Assembly: GCA_040389905.1 (NCBI GenBank)
Contig: JAZJZK010000010.1
Span: forward strand, 1 to 64,000
Origin: Gemmatimonadota bacterium
Lineage (GTDB): Bacteria > Gemmatimonadota > Gemmatimonadetes > Gemmatimonadales > Gemmatimonadaceae
Length of the DNA stretch: 64,000 bases
Reading direction: 5' to 3'
Part shown: positions 1 through 64,000 of the stretch, in pieces
Layout: the number at the start of each line of letters is the position of its first letter
How positions within the stretch are numbered: the stretch's first letter is position 1
Notes under the pieces: model-generated
Database searches by the model: none
The model's input: the letters and a program-made list of their open reading frames with translations, nothing else
Told to the model about the DNA's origin: nothing
Translations under genes and position numbers: made by a program

Positions 1-2
1 TC

Positions 3-830
3 GTCAGCATCACGAACTACGGCGCCTTCATCGAGCTCGAGCCGGGCATCGAAGGTCTGGTGCACATCTCCGAGATGAGCTGGACGCGCAATGTCCGTCA
101 CCCGTCGAAGCTCGTCAGCATCGGCGAGACGATCGAGGCGGTGGTGCTCAAGGTCGATCCGAACGAAGAGAAGATCTCGCTCGGCATGAAGCAGACGGAG
201 CAGGATCCCTGGGTCGTGCTTCCGCTCAAGTACCCGGTCGGTACGCGCATCAATGGCAAGGTTCGCAACCTCACGAGCTTTGGTGCGTTCGTCGAGATCG
301 AGCCGGGCATCGATGGCCTCATTCACATCTCCGACATGAGCTGGACCAAGCGCGTCCAGCATCCGTCGGAAGTCGTGAAGAAGGGCGACGCGGTTGATGT
401 CGTCATCCTGAACATCGACAGCGAGAACAAGCGCATCAGTCTCGGCCTCAAGCAGGCAGAGGAAGATCCGTGGCTCCGCATCGGCGAGAACTATCCGGTC
501 GGTACGGAAATGCGCTCGCACGTCGTTCGCCTGATGGACAAGGGCGTCGTCGTCGACATCGGCAACGACATCGAGGGCTTCGTGCCCATCTCGCAGCTCA
601 CGCTCGACGGCAAGCCGGTCAACAGCCCGGCGGACGTCGTGTACGAGATGATGAACCTCGACACGCGCGTGCTCGAAGTCGATCCGATTCACCGTCGCAT
701 CGTGCTGAGCGTCGTCGGCATTCCCGAGGAGCAGCCGCCTCGCCCGGAAACGCCGTCGAAGATTCACACGGAAGACGAGCTCGCGGTGGAAATTCCGATG
801 GACATTCCGCTCGACGTGCTCGACGACTGA
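3..830 (+). CDS. rpsA: 30S ribosomal protein S1 (C-terminal part, 5' truncated by window edge)
   Basis: Tandem S1 domains (YGAFIELEPGIEGLVHISEMSW, FGAFVEIEPGIDGLIHISDMSW); frame is open from position 3. Confidence 0.97.
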   Translation, partial: VSITNYGAFIELEPGIEGLVHISEMSWTRNVRHPSKLVSIGETIEAVVLKVDPNEEKISLGMKQTEQDPWVVLPLKYPVGTRINGKVRNLTSFGAFVEIEPGIDGLIHISDMSWTKRVQHPSEVVKKGDAVDVVILNIDSENKRISLGLKQAEEDPWLRIGENYPVGTEMRSHVVRLMDKGVVVDIGNDIEGFVPISQLTLDGKPVNSPADVVYEMMNLDTRVLEVDPIHRRIVLSVVGIPEEQPPRPETPSKIHTEDELAVEIPMDIPLDVLDD

Positions 831-850
831 TCCAGTTGGGATGTGAATAC

Positions 851-886
851 AAAGGGCCGGCTTCGGAAATCGAAGCCGGCCTTTTT
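851..886 (+). terminator. Intrinsic terminator after rpsA
   Basis: GGCCGGCTTCG-gaaat-CGAAGCCGGCC stem followed by TTTTT. Confidence 0.85.
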
Positions 887-947
887 GTCACCCCGAGCGC
901 ACCACACGCTCGGTGTGTCGCCCTTGAGCGAAGCGAAGGGCCTGCAC
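886..947. repeat. REP-like palindrome family, partial copy A
   Basis: TGTCACCCCGAGC...TGTCGCCCTTGAGCGAAGCGAAGGGCCTGCAC matches copies at 3755, 8488, 13327 and 46827. Confidence 0.7.
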
Positions 948-964
948 ATCTTCTCGCTCGGATC

Positions 965-2332
965 TTAGTGCTTTGTCCAGATCGCAATCGCGGCGCAAAC
1001 GTCCCCACGCCGCCACTTGACCGGAACGGATGCGGCATCCGGGTACGTCTCGATCGCCAGGATGTCTTGCATCGGCACCACTCCGGGCACGGCTCGAATA
1101 CCATCGGGAATGAGATCCTCGTCGACATAGACAACCATGTGCTTATTCTTCGCGTCCGGTTCGCTGCAACCACGTGCGCGTACTTCCCTCCATGGATCGT
1201 ATTGAAATCCCCGCGCCAATCGCACGACCTCACTCGGGATCGTGGCCGTCGCCATGAACGGACCTCCAGCAAAGAACTGCGTGCCGCGTGACAGCCTGCC
1301 GCGTTCCGCGATCTCTCTCAATACCTTGGCATTCCTGCCGAGCCTCCCCACAACGTTGACCGCCTCCAGGAGCTGCACCGGCCGGCCAATCGTCACTAGC
1401 ACTGATCCGGCGCCGTCGATGACATCGACCAACGCCGCCTGTGGCTCGTAGCCAATCGCGCGGATCTCCAACGCCCAGGTCCCGGCCGGCACGCCGGTGA
1501 GCGCGAACGCTCCATTCTCCACCGGCGCCTCCACGTCCAGTGCGGGAATGACCGCGCGTCCAGAGGCAACGCTCGAGCCGTCAGGGTGCTGCACTCGGCC
1601 GCGGAGCACATTCCCACTGCGCACCGTGGACATCTGCGCCAGGCTCACGTCGCGGCGAAGAAGACCGTCTCGCGACACTGTGACGTCCCCGAACACAGCC
1701 CAGTAGTCCGCCCGCTCCACAAGAAGCGTCAAAGGCGCATCCCCCGGCACGCCACAGACGAAGTACGTCCCATCGTCGGCGACGCGCGACGTTGCGCGCT
1801 GCGGCACCGTACGCAACTGCTGCTTCACGGACTGGACTTCCACCCAGCCGACCGTCACAGACGCGCCGCGAAGAGGCAGCCCCTGAGCGGCGTCGAGCAC
1901 CAGCCCAGCGATCACACCATCATCCACGGCACTTGAGGGACAGCGTTGCGCGCGCACACTCGCGCCACTCGGAATCGCGAGATCGACCACCAACGTGGTG
2001 TCCGCATCGATGCGAAAGGTGCGAACCGGCGACTCGAGGCCTAACGCAGCGAGCGCAGCGTGCTGGAAGCCGATGAGGAAGTCTCCGCGCACGAGTCCGG
2101 ACACGCGAAATCGTCCCGTTGCATCCGTAATGCCGCTGGTCGTCGTTGATACAAAGGGGCTGCCCGTCGAGTCGACCCTGACGATCTGGACGACGGCACT
2201 TGCCAGTGGCGCTTTCGCAACGGAATCGAAAACGACGCCTGTCACGGCAAATGGCCGGACGGGCTGTTGCGCCATTGCGGACGTCGTCACCAACACAACG
2301 CCAACGAAGCGGAAGACGAGTCGCGTGATCAC
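965..2332 (-). CDS. Secreted carboxypeptidase regulatory-like (beta-sandwich) domain protein with C-terminal plug-like domain
   Basis: Signal peptide; repeated V.G.V.D / TD.TG.F motifs; RAIGYEP; C-terminal DILAIETYP...C.AIAIWTKH. Confidence 0.75.
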   Translation of the reverse strand: MITRLVFRFVGVVLVTTSAMAQQPVRPFAVTGVVFDSVAKAPLASAVVQIVRVDSTGSPFVSTTTSGITDATGRFRVSGLVRGDFLIGFQHAALAALGLESPVRTFRIDADTTLVVDLAIPSGASVRAQRCPSSAVDDGVIAGLVLDAAQGLPLRGASVTVGWVEVQSVKQQLRTVPQRATSRVADDGTYFVCGVPGDAPLTLLVERADYWAVFGDVTVSRDGLLRRDVSLAQMSTVRSGNVLRGRVQHPDGSSVASGRAVIPALDVEAPVENGAFALTGVPAGTWALEIRAIGYEPQAALVDVIDGAGSVLVTIGRPVQLLEAVNVVGRLGRNAKVLREIAERGRLSRGTQFFAGGPFMATATIPSEVVRLARGFQYDPWREVRARGCSEPDAKNKHMVVYVDEDLIPDGIRAVPGVVPMQDILAIETYPDAASVPVKWRRGDVCAAIAIWTKH

Positions 2333-2347
2333 TCAGTCGTGCTCGCC

Positions 2348-3699
2348 CTAGTGCTTTGTCCAGATCGCAACTGCCGCGCACACATCCAGGTGTCGCCATT
2401 TCATCGGCACGGACATAGCATCCGGATAGGTCTCGATCGCCATGATGTCCTGCATCGGGATCGTCTCCCAAAGGTCGTCGATCGAGAGAAAGTCGTCGAC
2501 ATAAACCGCCATGTGCTTTCCCTTCAAGCGGCTGCCACTCAATCCCGGTTCGGCGCAGCCACGAGGACCTGAGCTGAACCCCGCGCCAATCTTATGACTT
2601 GGCTCGGCAGGAACGCCGTCGCCATGAACGGGCCGCCCGCGAAGAACTGCGTGCCGCGAGACAGCCTGCCGCGTTCCTCGATCTCCCGTAATACCTTCGC
2701 ATTCCGGCTCAACCGCCCTATGACATTGACCGCCTCCAACAATTGCACTGGTCGACCAACTGTCACCAGTACCGTTCCAGCGCCTTCAGTGACGTCGACG
2801 AGCGCCATCTGCGGCTCATAGCCGATTGCGCGGACCTCGACCGCCCACGTGCCAGCCGGGACCCCCGGCAAGAAGAATTCTCCGTTCTCGACGCTCGCCT
2901 CCACATCCAGCGCGGAAAGCACCACGCGGCCGCTGGCGAGGGTCGTTCCATCAGGGTGTTGGACTCGGCCGCGTAGCACGCTGCCGACGCGCACAGCCAA
3001 GGTATCCACGAGGCGCACGTCGCGTCGAAGAAGGTCGCCGCGGGCGACAGTGACCTCTCCGAACACATCCCTGTAACCCGGCTGCGACACGACGAGAGCT
3101 AACGGTGCGTCGCCGGGCAGGCCACAGACGACGTACGTTCCATCCTCTCCCACTCGTGCCGTCACTCGCTGCGGGACTGAGCGCAGCTGTCCCTTCGCGC
3201 TCTGCAATTCCACCCAGCCCAAGGTCACGGACGCGTCGCGAGCAGGCGCTCCCAGGGCAGCATCGAGTATCAGGCCGGTGACCATCCCGTCGTCGGCGGC
3301 ACTCGCAGGGCACCGCTGCGCGCGCACAGTCGAGCCACTTGGAATCGCAAGATCGAGCGCGAGCGTCGTGTCGGAGTCGATTCGAAAGCTCCGCACCGGC
3401 GACTCGAGTCCCAACACCACAAGCGCCGAGTGCTGGAAGCCAATGAGGAAACTCCCCCGTCGAAGGCCGGCCACGCGAAATTGTCCAGAGGTGTCCGTAA
3501 CGCTCGTGCTGGCCGTTGCCGCCAAGGCGCCGCCCGCAGAGTCGACCATGATGACCTGGACGACGGCCTTCGCCAACGGCCGCTTGGCAATGGAATCGAA
3601 TACGATTCCGCTCACTGCCGCCTGTGGCGCCGGTCCCTGCGCTGATGACGCACCGGACAGCGCTGCAACGCCAAGGGACCACCAGAGTCTCGTCTTCAT
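2348..3699 (-). pseudogene. Frameshifted tandem paralog of 965..2332 (ORFs 2539..3699 + 2348..2542)
   Basis: The two ORFs together align end-to-end with the neighbouring paralog; one base is missing at about 2577-2582. Confidence 0.75.
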
Positions 3700-3754
3700 G
3701 CGACGAATATGTATACAATACGGTCGACACGCGCAAGAACCTGGATCAACCTGC

Positions 3755-3845
3755 TGTCATCCCGAGCGAAGTCGAGGGATCTGCACGTTCCGTCTGGGTT
3801 TGACGTGCAGACCCTCTCGACTCGCTGCGCTCGCTTGGGGTGACA
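3755..3845. repeat. REP-like palindrome family, full copy B
   Basis: TGTCATCCCGAGCGAAGTCGAGGGATCTGCACG-loop-CGTGCAGACCCTCTCGACTCGCTGCGCTCGCTTGGGGTGACA; near reverse complement of 8488-8577. Confidence 0.9.
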
Positions 3846-3878
3846 ATCCATGAACTCGCGGCTTCAGGAGAAGATCAT

Positions 3879-5603
3879 TTACACCGTGAACACCGACACC
3901 AGCTTCTGAAGCCGCGCCGCATTCTCCGACAACTGCGACGCCGTCGCCGCAACCTCCTCCGACGCCGCCGCCGTATCCTCTGCCGCCGTCCGCGCCAAAT
4001 CGCTCGACGCCACCTGCGTCACCGCGCGATCAGACGCCGTCACCACCTGCGCGCCGAGTTCCTCCACCGCGCTCCGGTTCGATGCCGCTGAGTCGCGAAC
4101 GGCTGCGGTCAGAAGATCCATCCGGCTGATGGCGTCATGAATCGTCCGCAGCGCGCCCGTCACCTGGCGGGACGTCGCATCCACGTCGCCGAGTGAGCCC
4201 ATACCGTTGCGGAACGCATGCACCGCGGCGGCCACTTCGCGCCGCATCGCGGTGACGACGTCGCGCACGTCGTCGGCGGTCTTTCCACTGTTGTCTGCGA
4301 GCTTTCTCACTTCGTCGGCAACGACCGCGAACCCGCGACCCGCATCGCCCGCGCGAGCGGCCTCGATGGCCGCGTTGAGCGCGAGCAGATTCGTCTGCTC
4401 CGAGATTTCCTGGATCGTCATCAGGAAATCGTGCACGATCTGTGATGCCTTCTCGACACGTTCGATATTCTGCAGCGACGCGCTGATCACGTCGCGCGCA
4501 CTCGTCAGTACGTCGAGTGCCTGCGCAACGTCTGTCCGCGCACCATCCGTGAGGATACGTACTTCGCTCTGGAGACTACCCGTATCACGCGCCGTACCGT
4601 CCAGCGACTCGGACGACGCGTGCACGCGAGTGAGCAGGGCGCGAGTCGCGTCCATTGCCGATCGCTGCTCCTGCGCGGTCTTCGAGATGTCGAGCATCGA
4701 CGCGCTCACGCGGTTCGTCGAATCAGCGGCTTCACCGGACACGAGCGTCATCGCGTCGGCGGCGTGCGCGACATCCTTCGCCTCGCGCTGGATCTCGCGG
4801 ACGAGGCCCGACAGTCGATGCGTTGTATCCGCGATCGCCTGCGCAAGCAGGCGGTACTCCGCATCGAGCCCCTTCGGATCTGGCGGATGTTGCAAGTTGC
4901 CGTCTCCGACTCTGCGCGCCGCAGCCGCAAGCGAGTCGAGCGGGAGCGTCACGGCCCGCAGCGTCACCATGCCAACGACGATCGCCGCGATCAGGCCCGC
5001 CGCGAGCAGCACGATGACGATGTACAGTTGGCGTCGGGTAACGGTATTTGATCGATCAAGTAACACGCGCGCACTTGAGTCTTCTGCCGCAATCATCGTC
5101 CGCGATTCCGCAAAGAGCGAGTCGAGCAGCATGGCTGAAGCATCCGTTTGCCCGACCGCGGGCGCCGGCTCACCGACGTCGAGATACGCGCGTGCAATGG
5201 ACAGCCGCGTGCCGATACGGCCTTGGAGCGTGCCGATCTGTGAGAGATGTGCACGCTGCGCATCCGTGAGCGCATCACCCACACTCAACACCGTGCGCAG
5301 GGAGTCGGCGAGGTTGCTCGCGCTGTCCATGCGTGCCGTGTACTTGTTGCCCCCCTGGAGAAGGTCATTCTGGGCCAGCACGACATACTGTCGTGTCGCC
5401 TCCTGGCTGGCGAAGAGCTGATTCTTGACCGCCATGCGCCGAGTGGTGTTCCGCTGAAGCTCCGCGTTCGCGCTCCGGAGAGCCGCGGAGCCATAGGCGC
5501 CCACCAGAAAGAGCAGCGCAATGACCGACCCGAAGCCGAACGTGATACGGCGCCGAATGGTCCAGCCGCCACGCGTCGCGATCTTGAAGGCGGCGGCGGT
5601 CAT
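3879..5603 (-). CDS. Methyl-accepting chemotaxis protein (2 TM, periplasmic sensor, HAMP, MA domain)
   Basis: [37 protein letters not shown] signature; two TM helices followed by a HAMP-like segment. Confidence 0.95.
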
Positions 5604-6730
5604 CGATTCGCCTCGCCGATCCGCACCGGCTTGTTGACTGGGTCGCGGTTCTCGTCGAAGGCAATGCCTCCGGTCGCGCCGGCAAAGGCGGGCTTGCCAT
5701 TGCGTCCAACCGAGGCAATCCAGTCCCGGATCTTTTTCCGGTCACCGCCCTCCGATTGCGCGGCCTTGCCGATGAGCATCGCGGCATCATAGCCGAGCGC
5801 CCCCCAGCGGTCCGCCACTCGGCCCGTCCGCTTCTTGAACGCCTCGGCGAACTTGGCGCCTTCTGGGGTGGCTGGATGCTCCGCGGAATACAGTTGCAGG
5901 AAGCGCATCCCCTCGAGCTCGCGCGTCGAGGCCGTGTCGCCCGCTTCCGGCGGATTCGTGCCGATCATCACCAGCGTGCCCCCCGCGCGACGGAGCGCAC
6001 GAATAAAGGGCCGTTCCTCCGTCGTGTTTCCTGCAATCACCGCACCCGGCGTGCGAGTCTTCACGAGCCGCTTGGCGTATGCGTCGAATTCAGGAATGTC
6101 CTCGGTGAAGGGATCGCGCTCCGAGACAAATCCTTGATGAAGTTCGAACTCAGTCGTGAAGGTCCGCAGCAGGCCTACGCCTGATGGGTCATTGCGGTAG
6201 AGAAAACCCGTTCGCTTCACGCCGAGCGAGTCGGAGAGATAGCGCGCGATCGCCTTTGCCTGTTCGACCGTGGTTGGGCACACTCGGAACACCCAATCGG
6301 ACGCGCGCGTCACCTCTGGGGCGCCCGCCGTCGGCGAGACCGCGACAATCGCGCGCTTCCCGTCGTTCGCCTTGTCGGCATACACGGCCGCCGCGGTGAT
6401 CGTCGCGGCGCTCTCGGTATGTCCGACGACTCCGATGACGGCGGGATCGTCCCGAAACGCCGCCGCCACGTCGACCACAGTCTTCGCGATCGCGGCTGGC
6501 CGGCGCATCCTGAGTGGCGCACTACCTTGGGGTCGCGCGGCGTTGAGCTCATCGAGCGCCATCTCCACCCCCTCGAAGACGTTGACGTAGCGCTCGGGGG
6601 ACGTGAGGCCCACGGCGACGCCGACGTACAGAGTGTCGCCCGTCCCGGGGCGGTGCGTCCCTCCGGAGTTGCACGCGGCAACTGCGAGAAGCGGCGCGGT
6701 CGCGAACATTCGTCGCACTCGACTCGCCAT
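5600..6730 (-). CDS. Branched-chain amino acid (LivJ-like) substrate-binding lipoprotein
   Basis: Lipobox LLAVAAC; GVVGH..S; FRVCP; ALGYDA; F.GATG.I.FDEN; GGAG RBS before ATG 6730. Confidence 0.88.
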
Positions 6731-6909
6731 TTGTTCTCCAAGATGACAAAACCTGACCATCTCCGCGCTTCTCAATCGGGAGGCGGGAGCGCAATTCGGG
6801 CTACGCCAGTTTCGGCGCGAGGGGAAGAGCAGGCGCAACGGTGCGCGCCGCACGCCGTTGTGTCAATGCTTCTCGCCATTGGGCACCCGCCGTTACCTTT
6901 CCGCCAATC

Positions 6910-8460
6910 ATGACAATGCGAGACAAGCTGGCACTCCTCGAGCACCGCGCCGCCGAGGCGGAACTCGGCGGCGGTGAGGCGCGCCTCAAGGCGCAGCACG
7001 CCAAAGGAAAGCTCTCCGCGCGCGAGCGGCTGGATCTCCTGCTCGACGAAGGCAGCTTCGTCGAACTGGACCGATTCGTCGTGCATCGCTCACACGATTT
7101 CGGCCTCGAGGAGCAACTCTACTATGGCGACGGCGTGGTCACCGGCTACGGTCGCATCGAAGGCAGGCTGGTGTATGTCTTCTCGCAGGATTTCACCGTG
7201 TTCGGCGGCTCCCTCAGCGAATCCTTCGCCGAGAAAATCTGCAAGGTGATGGACCTCGCGGTACGGAACGGCGCACCCGTCATCGGACTCAACGACTCGG
7301 GCGGTGCGCGGATTCAGGAAGGCGTCGTCTCGCTCGGTGGCTATGCCGACATTTTCCTGAGGAACACACTGGCGTCAGGCGTCGTGCCGCAGATCAGTGC
7401 GATCCTCGGCCCATGTGCCGGCGGTGCCGTCTACTCGCCCGCGATCACCGATTTCACGTACATGGTGCGGAAGACGAGCTACATGTTCGTCACCGGCCCG
7501 AACGTCGTGAAGACCGTGACGCACGAAGACGTCACCATGGAGGAATTGGGCGGCGCCGATACCCACACCGCCACGAGCGGTGTCGCGCACTTTGCGCACG
7601 ATTCCGAGCCTGCCTGCCTCCAGGCAATCCGCGACTTGTTCCACTACGTGCCGTCGAACAACCTCGACGAACCGCCGCGGGGGCGTGGAACCGATCCGCG
7701 CGACCGGCGCGACGAAGCGTTGCTCGACGTCGTGCCCGACAATCCCAACAAGCCGTACGACATGCACGAAGTCATCAAGCGCATCGTTGATGACGGCGTG
7801 TTCTACGAAGTCCAGAAGGAGTTCGCTGGCAATATCCTCTGTGGCTACGCGCATCTCGGCGGCTACAGCGTTGGCATCGTGGCGAATCAGCCGGCGATGC
7901 TCGCGGGCGTGCTGGACATCAACGCCTCGGTGAAGGCGGCGCGCTTCATCCGCTTTTGCGACGCGTTCAACATTCCCATCGTGACGCTCGAGGATGTGCC
8001 GGGATTCCTGCCGGGCGTTGCGCAGGAGCACAACGGAATCATCCGGCACGGCGCGAAGCTGCTCTATGCGTACTGTGAAGCGACAGTCCCGAAACTCACG
8101 GTCATCACGCGTAAGGCGTACGGCGGCGCGTATGACGTCATGAGCTCCAAGCACATCAGGGGCGACCTCAATCTCGCCTGGCCAACCGCCGAGATTGCTG
8201 TGATGGGACCGAAAGGCGCGGTGGAGATCCTCTTTCGCAAGGACATTGCGGAGAGTGATGACCCGGCTGCCGCCACCGAGGCAAAGATCAACGAGTATCG
8301 CGACAAGTTCGCGCACCCATACGTTGCCGCTGGGCGCGGGTATCTCGACGACATCATTGATCCTCGCGATACGCGTCCCCGGTTGATCGATGCGCTCGAG
8401 ACGTTGCGGACGAAGCGCGACCGCAATCCGCCGAAGAAACACGGCAACATTCCATTGTGA
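6910..8460 (+). CDS. pccB: Acyl-CoA (propionyl-CoA-type) carboxylase carboxyltransferase beta subunit
   Basis: [30 protein letters not shown]-terminal KKHGNIPL. Confidence 0.93.
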
Positions 8461-8487
8461 TCAAGCCAGCGTTCATCCTAAGAGCGA

Positions 8488-8577
8488 TGTCACCCCGAGC
8501 GAGCAAAGCGAGTCGAGGGGTCTGCACCTCGTACATAGGCGGCAGGTGCAGATCCCTCGACTTCGCTCGGGATGACA
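8488..8577. repeat. REP-like palindrome family, full copy C
   Basis: TGTCACCCCGAGCGAGCAAAGCGAGTCGAGGGGTCTGCACCT-loop-AGGTGCAGATCCCTCGACTTCGCTCGGGATGACA. Confidence 0.9.
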
Positions 8578-8640
8578 GGCAGGCGGGTTTCGTCCGAGCT
8601 TGCCGCGCCTCGGCCAAGGAAAACTCCGCGAAGGAACTTC

Positions 8641-10161
8641 GTGTTTAACAAGGTCCTCGTTGCGAACCGCGGCGAGATCGCCCTGCGCGTCATCCGCGCA
8701 TGTCGCGAGCTCGGCGTGAAGAGCGTTGCCGTCTACTCCGAGGCTGATGCACGAGCGCCGCATGTGCGCGAGGCAGACGAGGCGGTGCTGCTCGGCCCTG
8801 CGCCGTCGAGCGAATCGTACCTCAAGGGAGACGCCATCATCGCAGCGGCCCTTCGCACAGGTGCCGAGGCCATCCATCCAGGATACGGTTTTCTCTCGGA
8901 GCGCGAGTGGTTCGCGCGTGCCGTGCGCGACGCTGGCCTCGTCTTCGTTGGGCCGCCGGCCGAGGCGATAGCGGCGATGGGTAGCAAGACCGCCGCGCGG
9001 ACGCTTGCTATTGCCGCGGGCACGCCAGTCGTGCCGGGCACGACGACCGCTTTGCGCGACGCTGACGAGGCCGCCACCACGGCGGAACAGTTCGGATATC
9101 CCGTGTTGCTCAAGGCCGCGGCCGGCGGGGGCGGGAAGGGCATGCGCGTCGTTCACGCACGGGAAGAACTCGCGGCTGCGCTGGCCTCGGCACAGCGGGA
9201 AGCCAAGAATGCCTTCGGCGATGATGCCGTCTATGTCGAGAAGTACATCGTCGGCCCTCGTCACGTCGAGATCCAGGTGCTCGGCGATCTTCATGGGACG
9301 ATGCTGCATCTCGGAGAGCGCGAGTGCTCGGTGCAGCGCCGCCACCAGAAAATGATCGAGGAAGCGCCGAGCGTCGCCGTGTCACCCGAGTTGCGTGCGC
9401 GCATGGGTGCGGCCGCCGTCGCCGCGGCGAAAGCCGCTGGGTATGTCAACGCGGGCACCTGCGAGTTTCTGCTCGATGCCAACGGGGACTTCTATTTCCT
9501 GGAGATGAACACGCGCATCCAGGTCGAGCATCCCGTTACGGAGCTCGTGACCGGGATCGACCTTGTGCAATGGCAACTCCGTATCGCGTCGGGCGAACGG
9601 TTGCCTTTCAAGCAGGAAGACATCGTGCCGCGCGGGTGGGCGATCGAATGCCGAATCACCAGTGAAGATCCGGCGAACGGCTTTCTCCCGTCGACGGGAC
9701 GCGTGCAGTATCTGCACATCCCAAGCGGTCCAGGTGTGCGTTGGGATGGCGGCATCGAAACCGGCAGCGAGATCTCGCTCTACTACGATCCGATGCTGGC
9801 CAAGTTGATCGTCTGGGCGCCAACGCGCGAGAACGCGGTCGAACGGATGCACCGTGCGCTGCTGGAGCTGACGATCGAGGGTGTCGATACCTCGCGTGAC
9901 TTTCACCTGCGCGTGATGGAAGATGCGGACTTCCGTTCCGGTGCCATCGAGATCCAATGGCTGGAGCGTCGCCTCGCGGACCTCACCAATCGGCAACCGT
10001 CTGAGGAAGGGGTGGTTCGCGCGGCGATCGCGGCGGTGCTGCTCGCGGAGCGTGAGCGCTCCACGCCTCGTCGAGTCTCCGAGGGCAGCGGTCTCACGCC
10101 GTCGAGCAGTAGCGTCTCGGAGTCGTGGCTCCGAGCGGCGCGCCTCGAAGGCCTTCGCTGA
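8641..10161 (+). CDS. accC: Biotin carboxylase subunit
   Basis: KVLVANRGEIA, HPGYGFLSE, GGGGKGMR, FLEMNTRIQVEHPVTE, YYDPMLAK; GTG start. Confidence 0.95.
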   Translation: MFNKVLVANRGEIALRVIRACRELGVKSVAVYSEADARAPHVREADEAVLLGPAPSSESYLKGDAIIAAALRTGAEAIHPGYGFLSEREWFARAVRDAGLVFVGPPAEAIAAMGSKTAARTLAIAAGTPVVPGTTTALRDADEAATTAEQFGYPVLLKAAAGGGGKGMRVVHAREELAAALASAQREAKNAFGDDAVYVEKYIVGPRHVEIQVLGDLHGTMLHLGERECSVQRRHQKMIEEAPSVAVSPELRARMGAAAVAAAKAAGYVNAGTCEFLLDANGDFYFLEMNTRIQVEHPVTELVTGIDLVQWQLRIASGERLPFKQEDIVPRGWAIECRITSEDPANGFLPSTGRVQYLHIPSGPGVRWDGGIETGSEISLYYDPMLAKLIVWAPTRENAVERMHRALLELTIEGVDTSRDFHLRVMEDADFRSGAIEIQWLERRLADLTNRQPSEEGVVRAAIAAVLLAERERSTPRRVSEGSGLTPSSSSVSESWLRAARLEGLR

Positions 10162-11390
10162 TGGAGACCACTCAGCTCGAGATCAGCGGGATCGCGGCCG
10201 GTGGCGACGGTGTCGGCCGCACGGAAGGCATGGTCGTTTTCGTGCCGCGTACCGCGCCGGGCGACGTGGCGCAGGTCGCGCTCGCACGCTCGAAGCGCTT
10301 CGCACGAGGCTCACTGGTGTCCCTCGACGTTCCATCGCCAGATCGCGTCGAACCGCTGTGCCCTCACTATGTGCGTGACCGCTGCGGCGGCTGTCAGATC
10401 CAGCATCTCGCATACGAAGCGCAGCTTCGCGCGAAGAGCACGATTATCGCCGATGCGATGCGCCGCATTGGACGGCGTGACGCCGGCTCGGTGACGGTTG
10501 AGCCAAGCGACCAGCCGTGGCGGTATCGTCGAAAGCTGACGCTGCACGTGCGTCGCGACGGCTCGCGCTGGACCGCCGGCTTGCACCCATATGACGACCC
10601 CGCATCGGTGTTCGACCTCGATGACTGCCTGATTACCGAGGATCGTGTCATCGCGGTGTGGCGCGAGTTGCGCCACGTCTTCGACCTGTTGCCTCGTGAG
10701 CGCGCGCTGCGAGTCGCGGTGCGCCTCCTGCCCGTGGGGGCTGCGGTCGTGGTGGAAGGCGGCGGCGCGTGGCCCGGTGCGCTGAAGATGTTCCAGGCAG
10801 TGCAATCGATCGAGGAACTGTGGTGGAAGCCTGACCATGGGCGCATGCGGCGTCTTGCGGCCCGCACCTCCGAGTCGCAGGGCGGGGCGTCGTTCGTCCA
10901 GGTGAACGCACGCGTTGCCGGGCGTCTCCGAGCCCACGTGCTGGAGCGCATTCGCTCGTATTCGCCGCGCAGTGTCATCGATGCCTACGCGGGTGCAGGG
11001 GGAACCGCCGTCCCGTTGGCAAACGACGGCATGACCGTCACCGCGATCGAGCTCGACGCACAGGCGGTGTCGCGCTTCGAGGGAAGCTTACGCTCGCCAT
11101 CGCACGCAATCGTCGGGCGCGTGGAAGACCACTTCAGCGGCGCACTGCCGGCGGATGTCGTCCTGTTGAATCCTCCCCGCACCGGCGTTGATGCGCGCGT
11201 CACGGAAGCGCTGCAGTCCGTCCGAAAGGCGCCGCGTGCCATCGTGTACGTCAGTTGTGACCCCGCCACGGTGTCGCGTGATCTCGCGCGCATTCCGCGC
11301 TACACGCTGAGCGCCGTGCGCGCCTACGACATGTTTCCGCAAACCGCTCACGTCGAGACAGTCTGCGAGCTCGTTCCGGAGGCCGAGTGA
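10161..11390 (+). CDS. TRAM-domain RNA m5U methyltransferase (RlmD/TrmA family)
   Basis: CPHY...CGGCQ Fe-S motif, SFVQVN, DAYAGAG, NPPR, YVSCDP, DMFPQTAHVE. Confidence 0.9.
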   Translation: METTQLEISGIAAGGDGVGRTEGMVVFVPRTAPGDVAQVALARSKRFARGSLVSLDVPSPDRVEPLCPHYVRDRCGGCQIQHLAYEAQLRAKSTIIADAMRRIGRRDAGSVTVEPSDQPWRYRRKLTLHVRRDGSRWTAGLHPYDDPASVFDLDDCLITEDRVIAVWRELRHVFDLLPRERALRVAVRLLPVGAAVVVEGGGAWPGALKMFQAVQSIEELWWKPDHGRMRRLAARTSESQGGASFVQVNARVAGRLRAHVLERIRSYSPRSVIDAYAGAGGTAVPLANDGMTVTAIELDAQAVSRFEGSLRSPSHAIVGRVEDHFSGALPADVVLLNPPRTGVDARVTEALQSVRKAPRAIVYVSCDPATVSRDLARIPRYTLSAVRAYDMFPQTAHVETVCELVPEAE

Positions 11391-11887
11391 AATACATCGT
11401 GAAGGTCGGCGACCGAGAGGTCGAGGTCTTGCTCGATGCAGACGTCGTCACGGTGGACGGCGTTTCATACGTGGCGCACGCGAGTGAACTCGAAGGAACG
11501 CCGGTGCGCATGGTCACCATCGGCGATGAAGTGCATCGCGTGGTCGCTCGGCGCGGTGCCACGCGTGGTCGCTACACCCTCTGGCTCGACGGCTTTCGCT
11601 ACGAGGTCGAGGCGCTCGACGAGCGGACGCGCGCCATACGTGAGCTGAGCGGTGCTGGCGCTGGCCAATCGGGACCAGCACCATTGATCGCGCCAATGCC
11701 GGGGATGATCGTTCGCATCGCGGTGCAGGTGGGCGACAGCGTGCAGCCGGGTCAGGGACTCGTGGTCATGGAGGCTATGAAGATGGAAAATGAGTTGCGC
11801 GCGACGACGGCGGGAACGGTGAAGGCGGTGCTCGCCCAGATTGGATCGGCCGTCGAGAAGGGTGCCATTCTGCTGGAGCTCGAGTAA
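11387..11887 (+). CDS. Biotin carboxyl carrier protein with N-terminal BT-like segment
   Basis: APMPG and EAMKMEN biotinylation motif. Confidence 0.93.
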   Translation: MKYIVKVGDREVEVLLDADVVTVDGVSYVAHASELEGTPVRMVTIGDEVHRVVARRGATRGRYTLWLDGFRYEVEALDERTRAIRELSGAGAGQSGPAPLIAPMPGMIVRIAVQVGDSVQPGQGLVVMEAMKMENELRATTAGTVKAVLAQIGSAVEKGAILLELE

Positions 11888-12774
11888 TGCGCATCGCCCT
11901 TCGTGCTGGGTTCCTGCTATCGATGGCGAGTGGCTCCGCCGTGGCGCAGGCGTCGACCGACATCTATCTCGCTCCTCTTACACGTGTTCGCGACTCGATC
12001 GTCGTCGGGGCGGCACGGAACGTCACGAACCGCGCCGGTTACGACAACCAGCCAAGCTTCTTACCGAACAGCAAGGGCATCCTCTACACCGTCATTGGTA
12101 GCGACGCACAGGCGGATATCTGGCGTTACGACATCAAGGAGAAGCGCAACGTCCGCGTGACCACGACGCCCGAGAGCGAGTACTCCGCCGTCGTGATGCC
12201 GGGAGGGCTTCGCATCAGCGTCATTCGCGTCGAGGCCGATTCGGCGCAGCGGCTCTGGAGTTTCGCACTCGATGGCAGCAACCCACAGCTCGTGCTCACG
12301 GCGCAGAAGCCGGTGGGCTATCACGCATGGCTCGCTCCCGCACGGCTGGCGACGTTCGTGCTCGGCTCTCCGTCCACACTGCACGTTGTGGACACGGATG
12401 GCAGCAACGACGTCGTGCGGGCACGCGACATCGGACGTGCGTTGCAGCGCGTGCCCGGCAAGGATGCGTTCAGCTACGCGCAGCGGGATAGCGCTCGCGT
12501 TCTCTGGATCACGATGCAACCGCTCAACGGCGAGACAGCAAGCGCGCTCGTTCGCGCCGCGCCAGACAATGAGTATCACGTCTGGACACCCGACGGCGTG
12601 CTGCTCAGCGCGAGCAATGGTGTGCTGGTGCGCTGGAATCGTGCGATCGATGCCACCAGTGGATGGCTGCCCGTTGCCGATCTCACGAAGGCCGGCGTCA
12701 AGAACGTCAGTCGGCTCGCAGTAAGTCCCGACGGAAAATGGCTGGCGTTCGTCGCCGAGCCGGTGGCGAAGTAG
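11887..12774 (+). CDS. Secreted TolB-like (PD40) beta-propeller protein
   Basis: Signal peptide; GYDNQPSF; TPESEYS; AVSPDGKWLAFV. Confidence 0.75.
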   Translation: MRIALRAGFLLSMASGSAVAQASTDIYLAPLTRVRDSIVVGAARNVTNRAGYDNQPSFLPNSKGILYTVIGSDAQADIWRYDIKEKRNVRVTTTPESEYSAVVMPGGLRISVIRVEADSAQRLWSFALDGSNPQLVLTAQKPVGYHAWLAPARLATFVLGSPSTLHVVDTDGSNDVVRARDIGRALQRVPGKDAFSYAQRDSARVLWITMQPLNGETASALVRAAPDNEYHVWTPDGVLLSASNGVLVRWNRAIDATSGWLPVADLTKAGVKNVSRLAVSPDGKWLAFVAEPVAK

Positions 12775-12784
12775 AGAGTCGCGC

Positions 12785-13309
12785 ATGAAGGTGTTGGCGA
12801 TCTCGGGGAGCCTGCGCTCGGCATCCTCCAACAGCGCGATCCTGCGCGTTGTGCAACGTGTCGCACCGCCGGACATCGTGGTGGAGATCGCCGAAGCGCT
12901 CGATCGGTTGCCGTACTTCAATCCGGACCTCGACAAGCATTTCGACGACCCCGCGCTACCGGCACCGGTTCGTGCGCTGCGTTCGGCCATTGCGGCATCC
13001 GATGCCCTATTGATCTCGAGCCCTGAGTATGCTCATGGTGTCTCCGGCATGCTCAAGAACGGCCTCGACTGGCTCGTCGGTGGGCCAGAGATGGTGGAAA
13101 AGCGCGTCGCGCTGATCAATACGGCACCACACGCTACGCACGCCATTGCGCAGTTGGCAGAAACGCTCCGTACCATGTCGGTCGTGCTCGTTGAGCCCGC
13201 GTGCCTGACGATCGCGGTTCCGCGCAACCAGAGTGACGATGCGTTGTCCTCGGATCCCGCGCTCTGTGCCGCGCTTCGTGAATCGCTGAGCGCCTTGCGG
13301 TCGAATTGA
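12785..13309 (+). CDS. NADPH-dependent FMN reductase family flavoprotein
   Basis: ISGSLR..SSN, SPEYAHGVSGMLKNGLDW. Confidence 0.9.
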   Translation: MKVLAISGSLRSASSNSAILRVVQRVAPPDIVVEIAEALDRLPYFNPDLDKHFDDPALPAPVRALRSAIAASDALLISSPEYAHGVSGMLKNGLDWLVGGPEMVEKRVALINTAPHATHAIAQLAETLRTMSVVLVEPACLTIAVPRNQSDDALSSDPALCAALRESLSALRSN

Positions 13310-13326
13310 GGCGTTTACGCTCGTGG

Positions 13327-13386
13327 TGCCACCCGAGCAAGGTCGCGCTCGTTTTGTCGCCTGACCGAAGCGAAGGGCCTGCACCT
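13327..13386. repeat. REP-like palindrome family, partial copy D
   Basis: TGCCACCCGAGC...TGTCGCCTGACCGAAGCGAAGGGCCTGCAC, same layout as copy A; lies between convergent genes. Confidence 0.7.
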
Positions 13387-13399
13387 GCTGTTCAGCCGT

Positions 13400-14671
13400 T
13401 CAGCTCTGCCGCTTTCTCCCAGGCGCAATGGCTTTTCGGCCAAACTTCTCGCGCACCGCGTCCATCGCGCGCGAGACCTCTCGATCCTTCGCCGTCTCGA
13501 GCTGACTCGCGTTCTTGTCGAACAGTGTCAGCTGCTTGACCGGCGGATCGCTGAAGTTCGAGAGTGCCACGCCGAGCAGCCGCGCGGGAACCCGGCGCGC
13601 CTTGCGCAGCTTCTGCAGGAGTTCTTTCGCCACGAGAAATATTGCCCGGTCCGACTCCAACGCTTCATCGACCGTGCGGCTTGCCTGCCGGGTCGTGAAG
13701 TCCTTGTCACGTATGCGAACGGTTACCGTGCGCGCCTTCAGGCCGTCGCTGCGCAGGTCTCCGGCTGCGCGGCCGACCAGCTCCGTTAGCTCTCCCGCGA
13801 GCATGAGGTCGTCGTTGATGTCCACAGGAAAGGTGTCATCCCGACTGATGCTCTTTGCCGCGTCGCGATCAGCAACTTCACCTTCGTCTATGCCGCGCAC
13901 GCGCCGCGCGAGCCATTCACATTCGCGCGGCCCCACGAGGCGCGAGAGTGCTGCCTCGTCGAGAGCCAGCACATCCTCGACCGACCGCAGCCCGCGTTCA
14001 GCAAGACGAGACGTCGTCTTGGGCCCAATGCCAGGAATGTCGGCAAGCTTGAGCAGCCGCATGAACTCGAGCTCACCGTCAGGTGGCACGATGTGCACGC
14101 CGTTGGCGCCGGTGCCTGGTTTTGGCTTTGCACGTTCGACCGCCAGCTTCGCGACGAGCTTGGTCGTCCCTCCGCCGATCGAGACGGTCATCGACGTGTC
14201 GGCGACGACGGCATCACGAATCCGGTGCGCAATCGTATCGAGCGACGCGCCCGGGTAGATCGCCTCAGTGCCGCCGAGGTCGAGATACCACTCGTCGATG
14301 CTCGCCGATTGCACAACGGGCGAGAAGCGTTCCAGGACCGCGCGAATCTCGCGGTGCTTCACTCGGCAGGCCTTGCCTGGCACTGGGACGCACATTGCAT
14401 TCGGGCACAGCCGGAGTGCCTGCGACATCGGCATGGCTGACTTGACCCCGAACTGCCGTGCCTCGTACGATGCCGAGCAGACGATTCCGCGTCCTTCGGC
14501 CGTTCCGCCGACGAGGAGCAGCGGGTTCTTGCCAGCCCCTTCAGGATCCGCCCATCGAGCCACGGCTACGAAGAACGCATCCGCGTCGACCAACAGAATC
14601 CGACGGCTCACAGGCGGCGGCGTGGCGCTGTCAGGCGCGGCGCGCGGGCCGTGTCCGACTGGCCGGTTCAA
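13400..14671 (-). CDS. dinB: DNA polymerase IV (Y-family); start is either TTG 14671 or GTG 14611
   Basis: LVDADAFF, ASYEARQFGVKSAMP, SIDEWYLD, PGIGPKT, little-finger domain, QLTLF clamp-binding-like motif. Confidence 0.92.
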   Translation of the reverse strand: MNRPVGHGPRAAPDSATPPPVSRRILLVDADAFFVAVARWADPEGAGKNPLLLVGGTAEGRGIVCSASYEARQFGVKSAMPMSQALRLCPNAMCVPVPGKACRVKHREIRAVLERFSPVVQSASIDEWYLDLGGTEAIYPGASLDTIAHRIRDAVVADTSMTVSIGGGTTKLVAKLAVERAKPKPGTGANGVHIVPPDGELEFMRLLKLADIPGIGPKTTSRLAERGLRSVEDVLALDEAALSRLVGPRECEWLARRVRGIDEGEVADRDAAKSISRDDTFPVDINDDLMLAGELTELVGRAAGDLRSDGLKARTVTVRIRDKDFTTRQASRTVDEALESDRAIFLVAKELLQKLRKARRVPARLLGVALSNFSDPPVKQLTLFDKNASQLETAKDREVSRAMDAVREKFGRKAIAPGRKRQS

Positions 14672-17496
14672 CGTGCACCTTCTGCTCGTGAGAGCCGTGC
14701 GACTCCCGCCTCCGCCGCGAGTCGTCGCGGACGGAATTGTGGGTCCGCAGCCCTCCATGCGCGCGATACCAGGGTGTACTGCGCAATAGCGCGGTCGCGC
14801 CGCCCGGCGCGTTCATACGCGAGCGCGAGCAGCTCCTGAAGGTCGGTGCGCGTTGCATAGAGTCCGGACGACGACACCGGCCCGTTCAGTGCCTCGATCA
14901 GCGGCGCAATCGCCTCGGCGGGGCGCCCAGCGGCGATGAGCGAACGGCCAAGCTCGAGATAGATTCGAACGTGAGTCTCCTGACGCCGCCAGACGGCCTT
15001 TCGGAATTCATCCGCCGCTTCCGCCGGCTTGCCAGTAACAGAGAGTCGGAGACCTCTCACATAGTGATGAAGGCGTTTGAAACGATCGGTCGCAATCATG
15101 CCGTTCACCCGAACGGAATCTTCGAGTCGCTGCAGCGCCACCGTATCACGAACCAGTGCGTAGGCACCGGCGGCGTGAGACAACGCCCATGCCCGGCTGG
15201 CCGCGCGTCGCGACGCGAACGGCCCCGTGACGGTGTTCGCGAGTGAATCGAACAGCAACGCCGCCGCGTGAGGGTGCCCGCTCTCCGAGAGGACCACGGC
15301 CTCGAGAAGCCCCGCGCCGGTGTCATGCACCTTCAACCGCTCTCGGCGGTACAGTCGCGCGGCGGCCATCGCATCCTGCATTCGTCCCTGCGCTCGTGAC
15401 GAGATGACGTGGGTCCAGACGCCGTCGAGCCTCTGGTCTGGTATCGCGGACTGTTCCGCTTTGCGCCACGCGCGATCGACGGCCTCATAGTCATTCGCCC
15501 GAAACCACCACTGCTCATGCATGAGATACGCATCGCCACCCGGTGAGTATTTCGAGGCGGAGTCCACCGCGGCGTGTGCTTCAGCGAGTCGATCACTTTC
15601 GCCGAGTACCCGGCTGTACGCGATCCACGCCGGTGTGGAATGCGGTTGCCACCGCAACCAGGCGCGAGCAACCTGCTCGGCGGTTGCAAGGGAATCGATG
15701 CGCCGGTACACCTCGAGCATTCCGCCGAACGCCTCACAAGCTCGGCAGCGTCCCGTGGCGCGGCCGATCGAGGAGTCCATGGAGATCACTCGCCGAAAGG
15801 GCGCCAGCGCCAAGCCGGGATTCGCGCCCGCCCCCACCTGTAGCGCGTACACCAGCTGCGATTCCGGATCCGACGGATACCGCGTCACGAGAGTATCGGC
15901 CCAGTAGATCACGCTCGTGTCGGCCATCCGCTTGCCCCACGCGATGTTGATCAGCAACCGCTCGCGCTCATTCGTTCGCCGCGCGTAGCGAACCGCCCGC
16001 GCCATGTAGGCATCGCTGCTGTCGCCCACGACCGCGGCGGAATAGAGCGCCGCCATCGCGAATGTCGAGTCTTCGGCGAGGGCTGCGGCAAAGAATCGCC
16101 GAGCGGCGGTAGCATCGTTCTCATGGAACGCCCTCAATCCCTGCTCGTAGAACCGGTACGCGATGATCGAGCGTGTCGTGCCCTCGGGCCGGGCAACAGG
16201 CGCGGGGGCTTCGAGGTTTCGCGCCACCTCTTCGGTGAGCAGATCGGCGAGCTCGGTCGCATCAGCCCCCTCAACTGCGTAGGTCGCCAACGTCTTGCCA
16301 GTCAACAGATCGGTTCGGCGCAGGTCGGCTCGCAATGCTCCATTCGCACGGCGTGCGAGTACGCCCTCGATGATCTCCCTCGCGCCGGCGGCGCGCGCCA
16401 CCGCAGCGAGGTTGTCTGAGCGCATGTCGGCACCGACTTCGCTCATCCGTCGTTCATTGATCAAGTCGATGTCGCCGATTCGTGCGAGGCTGATCGAGAG
16501 GAGCGTGCTGAAGCCGCGCATCGAATCGGCCGCGAATGCAGACTTGATTTCGCCCACGGCGAGAACCTGCCGATTTCCGCTGCCCATTCCCCGACGGGTC
16601 GCCAGCACCCCGAGTGCAACCACAGCCAGTGAAAGGGCAACGGCGTAGGCCACGGCCTTCGCCACCAGGCGAGGCGGAGTTCGAGTCAACCGATCGTGGT
16701 CTTCCAGCGCGCCCGCCGATGCCGCGAATGCTCCGCTGCTCATTGCTTCACTTCCCTCGGGACGATTCTGGATCGGCGCCGCGCCCGGCCGTCGCGAAAG
16801 GGATATCACCTCGTCCGTCGCCATCAACCACTCGTCCGACGGGGCGTGCCCCATGTCGGCCTCGAAGCGGCGGATGAATGTGCTTCGAACGACTGTGGCG
16901 TCCGCGCCTCGATCAGTGCCGCACAGGACCGCGATGAGCTGCTGATGCGCGCTCTCGTCGAGCGGAAAGTGTTCTGTCCACCGGCCGGCATATGCCAATG
17001 CAGCGTCACGGTCATCGCTTGCCACGAGCTCCTTGACAGTCGCCTCGTAGGAGAGGGCAAGGAGGCGACGAAGCCGTTCGCGCTCCACGTCGAGCCATGC
17101 GCGAAATCCTTCTGCGCCGATATCATCGCACCCGATGAGAAAGTCACCGGTCCACAGATCAACGGCTGCACGATATCGTTGGCCGGTCGCGGCGGCCGCG
17201 AACTCACGTGCGTCGTAGTGCATTGACTCGGCGGCGACGCGCAGTGTTGTCGCGTTCGCTTCGAAGGCCGTGCCACATGCACGACGCAACTGAAGCACAA
17301 CCTGCCGCAGTGAGTGCCGCGCCTTCTCCTCCGATCGCTCGCCCCAGAAGAGCGTCTGCACCGCTTCGCGGCGCTGCGGGGCGGGCGCCCTGTCGGCGAG
17401 CACGGACAGTACAGCCAAATCGTTGCGTCGCCGCAACAGTATTTCCCCGTTGAGGTCGCTGAGACTGAGTGCTCCGAGTGTTCTCAGTACGAGCAC
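14668..17496 (-). CDS. SARP/BTAD-family transcriptional regulator with TM helix and C-terminal TPR region
   Basis: LRTLG..., R...LFW.E...KARHSLRQ....LRR, GDFL.G, W...ERERL, PLDE; hydrophobic segment; helical repeats. Confidence 0.85.
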   Translation of the reverse strand: MLVLRTLGALSLSDLNGEILLRRRNDLAVLSVLADRAPAPQRREAVQTLFWGERSEEKARHSLRQVVLQLRRACGTAFEANATTLRVAAESMHYDAREFAAAATGQRYRAAVDLWTGDFLIGCDDIGAEGFRAWLDVERERLRRLLALSYEATVKELVASDDRDAALAYAGRWTEHFPLDESAHQQLIAVLCGTDRGADATVVRSTFIRRFEADMGHAPSDEWLMATDEVISLSRRPGAAPIQNRPEGSEAMSSGAFAASAGALEDHDRLTRTPPRLVAKAVAYAVALSLAVVALGVLATRRGMGSGNRQVLAVGEIKSAFAADSMRGFSTLLSISLARIGDIDLINERRMSEVGADMRSDNLAAVARAAGAREIIEGVLARRANGALRADLRRTDLLTGKTLATYAVEGADATELADLLTEEVARNLEAPAPVARPEGTTRSIIAYRFYEQGLRAFHENDATAARRFFAAALAEDSTFAMAALYSAAVVGDSSDAYMARAVRYARRTNERERLLINIAWGKRMADTSVIYWADTLVTRYPSDPESQLVYALQVGAGANPGLALAPFRRVISMDSSIGRATGRCRACEAFGGMLEVYRRIDSLATAEQVARAWLRWQPHSTPAWIAYSRVLGESDRLAEAHAAVDSASKYSPGGDAYLMHEQWWFRANDYEAVDRAWRKAEQSAIPDQRLDGVWTHVISSRAQGRMQDAMAAARLYRRERLKVHDTGAGLLEAVVLSESGHPHAAALLFDSLANTVTGPFASRRAASRAWALSHAAGAYALVRDTVALQRLEDSVRVNGMIATDRFKRLHHYVRGLRLSVTGKPAEAADEFRKAVWRRQETHVRIYLELGRSLIAAGRPAEAIAPLIEALNGPVSSSGLYATRTDLQELLALAYERAGRRDRAIAQYTLVSRAWRAADPQFRPRRLAAEAGVARLSRAEGAR

Positions 17497-17607
17497 ATGA
17501 CCCTGAACTGCAAGTAAATAAACAAGTTGCGTCCTGCTGACGGCCGGATGCGACCCACGGAGTTTCTTGCGCCTTGCATTCGGACTTCACTTCGACTGGA
17601 GGCGCTC

Positions 17608-18276
17608 ATGTCTGCTGACTTTACGCAACAAACCGTTTTTCGGAAAGCCATTCTCAAATTGGCGCGCATGGCGCTGGCTCCGGTTGCCGTCCTTACGCTC
17701 GCGGTTCCGGCCGTCGCTGGAGCGCAGCTGAGCGGGCAGTCGGTCTGGGCGGACTACTTGTTTCCAGACTATTCGGTCTATCAATACGGCGGCCCAAGAA
17801 CAGTCGATGCCTCGAAAGAGTATTTCTTCGCGAATAACAACGTGTATGCCGACGTAGGCGATCAAAGCCTGCGCATCACGGTCATCCAGGCATTCGTCTC
17901 GTTCAACAACTCGTACTCCTTCAACGGGGTCCACTTCTTCGACTGGAACAATTCGCTGCCGGATTTCCAGGCGATAGCGCTCGATCCATCGTCAGCCGTT
18001 TCGAGCTCGGGGGGATTCGACATGAGCCGCGTCACATCAGATGCGGACAATATCTGGGTCAACATGGGTGGTCTCGTGCTCAACGGATATGCCGATGACC
18101 ACGTGACATTGAACCTCTTCCAGCCCCTCGACGAACCCGGCGACGATCCGGAGACAGCAACGCCAGAGCCGGCGAGCCTGTTTCTGCTCGCGACCGGTTT
18201 TCTGGCGATCGCGGCGGCATCTCGGCGGGGCAGGTCGAGGCCACCGGAGGCCTTGACTCCCAACCTGAAGCGTTGA
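17608..18276 (+). CDS. PEP-CTERM sorting domain protein
   Basis: Signal peptide (AVPAVAGAQ); C-terminal TPEPASLFLLATGFLAIAAASRR; GGAGG RBS before ATG 17608. Confidence 0.85.
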   Translation: MSADFTQQTVFRKAILKLARMALAPVAVLTLAVPAVAGAQLSGQSVWADYLFPDYSVYQYGGPRTVDASKEYFFANNNVYADVGDQSLRITVIQAFVSFNNSYSFNGVHFFDWNNSLPDFQAIALDPSSAVSSSGGFDMSRVTSDADNIWVNMGGLVLNGYADDHVTLNLFQPLDEPGDDPETATPEPASLFLLATGFLAIAAASRRGRSRPPEALTPNLKR

Positions 18277-18301
18277 CTACGCTTACGGCACCGCCTATCT
18301 T
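18273..18301 (+). promoter_or_regulatory. Sigma70-type promoter of rplM-rpsI
   Basis: TTGACT-N17-TATCTT. Confidence 0.7.
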
Positions 18302-18393
18302 GTGAGTCTGTCCAAAAACGCCTTCAGTGGCGGCCAAAACCCGGGTTGCATTACGCACCAGTGAGGCGCAGTACCTACGAGTTCAGAAGAGTC

Positions 18394-18846
18394 ATGTTCA
18401 AATCGTACACGGCGACGCCGGACGACATCCAGCAGGACTGGTATGTCGTCGATGCCGAGGGAATGGTCCTCGGGCGCCTCGCAACGGAAGTCGCGCGCAT
18501 CATCCGCGGCAAGCACAAGCCCATGTTCACGCCGCACATGGACACCGGAGATGGCGTCATCGTCATCAACGCCTCCAAGGTCCGCGTCACCGGCCGCAAG
18601 TCAGAGCAGAAGGAATACTTCCGCCACACCGGCTACATGGGGCACGAGCGCTTCACCCCTTTCGCCAGCATGCTGGCCAAGCACCCGGAGCGCATCATCG
18701 AGAAGGCCGTATTCGGCATGCTCCCCAAGTCGGCCCTCGGCCGTCAGGTTCTGCGCGGAAAGCTCCGCGTGTATGCCGGTGCCGAGCATGGACACGCTGC
18801 GCAGCAGCCCAAGACGCTGACCTTCCCGAAGAGCGAGGCCAAGTAA
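18394..18846 (+). CDS. rplM: 50S ribosomal protein L13
   Basis: WYVVDA, LGRLA, GKHKP.FTPH.D.GD, GMLPK. Confidence 0.98.
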   Translation: MFKSYTATPDDIQQDWYVVDAEGMVLGRLATEVARIIRGKHKPMFTPHMDTGDGVIVINASKVRVTGRKSEQKEYFRHTGYMGHERFTPFASMLAKHPERIIEKAVFGMLPKSALGRQVLRGKLRVYAGAEHGHAAQQPKTLTFPKSEAK

Positions 18847-18849
18847 TTC

Positions 18850-19242
18850 ATGTCTGATACCGTCACACACACGATCGGACGCCGCAAGGAAGCGGTCTGC
18901 CGCGTGTACCTGAAGCCCGGCTCCGGGAAGTGGGATATCAATGGGCGGACGCTCGGCGACTATTTCCCGCGCCCCGCGCTCGTCTCCGCCATTCAGCAGC
19001 CGTTTACCGCGACCGACATGCTCGGCCGCTATGACGTCAAGGCGAACATCAACGGCGGCGGCCAGACCGGCCAGTCGGGCGCGTTGCGTCTCGCCGTGGC
19101 GCGGGCCCTCGTCAAGATCGATGAGAGTCACCGCCGCAAGCTGCGCGACCTCGGTCTGCTCACGCGTGATGCGCGCGCAGTCGAGCGCAAGAAGCCCGGC
19201 CGTCCGAAGGCACGCAAGCGGTTCCAGTTCAGCAAGCGTTAA
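18850..19242 (+). CDS. rpsI: 30S ribosomal protein S9
   Basis: [28 protein letters not shown]. Confidence 0.98.
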
Positions 19243-19257
19243 CAGCACGACAGCGGA

Positions 19258-19313
19258 GATGCAGGTCCTTCGCTGAGTTTACCCCGCACGAAGTGTCGGG
19301 GTTCAGGACGACA
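19258..19313. repeat. REP-like palindrome family, variant copy E with inserted hairpin
   Basis: Reverse complement reads TGTCGTCCTGA-[CCCCG..CGGGG hairpin]-GCGAAGGACCTGCATC. Confidence 0.55.
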
Positions 19314-19332
19314 GAACGAGTAGTATCATCTT

Positions 19333-19400
19333 TCACGCCCTCTGAGCCTCCGTCCGGTGCCGGCACACGCCGGTGGACGGAGGTGACGACGAGAGGCGGA
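19333..19400 (+). promoter_or_regulatory. Structured rpsB 5' leader (candidate S2 autoregulatory element)
   Basis: Nested stems CCTCCGTCC/GGACGGAGG and CCGGC/GCCGG immediately upstream of rpsB. Confidence 0.55.
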
Positions 19401-19424
19401 CGAATCAACCAAACCGCACAGGAT

Positions 19425-20324
19425 ATGTCAGAAAATCAGCCGAAGCTCGAAGACCTCCTCGCCGCTGGCGTCCATTTCGGACACCAGACGCGCCGTTGGA
19501 ATCCCAAGATGCGCCGCTTCATTTTCGCCGAGCGCAACGGGATCCACATCATCGATCTCCAGAAGACCCTCCGCCAACTCGAAATCGCGCAGAAGCTCGT
19601 GCGTGAAGTCGTGCTCCGCGGTGAGAGCGTTCTCTTCGTGTGCACCAAGGCCCAGGTCGCCGGCATCGTCAAGCAGGAAGCCGATCGCGCCGGAGCCATG
19701 TACATCACCGAGCGCTGGCTCGGTGGCCTGCTCACCAACTTCCAGACGGTCAAGAAGCAGCTCAAGCGCATGAAGGAGCTCGAGGCCGGCAGCGCGGAAG
19801 GCGGCGAGTGGTCGAACTACACGAAGAAAGAGCGTCTCATGATGACGCGCGAAAAGGAGAAGCTCTCCAAGTACCTCAACGGTATCCGGAGCCTGACGCG
19901 GACGCCGGGCCTCATGTTCGTCGTCGACGCGAAGAAGGAAAAGATCGCCGTCGCCGAAGCCAACAAGCTCGGGATCCCGATCATTGCGATCGTCGATACC
20001 AATGCTGACCCGGACCTCATCACCGTTCCGATCGCCGGCAACGACGACGCGATTCGCTCGGTCGAGTTGATCACGCGCGCGTTGGCCGACACGATCGCCG
20101 AAGCTCGCCTCGCCGCCCCGGTCCGCAACGAGGTCGAAGAAGGCAACGAAGGTGGAATGACGTACAGCTCCGAGCGTGGCACCGAGTCGGCGGGCGACCG
20201 CGACGACAAGCGCCGCCGCCGCCCGCGCCGCCGCCGTGCGAAGCCGGAAGCGATCGCCGCGCACCTCAAGGGTGGCGAGGCCGACGCCGTCGACGCGGAT
20301 GCCGGGGACGACGCCGCAGAGTAG
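19425..20324 (+). CDS. rpsB: 30S ribosomal protein S2
   Basis: [39 protein letters not shown]. Confidence 0.98.
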
Positions 20325-20430
20325 TACGCCAGTTGGTTGCATTTTCCGCAATCGCCGCACGACCGATTACCATTCAGACGCCGCCGGCTACTCCGGCGGC
20401 GTTTCCACGCCACGCTAGGACTTGACCACA

Positions 20431-21303
20431 ATGGCTGCGTTCACCGCCAAGGACGTTTCCGAACTTCGCCAGCGCACAGGCGCCGGCATGATGGATTGCA
20501 AGAAGGCCCTCGAAGCCAACGACGGGAACGTCGAGCAGGCCATCGAATGGCTTCGCAAGAAGGGCATCGCACGCGCGGAATCACGCGCCGGGCGTGCCGC
20601 GTCCGAGGGGAAGATCGTCGCCGTGACCTCGGCTGATTCGAAGTCGGGCGCACTCGTCGAGCTCAACAGCGAGACGGACTTCGTCGCGCGCAATGAGTCG
20701 TTCGCGCAGACCGCGGAGAAGATCGCGGCCACGCTGCTCGAGGACGCGTCGCACGACGGCGTCGTCGCACCCGCCGAGGGCTCGGCGCTCATGGGCGTGA
20801 AGTTCGGCGAGGCCGAATCCCTGGCAGAGCACCTCAAGCACCTCACCGGAACCATCGGTGAGAACATCGTGCTGCGCCGCTACGCGCGCCTCACGGGCGA
20901 TGCGATTGGCTCGTATGTGCATCACAACGCCAAGGTTGCCGCAATGGTTGAAATCGCCGGCCTGCCGGGCGAAGCCGGCGAGCAGTTGGCCAAGACGATT
21001 GCCGAGCATGTTGCTGCTGGTGTACCGACCGTTCCGGTCGCCGTCAGCCGCGCGGATGTGCCCGCCGAGCTCGTCGATCGCGAGCGTCGCATCTTCTCGG
21101 AGCAGGCGGCCGCGAGCGGCAAGCCGGAGAACATCATCGCGAAGATGGTCGAAGGCCGCATCGACAAGTACTACAAGGAAGTCACGCTCGTCGATCAGCC
21201 GTGGGTTCGCGACGACAGCAAGACCATTGGCGACCTGTTGAAGGCCGCCGGTGCGGGCGTCTCGATTCGACGCTTTGCTCGGTTCCAGATGGGTCAGGAG
21301 TGA
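20431..21303 (+). CDS. tsf: Elongation factor Ts
   Basis: [31 protein letters not shown]. Confidence 0.98.
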
Positions 21304-22025
21304 CCGCTCCCGTGGCCGACATCCGCTATCCGCGGGTTCTGCTCAAGATCTCCGGCGAAGCACTCGCCGGGGATCGCGGCCTCGGTTTCGACTTTCCGAC
21401 CATGTCCCGCATTGCCGACGAGATTCAGTCGGTCGTGGATACTGGTGCGTCGCTCGGCCTGGTGATCGGTGGCGGCAACATCGTCCGTGGCTCGCAGCTG
21501 TCCAAGATGGGCATGGACCGCGTGAGCGCGGACTACATGGGCATGCTTGGTACCGTCATCAACGCCCTCGCCGTGCAGGACATCCTCGAGCGGAAAGGGA
21601 TGGAAACCCGCGTCATGACGGCCATCCGGATGGAAGAGCTCGCAGAGCCCTACATTCGGCGCCGCGCGCTGGCACATCTCGAGAAGGGCCTCGTGGTGAT
21701 CTTTGCCGCGGGAACCGGAAATCCGTACTTTAGCACCGATACCGCTGCCGTCTTGCGCGCCATCCAGATCAAGGCACAAGTCATCATCAAGGCAACCAGC
21801 GTCGACGGCGTGTATTCCGCTGATCCGAAGCAGGATCCAAATGCGCGTTTCTACGATGAGATCAGCTATCGCGACGTGATGCTGGAGGAGCTCAAGGTGA
21901 TGGACCAGACCGCCGTGACGCTCTGCAAGGAAAACTCGCTACCATTGATCGTGCTGAACATCCACAAGCCGGGCGCCATTGCCGCAGCGGTTCGCGGTGA
22001 ACGCGTCGGTACCCTCGTCAAATAG
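21300..22025 (+). CDS. pyrH: UMP kinase
   Basis: [41 protein letters not shown] overlap with tsf. Confidence 0.97.
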
Positions 22026-22030
22026 GTCCG

Positions 22031-22585
22031 ATGAGCACAATCCCTCAGATCATGAAGGACTGCCGCACCTCGATGGAGAAGGGACTCGAGGCGGCGAAGC
22101 GCGAATTCTCGTCTGTGCGCTCAGGAAAGGCGACACCGAACATGCTCGACACGGTTCGCGTCGAGATGTACGGGCAGCAGATGGCACTCAACCAGGTAGC
22201 GAGCATTGCGGCGCCGGAGCCGCGCACGATCCTGGTAACGCCCTTCGACAAGAGTCAGGCGAAGGCCGTCGAGAAGGCGATTCGCGACTCCGACCTCGGC
22301 CTCGAACCGTCGTCGCAGGGTGGAGTGATTCGCGTTCCCTTGCCGCAGATGAACGAGCAGCGGCGCAAGGATCTCGTGAAGATCGTCCACAAGCTCGCAG
22401 AGGATGGCAAGATCGCCGTGCGACACGCACGCACACATGCGCGCGACGCGTTGAAGAAGCTGACTGGCGTCAGCGAGGACGACGTGAAGCACGCGGAGAA
22501 GGATCTTCAGAAGGTGCACGACGATTTTATCGGAAAGATCGACCAGATGATCAAGGCCAAAGAGGCCGAGATCATGGAAGTCTGA
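22031..22585 (+). CDS. frr: Ribosome recycling factor
   Basis: VRSGKA, YG...L.Q.A, P...E.RRKDLVK. Confidence 0.97.
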   Translation: MSTIPQIMKDCRTSMEKGLEAAKREFSSVRSGKATPNMLDTVRVEMYGQQMALNQVASIAAPEPRTILVTPFDKSQAKAVEKAIRDSDLGLEPSSQGGVIRVPLPQMNEQRRKDLVKIVHKLAEDGKIAVRHARTHARDALKKLTGVSEDDVKHAEKDLQKVHDDFIGKIDQMIKAKEAEIMEV

Positions 22586-22616
22586 CGCCAGTCGTCCTTC
22601 TGCTTCCGGCGGGCGT

Positions 22617-23525
22617 ATGAGCGAGCTCGCACTTCGCATCCTCGTTTCCGTGGTCGCGGCCCCGCTGGCACTTTGGATTGTGCTGGCGGGTGGCGCACCG
22701 CTCGCGGCGCTGCTCGCCATGGTCTCCGCCGTCGGGGCGTGGGAATTCTTTCGCATCGCGCGGAAGAGTGGCGCGTTGCCACTCGACGACGCAGGCATTG
22801 CACTCGCCGGCATCCTGCCGCTCGTCGTCCATGCGCACTATCTCGGCGTCGTCACCGTTCGGCCAGCCGTCGGCGCGCTCGCGGCGCTGGCAATCCTCGG
22901 CGCCACGATCTGGCTTCGCGGCGTGCATGGTAAGCCACTCGGTGCCGCCGCGATGACGATCTTTGGCATTCTGTACACGGGCGGCATGCTCGCGTTCGGA
23001 TACGCCATTCGCTACCACGATATTGTCGCCGGATATGACACGGTCGGGGCGAAACGCCTCGTTATGGGCGGCGTTGCGCTCGGCATTCCGCCCGGTGGCG
23101 CGTTGCTCGTGTTTCCCCTCCTCGTCACGTGGGCGTCCGATATCGGCGCGTTCTTCGTGGGCCGAACGATTGGTGGTCGCAAGCTCATTCCGTCGGTCAG
23201 TCCTGGGAAAACGGTATCCGGCGCCATCGGCGGCCTCGTGGCGAGCATGCTGGTCGCCTACGTCTATGCGCGCGGCGTTCTCGTGCCCGTCGCGCACCTC
23301 GGGTTTACCCCGACGGGAGCGCTGCTCTTCGGTGGACTCATCAGCGTGGCGGCGCAAATCGGCGACTTGTTCGAGTCACTCATGAAACGTGAGGGCAACG
23401 TCAAGGACAGCTCACGGATCATCCCGGGCCATGGTGGTGTGCTCGATCGGTTCGACAGCCTGATCTTCGTCATGCCGGTGGCGTACCTCTTGTTGAGTTG
23501 GCTCCCGTTCCCTGTGTTCAGGTGA
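22617..23525 (+). CDS. cdsA: Phosphatidate cytidylyltransferase
   Basis: SPGKT, GDLFESLMKR..NVKDS..IPGHGGVLDRFDS. Confidence 0.95.
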   Translation: MSELALRILVSVVAAPLALWIVLAGGAPLAALLAMVSAVGAWEFFRIARKSGALPLDDAGIALAGILPLVVHAHYLGVVTVRPAVGALAALAILGATIWLRGVHGKPLGAAAMTIFGILYTGGMLAFGYAIRYHDIVAGYDTVGAKRLVMGGVALGIPPGGALLVFPLLVTWASDIGAFFVGRTIGGRKLIPSVSPGKTVSGAIGGLVASMLVAYVYARGVLVPVAHLGFTPTGALLFGGLISVAAQIGDLFESLMKREGNVKDSSRIIPGHGGVLDRFDSLIFVMPVAYLLLSWLPFPVFR

Positions 23526-24652
23526 CGGTGCGTGGAGTCACTATCCTCGGATCGACCGGGTCGATCGGCACCACCGCTCTTCGCGTGCTGGACCGGCATC
23601 GCGATCGCTTTCGCGTTGCCGGCCTGACCGCATTCACGAACGCGCAGCTTCTCGGCCAGCAAGTCGCGACTTTCTCGCCGGACTATGTGGGTCTCGTGCA
23701 AGGAGACGCCGCCGAGCCGGGATGGTGCACTGGCCCATCGTGCCTCACCGGCGCGGCATCGCAGACGGGAGTCGACATCGTCCTCAACGCGATCGTCGGC
23801 GCAGCCGGTCTGAGCGCCACGCTCGTCGCTCTTGAAGCGGGGAAGCGCGTGGCGCTCGCCAACAAGGAGTCGCTCGTCATGGGCGGCGACCTCGTTCTCG
23901 ACGCCGCTCGCCGAGGCCGCGGGGAGTTGGTCCCCGTCGACAGCGAGCACAGCGCCATCCTTCAATGTCTCGCCGGCCGAACCGGAGCCGATATTCGGCG
24001 CCTCATCATCACCGCGTCTGGGGGGCCGTTCCGGTCCTGGACGCGCGGTCAGCTGGATGACGCAACGCTCGCCGATGCGCTGAAACACCCGACCTGGCAG
24101 ATGGGACGTAAGATCACCGTGGACAGCGCAACGCTGGCGAACAAGGCGCTCGAGGTGATCGAGGCGCACTACCTGTTCGGTGTGCCCTATGATCGCATCG
24201 AAGTCGTCGTGCATCCCCAGAGCGTCGTGCACTCGTTCGTCGAGTTCGTCGACGGCAGCGTTCTCGCCCAGCTTGGCGTGCCGAGCATGGAGCTTCCGAT
24301 CCTCTTCGCGCTGACGCATCCGGACCGCGTGCCCGACAACGGGGTACCACGATTCGACCCGGTTTCCATGACGCCACTGAGCTTCGAGTCCGTGCGGCAC
24401 GACGCCTTTCCGGCATTGGAACTCGGCGTTGCCGCCGGTCGTAGGGGAGGGGCCGCGCCAGCCATCTTCAATGCGGCCAACGAACAGGCGGTGTCGCTCT
24501 TTCTGGAAGGCGCTATACAATTCGGTGATATCGCGCGCGCGATCGAGAGCGCGCTGGGCCATCTCGGTGCCTCACCGGGTGGGTCGATCGATGCCGTACT
24601 TTCAGCTGACGCGCTCGCGCGGCGGCACGTGCAGGAGTTGTTTCGATGCTAG
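23522..24652 (+). CDS. dxr: 1-deoxy-D-xylulose-5-phosphate reductoisomerase
   Basis: ILGSTGSIG, LANKESLV, PVDSEHSA, HPTW.MG.KITVDSAT. Confidence 0.97.
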   Translation: MTVRGVTILGSTGSIGTTALRVLDRHRDRFRVAGLTAFTNAQLLGQQVATFSPDYVGLVQGDAAEPGWCTGPSCLTGAASQTGVDIVLNAIVGAAGLSATLVALEAGKRVALANKESLVMGGDLVLDAARRGRGELVPVDSEHSAILQCLAGRTGADIRRLIITASGGPFRSWTRGQLDDATLADALKHPTWQMGRKITVDSATLANKALEVIEAHYLFGVPYDRIEVVVHPQSVVHSFVEFVDGSVLAQLGVPSMELPILFALTHPDRVPDNGVPRFDPVSMTPLSFESVRHDAFPALELGVAAGRRGGAAPAIFNAANEQAVSLFLEGAIQFGDIARAIESALGHLGASPGGSIDAVLSADALARRHVQELFRC

Positions 24653-26073
24653 CCTATATCGCGCCGATCGTCGTTTTCGGCCTCGTCATCTTCGTCCACG
24701 AACTTGGCCACTTCATCGCGGCCAAGCTGATGGGCGTGTACGCGCCGCGATTCTCGATCGGCTTCGGGCCCGCGCTCATTCGGACGCGTCGTGGCGAGAC
24801 CGAGTACGTCCTCGCGGCGCTTCCGCTTGGCGGATACGTGCGCATGGCATCACGTCACGACGCGGAGACGGCGTTCCTCGAAGGGGGCAACGAGGAGTCG
24901 GGTGGTTTGAAGCCCGGAGACTCCGGCTACGATCCCGAGGCGATGGCGCCATTCGGTCCGAAGCCGGTACCGGAGAATCGCTGGTTCGAATCAAAGAGCC
25001 TCGCGGCGCGTCTGTTCATCATGATCGCCGGCGTCACGATGAACGTGATTCTCGCCTTCCTCGTGCTCACGATTCTCGGCCTCAAGTACGGCGAAGCGGT
25101 CATCGGAACGCGAGTGGTGGGCGCCGTCCACGCGCCAGCAACCGCTCCAGCTCTCGCCGCATTACAAGCAGGCGACACGATCACCGCGGTGAATGGCAAG
25201 CCTGTTCGGCACTGGAACCAGATCCGCGAGCTCATCGACGGCTCTCCCGCCGGCACGGTGACGATCACGACCAATCGCGGGGAGATTGCGGTCCCAGTGG
25301 GCGGCGTCAACCAGCCGGCCGCTGAGGATGTCGGCGCGGCGATCGACTTCTTCATCCCGCCGGTGATCGGCGATCTCGTCCCCGGGAGCGCCGCGGTGCG
25401 CGCCGGCATTCGTGCCGGCGACACGATTGTGACGATCAACCAGGTGCCCGTCCGTAGCTGGTCGAACCTTCAGGAGATCGTGACGCCGTCGGCGGGGAAA
25501 GAGCTGCCCTTCGAGGTCAGGCGCGCCGGGAAGCTGCGTTCGTTCATCGTGAAGCCGGAAGCCGTCCAGCAGAAGGATCCGGTGACCAAGGCAATGGGCG
25601 CGGTGGGGAAGATCGGCGCGACGCCGGCCGATTTCAGCACGCGTGAGCCGCTCGCGTTCGGCGCCGCGCTTCAGGAAGGGGCGCGTCAGACCTGGTTCAG
25701 CGCGACGAAGATCGTCGATGTCGTTCGCGGCCTGCTCACGCGGGAGGTCTCGGTGCGTCAGCTTGGCGGGCCCATCGCCATCACGCGCGCCTCCGTGGCT
25801 GCGGCGCAGAGCGGACTCGAGAGCCTCCTGTACCTGATCGCGCTGTTGAGCGTGAACGTCGCCGTGTTGAATCTGCTTCCGATTCCGATTCTCGACGGCG
25901 GTCAGATCCTGATCAACATTGCCGAGTCGATGAAGGGCAGCCCGTTCAGCTCGAAGACCCGCGAATACATCCTGCGTTTCGGGTTGGTGGCGATTCTCCT
26001 GATCTTCGCGATGTCGACGTTCAACGATGTCAGTAACGGCATCAAGGACATGGTGGCGAAGCTGTTTGGCTGA
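24646..26073 (+). CDS. rseP: RIP metalloprotease RseP (two PDZ domains)
   Basis: HELGH, PLGGYV, NLLPIPILDGG. Confidence 0.96.
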   Translation: MLAYIAPIVVFGLVIFVHELGHFIAAKLMGVYAPRFSIGFGPALIRTRRGETEYVLAALPLGGYVRMASRHDAETAFLEGGNEESGGLKPGDSGYDPEAMAPFGPKPVPENRWFESKSLAARLFIMIAGVTMNVILAFLVLTILGLKYGEAVIGTRVVGAVHAPATAPALAALQAGDTITAVNGKPVRHWNQIRELIDGSPAGTVTITTNRGEIAVPVGGVNQPAAEDVGAAIDFFIPPVIGDLVPGSAAVRAGIRAGDTIVTINQVPVRSWSNLQEIVTPSAGKELPFEVRRAGKLRSFIVKPEAVQQKDPVTKAMGAVGKIGATPADFSTREPLAFGAALQEGARQTWFSATKIVDVVRGLLTREVSVRQLGGPIAITRASVAAAQSGLESLLYLIALLSVNVAVLNLLPIPILDGGQILINIAESMKGSPFSSKTREYILRFGLVAILLIFAMSTFNDVSNGIKDMVAKLFG

Positions 26074-26125
26074 GAGTGCGGCTCGCCCGGCAACGTGAAT
26101 CGACAGTGAGAGACGTTACGTGTTG

Positions 26126-26217
26126 AGGAGCGGATTGAACGGAAGAACCGGAAACAGCACGGACTTTCAAGAAAGAAGGATCGGGTAGTTTCCGTTGCAT
26201 CCGTCAGATCCGCTCCT
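26126..26217. repeat. Inverted-repeat element with 9-bp-periodic CGGA units
   Basis: AGGAGCGGATTGAACGGAAGAACCGGAAAC ... GTTTCCGTTGCATCCGTCAGATCCGCTCCT. Confidence 0.7.
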
Positions 26218-26227
26218 GAATTCGTGT

Positions 26228-26277
26228 GAGTGTGGATGCGTGGTCCGGCCTGCTCGGACCGGAACCCCTTTACACTC
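26228..26277 (+). promoter_or_regulatory. Candidate rpsO leader hairpin
   Basis: Outer stem GAGTGT/ACACTC and inner stem GGTCCG/CGGACC upstream of rpsO. Confidence 0.4.
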
Positions 26278-26341
26278 CCCCTCAAATGGGCTAAGTTCCA
26301 AGGCTCAACCACTTTGCCTCGCTCTGGACACCGATAAGAAC

Positions 26342-26602
26342 ATGGCTTTCGATAACGCTCCGACGATCGAGAAGTACAAGCAGCACGAAACAGACACCGG
26401 CTCCGCCCGGGTTCAGGTCGCCCTCCTCACGGAGCGGATGAAGTACCTGAACGAGCATTTTCGGACGCACAAGAAGGACTACCACGGCATCCGAGGCCTG
26501 CTGAAGATGAACGGGACTCGTAAACGTCTGCTCAACTACATGAAGCGGACGGACATCGAAGGGTATCGTTCGATCATCAAGGAACTCGGTCTCCGGTACT
26601 AA
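26342..26602 (+). CDS. rpsO: 30S ribosomal protein S15
   Basis: DTGS..VQVALLT, HKKD...RGLLKM, LGLR; located upstream of pnp. Confidence 0.96.
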
Positions 26603-26618
26603 GCACGGCGAGTCACAC

Positions 26619-26653
26619 ACGCGCGGACGCATTCTTGCGGGCCGCGCGTTTTG
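26619..26653 (+). terminator. Hairpin/terminator between rpsO and pnp
   Basis: ACGCGCGG...CCGCGCGT followed by a T-rich tract. Confidence 0.55.
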
Positions 26654-26739
26654 TATTTCACGCAGTCTAATTCTGCACTTCACGAAGCGCGGGCCGGCAA
26701 TAGGGCCGGCCGCACAAGCGAGAGAAAAAAGGAAAACAC

Positions 26740-28929
26740 ATGCAACGCATTGAAAAGACGTTCGCGGGACGCAAGCTGGTCATCGAAACCGGACGTATGG
26801 CCAAACAAGCCGCCGGCTCGTGCCTGATCACCTACGGTGATACGATGGTCCTCGCGACCGTCACGGTGAGCGAGAACAAGAGTCCGCTCCCCTTCTTCCC
26901 GCTCACGGTCGAATACAAGGAAAAAACGTACGCCGCCGGCAAGATTCCGGGAGGCTTCATCAAGCGCGAAGGCCGCCCGGCCGATCACGAAATCCTTGCC
27001 TGCCGCATCATCGATCGCTCCATCCGGCCCCTCTTCCCGGAGGGATTCCAGAACGAAGTCCAGGTCTTCTGCTACGTCATCTCGGCGGACCAGGAGAACA
27101 AGGCCGACGTCCTCGCGCTGGTCGCAACGTCGTACGCGCTCAACGCCAGCCAGACCCCGTTCGGCGAGCCGATTGCCGGCGTCCGCGTCGGGCGCGTACA
27201 GGGCAACTGGGTGCTCAACCCCACGATGCAGCAGCTCGAGTACAGCGACATGGAACTCATCGTCGCCGGCTCGCAGGAATCCATCCTCATGGTCGAGGGC
27301 GGCGCGCTCGAAGTGAGCGAAGATGACGTCGTCGAGGCGATCACGGTCGCGCACGCCGGCATCAAGGAGCTCATCGGATACCAGGGCGAGCTGCTGAAGC
27401 TCGCCGGCGGCAAGGACAAGCTGAAGTGGGAGAAGGCCGCCACGACCGAGGGTCTCGTCGAGAAGGTGAAGGCGGCTGCCGACAAGAAGATCAGTGAGGC
27501 GCTGAACCAGAAGGACAAGCAGACGCGCGTCCAGGCGGTCGAGCTCGTGAAGAAGGAAGTCGCCGAGTCGTTCGCCGCAGATCTTCCTGACAATGCCAAG
27601 GAGATCAAGAACATCCTGGGCGATCTCGAATACAACGCGCTGCGGTCGCAGGTGTTGTCGACGAAGAAGCGCGTCGACGGCCGCGCGACGAATGAAGTTC
27701 GCGCAATCTCGATCGACACGGGCCTGCTGCCGCGCGCACACGGCTCAGCGCTCTTCACGCGTGGCCAGACGCAGGCGCTCGTCGCCGTCACGCTCGGCAC
27801 CGCGAATGATGTCCAGCGCCTCGACACGATCGACTCGCCCAGCGAGACGACGAAGTCGTTCATGCTGCACTACAATTTCCCCCCGTTCTCCACGGGTGAG
27901 GTTCGCCCAGTGCGCGGAACGTCGCGTCGCGAAATCGGACACGGCAATCTCGCCGAGCGTGCCCTGCAGGGCGTGCTGCCGGACTTTGCCGACTTCCCGT
28001 ATACGCTGCGTATCGTCTCCGAGATTCTCGAATCCAATGGTTCGAGCTCCATGGCGACGGTCTGCGGTGGTTCGCTCGCCATGATGGATGCGGGCATTCC
28101 GATTCGCGGCGCCGTTGCCGGCGTCGCAATGGGCTTGATCAAGGAAGGAAAGAAGTACGCGATCCTCACCGACATCCTCGGCACCGAAGATCATCTCGGC
28201 GACATGGACTTCAAGGTCGCGGGAACGGCGAATGGCATCACGTCGATCCAGATGGACATCAAGATCGAAGGCCTCGACCTTCAGATCATGAAGGAAGCGC
28301 TGGCACAGGCCAAGGAAGGCCGCCTGCACATCCTTGGAGAGATGAACAAGGCGTTGGCGTCGCAGCGCGAGGAGCTCAGCACCTACGCCCCACGCATCGT
28401 GACGATGATGATCAACCCCGAGAAGATCGGCGATCTGATCGGACCGAAGGGCAAGACGATTCGCGGTATCCAGGACGAGACGGGTGCAGAGCTCACCGTC
28501 GACGATACGGGTCTCGTCACCATCGCTGCCGTCGGCGGCGAGGCGATGCAGCGCGCACGCCAGATGGTGCAGGCGATCACGGCAGAGCCGGAAATCGGCG
28601 CGACGTACGAGGGCACCGTCAAGACGACCACCGCGTTCGGTGCATTCGTTGAGATCATGCCGGGCACGGAAGGCCTCGTGCACATCTCCGAGCTCAAGTG
28701 GGGCCGCACGGACAAGACCGAGGACGTCGTCAACAAGGGCGATCGCGTCACGGTCAAGCTGCTCGACCGCGATGAGCGCGGACGTCTGCGTCTCTCGATC
28801 AAGGCGTTGCAGCCGAAGCCGGAAGGCATGCCGGACGAGGAGCCGCGTCCACCGCGTCCTGAAGGCGATCGTCCGCCGCGTGAAGATCGGCCCCGCAGCG
28901 GTGGCGGTGGAGGCCGCGGCCGCCGCTAG
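26740..28929 (+). CDS. pnp: Polyribonucleotide nucleotidyltransferase (PNPase)
   Basis: AGKIPGGF.KREG, RREIGHG, SNGSSSMA, GDMDFKVAG; KH and S1 domains. Confidence 0.98.
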   Translation: MQRIEKTFAGRKLVIETGRMAKQAAGSCLITYGDTMVLATVTVSENKSPLPFFPLTVEYKEKTYAAGKIPGGFIKREGRPADHEILACRIIDRSIRPLFPEGFQNEVQVFCYVISADQENKADVLALVATSYALNASQTPFGEPIAGVRVGRVQGNWVLNPTMQQLEYSDMELIVAGSQESILMVEGGALEVSEDDVVEAITVAHAGIKELIGYQGELLKLAGGKDKLKWEKAATTEGLVEKVKAAADKKISEALNQKDKQTRVQAVELVKKEVAESFAADLPDNAKEIKNILGDLEYNALRSQVLSTKKRVDGRATNEVRAISIDTGLLPRAHGSALFTRGQTQALVAVTLGTANDVQRLDTIDSPSETTKSFMLHYNFPPFSTGEVRPVRGTSRREIGHGNLAERALQGVLPDFADFPYTLRIVSEILESNGSSSMATVCGGSLAMMDAGIPIRGAVAGVAMGLIKEGKKYAILTDILGTEDHLGDMDFKVAGTANGITSIQMDIKIEGLDLQIMKEALAQAKEGRLHILGEMNKALASQREELSTYAPRIVTMMINPEKIGDLIGPKGKTIRGIQDETGAELTVDDTGLVTIAAVGGEAMQRARQMVQAITAEPEIGATYEGTVKTTTAFGAFVEIMPGTEGLVHISELKWGRTDKTEDVVNKGDRVTVKLLDRDERGRLRLSIKALQPKPEGMPDEEPRPPRPEGDRPPREDRPRSGGGGGRGRR

Positions 28930-30194
28930 TGGCCAGGGGTGACACTCCGGCGGACGGATTCCGCCGGACCGTGCTTCCCAATGGACTGACCGTACTCTCG
29001 GAGCACATGCCGGGAGTGCGGTCGGTCGCGTTCGGGGCATGGGTTCGCGCCGCATCGCTGCATGAGTCACGCGAGAAGATGGGCGTCTCGCACCTGCTCG
29101 AGCACATGGTGTTCAAGGGCACGGCCAAGCGGTCGGCCAAGCAGATCGCGCTCGAGCTCGAGGCGCTGGGTGGTTCCCTGGACGCGTACACGTCGCGGGA
29201 GCACACGGTGTATCAGGCCCGCGTGCTCGATGAGCACCTCGATATCGCCGCCGACGTCATTGGCGATTTCGTTTTCAAGCCGCTCCTGCGAAAGAAGGAC
29301 CTCGACCTCGAGCGCAAGGTTGTGCTGGAAGAGATCGGCATGGTAGACGACACGCCGGATGATCTCGTCTTCGAGATGCACTCGGAGTCGCTGTGGGGGC
29401 AGCATCCCTATGGCTACTCGATTCTCGGAACGCGTGACACCGTGTCGGCGCTGCGCACCGACGACCTCAGGGAGTTGCATGCACGTGCCTACCATCCGTC
29501 GCAGTTGATCGTTGCCGCATCGGGGAATGTGCAGCACGATGCGCTGCTCGGGACACTCGAGCGGACGGGATGGGCGGACGACCGGCCGGGCGATGCAACA
29601 CGACTGGCGTTCCCGGTTGCCGTCGCCCAGCCGCCGGTGCGCAAGCATGTCTCCCGCGACGGTGCGCAAACGCATATCGTCGTCGGTAGTACGGCGGTGG
29701 CGCACGGGGATTCTCGCCGGCATGCGATGGTCCTGCTCAGCGTGCTGCTCGGCGGCGGGATGAGCTCGCGCCTCTTTCAACGGGTGCGCGAAGAGCTCGG
29801 TCTCGCCTACTCTGTTTCGACCTTTCAATCGTTTCATGCGGACATCGGCATCCACGGGGTGTACGTGGGGACGGGGCCAGAGACTGCGCGTCAAGCACTC
29901 GACGCCATCGATGCGGAGCTCGCGTCGGTCGCGGCCGACGGCCTCCCGGCTGACGAACTCGCGATGGGGAAGAGCCAGCTCAAGGGTCAAGTGACCTTGT
30001 CACTGGAAAGCGTCTCGGCGCGGATGTACCGGTGCGCGGGTGTCGAGTTGTACGGCGAGCCCTACCGCACACTCGATGAAATGCTCGCGCTCATCGACGG
30101 CGTCACAATGGAGCAGATCGCCGACGCGGCCGCGACCTTCTTTCCGCCTGAACGGCAGACAGTTGTGTCGCTCGGTCCAGGTGATGAGTTTTAA
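28929..30194 (+). CDS. M16 family (pitrilysin-like) peptidase
   Basis: HLLEH inverted zinc motif; GGGMSSRLFQRVREELGLAYSV. Confidence 0.93.
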   Translation: MARGDTPADGFRRTVLPNGLTVLSEHMPGVRSVAFGAWVRAASLHESREKMGVSHLLEHMVFKGTAKRSAKQIALELEALGGSLDAYTSREHTVYQARVLDEHLDIAADVIGDFVFKPLLRKKDLDLERKVVLEEIGMVDDTPDDLVFEMHSESLWGQHPYGYSILGTRDTVSALRTDDLRELHARAYHPSQLIVAASGNVQHDALLGTLERTGWADDRPGDATRLAFPVAVAQPPVRKHVSRDGAQTHIVVGSTAVAHGDSRRHAMVLLSVLLGGGMSSRLFQRVREELGLAYSVSTFQSFHADIGIHGVYVGTGPETARQALDAIDAELASVAADGLPADELAMGKSQLKGQVTLSLESVSARMYRCAGVELYGEPYRTLDEMLALIDGVTMEQIADAAATFFPPERQTVVSLGPGDEF

Positions 30195-30270
30195 GTCTTG
30201 AACTGCGCATCTGCACCTCGCGTAGTTTGTCCGCTCACTGTCCAAAATCACACGTAACCAAGTCCGCCCC

Positions 30271-31386
30271 ATGAAAATCGGCGTTCCTAAAGAGATCAAG
30301 ACCAACGAGAACCGCATTGCTCTCGTACCTGCGGGTGCCGAGTCGCTCATCAGCGCGGGCCACTCCGTGCTCATCGAGACCGGCGGTGGCATGGGCAGTG
30401 GTTTCACCGACCAGGACTACACGGCGGTCGGTGCGCAGATCGCGCCCGATGCCGCGACGGTCTGGAAAGACAGCGACATGATCATGAAGGTGAAAGAGCC
30501 GATCAAGGTCGAGTGGCCGCACATGCGGAAGGGTCAGCTCATCTTCACCTATTTCCATTTTGCCGCGGATCAGGTGCTCACGCAGGCGCACCTCGACAGC
30601 GGTGCCGTCTGTGTTGCCTACGAGACGGTCGAAACGGCATCGCGCGAACTCCCGCTGCTGATTCCCATGTCCGAAGTGGCGGGCCGCATGGCAGTGCAGG
30701 AGGGCGCGAAGTACCTCGAGAAGCTCTACGGCGGCCGCGGAGTGCTCCTGGGTGGCGTGCCCGGTGTGGCGCCCGCGAAGGTCGTGATTCTCGGCGGTGG
30801 TATCGTGGGCATCAACGCCGCGAAGATGGCGGCGGGCATGGGTGCCAAGGTCGTCATTCTCGACGTGTCGCTCGATCGTCTTCGCTACCTGAGCGACGTG
30901 ATGCCCGCGAACGTGCAGCTGATTTACTCCAATCGCCACAACATCCTCGAGCAGATCAAGACCGCCGATCTCGTCGTTGGCGGCGTGCTGATCACTGGTG
31001 CGAAGGCGCCGCGGCTCATTCGCCGCGAGGACCTGTCGACGATGCAGCCGGGCTCGGTCATCGTGGACGTCGCAATCGACCAGGGCGGTTGCGTGGAGAC
31101 GATTCACGCGACGACGCACGAGAACCCGACCTACGTCGTGGACGGGGTGATTCACTACGGTGTGGCGAACATGCCGGGCGGCGTGCCGCGCACGTCCACG
31201 CTGGCGCTCACGAATGCCACGCTGCCGTACGCCCTGCAACTGGCGAACAAGGGCTGGAAGCAGGCGCTCAGCGAGAACCCGGCGCTCCTCAAGGGACTGA
31301 ACGTGGTCGATGGGAAGGTGACCTACGCCGGCGTTGCCGAGGCGTTCGGGATGGAGTTCCACGAGCCTGCCGAGTTCGTCTCGTAG
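30271..31386 (+). CDS. ald: Alanine dehydrogenase
   Basis: IGVPKEIK..ENR, PLL.PMSEVAG, DVAIDQGGC, VANMPG.VPRTST. Confidence 0.97.
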   Translation: MKIGVPKEIKTNENRIALVPAGAESLISAGHSVLIETGGGMGSGFTDQDYTAVGAQIAPDAATVWKDSDMIMKVKEPIKVEWPHMRKGQLIFTYFHFAADQVLTQAHLDSGAVCVAYETVETASRELPLLIPMSEVAGRMAVQEGAKYLEKLYGGRGVLLGGVPGVAPAKVVILGGGIVGINAAKMAAGMGAKVVILDVSLDRLRYLSDVMPANVQLIYSNRHNILEQIKTADLVVGGVLITGAKAPRLIRREDLSTMQPGSVIVDVAIDQGGCVETIHATTHENPTYVVDGVIHYGVANMPGGVPRTSTLALTNATLPYALQLANKGWKQALSENPALLKGLNVVDGKVTYAGVAEAFGMEFHEPAEFVS

Positions 31387-31630
31387 CGCGTCGGGGTGTT
31401 GGATTTCGGAGACGACCTGCTGCCTGCGCAGCAGGTCGTTTTTGTTCGGGCGCCGCAATAAAGGCCGAGCCCGCTTGGCATTCGGGTTCTTCGCCTTTCC
31501 GGCGTCGGCCGTATGTTGTTCCCTGACAATAGCTTGCACCGCCAAGCCTCAGAGGGTACTATTCGTCGCCCCAAACAACTCAAAACGGCTCGTTCCGTGC
31601 ACTGAGCACGGACACCTGAACACTGGATAG

Positions 31631-32671
31631 ATGCGCTGGCCCTCAATCTTCAAGCCGGGAAGTCTTTTCCCCGCGAACGCGATCGGTGTGGACCTCGGTA
31701 CGGCCAATACGCTCATCTACGTGAAGGGCGAAGGCATCGTCCTGAACGAGCCCTCAGTCGTCGCGCTCGATCGCGAGACGAAGCAGATCAAGGGCGTTGG
31801 GCTCGAAGCGAAGCGCATGCTCGGGCGAACTCCCGAGGGCGTCATCGCGGTGCGACCGATGAAGGACGGCGTGATCGCCGACTTCGACGTCACCGAGAAG
31901 ATGCTGCGCTACTTCCTCAAGCTCATCATCGATAACCACGTCTTCAAGGTGAAGCCGCGCGTCATCGTCTGCGTGCCGAGTGGCATCACGGAAGTGGAGC
32001 GACGCGCGGTGCGCGACTCTGCGTTAGGTGCGGGTGCGAAAGAAGTGTTCATGGTCGCGGAGCCGATGGCTGCGGCGATTGGCGTCGGTCTCCCTGTGGA
32101 AACGCCCACTGGCAACATGGTGATCGACATCGGCGGAGGCACGACCGAGATCGCTGTAATCGCGCTATCGGGCATTGTGAGCGACACATCGATTCGCACG
32201 GGCGGCGACGAGCTCGACATGTCGATCGTGCAATTCATGCGCAAGAACTACAACCTGCTCATCGGCGAACCGACCGCCGAGCAGATCAAGATCCAGATCG
32301 GGAGTGCGGCGCCGATTGGAGATGAGCGCGAGATGGAAGTGAAGGGCCGTGATCTCGTCAGTGGAATTCCCAAGACGGTGCGCGTGCATTCGAGTGAAAT
32401 CCGCGAAGCGGTGCAGGAGCCGATTCAGCAGATCGTCGATGCCGTACGTCGCGCACTCGAGATCACGCCTCCCGAACTCGCCAGCGATATCGTCGACCGC
32501 GGCATCGTCATGACGGGCGGCGGTGCGCTGATTCGCGGTCTCGATTTGCTGCTCAGCCAGGAGACGGGACTTCCGATCCACGTTGACGAGGATCCCCTGA
32601 CCTGTGTCGTTCGCGGGACGGGGCGCATCCTCGATGACGAGGAGAAGTACTGGTCGGTTCTCACCACCTGA
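31631..32671 (+). CDS. mreB: Rod shape-determining protein MreB
   Basis: [29 protein letters not shown]. Confidence 0.98.
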
Positions 32672-32679
32672 GGCGCCAC

Positions 32680-33864
32680 GTGGCGCGAGCACCTCGACTT
32701 ACCGCACGTGTCGACATCGTCCTCTTCGGCGCATGTGTTCTCTTTTCGATCGTCGCGATGGTGTTACCGCCGAACCTGCGGGAACCACTCGCCGCTGGAC
32801 TGCGTCGATCACTCGTTGCCCCACTGATCAAGTTGCAGCGCGGCGCTGAGCGCTGGCGCTCGGCCTACCTGAGCTCTGAGCGCGTGGAGTTGCGACGCGA
32901 CACGCTCGCGCTGGCTGCCGCGCGTGTGCCGACGCTCGAAACGGAGAACGAGCAACTGCGCCGGCTCCTCGGCCTCGGCGGGAAATTGCAGTGGGGCTTC
33001 ATTCCGGCCGAAGCGCTGCAGGGCCGAGGTCGCGCTGAGGATTTCACGATCATGCTGAGTGCGGGCTCGAAGGCCGGCGTGCGCGAGCGCAGCCTCGTCG
33101 TCGCGCCCGAAGGCGTCGTCGGTGTGGTCCAGACCGTCGATCCCACCATGAGCCTCGCCATTCTGTTTGCACATCCGGATTTTCGTGTGAGCGCGATGTC
33201 GGCGAATGACAGCGCCTTCGGGATCGTGCAGCCGCACATTGCGGGCGGCGGTGGTGCGCGAGAGGAGGCCTTCCTGCGATCTGAGCGCTACCTGCTCGAG
33301 ATGCGCGGCGTCCCGTTCCGTGCGACGATGAAGCCGGGCGCCATCGTGTATAGCTCGGGACTCGGCGGCGTGATGCCAAAGGGAATTCCCGTCGGCGTCG
33401 TGCTCTCGGAGATCAAGACGAGCGAGGCATGGGCGCGCACCTACCTGCTTCGTCCTGCGGTGAATCCGTCTGCCCTGACGGCCGTCATGATTTTGACGCC
33501 GGAGCGCGCGGCGGCGGGGCTCGTCAACGTGTGGGCCGACGTTGGTGCGGTCGATTCCGCGACGAAGAGTATCATGGCGGCAGGCGATTCCCTCAATCAG
33601 CAAGCGTTGGCGCGCGCCGCGGCGACGCGTCGCGCGGCGATCGATTCGTCGGCGAAGCTGATGGTGGATTCACTGCGTCGCGATTCAACCACGCGGTCCA
33701 CGCAACCACCGCCGGTCGTTCCCATGGATTCCGCGACCCGTGCGCGTTTTGTCCGTGACAGCGTCGCCGCGGCGCGTGCTCGACGGGCGCGGCGCGACAG
33801 CATTCGTGCGGCACGGGCCGCGGATTCCATCAGGCGGATTACGACGCCGGGAGTCAGTCCATGA
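32680..33864 (+). CDS. mreC: Rod shape-determining protein MreC
   Basis: N-terminal TM, coiled coil EN..LR.LL, SGLGG..PKGIPVG; operon position. Confidence 0.9.
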   Translation: MARAPRLTARVDIVLFGACVLFSIVAMVLPPNLREPLAAGLRRSLVAPLIKLQRGAERWRSAYLSSERVELRRDTLALAAARVPTLETENEQLRRLLGLGGKLQWGFIPAEALQGRGRAEDFTIMLSAGSKAGVRERSLVVAPEGVVGVVQTVDPTMSLAILFAHPDFRVSAMSANDSAFGIVQPHIAGGGGAREEAFLRSERYLLEMRGVPFRATMKPGAIVYSSGLGGVMPKGIPVGVVLSEIKTSEAWARTYLLRPAVNPSALTAVMILTPERAAAGLVNVWADVGAVDSATKSIMAAGDSLNQQALARAAATRRAAIDSSAKLMVDSLRRDSTTRSTQPPPVVPMDSATRARFVRDSVAAARARRARRDSIRAARAADSIRRITTPGVSP

Positions 33865-34349
33865 ACTGGGGAGCGACGGTCCGCACGATTCTCCTGTGCG
33901 CGGTACTGATCCTGCTGCACTACTCGCTTCGGCCGTTGCTGGCGTGGCGTGCGTCACCTGATTTCCTCATCATCGCGCTGTTGCTGGCGTCCGTTCGCGT
34001 GCGCCCCGGCGTCGCGGCCGTTTTCGGCTTCATCATCGGACTGGCATCGGATTCGCTCGCACTCGCCACGTTCGGCGCGGGCGCACTGGCAATGACGCTC
34101 ATCGGCTTTGGTTGGTCGCGGCTCAAAGCGGTCTTCTTTGCCGACCACGTGTTGCTCAACGGCTTTTTCCTGTTCCTGGGCAAGTGGGCATATGAAGTGG
34201 TGATGAACCTCGTGGTGCGGCGCGAGCACGGAACGGAACTCGTGATGCAGATTCTCGTGTGGTCATCGCTGTCGGCTGCCGTGACCGCGGTGGCGGGCGT
34301 GTTGGCGCTCATGGCGCTCCGACCCGTTCTCGAGACACGCGGCGCATGA
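33861..34349 (+). CDS. mreD: Rod shape-determining protein MreD
   Basis: Hydrophobic protein with PD and GF..GL..D motifs, between mreC and mrdA. Confidence 0.85.
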   Translation: MNWGATVRTILLCAVLILLHYSLRPLLAWRASPDFLIIALLLASVRVRPGVAAVFGFIIGLASDSLALATFGAGALAMTLIGFGWSRLKAVFFADHVLLNGFFLFLGKWAYEVVMNLVVRREHGTELVMQILVWSSLSAAVTAVAGVLALMALRPVLETRGA

Positions 34350-36124
34350 GCTTTCATCCGAACGACATTCTGCGACGGGGACGCGCGGCCAACGTCATTG
34401 TGGCGGGCGTGCTGCTCTTTCTGCTGGGGGCGTTCTTTCGCAGCCAGGTGCTGAACTACCAGAAGTATGCGCTGCAGTCGGAGACCAATCGGTTGCGCGA
34501 ATTGCCGCTGCCTGCCGCGCGCGGAATCATTTATGATCGCAAGGGAAAGATCATCGCCGACAATGTGATCGGCTATTCCGTTTCCGTGCTCGCGCAGAAG
34601 GAAGACACGCTTCGTGCGGTACTCCAGCGCCTGAGCGGGACGATCAACATCACCGCACCGCAGATCGAGCAGTCGGTGCGACGCTTCCGGCGTGCGCCCA
34701 CTCGGCCCACGGTGATCATTCCGGACGCGTCGTTCGATGTGGTGAGCGTGCTGGAAGAGCACCGCACGCAGTTCCCTGGCCTGATCATTCAGAGCGCCCC
34801 GCGTCGGTACTACCCGGATGGCGCCATCGTCGCGCCGTTCGTCGGCTATGTCGGTGAGGTGAGCGAGAACGAGCTCGCGCAGACTGCGTTTGCGGAGTAC
34901 AAGGCCGGGCAGCAGGTGGGCAAGCAGGGCCTCGAGAAGCAGTACGAGGCGCTGCTGCACGGAAAGGAAGGCAGCCAGTTCGTCGAGGTTGACGCACGCG
35001 GGCGCATCGTGAAGACGGCCGGCGCACGCCAGGACCTCATGCCGGTGCAGGGCCCGGAGATGCGGACGAACATCGACATGGACCTCCAGCGGTTCGTCGC
35101 CGGAATTTTCGGAGATTCGCTGCAAGGCGGCGCCGTCGCGATCGATCCCAACACGGGCGGTGTGCTCGCGCTGTACAGCGCGCCGAGTTACGACGCCAAC
35201 CGCTTCATTGGCGGGATCCCGCTGCAGTATTGGGACTCACTGCGTGCCGATCCGCGGAAGCCGCTGTACAACAAGGCGCTGCAGGGTCAGTATCCACCCG
35301 GCTCGACGTGGAAGCTCGCCACCACGGCGATCGGCCTGGAGACCGGCGAAGTGAAAATGACCGACCACATGCCGACCGCGTGTACCGGCGGCATGCAGTA
35401 TGGCTCGCGGTACTTCAAGTGTTGGGACAAGCGCGGTCACGGTTCACTCGATCTCAAGGGCGCGATCGCGAAGTCCTGCGACGTGTACTTCTATCAACTC
35501 GGGCTGAAACTCGGAATTGCACGTCTCGTCGCCGGTGGCGTTTCGATCGGTTTTCAGAGCAAGGCGGGAATCGATCTTCCGGAGGAGAAGCGCCCGCGCT
35601 TCCCCGAGGGGACCGAATACTTCGATCGCAAGTACGGGAAGGGACAGTGGACCCGCGGGCTCGCGTTGAGTATGGCCATCGGTCAGGGAGACAACTCCCA
35701 GACGATTCTCAACATGGCCAAGTTCTACACGGCGCTGGCAACCGACGGCATGGCGGCGCGCCCGCAGATCGTGAAGGGCACGCCTGATCGTGCGAGGGTC
35801 ATGCAACTGACGCAGGACCAGATCAACGAGATGCGTCAGGCGCTCGTCGGCGTGGTGACGCAGGGCACGGCAGCCGCATCCGCAATCAAGGGCGCGCAGC
35901 TCGCCGGCAAGACGGGTACGGCACAGAGTGGCACGTACGTCAACGGTGTCGAGCAGAACCACGCATGGTTCGTTGGCTTTGCGCCTGCTGACAAGCCGGC
36001 GATCGTCGTCGCGGTCATGATCGAGTTCGGCGGCCACGGAACGCGTGCGGCCCAAATCGCGTCCAAGATCATTGCCGCGTATCTGCATGTCACGCCCATC
36101 ATCGACCTGTCGGTGGACGGCTAG
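34346..36124 (+). CDS. mrdA: Penicillin-binding protein 2
   Basis: RGIIYDRKG, PGSTWK (SxxK), SCD, KTGTAQ. Confidence 0.95.
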   Translation: MSFHPNDILRRGRAANVIVAGVLLFLLGAFFRSQVLNYQKYALQSETNRLRELPLPAARGIIYDRKGKIIADNVIGYSVSVLAQKEDTLRAVLQRLSGTINITAPQIEQSVRRFRRAPTRPTVIIPDASFDVVSVLEEHRTQFPGLIIQSAPRRYYPDGAIVAPFVGYVGEVSENELAQTAFAEYKAGQQVGKQGLEKQYEALLHGKEGSQFVEVDARGRIVKTAGARQDLMPVQGPEMRTNIDMDLQRFVAGIFGDSLQGGAVAIDPNTGGVLALYSAPSYDANRFIGGIPLQYWDSLRADPRKPLYNKALQGQYPPGSTWKLATTAIGLETGEVKMTDHMPTACTGGMQYGSRYFKCWDKRGHGSLDLKGAIAKSCDVYFYQLGLKLGIARLVAGGVSIGFQSKAGIDLPEEKRPRFPEGTEYFDRKYGKGQWTRGLALSMAIGQGDNSQTILNMAKFYTALATDGMAARPQIVKGTPDRARVMQLTQDQINEMRQALVGVVTQGTAAASAIKGAQLAGKTGTAQSGTYVNGVEQNHAWFVGFAPADKPAIVVAVMIEFGGHGTRAAQIASKIIAAYLHVTPIIDLSVDG

Positions 36125-37378
36125 ATGCCCGTTCGCCGCTTTCCGATCGATTGGCCGCTCGTCAGCGTCGCGCTCTTACTGTCGCTCTATGGCATTGCGG
36201 TGGTGTATTCCGCGGGCCAGACCGACGTCCTGACGGGTGTTGCGAAGCTGTGGAAGAGCCAGGTGATCTGGTTCGCACTCTCGCTTGGTGCCGCGTACGG
36301 AGTGAGTCGGTTTTCGGTAAGGCTACTCGATTGGCTCACGTGGCCCATGTACGCGCTGACGATCGCGATGCTGGTGCTGCTGCTCTTCGTCGGCAAGGGC
36401 GCAGGAACGGCCGCGAGCACGAAAAGCTGGCTCGTGATCGGCGGATTTCGTGTGGGCCAACCCTCGGAACTCGCGAAGATCACCGTGGTGCTCGCGCTCG
36501 CCAAGGTGCTCTCGACCTTCAAGGAGCCACCGCGGTCGTTGATGGAACTATGGAAGCCGGCACTCGTCGTCGGCGTTCCGTGGGCGTTGATCATGAAACA
36601 GCCCGATCTCGGCACGGGCATCGTCTTCGTCGGATTCGCCTTCGCCATGTTGTTCTGGGCTGGCGTCTCGTGGCCACTGCTCGTGCTGGTGGCGAGTCCG
36701 GTGGTCAGCCTCATCCTCGCGTTCAACACGAGTATCTGGGGTGCGTGGTTCCTGTTGCTCGTGGCGTTGGTGCTCTGGTACAAGCCCTACATGTACGAGG
36801 GCATCTTCCTCGTGGTGATGAACGTCGTATTTGGCGTGGTCTCTCGACAACTCTGGGAAACACTCGCGCCCTATCAGCAAAAGCGATTGCTGGTGTTCAT
36901 CAATCCGAACATCGATCCGCGTCAAGCCGGCTATCACGTGCTTCAGTCGCAGACTGCGATCGGCTCCGGCGGATGGCTCGGCAAAGGGTTTACTCTGGGC
37001 AGCCAGAAGCGTCTCGCGTTTCTTCCGGCGCAGCACACCGACTTCATCTGGGCCGTTGTCGGCGAGGAGCTCGGCTTCATTGGCGTGACGCTCGGCATTG
37101 CGCTGTTCGCATTGCTCTTCCTTCGTGTCACGAAGATCTCCGAGCGGGCCAACGATTCGTACAGCAGCCTGGTCGCGTTCGGCCTGCTGGCCAGCTGGTT
37201 CGTGCATGTGGTCGAGAACATGGGCATGACGCTCAACCTGATGCCCATTACCGGCATTCCGCTTCCGTTCTTCAGCTACGGTGGCAGCTTCATGCTGGCG
37301 AGCTGGATTGCGATTGGCATCCTGCTCCGGATATCGGCCGAGGGGCGCGGTGGCCGAAATGGGCCGTTCGCCATCTGA
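36125..37378 (+). CDS. rodA: Rod shape-determining SEDS protein RodA
   Basis: QPSELAK, QPDLGT, AIGSGG, HTDFI, GIPLPFFSYGGS. Confidence 0.95.
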   Translation: MPVRRFPIDWPLVSVALLLSLYGIAVVYSAGQTDVLTGVAKLWKSQVIWFALSLGAAYGVSRFSVRLLDWLTWPMYALTIAMLVLLLFVGKGAGTAASTKSWLVIGGFRVGQPSELAKITVVLALAKVLSTFKEPPRSLMELWKPALVVGVPWALIMKQPDLGTGIVFVGFAFAMLFWAGVSWPLLVLVASPVVSLILAFNTSIWGAWFLLLVALVLWYKPYMYEGIFLVVMNVVFGVVSRQLWETLAPYQQKRLLVFINPNIDPRQAGYHVLQSQTAIGSGGWLGKGFTLGSQKRLAFLPAQHTDFIWAVVGEELGFIGVTLGIALFALLFLRVTKISERANDSYSSLVAFGLLASWFVHVVENMGMTLNLMPITGIPLPFFSYGGSFMLASWIAIGILLRISAEGRGGRNGPFAI

Positions 37379-37429
37379 TCACGCGAGGGTTATCGAACCC
37401 TCGCTGGCCCCAAAGACGAAGGGTGATCT

Positions 37430-37598
37430 GCGGATTCGACGGATTGAGCGGATTTTTCGGGATGCCTCTCCATCGCGAGGCGCGTCCCGTCGACATCAAG
37501 AATCCTATTCTTGAGTTTCGAAGGTCGAAGTTTGGTGCGTCGATACGTGATGTGACTCGGAGTCAATCGGTCAAATCCGTTGAATCCGTGAAATCCGC
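37430..37598. repeat. Inverted-repeat element with 9-bp-periodic CGGATT/AATCCG units
   Basis: GCGGATTCGACGGATTGAGCGGATT ... AATCCGTTGAATCCGTGAAATCCGC. Confidence 0.75.
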
Positions 37599-37738
37599 TC
37601 CTCCCCTCGTGCGCTGTTGCATGGTCACGCGAAGAGTCTCTCCAAGGCGTGACGCGAGCATCGGACGCCAGTCAGTAGGGATCAATCGACTCCAGTCAAT
37701 CCCTTGCCCACATCCGTGACCTCGGTCACATTGTCCTG

Positions 37739-38602
37739 ATGGCATGGTTCCGTAAGGAGAAGAAGCCGCGACAGCCTCGGCGAGAGCGTCTCGAAATTCC
37801 CGCCGACGTTTGGGAGAAGTGTGAAGCGTGTGGACACACGGATATCCGTGAAAAGTTCATTCGCAATTTCAACGTCTGCCCGAACTGCGACTATCATCGC
37901 CGCATCCGTGCGAATGATTACTGCAACATCCTCCTCGACGAAGGGTCGATGGAGGAGTTGGAGCTCGACATTCGCTCCACGGACCCACTCGGATTCCCCG
38001 AATATCCTGGGCGGCTGAAAAAGGCGACCACCAATGCCGGCGACGGTGATGCGCTGCTTGCCGCCACGGGGACGATCGAAGACTTACCGGTGAACCTCGG
38101 GGTCATGGACTTCGCCTTCATGGGCGGCTCCATGGGCTCGGTGGTGGGCGAGAAGATCGCGCGACTCGGCCAGCGTTCGCTCGAGCGCAAGCATCCGCTC
38201 ATCGTCATCTGCGCGTCGGGCGGCGCCCGCATGCAGGAGGGTGTGCTGTCACTGATGCAGATGGCGAAGGTGAGCGCAGTCCTCGCGCAACTCGCAGAGC
38301 GCCGAATTCCGTACATCGCCATCCTGACGAATCCGACGACGGGTGGTGTGAGCGCCAGTTACGCCATGTTGGGAGACGCCATCGTGGCGGAACCTGGCGC
38401 CGTGATCGGATTCGCGGGGCCACGCGTCATCAAGCAGACCTTGGGGCAGGACCTCCCCGAGGGATTCCAGACGGCGGAGTTTCTGCTCGACCACGGCATG
38501 CTCGACCAGGTGGCGCACCGCAAGGATCTGAAGCACCTGATCAGCCAACTGCTGCGCCACATGAGTGGCAAGCCGTCGGCGACGGGGTGGACATCGCCCT
38601 GA
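37739..38602 (+). CDS. accD: Acetyl-CoA carboxylase carboxyltransferase beta subunit
   Basis: C4 zinc finger, FMGGSMGSVVGEK, SGGARMQEG, PTTGGVSAS. Confidence 0.97.
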   Translation: MAWFRKEKKPRQPRRERLEIPADVWEKCEACGHTDIREKFIRNFNVCPNCDYHRRIRANDYCNILLDEGSMEELELDIRSTDPLGFPEYPGRLKKATTNAGDGDALLAATGTIEDLPVNLGVMDFAFMGGSMGSVVGEKIARLGQRSLERKHPLIVICASGGARMQEGVLSLMQMAKVSAVLAQLAERRIPYIAILTNPTTGGVSASYAMLGDAIVAEPGAVIGFAGPRVIKQTLGQDLPEGFQTAEFLLDHGMLDQVAHRKDLKHLISQLLRHMSGKPSATGWTSP

Positions 38603-39876
38603 CGGGCTACAAGGAGTCGCTCGACTACCTCTTCGCGCGAACGACCGGGGCATTCAAGTTCGGTCTCGAGCGGACGCGTGCATTGCTCGACGCGCTGGAT
38701 CAGCCGCATCTGGCCTATCCGGTGCTGCACATCGCCGGAACGAACGGGAAGGGCAGTTCCGTGGCCACGGCGGCCGCGCTGCTCCGCGCGAAGGGCCTTC
38801 GGGTCGCTCGTTACACGTCGCCGCACCTGGTCGATTTCCGAGAACGCATTGCCGTCGATGATCTTCTCATTCCAGCCGATGAGATCGTCGCATTCATCGC
38901 TGAGTACACGCCGCTTATCGAACGGCTCGGTGCCTCGTTCTTCGAGGCGACGACGGCGCTGGCCTTTCGGCATTTCGCGCGCGAGGGCGTCGACGTTGCG
39001 CTGATCGAGGCAGGTCTCGGTGGACGCCTCGACTCGACGAATGTCGTGGTACCTCGCGCGGCTGGCGTCACGTCCATCGGGTACGATCACATGGAGTATC
39101 TCGGCCCGACGCTCGAGACGATCGCGGCCGAGAAGGCAGGGATCTTCAAGGCAGGCGTTCCCGCGGTCATTGGCGAGCCGGACACGCGCGTGCGTGAGTG
39201 GCTTGCCGAAGGGGCACGGCGCGCCGGCGCGTCGTCCGTGCGCATCGCGCAGGAGGAAATGCACGCGAGCGACGTCGAGATCAGTGCGCGAGGCACGCGC
39301 TTCCGACTCGAGGCGCTCGGCGATTCTCGAATCATCGAGACGCCGCTGGTCGGGCATCACCAGGCGGCGAACTTCGCCTTTACGCTGGCGCTATTGGATG
39401 CTGCCGGCGACCCCTTTCGCGTCTCGCTGGCGGAAGCAGAGCACGCCGTGTCGGCCGTTCGGCTGCCGGGCCGATTTCAGCGCGTTGGGAGATGGATCTT
39501 CGACGTTGCACACAACGCCGACGGGATCCGGACGCTGGCGGGCAGCCTCGCCTCGGTGGAAATCGAGAGACCGCTCGTCGCATTGCTGTGCGTGCTCGGG
39601 GACAAGGAGTGGAAGGCGATGATCGACACGCTTGCCCCGTCGGTGGACGCATTCATCCTCACCGATGCGCCGACCGCGCCACGATCTCGCGCGTGGGTCC
39701 TCGCCGACGCACTCGCGCATGCGCAATCGCTCGGCGTGCGAGCCGAGGCGCTCGCGGATTTCGACGAGGCCTTACGTCGCGCGGAACACCTTGGCGGGAC
39801 GTTGCTGGTGACAGGCTCGTTCCACACCGTCGGCGATGCGATGTCGCGGTTGCAGGTGTCTTCGCTCTCCGGCTAA
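38587..39876 (+). CDS. folC: Folylpolyglutamate synthase/dihydrofolate synthase
   Basis: HIAGTNGKGS, YTSPHL, EAGLGGRLDSTN, DVAHN, VTGSF. Confidence 0.95.
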   Translation: MDIALTGYKESLDYLFARTTGAFKFGLERTRALLDALDQPHLAYPVLHIAGTNGKGSSVATAAALLRAKGLRVARYTSPHLVDFRERIAVDDLLIPADEIVAFIAEYTPLIERLGASFFEATTALAFRHFAREGVDVALIEAGLGGRLDSTNVVVPRAAGVTSIGYDHMEYLGPTLETIAAEKAGIFKAGVPAVIGEPDTRVREWLAEGARRAGASSVRIAQEEMHASDVEISARGTRFRLEALGDSRIIETPLVGHHQAANFAFTLALLDAAGDPFRVSLAEAEHAVSAVRLPGRFQRVGRWIFDVAHNADGIRTLAGSLASVEIERPLVALLCVLGDKEWKAMIDTLAPSVDAFILTDAPTAPRSRAWVLADALAHAQSLGVRAEALADFDEALRRAEHLGGTLLVTGSFHTVGDAMSRLQVSSLSG

Positions 39877-39885
39877 CTTTCGAAG

Positions 39886-41085
39886 ATGTTCAAAGGCGCC
39901 CTTCCAGGCTTTCGCGATTTCTATCCTCAGGAGCTTGCCGAGCGCGCGTTCATCATGAACACGTGGCGTGAGGTGGCGCGCCGTTACGCCTTCGTCGAGT
40001 ACGATGGCCCTCCGCTGGAGCCGCTCGATCTGTACACGAAGAAGAGTGGCGACGAGATCGTCGGGCAACTCTACAACTTCGTCGACAAGGGGGGGCGCGA
40101 CGTCGCATTACGCCCGGAGATGACGCCGACTGTTGCGCGGATGGTCGCGGCGCGTGCCAATGCGCTGCGCAAACCGGTGCGCTGGTTTTCGATGCCCCAG
40201 CTGTTCCGGTACGAGCGCCAACAGAAGGGCCGGCTGCGTGAGCACTACCAGCTCAATGTCGACATTTTCGGGTCGTCCGACGTCGCGGCAGACGCCGAAC
40301 TCGTCGCGTGCGCGGTGGACATGATGCGCGCATTCGGACTGACGTCGGCCGACGTCGTCGTTCGCGTGTCCGATCGTCGCATTCTGCAGTCGTTTCTTGC
40401 GTCGTACGGAATTGCCGACGGCGCAATGGCGGAGGTCTATCAGATCATCGACAAGCTCGAGCGGACGCCGCGCGATGTCTCCGGTGAGAAGCTCGCGGCG
40501 CTTGGTGTCTCGGCCGAGGCGATCGAGCGCATCGTCACGATCGCCGACGTGGAATTCGACGAGTTGCGGGAGCGTACAGGCCCGACCCAGGAAGTGCTGG
40601 AGTTCGATCGCTTTCGGCGCTATGTCCCCGCGCTCCTCGGTGGAGACGCCTCGTGGCTCAGGCTCGACCTGTCGATTGTGCGCGGATTGGCGTATTACAC
40701 GGGTATCGTCTTCGAGCTGTTCGACCGGTCGGGCGAGTTTCGCGCGATCTGTGGCGGCGGACGCTACGACACGTTGCTCGACTCACTCGGCGGGACGGAC
40801 ATGCCTGCGCTCGGATTTGGCATGGGTGATGTCGTTCTGGGCGAACTGCTGCGCGCGAAGGGTTTGATGACGCCTCCGGATTCGGCGGCGGACTACTGGA
40901 TTGCGGCGGATGAGGCGACCCCACTCGAACGCGTGCTGACGGAGGTCTCGCGACTTCGTGGCACGGGGCGTTCCGTGGAATACGCACTTCGCGCGCAGTC
41001 CCTGAACAAGCAGAAGAAAGCGGCGCAAGTCAGCGGCGCAAAGGAATTCGTGACACTCTCGAACGACGACGCATCGAATGGCTGA
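39886..41085 (+). CDS. hisS: Histidine--tRNA ligase
   Basis: [34 protein letters not shown]. Confidence 0.96.
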
Positions 41086-42547
41086 CGACAAGAAGCTCAC
41101 AACCCGCGCGAAAGACTTCAGCGCCTGGTACAACGAAGTCGTCCTGAAGGCCGAAATGGCTGACTATTCGCCCGTGAAGGGGTGTATGGTCATCCGTCCC
41201 AACGGCTATGGCATCTGGGAGCGCATGCAGCGCGCCCTCGACGACATGTTCAAGGCGACCGGCCACCAGAACGCCTACTTCCCGCTCTTCATCCCGGAAT
41301 CGTATCTCCACAAGGAGAAGGAGCACGTCGAAGGCTTCGCCCACGAGTTCGCGGTCGTCACGCATGGTGGCGGCAAGAAGCTCGAAGAGCCGCTCGTCGT
41401 GCGTCCGACGTCCGAGACGATCATCTACTCGATGTTCGCCAAGTGGGTGCAATCGTATCGCGATTTGCCGCTGCTGATGAACCAATGGGCCAACGTCGTG
41501 CGCTGGGAAATGCGCACGCGTCTCTTCCTGCGCACCACCGAGTTTCTCTGGCAGGAAGGCCACACGGCGCACGCCACGCATGACGAGGCCGAGGAAGAGA
41601 CCCGTCGGATGCTCGGCGTCTATCGCGATTTCATGGAAGGGTACATCGCGATGCCCGTCGTCACTGGACAGAAGACCGAGTCGGAGAAGTTTGCCGGAGC
41701 ACTGCGCACCTATTCCTGCGAAGCGATGATGCAGGATAACAAGGCATTGCAGGCGGGCACGTCGCACAATCTCGGGCAGAATTTCGCCAAGGTCTTCGAC
41801 CTCAAGTTCCAGAGTGAGGCGGGAACCGAGGAGTACGCGTGGAACACGAGTTGGGGCGTGTCGACGCGCATGGTGGGTGGTCTGGTGATGACGCATGGCG
41901 ACGACAACGGACTGCGCTGTCCGCCGTTGCTGGCGCCCATCGAGATGGTCATCGTGCCCATCTACAAGACCGACGAAGAACGCGGTGCCATTCTCGAAGC
42001 CGCCCACCGCATCGCCAAGTCGCTCGGTGCTTGGGACCGTCGGGAGACCGCACGCCTCCGCATCCACATCGATGCGCGCGAAGGCATCAAGCCGGGCGCG
42101 AAGTACTACGAGTGGGAGCTCCGCGGTATTCCGCTGCGCCTGGAGATCGGACCGCGTGACCTGGCGGCCAATCAGGGCGTGCTGGTGCGCCGCGACACCC
42201 GGGCGAAGCTGCCTGTTTCATTGGACACACTCGGCGAGGAAGTTGCCGAGATGCTCTCGACGATGCAGCGCGACATGCTTGCCGCCGCGATGGACCGGCG
42301 CGATGCGAACAGCGTGCGTGAGCGGATCTCGTATGACACGTTCCGCGAACTCATGGACGGACAAGGTGGCTTCGTCTATGCCGGCTGGTGCGGCATGCCG
42401 GAGTGCGAAGCCGCGATCAAGGAGGACACCAAGGCGACGATCCGCTGTCTGCCCGATGAGGAGTTCCGGTCTGCGGAAGCACCAACGACCTGTCTCAAGT
42501 GCGGCATGGCGTCAACGGTCGAGGCATTGTGGGCGAAGGCGTACTGA
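41078..42547 (+). CDS. proS: Proline--tRNA ligase (eukaryote/archaeal-like type, no insertion editing domain)
   Basis: [32 protein letters not shown]-terminal AKAY. Confidence 0.96.
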
Positions 42548-43812
42548 CGGCGGGCTTCACGCGCGTGGGCGGAGCACTCACGTGCGAAGGTGTTGCGCTC
42601 GAGACGATCGCGAGCGACGTGGGAACGCCGGCGTACGTCTACAGCGCCGCCGTCGTCCGCGATCGCTATCAGCGTCTCGACGGTGCGCTGACCGCCATCC
42701 CGCACCGGATTCACTATACGCTCAAGGCAAATTCGAATCGCGGAATCCTGCGCCTGTTGCGCGAGATGGGAGCGGGTGTCGATGTCGTGTCTGGCGGCGA
42801 GCTGTTTCGCGCGCAACGAGCGGGGTTCGCCGGCAGCGACATCATTTTCGGCGGCGTCGGCAAACGGGACGAAGAGCTCCGCGAGGCGCTCGAAGCGCAG
42901 GTCATGTTGATCAATGCCGAATCGGAGGCCGAGATCCGGGCGCTGAATCGGATTGCCGGCGACCTTGGTGTCATCGCGCCGGTCGGCATTCGCGTGAATC
43001 CCGAAGTCACCGTCGATAGCTCGCACCGGTACATCAAGACGGGAGAAAAGGGCGCGAAGTTCGGCGTACCGTTCGATGAGGTGCACGCTGTCGCGCGTGT
43101 TGCGTCCGAGCTGCCGAACACGCGTCTCATCGGGCTCGACATGCACATCGGCTCGCAGCTCTTCCGTCTCGATGCGTATCTCGATGGCACCGAGAAACTC
43201 GTCGAGCTCCTGGACAAACTGAGTGCGGACGGCATCGACACGCTCCGCTATCTCGACATCGGAGGAGGGCTCGGCGTCAGTTACGACGACGAGCAGTCAC
43301 CGGACCTCCAGCGCTTCGCCGATGCACTGCGCACACGAGTGATGCCGACGGGCCTCACGCTCCTGATGGAGCCGGGGCGTTTCATCGTCGGTAATTCCGG
43401 CGTTCTGCTCACGCGAGTGCTGTACCGCAAGCACAGCGGCGGCCGCGATTTTCTCGTCACCGACGCGGGAATGACCGAGTTGTTGCGTCCCTCGCACTAC
43501 GATGCGTACCACAAGATCGAACGTGTGCAGCCAACGAGCGCGCACATGAAAGCGGATGTCGTGGGGCCGGTGTGCGAGAGCGGCGACTTCCTGGCCCTCG
43601 ATCGCCGAATGGACGAAGCAAACGCTGGGGACCTGCTCGCTGTCTATGACGTGGGTGCCTACGGATACGTGATGGCTTCCAACTACAACACGCGGCCGCG
43701 CGGCGTGGAAGTAATGGTCGACGGCGACCAGTACGCGATGACGACCGCGCGGGAGTGCTACGACGACCTCGTGCGGCTCGAGCAGGATGACCCCCAGTGG
43801 AGGCATGGCTGA
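42529..43812 (+). CDS. lysA: Diaminopimelate decarboxylase (start uncertain)
   Basis: [37 protein letters not shown]. Confidence 0.95.
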
Positions 43813-44321
43813 TGCGCGTCGGGTTGATGGCCGATAGCCACGACCGGATTCCCGCGATTGCGGAATTCGTGAAGCTCATGCAGGCGGAAGGCGTGTCGAT
43901 GCTGCTCCATGCGGGAGACTACTGCGCGCCCTTCGCGCTCAAGCCCATCGAGGAAGCCAGCATGTCGCTCGCCGGTGTGTTCGGCCGCAACGACGGCGAC
44001 ACGCAGGGACTGCTCGCCAAGGCAACCGCGGGATTCGGCGCCGAGTTGTTTGGCGGCCCGCACAGCTTCGAGCTTGGCGGACAGCGCGTGCTCGTCGTTC
44101 ATGACATCGGTGACGTGCAGCCCCGCAGCATCGATGCGCACAGCATCGTCGTGCATGGCTTCACGCACCAGCAGGAGATGAAGACCCGCGGTGATACGCT
44201 GATTGTGAACCCTGGTGAATCGTGCGGTTGGCTCTTCGGTACGCCGAAGGCTGCGATTCTCGATCTCGACTCCAAGAAAGTGGAATTCCTGAGCCTCGAC
44301 CCCGCGCACTGGACGACATGA
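43812..44321 (+). CDS. YfcE/MJ0936-family metallophosphoesterase
   Basis: DSHD, HAGD, G.ND, HG.TH, NPGE. Confidence 0.88.
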
Positions 44322-45868
44322 CGGCGCAAAGCCGCATCCTCATCATCGACTACGGATCGCAGTTCACACAGCTCATTGCTCGCCGAGTCCGCGAAGCGAG
44401 AGTGTACTCCGAGATTCATCCACCGACGCGCAGCGTCGAGTGGATACGTGAGTGGAAGCCGACTGGCATCATCTTCAGCGGTGGACCGAATTCCGTGTAT
44501 GGCGCCGAGGCGCCACTCGCTGATCCCGAGGTCTTCGACGTCGCGCCGATTCTTGGCGTGTGCTACGGGATGCAGATGATCGCCTATCTGAGTGGCGCCG
44601 ACGTGACGCGCGGCGGCCAACGCCAGTATGGGCGCGACGCCATCCGCACCACGCGCGACAGTGCGCTGTTCCGGGGCTTCCACATCGACGAGGACACGAT
44701 CGTCTGGATGAGTCACGGAGACCACATCGAGGCCGTGCCGGATGGCTTTCACGTCACCGCGGCGAGCGGCGGTAACCCGATCGCGGCGTTCGAGCACGAC
44801 ACCAAGCCGATCTTCGGTGTGCAGTTCCATCCCGAAGTCGCGCATACGACTCGCGGCGGCGAGATCATCGCGAACTTCCTCTTCGATGTCTGCGGCGCGA
44901 CGCCGACATGGACGCCCGGCGCGTTCATCGAGGATGAAGTCGCGAAAATCCGTGCGCTCGTTGGCGACGCGCAGGTGATTTGCGGACTCTCGGGCGGTGT
45001 CGATTCATCCGTCGCAGCGGCGCTGGTGCACCGCGCGATCGGCGATCAGCTCACGTGCGTGTTCGTGGACACGGGGTTGCTGCGGCTGCGCGAGCGCGAA
45101 CAGGTCCAGCAGACGATGGGTCGCCACCTCGGCATCAAGCTCGTGACCGTCGAAGCGTCGGAGCGATTCCTCGCGGCGTTGAAGGGGATCGACGAGCCGG
45201 AGGCCAAGCGGCGGGCGATCGGCCACACGTTCATCGATGTTTTCGAGGAAGCGACGGCGAGCGCCGGTTCGAACGCGAAGTTCCTGGTGCAGGGCACGCT
45301 CTATCCCGACGTGATCGAGAGCGCATCGCCGACTGGTGGCCCGTCGGTGACGATCAAGACGCATCACAATGTCGGCGGGCTCAAGCCGGGGATGCAGTTC
45401 GCGCTTATCGAGCCGCTGCGCGAATTGTTCAAGGACGAAGTTCGGAATGTCGGCCGCGAGTTGGGGCTGCCGGAGGAGATGGTCGGCCGGCACCCGTTCC
45501 CCGGCCCCGGTCTGGCCATCCGCGTCCTCGGAGCCGTGGCCGAACCCGCACTCGACGTGCTGCGTCTTGCGGATGCGATTTACCTGGAGGAAATTCGGTC
45601 GGCAGGGCTCTACAACGAAATCTGGCAGGCGTTCGCCGTGCTTCTCCCTGTTCGCAGTGTTGGTGTCATGGGTGACGAGCGGACGTACGACAATGTTGTT
45701 GCACTGCGCGCGGTCACGAGCACCGATGGTATGACTGCGGACTGGTATCCTTTCCCGCACGACATCATGGCGAAGATCAGCGATCGGATCATTCGAGAGG
45801 TCGATGGCGTGAATCGCGTCGTGTACGACGTCAGTTCGAAGCCGCCGGCGACCATCGAGTGGGAGTAA
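44318..45868 (+). CDS. guaA: GMP synthase (glutamine-hydrolysing)
   Basis: [42 protein letters not shown]. Confidence 0.98.
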
Positions 45869-46812
45869 CTCCGGAGCCACGCCCATCGACGGGGACGGGC
45901 CGACGCACTCAAGCGCTGCGTGGGCCGGGCGCCGGCGGATTCACGCCGGCGCAGTCACTCGCTGCATCCAACCCCTGCCTGAACTGCGGCACGAACATCC
46001 AGCTCGCGTACTGTCCGGAGTGCGGTCAGCGCGAAATCGATCCGGATCCCACACTGCGCGAGTTCCTGCACGAACTGGCCGAGGAGTTTCTGCACTGGGA
46101 CGGCAAGCTCGTGACGACGTTCCGCACGCTGTTGACCAAACCTGGCGTGCTCACGATGGAGTACCTGGGCGGACGCCGGGTGCGCTATATCTCACCGCTT
46201 CGGGTGTATCTCACGTGCAGTGTGCTGTTCTTCTTTCTCGCCGCGATCGCACCCGCGCGCGTGGTGCTGGACAAATTCGGCCAGCCGGTGGAGCAGGGGC
46301 TCGTTCAGATTTCGCAGTCGACCCAAAAGGAGCTCGCCGAAATCGATTCCGCGGCGGCCAAGGCGCCGTACGTCACACGCGTCTGGATGACGCATTTTGC
46401 TCGTGCCATGAGCAAGCCCGACGAGTTGCGACACGCGACGACCGCGGCCATCCCGAAAGCAATGTTCGTTTTGGTGCCGCTCTTTGCCGCACTCATTGGC
46501 GTTGTCTATCGCGATCGCCGGCGGAAGTATCCGCAGCACCTCGCGTTTGCGCTGCACGTGCACGCCGCGCTCTTCGTCGCGCTGTCCGTGATGCTGCTCA
46601 ATCGCTTCATGTCGTCGCTGACCATCGCCGGGGTGTTCCAGCTGCTCGTCGCGATTCCTTTCGCGGCCTACACGGTGCTCGCGACGCAGGCGGTGTATGA
46701 AAGCAGACGTGGCCAGTCGATCTGGCGGCTGACCCTTGCGTCGACGATGTACTTCGTCGTGTTCCTGTTTGTAATCACCGCCCTGTTTGCAATTATCGTC
46801 CTTTCGAGCTGA
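45859..46812 (+). CDS. DUF3667-like zinc-ribbon membrane protein (start uncertain)
   Basis: CLNC...YCPECGQ, L..KPG.LT.EY..GRR.RY..P.R.Y, multiple TM helices. Confidence 0.75.
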
Positions 46813-46826
46813 CGGCGTAAACAGCG

Positions 46827-46858
46827 GGTGCACGCCATTCGCTTCGCTCAGGGCGACA
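46827..46858. repeat. REP-like palindrome family, half copy F
   Basis: Reverse complement TGTCGCCCTGAGCGAAGCGAATGGCGTGCACC matches 916-947; lies between convergent genes. Confidence 0.7.
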
Positions 46859-46907
46859 AAACACGCGGGCCTTCGCGCTAATCAAGCCGACAAAACAAAC
46901 GACCGAG

Positions 46908-47360
46908 TTAGACGCCTTTCTCCTTCAAGAGCTCCAGGAACTGCACCGGCTCCGTCAGTGCGAGAAGCCGCTGCGGCACGTCGGACTCCTTCGAGAATTG
47001 CGCAATCTTCCCAAGCACCGGGAGATACTGGTTGGACACTTCCAGGGGTGGCGCGACGATGAGGAAAAAGAAATTCACCGGCTTCTCGTCGATCGCCTTG
47101 AAGTCCATGCCGCTCGTTTTTCGACCGAACGCGACGCGCAATTTGTTCACGACCAGCGACCGGCAATGCGGGATGGCAATCCCGCGCCCAATGCCGGTGG
47201 AGCCAAGATTCTCGCGTCGCTTCAGCATCTTGTAGAGCATCCCGTCCGACTTGTCGTCGAGCTTGAGGAGGCCGATGAGCTCCTTGAGGATGTCGTCTTT
47301 GGTTTCCCCTTCGAGCTCGAGCTTGATTGCGTCTTCGTCGAAGAACTCGCGTAGTTCCAT
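46908..47360 (-). CDS. ptsN: PTS IIA-like (nitrogen-regulatory) protein
   Basis: RENLGSTGIGRGIAIPHC phospho-His motif. Confidence 0.9.
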   Translation of the reverse strand: MELREFFDEDAIKLELEGETKDDILKELIGLLKLDDKSDGMLYKMLKRRENLGSTGIGRGIAIPHCRSLVVNKLRVAFGRKTSGMDFKAIDEKPVNFFFLIVAPPLEVSNQYLPVLGKIAQFSKESDVPQRLLALTEPVQFLELLKEKGV

Positions 47361-47430
47361 CTCGTCAGATCCGATGCTGGGGCGATGCCGGAGGCCTTTA
47401 GCGCGGCCTGTCTGCTTGATCGAACCGGGA

Positions 47431-47460
47431 AACGTACCCGTGCGCGCGCAACCTTGTCAA
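47431..47460 (-). promoter_or_regulatory. Sigma70-type promoter for ptsN
   Basis: Minus strand TTGACA-N18-TACGTT. Confidence 0.6.
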
Positions 47461-47469
47461 ACGCCGTCG

Positions 47470-47498
47470 TTGCTTGGACTTCCGCGCCTCGGTAACTT
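47470..47498 (+). promoter_or_regulatory. Sigma70-type promoter for dusB (leaderless geometry)
   Basis: TTGCTT-N17-TAACTT, then 6 nt to ATG 47505. Confidence 0.55.
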
Positions 47499-47504
47499 CC
47501 GAGA

Positions 47505-48548
47505 ATGGGCTTCCCCTTTCCCCTCGCGGTCGATACGCCACTCTATCTCGCGCCTATGGCCGGCGTGTCGGAATCCCCATTCCGGCAACTCTGCCATGAT
47601 CATGGCGCCGACGTCGTGGTCACCGAGTTCCTCTCGGCTGAGGGAATCCGCCGCGAAAATGAGTCGACGATTCACAAGCTCGCGTTCGGGCCTGGTGAAC
47701 GGCCCATCGGGGTGCAGATCTTCGGCGCCGATCCGGTGGCCATGGGGGAAGCGGCGCGTTTTGTTTCCGATGTGTTTCAGCCCGAGTTCATCGACATCAA
47801 TTTCGGCTGTCCGGTGAAGAAGGTCGTTCGCCGGAATGGGGGCTCCGGCTGTCTGCGCGACCTCGACCTTGTCGAACAGGTGATTCGCGCGGTCGCGTCC
47901 GCCACACCACTCCCCGTCACGTGCAAGATCCGGAGTGGCTGGAGCGAGGAGATGCGCGATCCCGTGAAAATCGCCCTGCGCTGCCAGGACGCCGGCGCAC
48001 GCGTGCTCGCGTTGCACCCGCGAACCCGGACGCAGATGTACACTGGCAACGCGCGCTGGGAAGAAATCGCTGCCGTTGTCGACGCGCTCGACATTCCGGT
48101 GCTCGGTAACGGCGATATCAAGACGGCAGAAGACGCCATCCGGATGCACCAGCAGACTGGATGCGCTGGCATCATGATCGCGCGAGGATCGTACGGACAG
48201 CCCTGGATATTCAACCAGGTCAAGGATCTGCTTGCTGGTCGCGCGAAGCGGCCGGCGCCGAACGTCGCAGACCGCTTTGCGGTCGCGCTGGATCACGCGC
48301 GGAAGGTGATCGCGTACGAGACGGATCCACGCGGTGCAGCGATCGAATTCCGCAAGCATCTCGGCTGGTATTCGAAGGGGCTCCACGGCGGCGCAGAGCT
48401 TCGGAAAAAACTCTACGCGGTGACGTCGTTCGCGGAAGTCGAGGGCATCTTCGCCGACTACCTCGCCAACGCCGAGCGATACGCGGAGGCGGCGGACTTT
48501 GCACCGCTCGGCGATGCGGGGGGAGAGTTCGAGGCAGACGCCGCATGA
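47505..48548 (+). CDS. dusB: tRNA-dihydrouridine synthase
   Basis: LAPMAGV, DINFGCP, GNGDI, RKHLGWY. Confidence 0.94.
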   Translation: MGFPFPLAVDTPLYLAPMAGVSESPFRQLCHDHGADVVVTEFLSAEGIRRENESTIHKLAFGPGERPIGVQIFGADPVAMGEAARFVSDVFQPEFIDINFGCPVKKVVRRNGGSGCLRDLDLVEQVIRAVASATPLPVTCKIRSGWSEEMRDPVKIALRCQDAGARVLALHPRTRTQMYTGNARWEEIAAVVDALDIPVLGNGDIKTAEDAIRMHQQTGCAGIMIARGSYGQPWIFNQVKDLLAGRAKRPAPNVADRFAVALDHARKVIAYETDPRGAAIEFRKHLGWYSKGLHGGAELRKKLYAVTSFAEVEGIFADYLANAERYAEAADFAPLGDAGGEFEADAA

Positions 48549-49294
48549 GACGTGAGCGGGTGCGCGAGTTGCTCACCCGCGTTGCCGAAGGGTCACTTCC
48601 CATCGACGGCGCGCTCGATTCACTTGCCGGTGAACCGCTGGAGTCGCTGGGTTTTGCGACCATCGACCATCATCGCGCGCTGCGCCAAGGCTTTCCGGAG
48701 GTCGTCTACGGTGCAGGCAAGACGGTCGATCAAATCACCACGATTGCCAGCAGCATTGCAGCACGTGGGGACGGTGTTTTGGTGACACGGGTGAGCGATT
48801 CGGCCGTCGATGGCCTCCGCAACGCGATTCCAGCGGCGGAATACAACGATGTCGCTCGCACGCTTTTCTTGCGGCCGGCGACCGCGCCTGGGCTTTCGCA
48901 GGACAGTCTTCTCATTATTACCGCGGGCACCAGTGATCTGCCGGTTGCGGAGGAGGCCGCCGTGACGGCGGATGCAATGGCGTGCCGCGTGGAGCGGCTG
49001 ACCGACGTCGGCGTCGCGGGCATTCATCGCATACTGTCGCGGCGCGAGAGGCTCGACCAAGCCGGTGTGATCATCGTGGTGGCTGGAATGGATGGCGCGC
49101 TCGCTTCTGTCGTCGGCGGCCTTGCTCGCGTGCCCATCATCGCGGTACCTACCAGCGTCGGTTACGGCGCATCGTTCAATGGGCTTGCTCCGTTGCTGAC
49201 AATGCTGAACAGTTGCGCCGCAGGTGTGACTGTCGTAAACATCGACAACGGCTTCGGTGCGGCGGTTGCGGCTGCGCGCATTCTCCATCGATAG
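48545..49294 (+). CDS. larB: Nickel-pincer cofactor biosynthesis protein LarB (PurE-like)
   Basis: DHHRALRQGFPEVVYG.GKT, AGTSDLPVAEEA, DVGVAG, PTSVGYG, NIDNGFGA. Confidence 0.92.
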   Translation: MRRERVRELLTRVAEGSLPIDGALDSLAGEPLESLGFATIDHHRALRQGFPEVVYGAGKTVDQITTIASSIAARGDGVLVTRVSDSAVDGLRNAIPAAEYNDVARTLFLRPATAPGLSQDSLLIITAGTSDLPVAEEAAVTADAMACRVERLTDVGVAGIHRILSRRERLDQAGVIIVVAGMDGALASVVGGLARVPIIAVPTSVGYGASFNGLAPLLTMLNSCAAGVTVVNIDNGFGAAVAAARILHR

Positions 49295-49336
49295 GCCTTG
49301 GCAACGCTGCCCTCCTGACCTCGCTGCACGTCACCC

Positions 49337-50980
49337 ATGTTGCCTGCTGCGGCCATTGTACTTGCCATCATGGCGTTCGCCGCCGCCGGCTACGCGTGGG
49401 TTCAGGCGCATCGATCTCGGCAGGATCTCTCCGAGGCGCAGGCTCGGCTCGCACGGATCGATGCCGAACTTCCGGAAACTGATGGCGACGAGACGGTCGG
49501 TGTCGAGGCTCTTCGGCGAGACGTTCGCGTGTCGTTCGAGGCCCGAGAAGTCGAACACGATCGAGCCTTGCTCGCGTCGCTCCTGGCGGACTTCCGCGAC
49601 GTCGCGGGAGCGGAGGAGGCAATCTTCTGGCGCTGGAAGGCCGATCGCGACTCGCTGTCGCCGTCCGTGTGGTCCACGGAGGGCCACCGGCCGGCGTACT
49701 TCAACATTGCCGAATGGGGGCCGCTCGTGCAGTGGTCTGCCGAGACGGGCGTGGTGCAGACGGTCGGCAAAGACGAAATCATTCATGTCGCGGCGGCGTG
49801 TATCAAAGAGCGCGACAACCTGGTCGGAGTGCTCAGCCTGACCCATGCGCAGGGCCTTGGTCTCGGCCGTGCCGCCCTCAAGGAATGGCTTCCGCGGCTC
49901 GCCGATCAACTGGCAACGTTTCACGAATTGCTCGGTGTGCGCCGGAACTATAGCCGGCATATGCGGCAAAGCCAGGCGCTACTCGACGCAGTGCAGCGGC
50001 TACAGGGTGACAAGGCAAGTGACGGCGTTGCAGGGTCGCTGTGCGACACCGCACTGGACGTATCCGGCGCGAGAGGCGCAGTGCTGGTCCGCTGGGATTC
50101 GGAGAGCGACGCGGGGGAACTGCACTACGCCACCGAGGGAACGGGGCTGCGCGTTCCCACCCCATTAGACAGCAGCAGTATTGTTGCAGACGTCTGCCGC
50201 ACGGGGAAGCTGCATGTGCTCGAGGACTCACGCAGCGCGGTCTCTTCCCAGGCGCTCTACGGAGCGGGTCGTGTGATTCGAGAACCCGGGTCGGTTGCCA
50301 TTATCCCGCTGTCCAAGGACGGACGCACACTGGGTGCGTTGGTGCTCGAATCAGACGAGGTTGGTGGTCTCACGATCGAAGATACTCGACCCTTAACCGT
50401 GCTCGGCGCGGTAGTGGTGGGTTCGCTCGAACTCGCGTGGCGTTTCGCTGAAGTGGACCGTCGTGCCAGGACCGATTCGTTGACAGGCCTCTGGAACCGG
50501 ATGCACTTCGGGGAGCAACTGACGAGAACGCTTGCGGAGGCAGACCGGTACAATCATCCCGTGTCATTGGTGCTGCTGGACATCGATCACTTCAAGAAGG
50601 TGAATGACACGTGGGGGCACGAAGCGGGGGATTCGGTGCTTCGGCAAGTGGCGAAGGTCGTTCAGGATGGCCTGCGGGCCGTGGACATCTGCGTTCGGTA
50701 CGGCGGCGAGGAGATTGCCTTGCTGCTGTCACAGACAGACAGTGCCCACGCGGTCGAGGTTGCGGAGCGCCTGCGGTCACGGATCGCAGGGACTCCAGTG
50801 CGGCACGGGCCAGCGGTGATTCCGGTGACGGCGTCGTTCGGAGTCGCCACGTATCCGGAGACGGTGAAGGTGCGGGACCAACTTTTCCCGGCGGCAGACA
50901 AGGCATTGTACATCGCGAAGCACGACGGCAGAAATTGCGTGAGAGCAAAGCCTGCAAATAAAGGTAGGACAACGAGTTGA
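49337..50980 (+). CDS. Membrane-anchored GAF-GGDEF diguanylate cyclase
   Basis: TDSLTGLWNR, DIDHFKKVND.WGH..GD, RxxD I-site RAVD, RYGGEEI. Confidence 0.92.
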   Translation: MLPAAAIVLAIMAFAAAGYAWVQAHRSRQDLSEAQARLARIDAELPETDGDETVGVEALRRDVRVSFEAREVEHDRALLASLLADFRDVAGAEEAIFWRWKADRDSLSPSVWSTEGHRPAYFNIAEWGPLVQWSAETGVVQTVGKDEIIHVAAACIKERDNLVGVLSLTHAQGLGLGRAALKEWLPRLADQLATFHELLGVRRNYSRHMRQSQALLDAVQRLQGDKASDGVAGSLCDTALDVSGARGAVLVRWDSESDAGELHYATEGTGLRVPTPLDSSSIVADVCRTGKLHVLEDSRSAVSSQALYGAGRVIREPGSVAIIPLSKDGRTLGALVLESDEVGGLTIEDTRPLTVLGAVVVGSLELAWRFAEVDRRARTDSLTGLWNRMHFGEQLTRTLAEADRYNHPVSLVLLDIDHFKKVNDTWGHEAGDSVLRQVAKVVQDGLRAVDICVRYGGEEIALLLSQTDSAHAVEVAERLRSRIAGTPVRHGPAVIPVTASFGVATYPETVKVRDQLFPAADKALYIAKHDGRNCVRAKPANKGRTTS

Positions 50981-51018
50981 GCCGTGGCCTGGCGAGAGGT
51001 GTGGCCGCGCAGATCGCA

Positions 51019-51047
51019 TTGACGTGGGTGCGTCGGTGCGCTAGCTT
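51019..51047 (+). promoter_or_regulatory. Sigma70-type promoter of ssrA
   Basis: TTGACG-N17-TAGCTT. Confidence 0.75.
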
Positions 51048-51070
51048 TCGAGATGTAGAGAGCACAATCA

Positions 51071-51426
51071 GGGGGCGACAGGCTTCGACGGGACTGGTGC
51101 AGCTGTGGGCGCGTGCCGAGGTACTCGGGCACCTCGTTAAACACTCGGGAAAACATCAACTGCGAACAACAACTTCGCCCTTGCCGCCTAACTTTTAGTT
51201 AGGCCTGCAGGTGCCCTTGAGGAAGCCCGCCCGGGGCGTCTTTTTGGGTAACGCAAATCTGGGCTAGCCCTGCCGAGTGCTCTCGGCGGCGGGGCAAAAC
51301 AAGGAGAGCTTACTCTGCGGTGGGCTGCCCACTGGCCAGCAGCAGGGGACATCAATCGGTGGGATACGCACGTAGTGCCTGTGGTCGATCTAGCTTCGGA
51401 CCGGGGTTCGATTCCCCGCGCCTCCA
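51071..51426 (+). ncRNA. ssrA: tmRNA; tag ANNNFALAA* at 51162-51191; CCA not encoded
   Basis: GGGGGCG/CGCCTCC acceptor stem with G3:U wobble; TTCGAC after the 5' stem; T-arm CGGGGTTCGATTCCCCG; tag ORF ending LAA. Confidence 0.97.
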
Positions 51427-51439
51427 CTGAACAGCAACA

Positions 51440-51474
51440 CGAAAGAGCCGAACGCGCTGCGTTCGGCTCTTTCG
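51440..51474 (+). terminator. Hairpin terminator after ssrA
   Basis: CGAAAGAGCCGAACGC-gct-GCGTTCGGCTCTTTCG, a perfect 16-bp stem. Confidence 0.8.
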
Positions 51475-51539
51475 GTATCCGCCGTCCGCTTTGTCCGCAG
51501 AACTGGCGCATCGAGATGGGTACGCGCGCCGCTGAAAAC

Positions 51540-51568
51540 TTGCCCTGCGGCGACGCCCGACGCATTCT
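51540..51568 (+). promoter_or_regulatory. Putative promoter of the half-SecY gene (leaderless geometry)
   Basis: TTGCCC-N17-CATTCT, then 6 nt to ATG 51575; no Shine-Dalgarno. Confidence 0.5.
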
Positions 51569-51574
51569 CCTCAG

Positions 51575-52165
51575 ATGAAACGTTTCTTCGAGCACGCGCG
51601 ACGGCTCGCCTGGCTCGCCGCCGGCCTCCTCGGGGCGAAGCTGGTGCTGGGCATCTCCGTTCCGCTTCCCGACGCGACTGTCCTGTCGAAGTACTTCGAT
51701 GGTAGCGCTGGGCTCCTGGGGTTGTACAACCTCATCGTTGGCGGCGCGCTGGCGAAGGGATCCGCCGTCGCGCTCGGACTCATGCCGTATCTCTCCGCGC
51801 GCTCGTTCGTGTTCCTCGCGCGCGCGGCAGGCATCCGCACCAAGTCCGCCAACCGAGTCAGTGACAAGTGGTTGACGCGTGGGCTTACGGTGAGTTTCGC
51901 GATCGTTCAGGCGATCGGATACGCGCGGTTGACGCAGACGCTTCCCGGTGTGGTGAGCGAGCCAGGCGCGCTCTACATGGCGCAGATGGTTGTGATGCTC
52001 ACCTCGGTCTCGACGCTGCTGATGCTGTTCGCCGAGGAGGCGACATCCGCCGGCGAAGACGAGAAGCACGAGCCACCGCTCCTCGGCGAAGCAGCCGCTG
52101 AGCATCGGAGCGCGCGCAGGGAGCGCGATCCGCTCTACGTCTCGCACCCGACGCCGGCGCCCTGA
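51575..52165 (+). CDS. Stand-alone SecY N-terminal-half homolog (TM1-TM4 plus charged tail)
   Basis: [26 protein letters not shown] resembles SecY [42 protein letters not shown] resembles [26 protein letters not shown] resembles FLMWLGEQIT. Confidence 0.82.
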   Translation: [196 protein letters not shown]

Positions 52166-52523
52166 GCGTTTCCCATGGCGAGTTGCGCGCGTCGCCTTCG
52201 CAGGCCTGAGGAACTGCTCCATCGGCAGCGCAACAATTGGTGTTGCGGACTTGCAGCAGAACGGGGGAAAGGCATTTGGCGAACCGCGCGTGAGCGGTCG
52301 GCAAGTATATATGCGGCAACAGCTTATGTGCGTAATGCTCGCGCATGATGCATCGTACGGAACTTGCGTTTGCGCGCGTATCCCGAGTGCAAGCGCGGCG
52401 ACGCTGAACGTGACCGTACGCACAGCCATGTAGCGCAGCGCGCGGTACGTTCGGGAACTCGAGTCCCTCTGCGTCAATCTTTCGCGCGCCGAACGCGCGT
52501 CCCCCAGATTCTTCGTCTCGTCG

Positions 52524-53615
52524 ATGTCCGATAGAAGCATTGCTTTAGCACGCTGCATCGTTGCACTTGCCCTCCTCGTCGGCGTGCCGACGCGTACCAC
52601 CAACGCGCAGAGCGCAGATTTGACGGGCGATTTCGCGAGCGCCATCGTGGTGTCCGATCTCACGAACTCGTACAACAATCCGATCTACGCGGCCAGTGTG
52701 GTATCGGGCTCGAACTACAGCGGCATTGCAGTGCTCTGGTTCTACTCCTCCGGCGGAACGCTATTGTCGGGCTGCACGGGATCGAATCTTGGCGGCGGGC
52801 GCATCCTGACGGCGGCGCACTGCGTGAGCAATGGAACGAGCCTTACGTCGGCCAGTGTGAAGGCTCGATTCTATCAGGTCGGCAGTGGTTGGGTCGAGGT
52901 GACTGGCCCGGCGTCCGGATACGTCGTCAAGCCGGGGTACTCCGGCGGGGTTGTCGAAGAGAACGACGTCGCGGTGTTGAAGCTGTCGAGTTCCGCACCG
53001 TCCTTCGCGCGCTCCTACTCACTCGCCGCGGGGAACGCCCTCGGAGCAACCGAGATATTCGCGGGGTACGGGCGCACCGGGACGGGCAATACCGGTGGCA
53101 CCGTCAGCACGATTTTCACCAGCAACCCGCCGCTTCGCACGGGTCTCAACATGTTCGAGACAACGTGCATCAGCGGTAGCAGCATCACCTGTGCGACGTC
53201 GTCCAACTCCGCCTTCGGTGAGTTTGGCGGCATCCTGCTCTCCGATTTCGACCACACAGGTGCCAGCGACGCCGGCTTCATGTGCACGACGCTGCATTTT
53301 TGCGGGCTGGGCTACAGCGGGAATGAGGAGGTTACCATCGGGTCGGGTGACTCTGGCGGAGCGTCCTTCTTGTCGGACTTCTCGATCACCGGCGTCGCGT
53401 CATTCGGGCAGACCAACGGCTCCGGAATCGGCGGCTTCTTCGGTTACGTCGAGGGCCACACCTGCGTGACCTATTACGAGGCCAACGGCGGGTGCACATC
53501 GAACTACGAGTTCGTTGCTGAGCAACTCGCGCCGGAACCCGCGACGATCGTGCTGCTTGGCACTGGGTTGATCACCGCGTTTGGATTTGCTCGCCGCCGC
53601 CGGCGGGGCGCCTGA
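52524..53615 (+). CDS. Trypsin-like (S1) serine protease with PEP-CTERM anchor
   Basis: Signal peptide; catalytic triad motifs LTAAHC, DVAVLKL, GDSGG; C-terminal APEPATIVLLGTGLITAFGFARRRRR. Confidence 0.9.
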   Translation: MSDRSIALARCIVALALLVGVPTRTTNAQSADLTGDFASAIVVSDLTNSYNNPIYAASVVSGSNYSGIAVLWFYSSGGTLLSGCTGSNLGGGRILTAAHCVSNGTSLTSASVKARFYQVGSGWVEVTGPASGYVVKPGYSGGVVEENDVAVLKLSSSAPSFARSYSLAAGNALGATEIFAGYGRTGTGNTGGTVSTIFTSNPPLRTGLNMFETTCISGSSITCATSSNSAFGEFGGILLSDFDHTGASDAGFMCTTLHFCGLGYSGNEEVTIGSGDSGGASFLSDFSITGVASFGQTNGSGIGGFFGYVEGHTCVTYYEANGGCTSNYEFVAEQLAPEPATIVLLGTGLITAFGFARRRRRGA

Positions 53616-53624
53616 TCGCGCTCG

Positions 53625-54641
53625 TCAGCGCAGGGTGTCGCGCCGATCCGTGCTCGGGATTTCGCCGGCTGCGTCGTCCTTGCGGCGTTTCTGTGACTTG
53701 AAGATGAACTCCGGCGCGAGCGACACGCCAAGCAGGGTGACGGGAAGGATCTGCTGCGCTTGAATGAGAAAGGCCACGGCGATCGCCTCGTTCTTATCCA
53801 GCCCGAAGGCAACGGCGGCGGCCGCATAGGCGGCCTGAAAGAGTCCGACGTTGCCCGGTGTCGCGCGAAGCGCGAAGCCAAGGTTCACGGCGAGTAGCGC
53901 GGCGATCGTGGAGACGGTCGTCATCGGGAAGTGCGCCGCCTGCGCCGTCATCTGATACGTGGCCACCTGCAGCCCCCACGCGAGCACGCTCAGCGCGAGC
54001 GCCGCGATGAATCTCGGCCCACTCGACACCGCGCCGATCGTACCAACGAAGCGCGAACCGTACTCCTTGAGCCGACCTTGCCACGTGACCGGTTTCGGAC
54101 CAGCCACGGCCTCCACGACGTCAGGCCGTTTCAGCAGCCAGACAAGCAGGGCGCACATGCCGACCAATATCGCGATGGCGACCGGCTTCACCTTCTCCAG
54201 CGATGGAGGAAGCTCGAGGAAGGTTGCGGCGAGTGACAACATGAAGAAGTAGCCCACCAGCTCGAACAGGCGTTCGAGTGCGAGCGTCGCCAGCACCTTG
54301 GCGCTCGGGATGTGTGCGCTGCGCGAGACGAACACCACGCGTGCCGCCTCGCCACCGTTGGCCACGAGGACGTTGTTCAACCCCGCACCCGCGAACGTGG
54401 CGCGCATGGCAAGGGCCAGGGACGTCGCACCGATCGGCCGCAGGAAAACCCACCAACGCACCGCTTTCGTGACGATCGACAGGATGTTCACCAGTGCGGC
54501 CGCGAGCAGCATTGTGCGCGACGCCGACCGCATGCCCGCCCAGATTTGGTGCCAGTTGACCTTCGTCGCGAAGATGACGAGGAAAACCAGGATGACGAGC
54601 GAAAGACCGATGCGTAGCGCCCGCGACACGTTTTGCGTCAT
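53625..54641 (-). CDS. LPG_synthase_TM/UPF0104 flippase-like membrane protein
   Basis: RW...L, N..L...GGE.AR, ER..E, TPGN.G motifs; polytopic. Confidence 0.85.
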   Translation of the reverse strand: MTQNVSRALRIGLSLVILVFLVIFATKVNWHQIWAGMRSASRTMLLAAALVNILSIVTKAVRWWVFLRPIGATSLALAMRATFAGAGLNNVLVANGGEAARVVFVSRSAHIPSAKVLATLALERLFELVGYFFMLSLAATFLELPPSLEKVKPVAIAILVGMCALLVWLLKRPDVVEAVAGPKPVTWQGRLKEYGSRFVGTIGAVSSGPRFIAALALSVLAWGLQVATYQMTAQAAHFPMTTVSTIAALLAVNLGFALRATPGNVGLFQAAYAAAAVAFGLDKNEAIAVAFLIQAQQILPVTLLGVSLAPEFIFKSQKRRKDDAAGEIPSTDRRDTLR

Positions 54642-54653
54642 GCAAGCTCAAGT

Positions 54654-55340
54654 TCAGATTGGCAGTGTGGCGAAACCAAAGCCGCGGTCGCGGAGGCCTC
54701 GGATGATGCGCGGGAGCGCTTCCGCCGTTTGCATCCGGTCCCCGTCAGCGTCGTACCCGTCACCGTCGTGCAGCAGCAAGATAGAGCCCGGTCGCATTCC
54801 GTCGAGCGTTCGCCTGACGATCTCATCCGCCCCCGGTCTCGCCGAATCCCACACCCCGAGCGACCAGCCGATCGTGCGCTGGCCCAGTGAACGCGCGATC
54901 GGAGTCACCCACGGGTTGCGAAAACCATGCGGGGCGCGAAAACACCTGGGCCGAATCCCACACGCGCGCTCGATTGCCTCGGTGCCGAGCGTGAGGTCAT
55001 CACGCACGTAGGCCGGGGTTTGACGATGAAGCTTGCGGTGGCGGTACCCATGATTGCCGAGCTGATGCCCTTCATCGGCCATGCGGCGGACGAGTTCAGG
55101 CCAGCGGTCCGCGTGACGGCCGAGCACGAAGAACGTGGCTGACACCCGCTCGCGAGCCAGCACGTCGAGAATCAGCGGCGTCGCGTTGGGATTGGGTCCG
55201 TCATCGAAGGTGACGCTGACCACCGGATCATCGCCAGGGAGGCGATTGAGCACCGGGCCGAAGACCCACGAGTTGCGGTGCCAGGTGCCGTGCGCCGCGA
55301 TACCCACCGCTGCCAGGCCGGCAACTGCAGCCCCCATCAT
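54654..55340 (-). CDS. Polysaccharide deacetylase (CE4/NodB family)
   Basis: TFDDGP, ATFFV, NH..RH, FRAPHG, ILLLHD. Confidence 0.92.
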   Translation of the reverse strand: MMGAAVAGLAAVGIAAHGTWHRNSWVFGPVLNRLPGDDPVVSVTFDDGPNPNATPLILDVLARERVSATFFVLGRHADRWPELVRRMADEGHQLGNHGYRHRKLHRQTPAYVRDDLTLGTEAIERACGIRPRCFRAPHGFRNPWVTPIARSLGQRTIGWSLGVWDSARPGADEIVRRTLDGMRPGSILLLHDGDGYDADGDRMQTAEALPRIIRGLRDRGFGFATLPI

Positions 55341-56545
55341 ACGGAGATGGCGACGCGTCCCATGACGTTGTGATAGACGTCCAGCACCTGTGACGTGACG
55401 CGCGGCCAGCTGTACTTCATGCTCTCATAGCGCCCGGTCGTTCCGAGCTGGATGCGTAGACCCTCGTCATCGAGCAGTTGCACGAGTGCGTCGGCCAAGG
55501 CGTCCCGATCTCCGGACGGCGTCATGAGCGCCTCGCGCCCATTCACGACGACGTCCTGGAAGCCGAGGATGTCCGAGCAGACGATCGGCGTCTCGCAGGC
55601 CATCGATTCGAGAAGCGTGATGCCGAACGATGCCTTGGTCGTAGGGCAGGCATAGATCGAACTGTGTGCGTAGTAGCCCGGTCGTCCTTCCAATACCGCG
55701 CCGACGAACGTGATGTCCGGATCGCCTTGGGCCTGCTTGTAGTAGTGCTCACGCAGCGGACCATCTCCCACGACGACGAGCTGGGACTCGCGGCGGCGTC
55801 CCTTGACCTTGCGGAACGACTCGATCAGCGTGGTCAGTCCGTTTCTTGGGTCGAACCGGCCCAGGAAGAGAATGGACGGCACATCCTTTCGAATCTGTGG
55901 CGGTGCGGCAACGCTCGGATGAAAAACGTCCGTATCGATTCCATTCGGAATGATTTGCCACGGCGCGCTGAAATAGCGCTCCAGCGCGACCGTCGTCGAG
56001 TGCGAGACGCAGATGGCTGCGCTCAGCATTTCGAGGCGCTTCTGGAACGCCCGGTTGAACAGCTTGTAGCCGAAGGACTTGTCGAAATAGGTGTGGAATG
56101 TCCCGACAACCGGGCACTCCGCCTCTTCGATGGCGAGGAGCGGCAGCACTGGCGTCAGCGGGGAATGCACATGCACGACGTCGTAGTTGCCCTGCTTGAG
56201 GACCTTCCGCATTTCGCTCCGGAGGGTCCACCCGATGGTGATGCGTGCCTGGGAGCCATTCGCGTACACGGGCTGGCTGCGCCCAATACGAATGACATTC
56301 GGCTGCGCCTCGGCGCCGGGAAGATTCGAGGTAATGATGTCCACATGGTGCCCGCGACGGCGAGCTTCGCGGGCAAAGAAGTGGACGTGCTCGCACACGC
56401 CTCCCAGGTGCGGATAGTAATACTCCGTCACCAGCGCGATGCGCAGCGTGCGCTCATCGCGAGTCTCGGGAAGTGCAGGGAGGTTCGGCAGCGCCGGACG
56501 GCGCTTCAATGCGGCGCTACTGGACGGTGGGTTCAAGAGCGGCAT
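55337..56545 (-). CDS. GT4 glycosyltransferase (PimA-like); start uncertain
   Basis: YYP..GGV, VHVHSP, IPNGID, FLGR, SFGITLLESMA. Confidence 0.88.
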   Translation of the reverse strand: MPLLNPPSSSAALKRRPALPNLPALPETRDERTLRIALVTEYYYPHLGGVCEHVHFFAREARRRGHHVDIITSNLPGAEAQPNVIRIGRSQPVYANGSQARITIGWTLRSEMRKVLKQGNYDVVHVHSPLTPVLPLLAIEEAECPVVGTFHTYFDKSFGYKLFNRAFQKRLEMLSAAICVSHSTTVALERYFSAPWQIIPNGIDTDVFHPSVAAPPQIRKDVPSILFLGRFDPRNGLTTLIESFRKVKGRRRESQLVVVGDGPLREHYYKQAQGDPDITFVGAVLEGRPGYYAHSSIYACPTTKASFGITLLESMACETPIVCSDILGFQDVVVNGREALMTPSGDRDALADALVQLLDDEGLRIQLGTTGRYESMKYSWPRVTSQVLDVYHNVMGRVAISV

Positions 56546-59189
56546 GTGCAGCGGCTAGGCGGGCGATCGGTACCCTGAAGGGAGAGCAAGACACGTAGTC
56601 GAGACCGATGTCGTGGCAGAATCTGACACTACGCGGCTCACCACCATGTTCCCCGCAGATACCGACCTTGAGCTGCGGTCGCACGCTTCTTCCGGCGGCG
56701 ACTGCCAGCTTAATAAGACGTCCAACCCCCGATTGGTCAAGGACTTGGAACGGGTCGTCTGGAAAAATCCCGCGATCGATGTACCCGGGCAGAAAACGCC
56801 CGGCGTCGTCGCGGCTGAGTCCGAAGGTCGTTTGCGTCAGATCGTTGGTGCCGAAGGAAAAGAATTCCGCGCTGCGAGCGATCTCGTCCGCAGTCAACGC
56901 GGCTCTCGGCAGCTCGATCATCGTACCGATGGTGTAGTCGAGATCCTCTCCCATCGCCCCGAGGACTTGCTGGGCCGAGCGCTTCAGGATAGCGCGTTGG
57001 TTGTCGAATTCTCGAAAGTCGGCAACCAGGGGAATCATGATCTCAGGACGGACATCCACCCCTCTTCGTTTCGCACGGAGTGCCGCCTCGAAGATGGCGC
57101 GTCCCTGCATTTCCGTTATTTCGGGAAACGTGATGCCGAGCCGGCACCCGCGGTGACCCAGCATGGGGTTCGTTTCCCTGAGTGACTCCACGACATGCGC
57201 GAGCTCCGCGCGACTCACGCCGAGCGTTCGCGCAAGCAGCTTGGATTCCTCGCCACCGTGCGGAAGGAACTCGTGCAGCGGTGGATCCAGGAGGCGGATG
57301 GTGACGGGAAGCCCGGCCATCGCCTCGAAGATTCCCTCGAAGTCGGTGCGCTGCATGGGCAGCAACTTGGTGAGCGCGCGACGCCTGCCGCCTTCGTCCT
57401 TCGCGACGATCATCTCGCGCATCGCGGTGATGCGATCGCCTTCGAAGAACATATGCTCGGTGCGGCAGAGGCCGATTCCTTCGGCGCCGAACGCGCGAGC
57501 GATGCGCGCGTCGTGCGGTGTGTCAGCGTTGGCGCGCACGCGCAACGTGCGTACGTCGTCTGCCCACCCCATGAGGCGCTCGTACGACCGGTACGCAGGC
57601 GCGGTCCGCGGATGTCGCATGCCGCGCGTCACCTGCACGACCTCGCTCGGCGTTGTTGGGAGGTTTCCCTGATACACCGATCCCGTCGCGCCATCCAGCG
57701 TGAGCCAGTCGCCCTCGTTGACGGTGACGCCATGCATTGTGCATGCGCGGCGGTCATGATCGACGACCATGTCGCGACAGCCCACGACGGCGCATTTCCC
57801 CATGCCCCGTGCGACGACTGCGGCGTGGCTGGTCATGCCGCCACGAGCGGTGAGCACAGCGCGCGCGGCGACGATGCCGTGGAAATCCTCCGGCGTCGTT
57901 TCTTCGCGAATGAGAATCACGGCATCACCTGCAGCGGCGCGCCGCTCGGCTTCGTCGGGATCGAAAACGGCGATGCCGCTCGCCGCGCCGGGACTGGCCG
58001 GTAAGCCCGTCGCGATGACCGTCGCCCGCACGGAGGGATCGATAACTGGATGCAGGAGTTGTTCGAGCTGGTCAGCGGGTACGCGAAGTACCGCCTCGCG
58101 CTGGCCGATCAGTCCTTCCTCCACCATCTCCGTGGCAATGCGCACGGCTGCGGCCGCTGTGCGTTTGCCGGATCGGGTTTGCAGGAGGTAGAGCTTCCCG
58201 CGTTCGACGGTGAACTCGATGTCCTGCATGTCGCCGTAGTGCCGCTCGAGCTGGTCCTGCGTCTCGAGGAGCGCGTGATAGGCGACGGGGAGCTGCTCAG
58301 CCATGGTGTCGATGGTCAGCGGCGTGCGAATGCCGGCGACGACGTCTTCACCCTGGGCGTTGATCAAAAACTCGCCGTAGAACTTCCGTTCCCCGGTGCT
58401 CGGGTTGCGGGTGAACGCGACGCCCGTGCCCGAGTCGTCTCCGAGGTTGCCGAACACCATACTGACGACGTTGACGCCAGTGCCAAGATCATCGGCGATA
58501 TTGGCGTGTCGGCGATAGTCGACGGCCTTCTTCAGGGTCCACGACTTCCACACGGCTTCGATGGCACCCCAGAGCTGCTCGACGGGCTGCATCGGGAAGG
58601 CACGCGCGGTCGTCGAGCGCACGAGCGATTTGTATTCCTCGACGAGATTGCGGAGTGTCTCCTCACTCAGTTCCGAATCGCTCTCGACGCCGGCGGTCAT
58701 CCGCTTCGACGCGAGGAGGTGCTCGAACTTGTGATGCGGTACGCCGAGGACGACGTCGCCGTACATCTGGATGAACCGGCGATACGAGTCGTAGGCGAAG
58801 CGCGCGTTCCCGCTCGCCTTGGCAAGGCCCGAGACCGTTCGGTCGTTGAGGCCAAGGTTGAGGATGGTCTCCATCATGCCGGGCATCGACACCGGCGCGC
58901 CGCTCCGCACCGACACCAAGAGGGGCATGGCCGGATCGCCGAACTTCTTGCCGCTGATTTCTTCGAGCCGGGCGAGATTCTGCTCGACGTCGTGCTTGAG
59001 CTGGTCGGGGATTGCTCCGTCTTTCAGGTACGCGATGCAGACGTCGCACGCGATCGTGAACCCGGGAGGCACCGGCACGCCGAGGTTGGTCATCTCGGCG
59101 AGGTTTGCACCTTTGCCGCCAAGAATGGCCTTCATGTCCTTGGTGCCTTCGGCGGTGCCGTTCCCGAAGAAGTAGACGGAGCTCGTCAT
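56517..59189 (-). CDS. ppdK: Pyruvate, phosphate dikinase
   Basis: GGKGANLAEM, GGMTSHAAVVARG, GIGLCRTEHMF, FSFGTNDLTQ, GICGEHGG. Confidence 0.98.
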   Translation of the reverse strand: MTSSVYFFGNGTAEGTKDMKAILGGKGANLAEMTNLGVPVPPGFTIACDVCIAYLKDGAIPDQLKHDVEQNLARLEEISGKKFGDPAMPLLVSVRSGAPVSMPGMMETILNLGLNDRTVSGLAKASGNARFAYDSYRRFIQMYGDVVLGVPHHKFEHLLASKRMTAGVESDSELSEETLRNLVEEYKSLVRSTTARAFPMQPVEQLWGAIEAVWKSWTLKKAVDYRRHANIADDLGTGVNVVSMVFGNLGDDSGTGVAFTRNPSTGERKFYGEFLINAQGEDVVAGIRTPLTIDTMAEQLPVAYHALLETQDQLERHYGDMQDIEFTVERGKLYLLQTRSGKRTAAAAVRIATEMVEEGLIGQREAVLRVPADQLEQLLHPVIDPSVRATVIATGLPASPGAASGIAVFDPDEAERRAAAGDAVILIREETTPEDFHGIVAARAVLTARGGMTSHAAVVARGMGKCAVVGCRDMVVDHDRRACTMHGVTVNEGDWLTLDGATGSVYQGNLPTTPSEVVQVTRGMRHPRTAPAYRSYERLMGWADDVRTLRVRANADTPHDARIARAFGAEGIGLCRTEHMFFEGDRITAMREMIVAKDEGGRRRALTKLLPMQRTDFEGIFEAMAGLPVTIRLLDPPLHEFLPHGGEESKLLARTLGVSRAELAHVVESLRETNPMLGHRGCRLGITFPEITEMQGRAIFEAALRAKRRGVDVRPEIMIPLVADFREFDNQRAILKRSAQQVLGAMGEDLDYTIGTMIELPRAALTADEIARSAEFFSFGTNDLTQTTFGLSRDDAGRFLPGYIDRGIFPDDPFQVLDQSGVGRLIKLAVAAGRSVRPQLKVGICGEHGGEPRSVRFCHDIGLDYVSCSPFRVPIARLAAAHAALEPTVQ

Positions 59190-59209
59190 TTGTCTTTGCA
59201 AGAGCCTTA

Positions 59210-59304
59210 ACCACAGAGGACACAGAGGTCACAGAGAACAGCGCGGCTCCGGCGCACCGGACGCTTACGACGAATTCCTCTGTGACCTCTATGTCCTCTG
59301 TGGT
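59210..59304. repeat. 27-bp inverted-repeat element built from 9-bp CACAGAGGN units
   Basis: ACCACAGAGGACACAGAGGTCACAGAG (59210-59236) and CTCTGTGACCTCTATGTCCTCTGTGGT (59278-59304); one mismatch. Confidence 0.9.
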
Positions 59305-59328
59305 AAAAACGGCCGGCCGAAATGATGC

Positions 59329-60705
59329 CTAGCAGCCGCACCCGTATCGCAGCTTGTCGGGATCCGTTGGCGGCGGCGTCGGATAGTCCCCGGAGAAGCA
59401 TGCATGACAGAAGCCACCGGGCCCGCCAGGTACCGAGCCGAGCATTCCGTCGAGCGTGAGGTAGCCGAGCGTATCCACGCCGAGCGACGCACGCATTTCC
59501 TCGAGCGTATTGTTCGCCGCGATCAGTTCGTCTCGGCTTGGCGTATCGATGCCGTAGTAGCACGGCCCCGTGACTGGCGCCGAGCTCACGCGCATGTGGA
59601 CCTCGAGCGCACCGGCGGCCCGCACCAGTGTCACGAGTCCACGCGTGGTTGTACCGCGCACGATGGAGTCGTCCACCATGACCACGCGCTTGCCTTGAAT
59701 GATCTCACGCACGGCATTGTACTTGAGCCGTACCTTCGCGTCACGCGTTTCCTGGGTCGGCTGAATGAAGGTGCGGCCGACGTAGTGATTTCGAATGAGG
59801 GCGGGTTCGTAGCGAATGCCACTTGCCTCGGCGTAACCAATTGCTGCCGAATTGGAGGAATCGGGAACGCTGAACACGAGGTCGGCGTTTGGCGCGGGGC
59901 ATTCGAGCGCGAGCCGGCGCCCAAGGGCGCGCCGCGCACGATCGACCGAGCCGCCGAAGATCTGGCTGTCTGGGCGCGCGAAATACACATGCTCGAACAC
60001 GCACCGCTTGAGCTCCTTCTTCTCGAACGGGAAGATGGAACGCTCGCCCGACGCATCGACGGCGAAGATCTCACCCGGTTCGATGTCGCGTTCGTACGTC
60101 GCGCCGACAATATCGAGTGCACAGGTCTCGGACGCGAAGATCGGCGCGCCGTTGAGGCGGCCGAGTGCCAGCGGACGCCACCCACGCGGATCGCGCGCGG
60201 CGATCAGCGTGTCACCGAGCCCGATGAGGAGGCTGTACGCGCCCTCGACGCCACGAAGTGCGTCAGCGACACGATCCTCTGGTTTCTCGGCGGTTGACCG
60301 GGCGAGCCGATGCACGATGACCTCAGAGTCCATCGACGAATTGAAGATGGAACCCAGCTCTTCGAGGTCGACGCGCAGTTCGCCCGCGTTGGTGAGGTTG
60401 CCGTTGTGTGCGAGTGAGATGTTGCCGCCACGCGAGCTGACCAACACCGGTTGCGCGTTCTCGATCGTGCTGGAGCCAGCGGTACTATACCGCGTGTGGC
60501 CGATCGCCATCGTCCCGTGCAAGGCGTCGAGCTGTGCCGGCGGCATGTCGCCGAGCAACCCCATGCTGCGAACGCCGCGCGCCGATCCGTTGTCCATCGC
60601 GACGATTCCGGCCGATTCCTGCCCACGGTGCTGGAGCGAATAGAGGCCGAGCTTCGTCAGCGCGACTGCATCATTGTGACCGCGAACGCCAAAGACTCCA
60701 CACAT
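59329..60705 (-). CDS. purF: Amidophosphoribosyltransferase
   Basis: N-terminal MCGVFG, QHRGQESAG, GHTRYST, VDDSIVRGTT, PCYYGID. Confidence 0.97.
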   Translation of the reverse strand: MCGVFGVRGHNDAVALTKLGLYSLQHRGQESAGIVAMDNGSARGVRSMGLLGDMPPAQLDALHGTMAIGHTRYSTAGSSTIENAQPVLVSSRGGNISLAHNGNLTNAGELRVDLEELGSIFNSSMDSEVIVHRLARSTAEKPEDRVADALRGVEGAYSLLIGLGDTLIAARDPRGWRPLALGRLNGAPIFASETCALDIVGATYERDIEPGEIFAVDASGERSIFPFEKKELKRCVFEHVYFARPDSQIFGGSVDRARRALGRRLALECPAPNADLVFSVPDSSNSAAIGYAEASGIRYEPALIRNHYVGRTFIQPTQETRDAKVRLKYNAVREIIQGKRVVMVDDSIVRGTTTRGLVTLVRAAGALEVHMRVSSAPVTGPCYYGIDTPSRDELIAANNTLEEMRASLGVDTLGYLTLDGMLGSVPGGPGGFCHACFSGDYPTPPPTDPDKLRYGCGC

Positions 60706-60709
60706 GAGA

Positions 60710-63010
60710 TCAGACCACCGAGTCGGAGGCGAGCGCAACGTCCTGCGCCGATGCGCTGCGTTGCATGATACGCGGAATCGCTTCGTGGTAGGCGTCAGCG
60801 AGGCTCGCGACGCTCGCCACGAAGGTATCAGGGCCAATGCGGATCGAGAGCGAATTGCGGCCGCACTCGACGGTGCCGATCGCCGCCGCGGGAACACCGT
60901 GTCGCTTCGCCGTGGCCAGCACGGCTGCAGGATCCGGCGTGCTGACAACCACACGCGCCTGCGCCTCGCCGAACAGCAACGCTCGGCGCGAGAGGGTCGA
61001 CCACTTCGAGAGATCGACTGCCGCGCCGGTCGTCTGCGCACGATCCATCATGACACACTCCGCAAGGGCCACAGCCAAACCGCCATCCGCGCAATCGTGT
61101 GCAGAGCGCACGGCGCCCTCACGGATCGATTCCAGCAGTGCGGCAATGAGCGCTCGCTCGGCATCAAGGTCACACTTTGGCGGACGGCCAGCCACCGCGC
61201 CGTGGATGCGTTGGAGATACTCACTTCCGCCGATCTCGGCGGTGTTTTCGCCCAACAAGACGATGGTGTCGCCGTCCGTGGAAAATGCCGATCGCGTTAC
61301 GTGCGCGAGCGAGTCCACGAGGCCGACCATGCCGACGACCGGTGTAGGATAGACCGCGCCGGTTGGATTCTCGTTGTACAACGACACGTTGCCACCGGTG
61401 ACTGGCGTGCCCAATGCCACGCACGCTTCACCCATCCCGGCGACCGCTTCCTTCAACTGGTAGTACACCTCGGGCCGTTTCGGATTCCCGAAGTTGAGGT
61501 TGTTCGTGATCGCCATCGGACGTCCACCGGCGCACGCGACATTCCGCGCCGCCTCGGCGACGGCGATGCGTGCACCTTCGCGCGGATCAAGATAGGCGTA
61601 GCGTCCGTTGCAATCGGTTTTCAGCGCGATGGCGCGATCGGTGCCGCGAATGCGAATCACGGCCGCGTCGCCGCCCGGTCCAACGACCGTGCTCGTGCGA
61701 ACCGTGTGATCGTACTGCTGAAAAACCCATCGCTTGCTCGCAATGGTCGGAGACCTGAGCAGCTCTTCCAGCGTCCACAGGGGATCGGACTCCTCCGGCC
61801 GCTCCGCGATCAGGTCGACGTTTTCCTCGCGGCGCCGCCGGATGTCGTCGCTCTCGCGTGCTTCGGGCTCGTACATCGGGCAATCTGTCACGAGGCGGAT
61901 GCCGGGGAACTCCGCAACGACGCGATCACCTTCCATGACGCGATACACGGGCTCCGCGATGACCTCGCCGATGACTGCAGCGGTGAGATCCCACTTTTCG
62001 AGAATCGCGCGCACGTGATCCTCATGGCCCACCTTCGCGACGACGAGCATGCGTTCCTGCGATTCGCTCAGCAGCAACTCATAGGGCGTCATTCCTTCTT
62101 CACGCGCCGGCACCTTGAGCGTATCGATGACGACGCCAACGTCGCCGCGAGCGGCCATCTCGGCCGAGGACGAAACGAGTCCGGCGGCTCCCATGTCCTG
62201 GATCGCGACGATGTGCCCACTGCGAATCAACTCGAGGCTCGCCTCGAGGAGCAGCTTCTCGGTGAACGGGTCGCCGACCTGCACCCGCGGACGTTTGGCA
62301 TCGCTCGCTTCCGACAGGTCTTCCGATGCGAACGACGCACCGTGAATGCCGTCGCGGCCGGTGCGCGCACCGACCGCGATGATTGGGTTTCCCACACCCT
62401 GCGCGACCGCCAACATCAGCTCTTCTTCCTTGAGCAAGCCGACACACATCGCGTTGACGAGCGGATTACCCTCATATGCGGGATCGAACACGACCTCGCC
62501 GGCGACCGTGGGGATGCCGACGCAGTTGCCGTAGTCGCCGATGCCCTTCACGCAGCCGGCAAACAGGTAGCGCACGCGCGCAGAATCCAGCGAACCAAAG
62601 CGCAGCGAATTGAGCAGCGCGATGGGGCGCGCACCCATCGTGAACACGTCGCGCAGAATTCCACCGACACCGGTGGCGGCTCCCTGATACGGCTCGACGG
62701 CGGAGGGATGATTGTGCGACTCGATCTTGAACGCGACGGCGAGGCCGTCGCCGATGGCGATGACACCGGCATTCTCGCCGGGCCCCTGCAGCACGTAGGC
62801 GGCCTTGGTCGGCAGCGTCTTGAGCAATGGACGCGAATGCTTGTACGAGCAGTGCTCGCTCCACAACGCGCTGACGATGCCGAGTTCGGTAAAGGTCGGT
62901 TCGCGCTCGAGCATGGCGACGAGACGAGCATACTCGCCGGTGGTGAGCCCATGCTCAGCGATCAGGGCAGGGGTAATGGCGGGATCACCCGGTCGCGCTA
63001 TGACGGTCAC
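60710..63010 (-). CDS. purL: Phosphoribosylformylglycinamidine synthase large subunit (small-type PurL)
   Basis: [48 protein letters not shown]. Confidence 0.97.
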
Positions 63011-63795
63011 GGAGTCTTTGGTGCGGGCTTTGAGGAAGCGGGCTTGGCATCCGTTTTCGGCGGAACCTTCGCTTGTGGATTCGCCGCGGGCGGAGCCTTC
63101 GCATCGACCTTTGGCGGCGGAGTCTTGGCGTCGGCCCTTGCCGGCGTCTTGGTTTCAGCTTTCGGCGGGGCCTTCGCGTCGGCCTTTGGTGCGACCTTGG
63201 GCTCGACCTTAGGAGGTACCTTCGCGTCGGCTTTTGGTGGTGTCTTTGCTTCAGCTTTCGGCGGAGTCTTTACGTCGGCCTTTGCAGGCGCCTTGCTCTC
63301 AGCCTTGGCAGTGGGCTTTGCGGCTGGCGGTGCTGCCACTAATGGACTTTTTGTCGGAATCGACGGCCGAACATCGTTCGCGGGCGCCGGTTTCATGCGT
63401 GGCTTTGCCGGCGCCGGGTCCTGGATGAGGGCACCGGCGCCGCCAGCGCCGATCTTCCGTGCCTCGTCTGATGGAATGGGTGCGGGCGAACTGCTCTTGC
63501 CGGTGTACTTCCGCGACGGGGAGCGAAAGATGGCGTCGACGACGCTGTCCCCCTTGAGGACGACGAGGTCGTTGATGCCGCAGGTCCTGGCGCAATCGTT
63601 CTGGTAGAAAACGTACGTGTAGCCGCTTGCCTCGCGGTACGTGATCGGCTCGCCCAGGGCGGAGATCACCTGTGCGCGCGTCATTCCAGGCGACACCGTT
63701 CCGGCCATCGGCGGCTGTTGCGCCCCCGCCGGTGCAGATGGAACCGCGAGTGCGGCGACGACTGCGACAAGGATGCCTCGAAGTACAGGGCGCAT
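63007..63795 (-). CDS. Secreted hypothetical protein: small N-terminal SmpA/BamE-like domain plus Pro/Ala/Lys octapeptide-repeat tail
   Basis: Signal peptide; PGMTRAQV...LGEP motif; PPKA(D/E)AK(T/V) repeats; GGAGAGG RBS before ATG 63795. Confidence 0.7.
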
Positions 63796-63809
63796 AGATG
63801 ACCTCTCCG

Positions 63810-64000
63810 TCAAGCTGTGACGCGATGAAGGATGGATTCGAACAACGGCAGCCCGTCCGCCGGACCGAGCAGCGCGTCGACGGCGCGCTCGGGGTGCGGC
63901 ATCATGCCGAGCACGTTGCCCCGCTCATTGATGATACCCGCGATGTCACGCATCGAACCGTTCGGGTTGTACGACTCGGCGGCCTCGAGTGCCGTCGGCG
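63810..64000 (-). CDS. purQ: FGAM synthase glutaminase subunit (3' part; truncated by window edge)
   Basis: Manual minus-strand translation gives [36 protein letters not shown]...TA*. Confidence 0.93.

Follow-up and report, generated by a model that had tools for sequence, protein, structure and literature searches.

An apparently undescribed four-helix derivative of SecY encoded by stand-alone genes in Gemmatimonadaceae

Introduction

SecY is among the most conserved proteins, and its helices TM2b and TM3 are those that receive signal peptides. The housekeeping protein has ten helices, and its C-terminal half carries the lateral-gate helix TM7 and the loops that engage the ribosome and SecA. 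A SecY half is described as five helices, with H1/4/5 arranged in a YidC-like bundle and N.H5 touching C.H5; in this account, H1/4/5 also build the groove of both YidC and proto-SecY (Lewis and Hegde, bioRxiv 2020.12.20.422553). A conserved basic residue in YidC keeps an inner-leaflet groove hydrophilic (PMC8920935). Two further systems are relevant here, i.e. SecY2 of the SecA2-SecY2 system, a second SecY-family gene beside the housekeeping copy with near-identical topology and a locus that includes secA2, asp genes, and cargo (PMC5076819), and engineered split Sec61/SecY, in which an N-terminal piece is a separate chain that pairs with a complementary C-terminal piece (Wilkinson 1997, as cited in bioRxiv 2020.12.20.422553).

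Here, we analyze a gene for a 196-aa protein, P0001, in a Gemmatimonadaceae genome; the window is positions 1 to 64,000 (64,000 nucleotides) of contig JAZJZK010000010.1 (GCA_040389905.1). Housekeeping SecY is its best match in sequence and fold, with a homologous TM1-plug-TM2b-TM3-TM4, and its family shares Y51, F78, W100, and F116 specifically with the SecY of its own lineage. P0001 lacks TM5–TM10, including TM7, and therefore three of the four pore-ring positions, the hinge, and the ribosome and SecA loops. It also differs from housekeeping SecY in its basic TM2b residues, its acidic tail, its location outside the spc operon, and its rarity. A first-pass annotation of this DNA had named it a "half-SecY"; that name does not hold structurally, because a SecY half has five helices and the family ends after H4, without H5.

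Unlike SecY2, which keeps all ten helices, P0001 has four helices and no conserved neighbors, and it scores 19.4 and 18.1 bits on the SecY2 models against cut-offs of 353 and 249.6. Split mutants have a complementary C-terminal piece, whereas no stand-alone TM5–10 gene was found in any of six carrier genomes checked (this one and five others that are 92–100% complete). The likeness to YidC/Oxa1 and proto-SecY would be one of analogy, i.e. both would be open, one-sided membrane proteins whose cytoplasmic-leaflet portion carries a basic patch, but P0001 by its sequence lacks H5. Among the papers listed by full-text searches on truncated, short, split, duplicated, or Gemmatimonad SecY, no title or abstract opening describes such a family, and a term search of the survey of dual SecA/SecY systems (bioRxiv 202358) returned no mention of Gemmatimonads. 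A conserved four-helix SecY derivative is apparently undescribed; a passing mention may exist.

Results and discussion

A gene that matches SecY up to the end of TM4

The gene and the parts of its product are as follows, with residue numbers in brackets:

51575..52165, plus strand: P0001 gene, stand-alone, encoding a SecY TM1–TM4 protein of 196 aa (ORF and homology)
51578..51658, plus strand: N-terminal helix and TM1 (model helix 2–28; model and family alignment)
51674..51745, plus strand: conserved periplasmic amphipathic helix (34–41) and Gly-Gly plug helix (47–57) (model and alignment)
51764..51826, plus strand: TM2b lateral-gate helix (64–84) (model and alignment)
51854..51940, plus strand: TM3 (94–122), with R102 and the near-invariant Q112 (model and alignment)
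51968..52048, plus strand: TM4 (132–158), with the conserved E154 at its end; the SecY loop and TM5 are absent after it (model and alignment)
52037..52162, plus strand: acidic, Pro-rich tail of 42 aa with no further membrane helix (alignment; low model confidence)

The reading frame is uninterrupted, and its codon score is +41, compared with -119 and -78 for the other two plus-strand frames. P0001 matches the SecY model TIGR00967 (E 2.9e-14; residues 10–160 on model positions 3–159 of 414) with 52.8 bits, against an equivalog cut-off of 253.6, and Pfam SecY (PF00344; E 1.3e-7; residues 64–160 on 2–94 of 306) with a score slightly below the curated cut-off. In the PDB, SecY matches at E 1.5e-12 and E. 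coli SecY at E 3e-12, the latter with residues 8–160 aligned to 20–182, and a search of the ESM Atlas returned SecY-domain clusters only. Judged by these alignments, the homology of P0001 to SecY is far beyond chance. The first-pass annotation had proposed an ORF colinear with the N-terminal part of SecY, and the significant profile matches bear this out; the motif pairs it quoted are present in the E. coli SecY alignment. The match stops at the start of the SecY TM4-TM5 loop, and the acidic, Pro-rich tail that had been noted does follow, with a length of 42 aa past Glu154 rather than about 35. The tail is presumably cytoplasmic.

An intact secY, which the same annotation had suggested looking for, is found elsewhere in the genome (contig C7) amid the ribosomal genes of the spc operon, and P0001 is 34% identical to its product over 143 aa. 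Using this SecY as query, tblastn finds no further TM5–10 piece in the 84.6%-complete genome. The annotation had also raised the concern of a misassembly concealing the C-terminal half. This is unlikely, because a Logan contig from the probable source run, built from the same reads by another assembler, has 0 differences from the window over 51400–53800. No RNA run contains the P0001 gene at a useful share, and the RNA reads of two runs cover essentially the tmRNA only, which has no bearing on the expression of the gene.

A family with one cut point and a patchy distribution

The first homolog search produced 15 proteins of 167–226 aa, i.e. homologs of the short form do exist, and a profile search over 1.84 billion representatives, of which the best 150 were taken, led to a family alignment of 72 proteins. 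Core identity in this alignment is 26–88% (median 41%), mean identity to the SecY of the lineage is 39%, and Pfam SecY matches 71 of the 72 members at E<=0.01. All 72 end at the same cut point after TM4, with TM5 absent. The TM4-TM5 loop motif is found in none of the 72 tails and a membrane helix in none of the 71 that were scored; after Glu154 the tails measure 17–88 aa (median 51), and they are Pro/Ala-rich and, over the first 20 residues, acidic. A stop codon is visible in the DNA at 21 intact loci (13 genomes and 8 metagenome contigs, two of them near-identical), while for members known as proteins only it is not visible in DNA. No C-half match lies downstream at 16 family loci, and fused or longer forms number 0 at E<=1e-40 among 8000 candidates of 491–2000 aa, the latter being weak evidence. 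A scan of metagenomes recovered 8 family loci among the best 80; the best 80 loci in genome contigs were all non-family, swamped by normal SecY. Many family genes are named "preprotein translocase subunit SecY" in databases, and this annotation hides the four-helix family.

The gene is rare in the genomes that we screened. There are 13 intact and 2 frameshifted copies (G694 and G714) in 5 genera, representing 6–10% of each fully screened genus. Specifically, 5 of 55 genomes of the own genus carry it (one frameshifted), as do 3 of 31 in g43 and 5 of 87 in g63 (one frameshifted). Across Gemmatimonadaceae, at least 7 of 401 genomes have the gene, with 7 candidates scored per genome, and none was found in 229 genomes from 11 other families of the phylum, with 10 candidates scored in each. 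Eleven genomes flagged as unpublished enter these denominators only, and none carries the gene. NCBI assigns one member to a Gemmatimonadaceae bacterium, and we take f1, the family of the host, to be that one.

Other second SecY hits do not belong to the family. Those in G108, G161, G222, G266, G281, G359, G379, and G566 are complementary pieces that fit a split or frameshifted secY; the hit in G749 looks like such pieces as well, and that in G758 is a fragment of normal SecY type. The hit in G530 (family f2; L274:505-2001, minus strand) is a full-length paralog, i.e. a divergent second SecY that matches Pfam positions 2–301 of 306, has a C-terminal extension of about 100 aa, gives no Pfam match to DUF2007 at E<=0.1, and branches outside the four-helix family. 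Separately, G681, from the own genus, has two apparently full-length secY matches (C146 and C38; frames of 462 and 454 aa), reflecting either duplication or contamination.

Origin and selection

In a tree of TM1–4, for which one in four of the non-lineage full-length SecY proteins was sampled and hits had to span TM1–4, 83 short rows (some of them duplicates) form one clade (SH 1.0) with no full-length protein inside. Eight other short hits fall among normal SecY and do not enter the family alignment; fragments retaining the TM4-TM5 motif fall there as well. Because the profile that collected the candidates was itself built from the first homologs, the search was in part looking for such a clade; the informative result is that full-length SecY stays out of it. 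An IQ-TREE analysis of 49 rows, with long branches flagged and without G750 and 3 of 12 outgroup loci, also recovers the 20 family rows as a clade (100/100) and places it inside the SecY group of Gemmatimonadaceae (f1; 94/97, unstarred); the SecY proteins of other phyla and of family f2 branch outside that group.

Sixteen diagnostic columns are evenly divided, 8 favoring the lineage residue and 8 the outside residue. The lineage-type residue prevails at Y51 (66 vs 3 members), W100 (43 vs 1), F116 (42 vs 0), F78 (29 vs 0), and A146 (39 vs 5), and the outside residue is favored at, e.g., L81 (52 vs 13), T138 (60 vs 5), and R95 (25 vs 3). The four-helix gene probably has a single origin, in a partial duplication of housekeeping secY within Gemmatimonadaceae; P0001 is SecY-derived and not ancestral. 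All five own-genus copies form one subclade (99/95), a pattern in these sequences that fits descent with repeated loss, and the copies of g43 and g63 do not cluster by genus, possibly through transfer or poor resolution.

Nei-Gojobori dN/dS of the TM1–4 core is 0.16 (G426/L103), 0.14 (G396/G412), and 0.27 (G031 and G000, the present genome), and the 95% bootstrap intervals of pN/pS in the three close pairs are 0.12–0.31, 0.22–0.41, and 0.31–0.56. Across all comparisons, pN is below pS in 134 of 136 pairs, the majority of which are close to saturation. The tail is far less constrained than the core in the dN/dS analysis, and the core itself changes 2.5–5 times faster than secY TM1–4 of the same genomes (four within-genus pairs). 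As read from these substitution patterns, the four-helix gene is a retained paralog under purifying selection and not a recent fragment. This had been the suggestion of the first-pass annotation, and it agrees with the single clade and with dN/dS of 0.14–0.27, well below 1 in the three close pairs; the homologs that would have contradicted it, i.e. only full-length or decaying ones, are not what the family consists of.

We consider it highly improbable that the gene is a nonfunctional relic or a collection of independently decaying secY fragments, a reading that is largely refuted. Its rarity, its fast evolution, and the frameshifts in 2 of 15 genomic copies would fit such decay, but the members form one clade with one cut point and dN/dS well below 1, their helix cores are free of charged residues, and fragments that are truly random either retain the TM4-TM5 motif or branch with normal SecY proteins.

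Residues kept, lost, and gained

We compared the family with 107 normal SecY proteins (70 from the lineage and 37 others). Of 43 near-invariant SecY positions, 17 are kept in at least 80% of the family, including the plug Gly-Gly, the start of TM2b with Pro71-Tyr72, R102, G115, G131, and L142. The gate residue Q112 in TM3, equivalent to E. coli Q131 in the alignment with PDB SecY, is present in 71 of 72 members and E154 of TM4 in 65 of 72; within the plug, G56 and G57 are each 93% conserved and Y51 92%. Conservation within the family is among the highest in the periplasmic loops and plug, and the outer faces of TM3 and TM4 are variable. Residues lost include F13, Y21, and R22 of TM1, S76 and Q80, and W151, G153, and Q155 at the end of TM4, the invariant Tyr-Arg-x-Gly pattern of TM1 being remodeled. 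The losses in TM1 and at the TM4 end argue against native packing on TM5 or SecE. In 38 of 72 members Glu replaces SecY's invariant Arg22, in each case together with Arg/Lys at 26, and one basic residue is kept at 22 or 26 in 64 of 72; in sequence terms, this suggests a swapped charge pair.

The family has also gained basic residues on TM2b. Arg or Lys occupies position 76 in 58 of 72 members, 80 in 30, and 83 in 52, and at least one of the three sites is basic in 72/72 members vs 0/107 normal SecY. P0001 itself has R76 and R83, and keeps Pro71 and the hydrophobic pore-ring position 73. There are no basic residues at TM2b 64–75 or in the TM3 and TM4 cores of the family, so the confinement to 76/80/83 is not random drift. 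On an ideal helix the three sites fall within about 80 degrees of the face of position 73. They correspond to E. coli S89, Q93, and T96, one to three turns cytoplasmic of I86, which we take to be a pore-ring residue. In Sec61, V85 is named as a pore-ring residue (PMC11186639).

Predicted structure and a possible helix-binding role

An AlphaFold model from the 72-row alignment (pLDDT 83, pTM 0.68) has four long helices, with helical segments at 2–28, 34–41, 47–54, 64–84, 94–122, and 132–158. Foldseek ranks SecY/Sec61 first (TM 0.56, rmsd 4–5 A), and a wide fold search also places SecY at the top (Z 9.9, rmsd 3.5 A, 140 residues), the next unrelated row having Z 7.2. Structure prediction of the monomer, proposed earlier as a check, is thus consistent with SecY as the closest fold; a Z of 9.9 is modest for a helical bundle, and the model departs from SecY by 3.5–5 A. 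No YidC/Oxa1 chain is among the 50 rows listed, an absence that says nothing. The topology is presumably N-in and C-in, with four helices and the plug outside. Charges are distributed as in N-in SecY, with basic residues in the N-terminus and in the TM2b-TM3 loop, which makes an antiparallel homodimer like that of proto-SecY unlikely, as far as sequence can tell. All four helices are less hydrophobic than those of SecY, by about 1.3–2.7 units (Hessa scale).

The reading we favor, tentatively and by analogy, is that P0001 acts as a stand-alone, open "half-funnel" that would bind and steady hydrophobic helices in the inner membrane without a C-terminal half. In the space vacated by TM5 and the C-half, TM2b and TM3 would continue to bind a helix, and Arg/Lys at 76, 80, and 83 would make the former funnel wall a hydrated, basic groove within the cytoplasmic leaflet, comparable to the basic groove of YidC. 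The kept plug would cap this groove on its outer side, and the acidic tail may cover or balance it. Without H5 and the C-half, P0001 should be unable to close a pore, and the ribosome-binding loop is also missing; the role would be that of an optional chaperone or insertase-like helper rather than a pore driven by SecA or the ribosome.

The uniform cut point, the single clade, purifying selection, and the absence of a stand-alone TM5–10 gene in 6/6 genomes all favor this half-funnel, as do the basic TM2b residues of all 72 members, the SecY-like model, the lack of extra secE or secG genes, and the loss of TM1 and TM4-end residues while the plug, Pro71, Q112, and E154 are kept. Several observations point the other way. 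P0001 has no H5, a part of the H1/4/5 bundle that makes the groove of YidC and proto-SecY; its basic residues might line the aqueous funnel of a SecY complex instead, or reach lipid head groups; given the lower hydrophobicity, stable insertion of all four helices is itself a prediction; and the 6–10% presence, the 2.5–5-fold rate, and the 2/15 frameshifted copies agree at least equally well with an accessory or conflict role. We hold the half-funnel, the best of the readings, as somewhat less than probable.

The same surfaces could serve a modulator of SecYEG, which would bind SecY at its C-half or lateral gate, or sequester SecG, PpiD/YfgM, or YidC, and tune export; we regard this as somewhat unlikely. 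The parts that face the C-half are kept (plug, pore-ring position, and Q112), and in Sec61 the TM3 glutamine Q127, which may be the equivalent of Q112, pairs with TM7 N300 (bioRxiv 2022.08.11.503542). An aqueous funnel would easily house basic residues, and single-helix partners sit in the gate of known systems (PMC11186639). A SecY to act upon is also available, with an intact secY in 12 of the 13 genomes that have an intact four-helix copy (none was seen in G018, which is 79% complete). However, the residues that would pack on TM5 or SecE are lost, the outer faces of TM3 and TM4 are variable, and the family drifts fast (mean 39% identity to lineage SecY) while SecY stays conserved. For a modulator acting via YidC in particular, the main YidC contact is SecY TM5 (PMC13434473, 2026 structure), which is missing here.

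There are no extra secE or secG genes in the five genomes searched, secG being present as one copy in 5/5 and secE in 4/5. The secE not found is that of the present genome (84.6% complete); it is present in 4/4 relatives, so the missing match is probably an assembly gap.

A basic groove might also serve a task unrelated to protein transport, e.g. sensing, lipid scrambling, or a regulated leak. This we consider unlikely, although the position-specific basic residues, the lower hydrophobicity of all four helices, and the lack of linkage to any Sec gene or cargo would agree with it; the kept plug, Pro71, and Q112 would then need a reason other than helix binding, for which the fold alone could suffice.

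Genomic context

Four further features surround the P0001 gene:

51071-51427, plus strand: tmRNA (context only), 147 bp upstream of the P0001 gene
51440..51474, no strand assigned (flagged on the minus strand): 16-pair hairpin after the tmRNA
51540..51568, plus strand: weak candidate leaderless promoter (sequence; the scan gave 0 sites)
52524..53615, plus strand: PEP-CTERM trypsin-like protease (profile matches), sharing the variable slot

The hairpin is likely a terminator that separates the tmRNA from the P0001 gene. The candidate promoter comprises a TTG-starting hexamer, a 17 bp spacer, and a CAnnnT hexamer 12 bp before the ATG, with no Shine-Dalgarno. A promoter scan found 0 sites at the P0001 gene and none upstream of the tmRNA either, which indicates that it is insensitive here. 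Of 1439 long genes across the genome, 71 have TAnnnT exactly 12 bp before the ATG, compared with about 7 for other offsets, and only 21% show a Shine-Dalgarno-like motif; leaderless genes seem common in this genome on such motif counts. The first-pass suggestion of a promoter of its own thus survives as a weak leaderless candidate, possible from the motif, but the scan gave no site and CAnnnT at -12 is not enriched (21 vs about 18).

The gene does lie directly after the tmRNA, as had been pointed out, but this position is incidental. None of 24 tmRNA loci from genus relatives, with 0–1500 bp of downstream DNA each and several with little, has a gene of this type downstream, and other family members lie elsewhere. 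In G014 the tmRNA is directly followed by a convergent LPG-synthase gene, an empty slot indicating that what the P0001 gene and the PEP-CTERM protease occupy in the present genome is a variable site. The protease was not seen beside other family members. The 3' side of the tmRNA (51428-53624 here; L277-L300) differs in nearly every genus relative, and the upstream GGDEF gene is conserved; in L280 (G682, own genus) a PEP-CTERM-like gene apparently ends just after the tmRNA.

Family genes are solitary, amid unrelated neighbors in variable spots outside the spc operon. In a Pfam scan of 56 flanking proteins (71 had been called), the only recurrent families are GNAT acetyltransferase and carbonic anhydrase, in one closely related pair; no secA2, asp, glycosyltransferase, or serine-rich repeat cargo gene was found among these 56 or beside the P0001 gene. 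With neither the tmRNA position nor any neighbor conserved, the earlier idea of an export helper for neighboring cargo is unsupported, neighbor families differing by locus except in that one pair. NRPS-type neighbors occur at G426/L103 (a PPTase and large NRPS-like ORFs) and G396 (a condensation domain and GTP cyclohydrolase II). The apparent NRPS linkage (L266, L103, L264) is limited to one related pair (G426, L103) and G396 and was not seen at other loci.

Patchy presence, fast evolution, and solitary genes in variable spots would also suit a decoy that soaks up a toxin, phage protein, or antibiotic aimed at the periplasmic face of SecY. The loops and plug on the periplasmic side rank with the most conserved parts of the family, and CDI toxins enter via SecY (PMC7858069). 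We find this quite unlikely nonetheless, given that the known CDI-resistance site S281 (TM7) is in the missing half (PMC7858069), that the Sec61 inhibitor pocket needs TM7 N300 together with Q127 and the plug (bioRxiv 2022.08.11.503542), and that a decoy should track the SecY of its host, to which identity is 34% here. The neighbors are not mainly defence genes either. PADLOC, run on four proteins, gave 0 matches for three and one weak tail match (E 0.003) for the fourth.

Implications for SecY evolution

The strongest form of the reading that we favor is a natural, stand-alone SecY half-channel, cut after TM4, with an arginine-rewired funnel wall, working as a one-sided, YidC-like insertase or helix chaperone. 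We regard this as rather unlikely. If true, it would run the proposed history from YidC to SecY in reverse, and would mean that the lateral-gate hairpin and plug can work without the C-terminal half.

More generally, a four-helix derivative under selection would imply that the N-terminal gate-and-plug module of SecY is useful alone. The family may therefore offer a small, natural test object for what a partial SecY does by itself, a matter that bears on the common-origin model of YidC and SecY, and for whether bacteria make dedicated translocon modulators or decoys.
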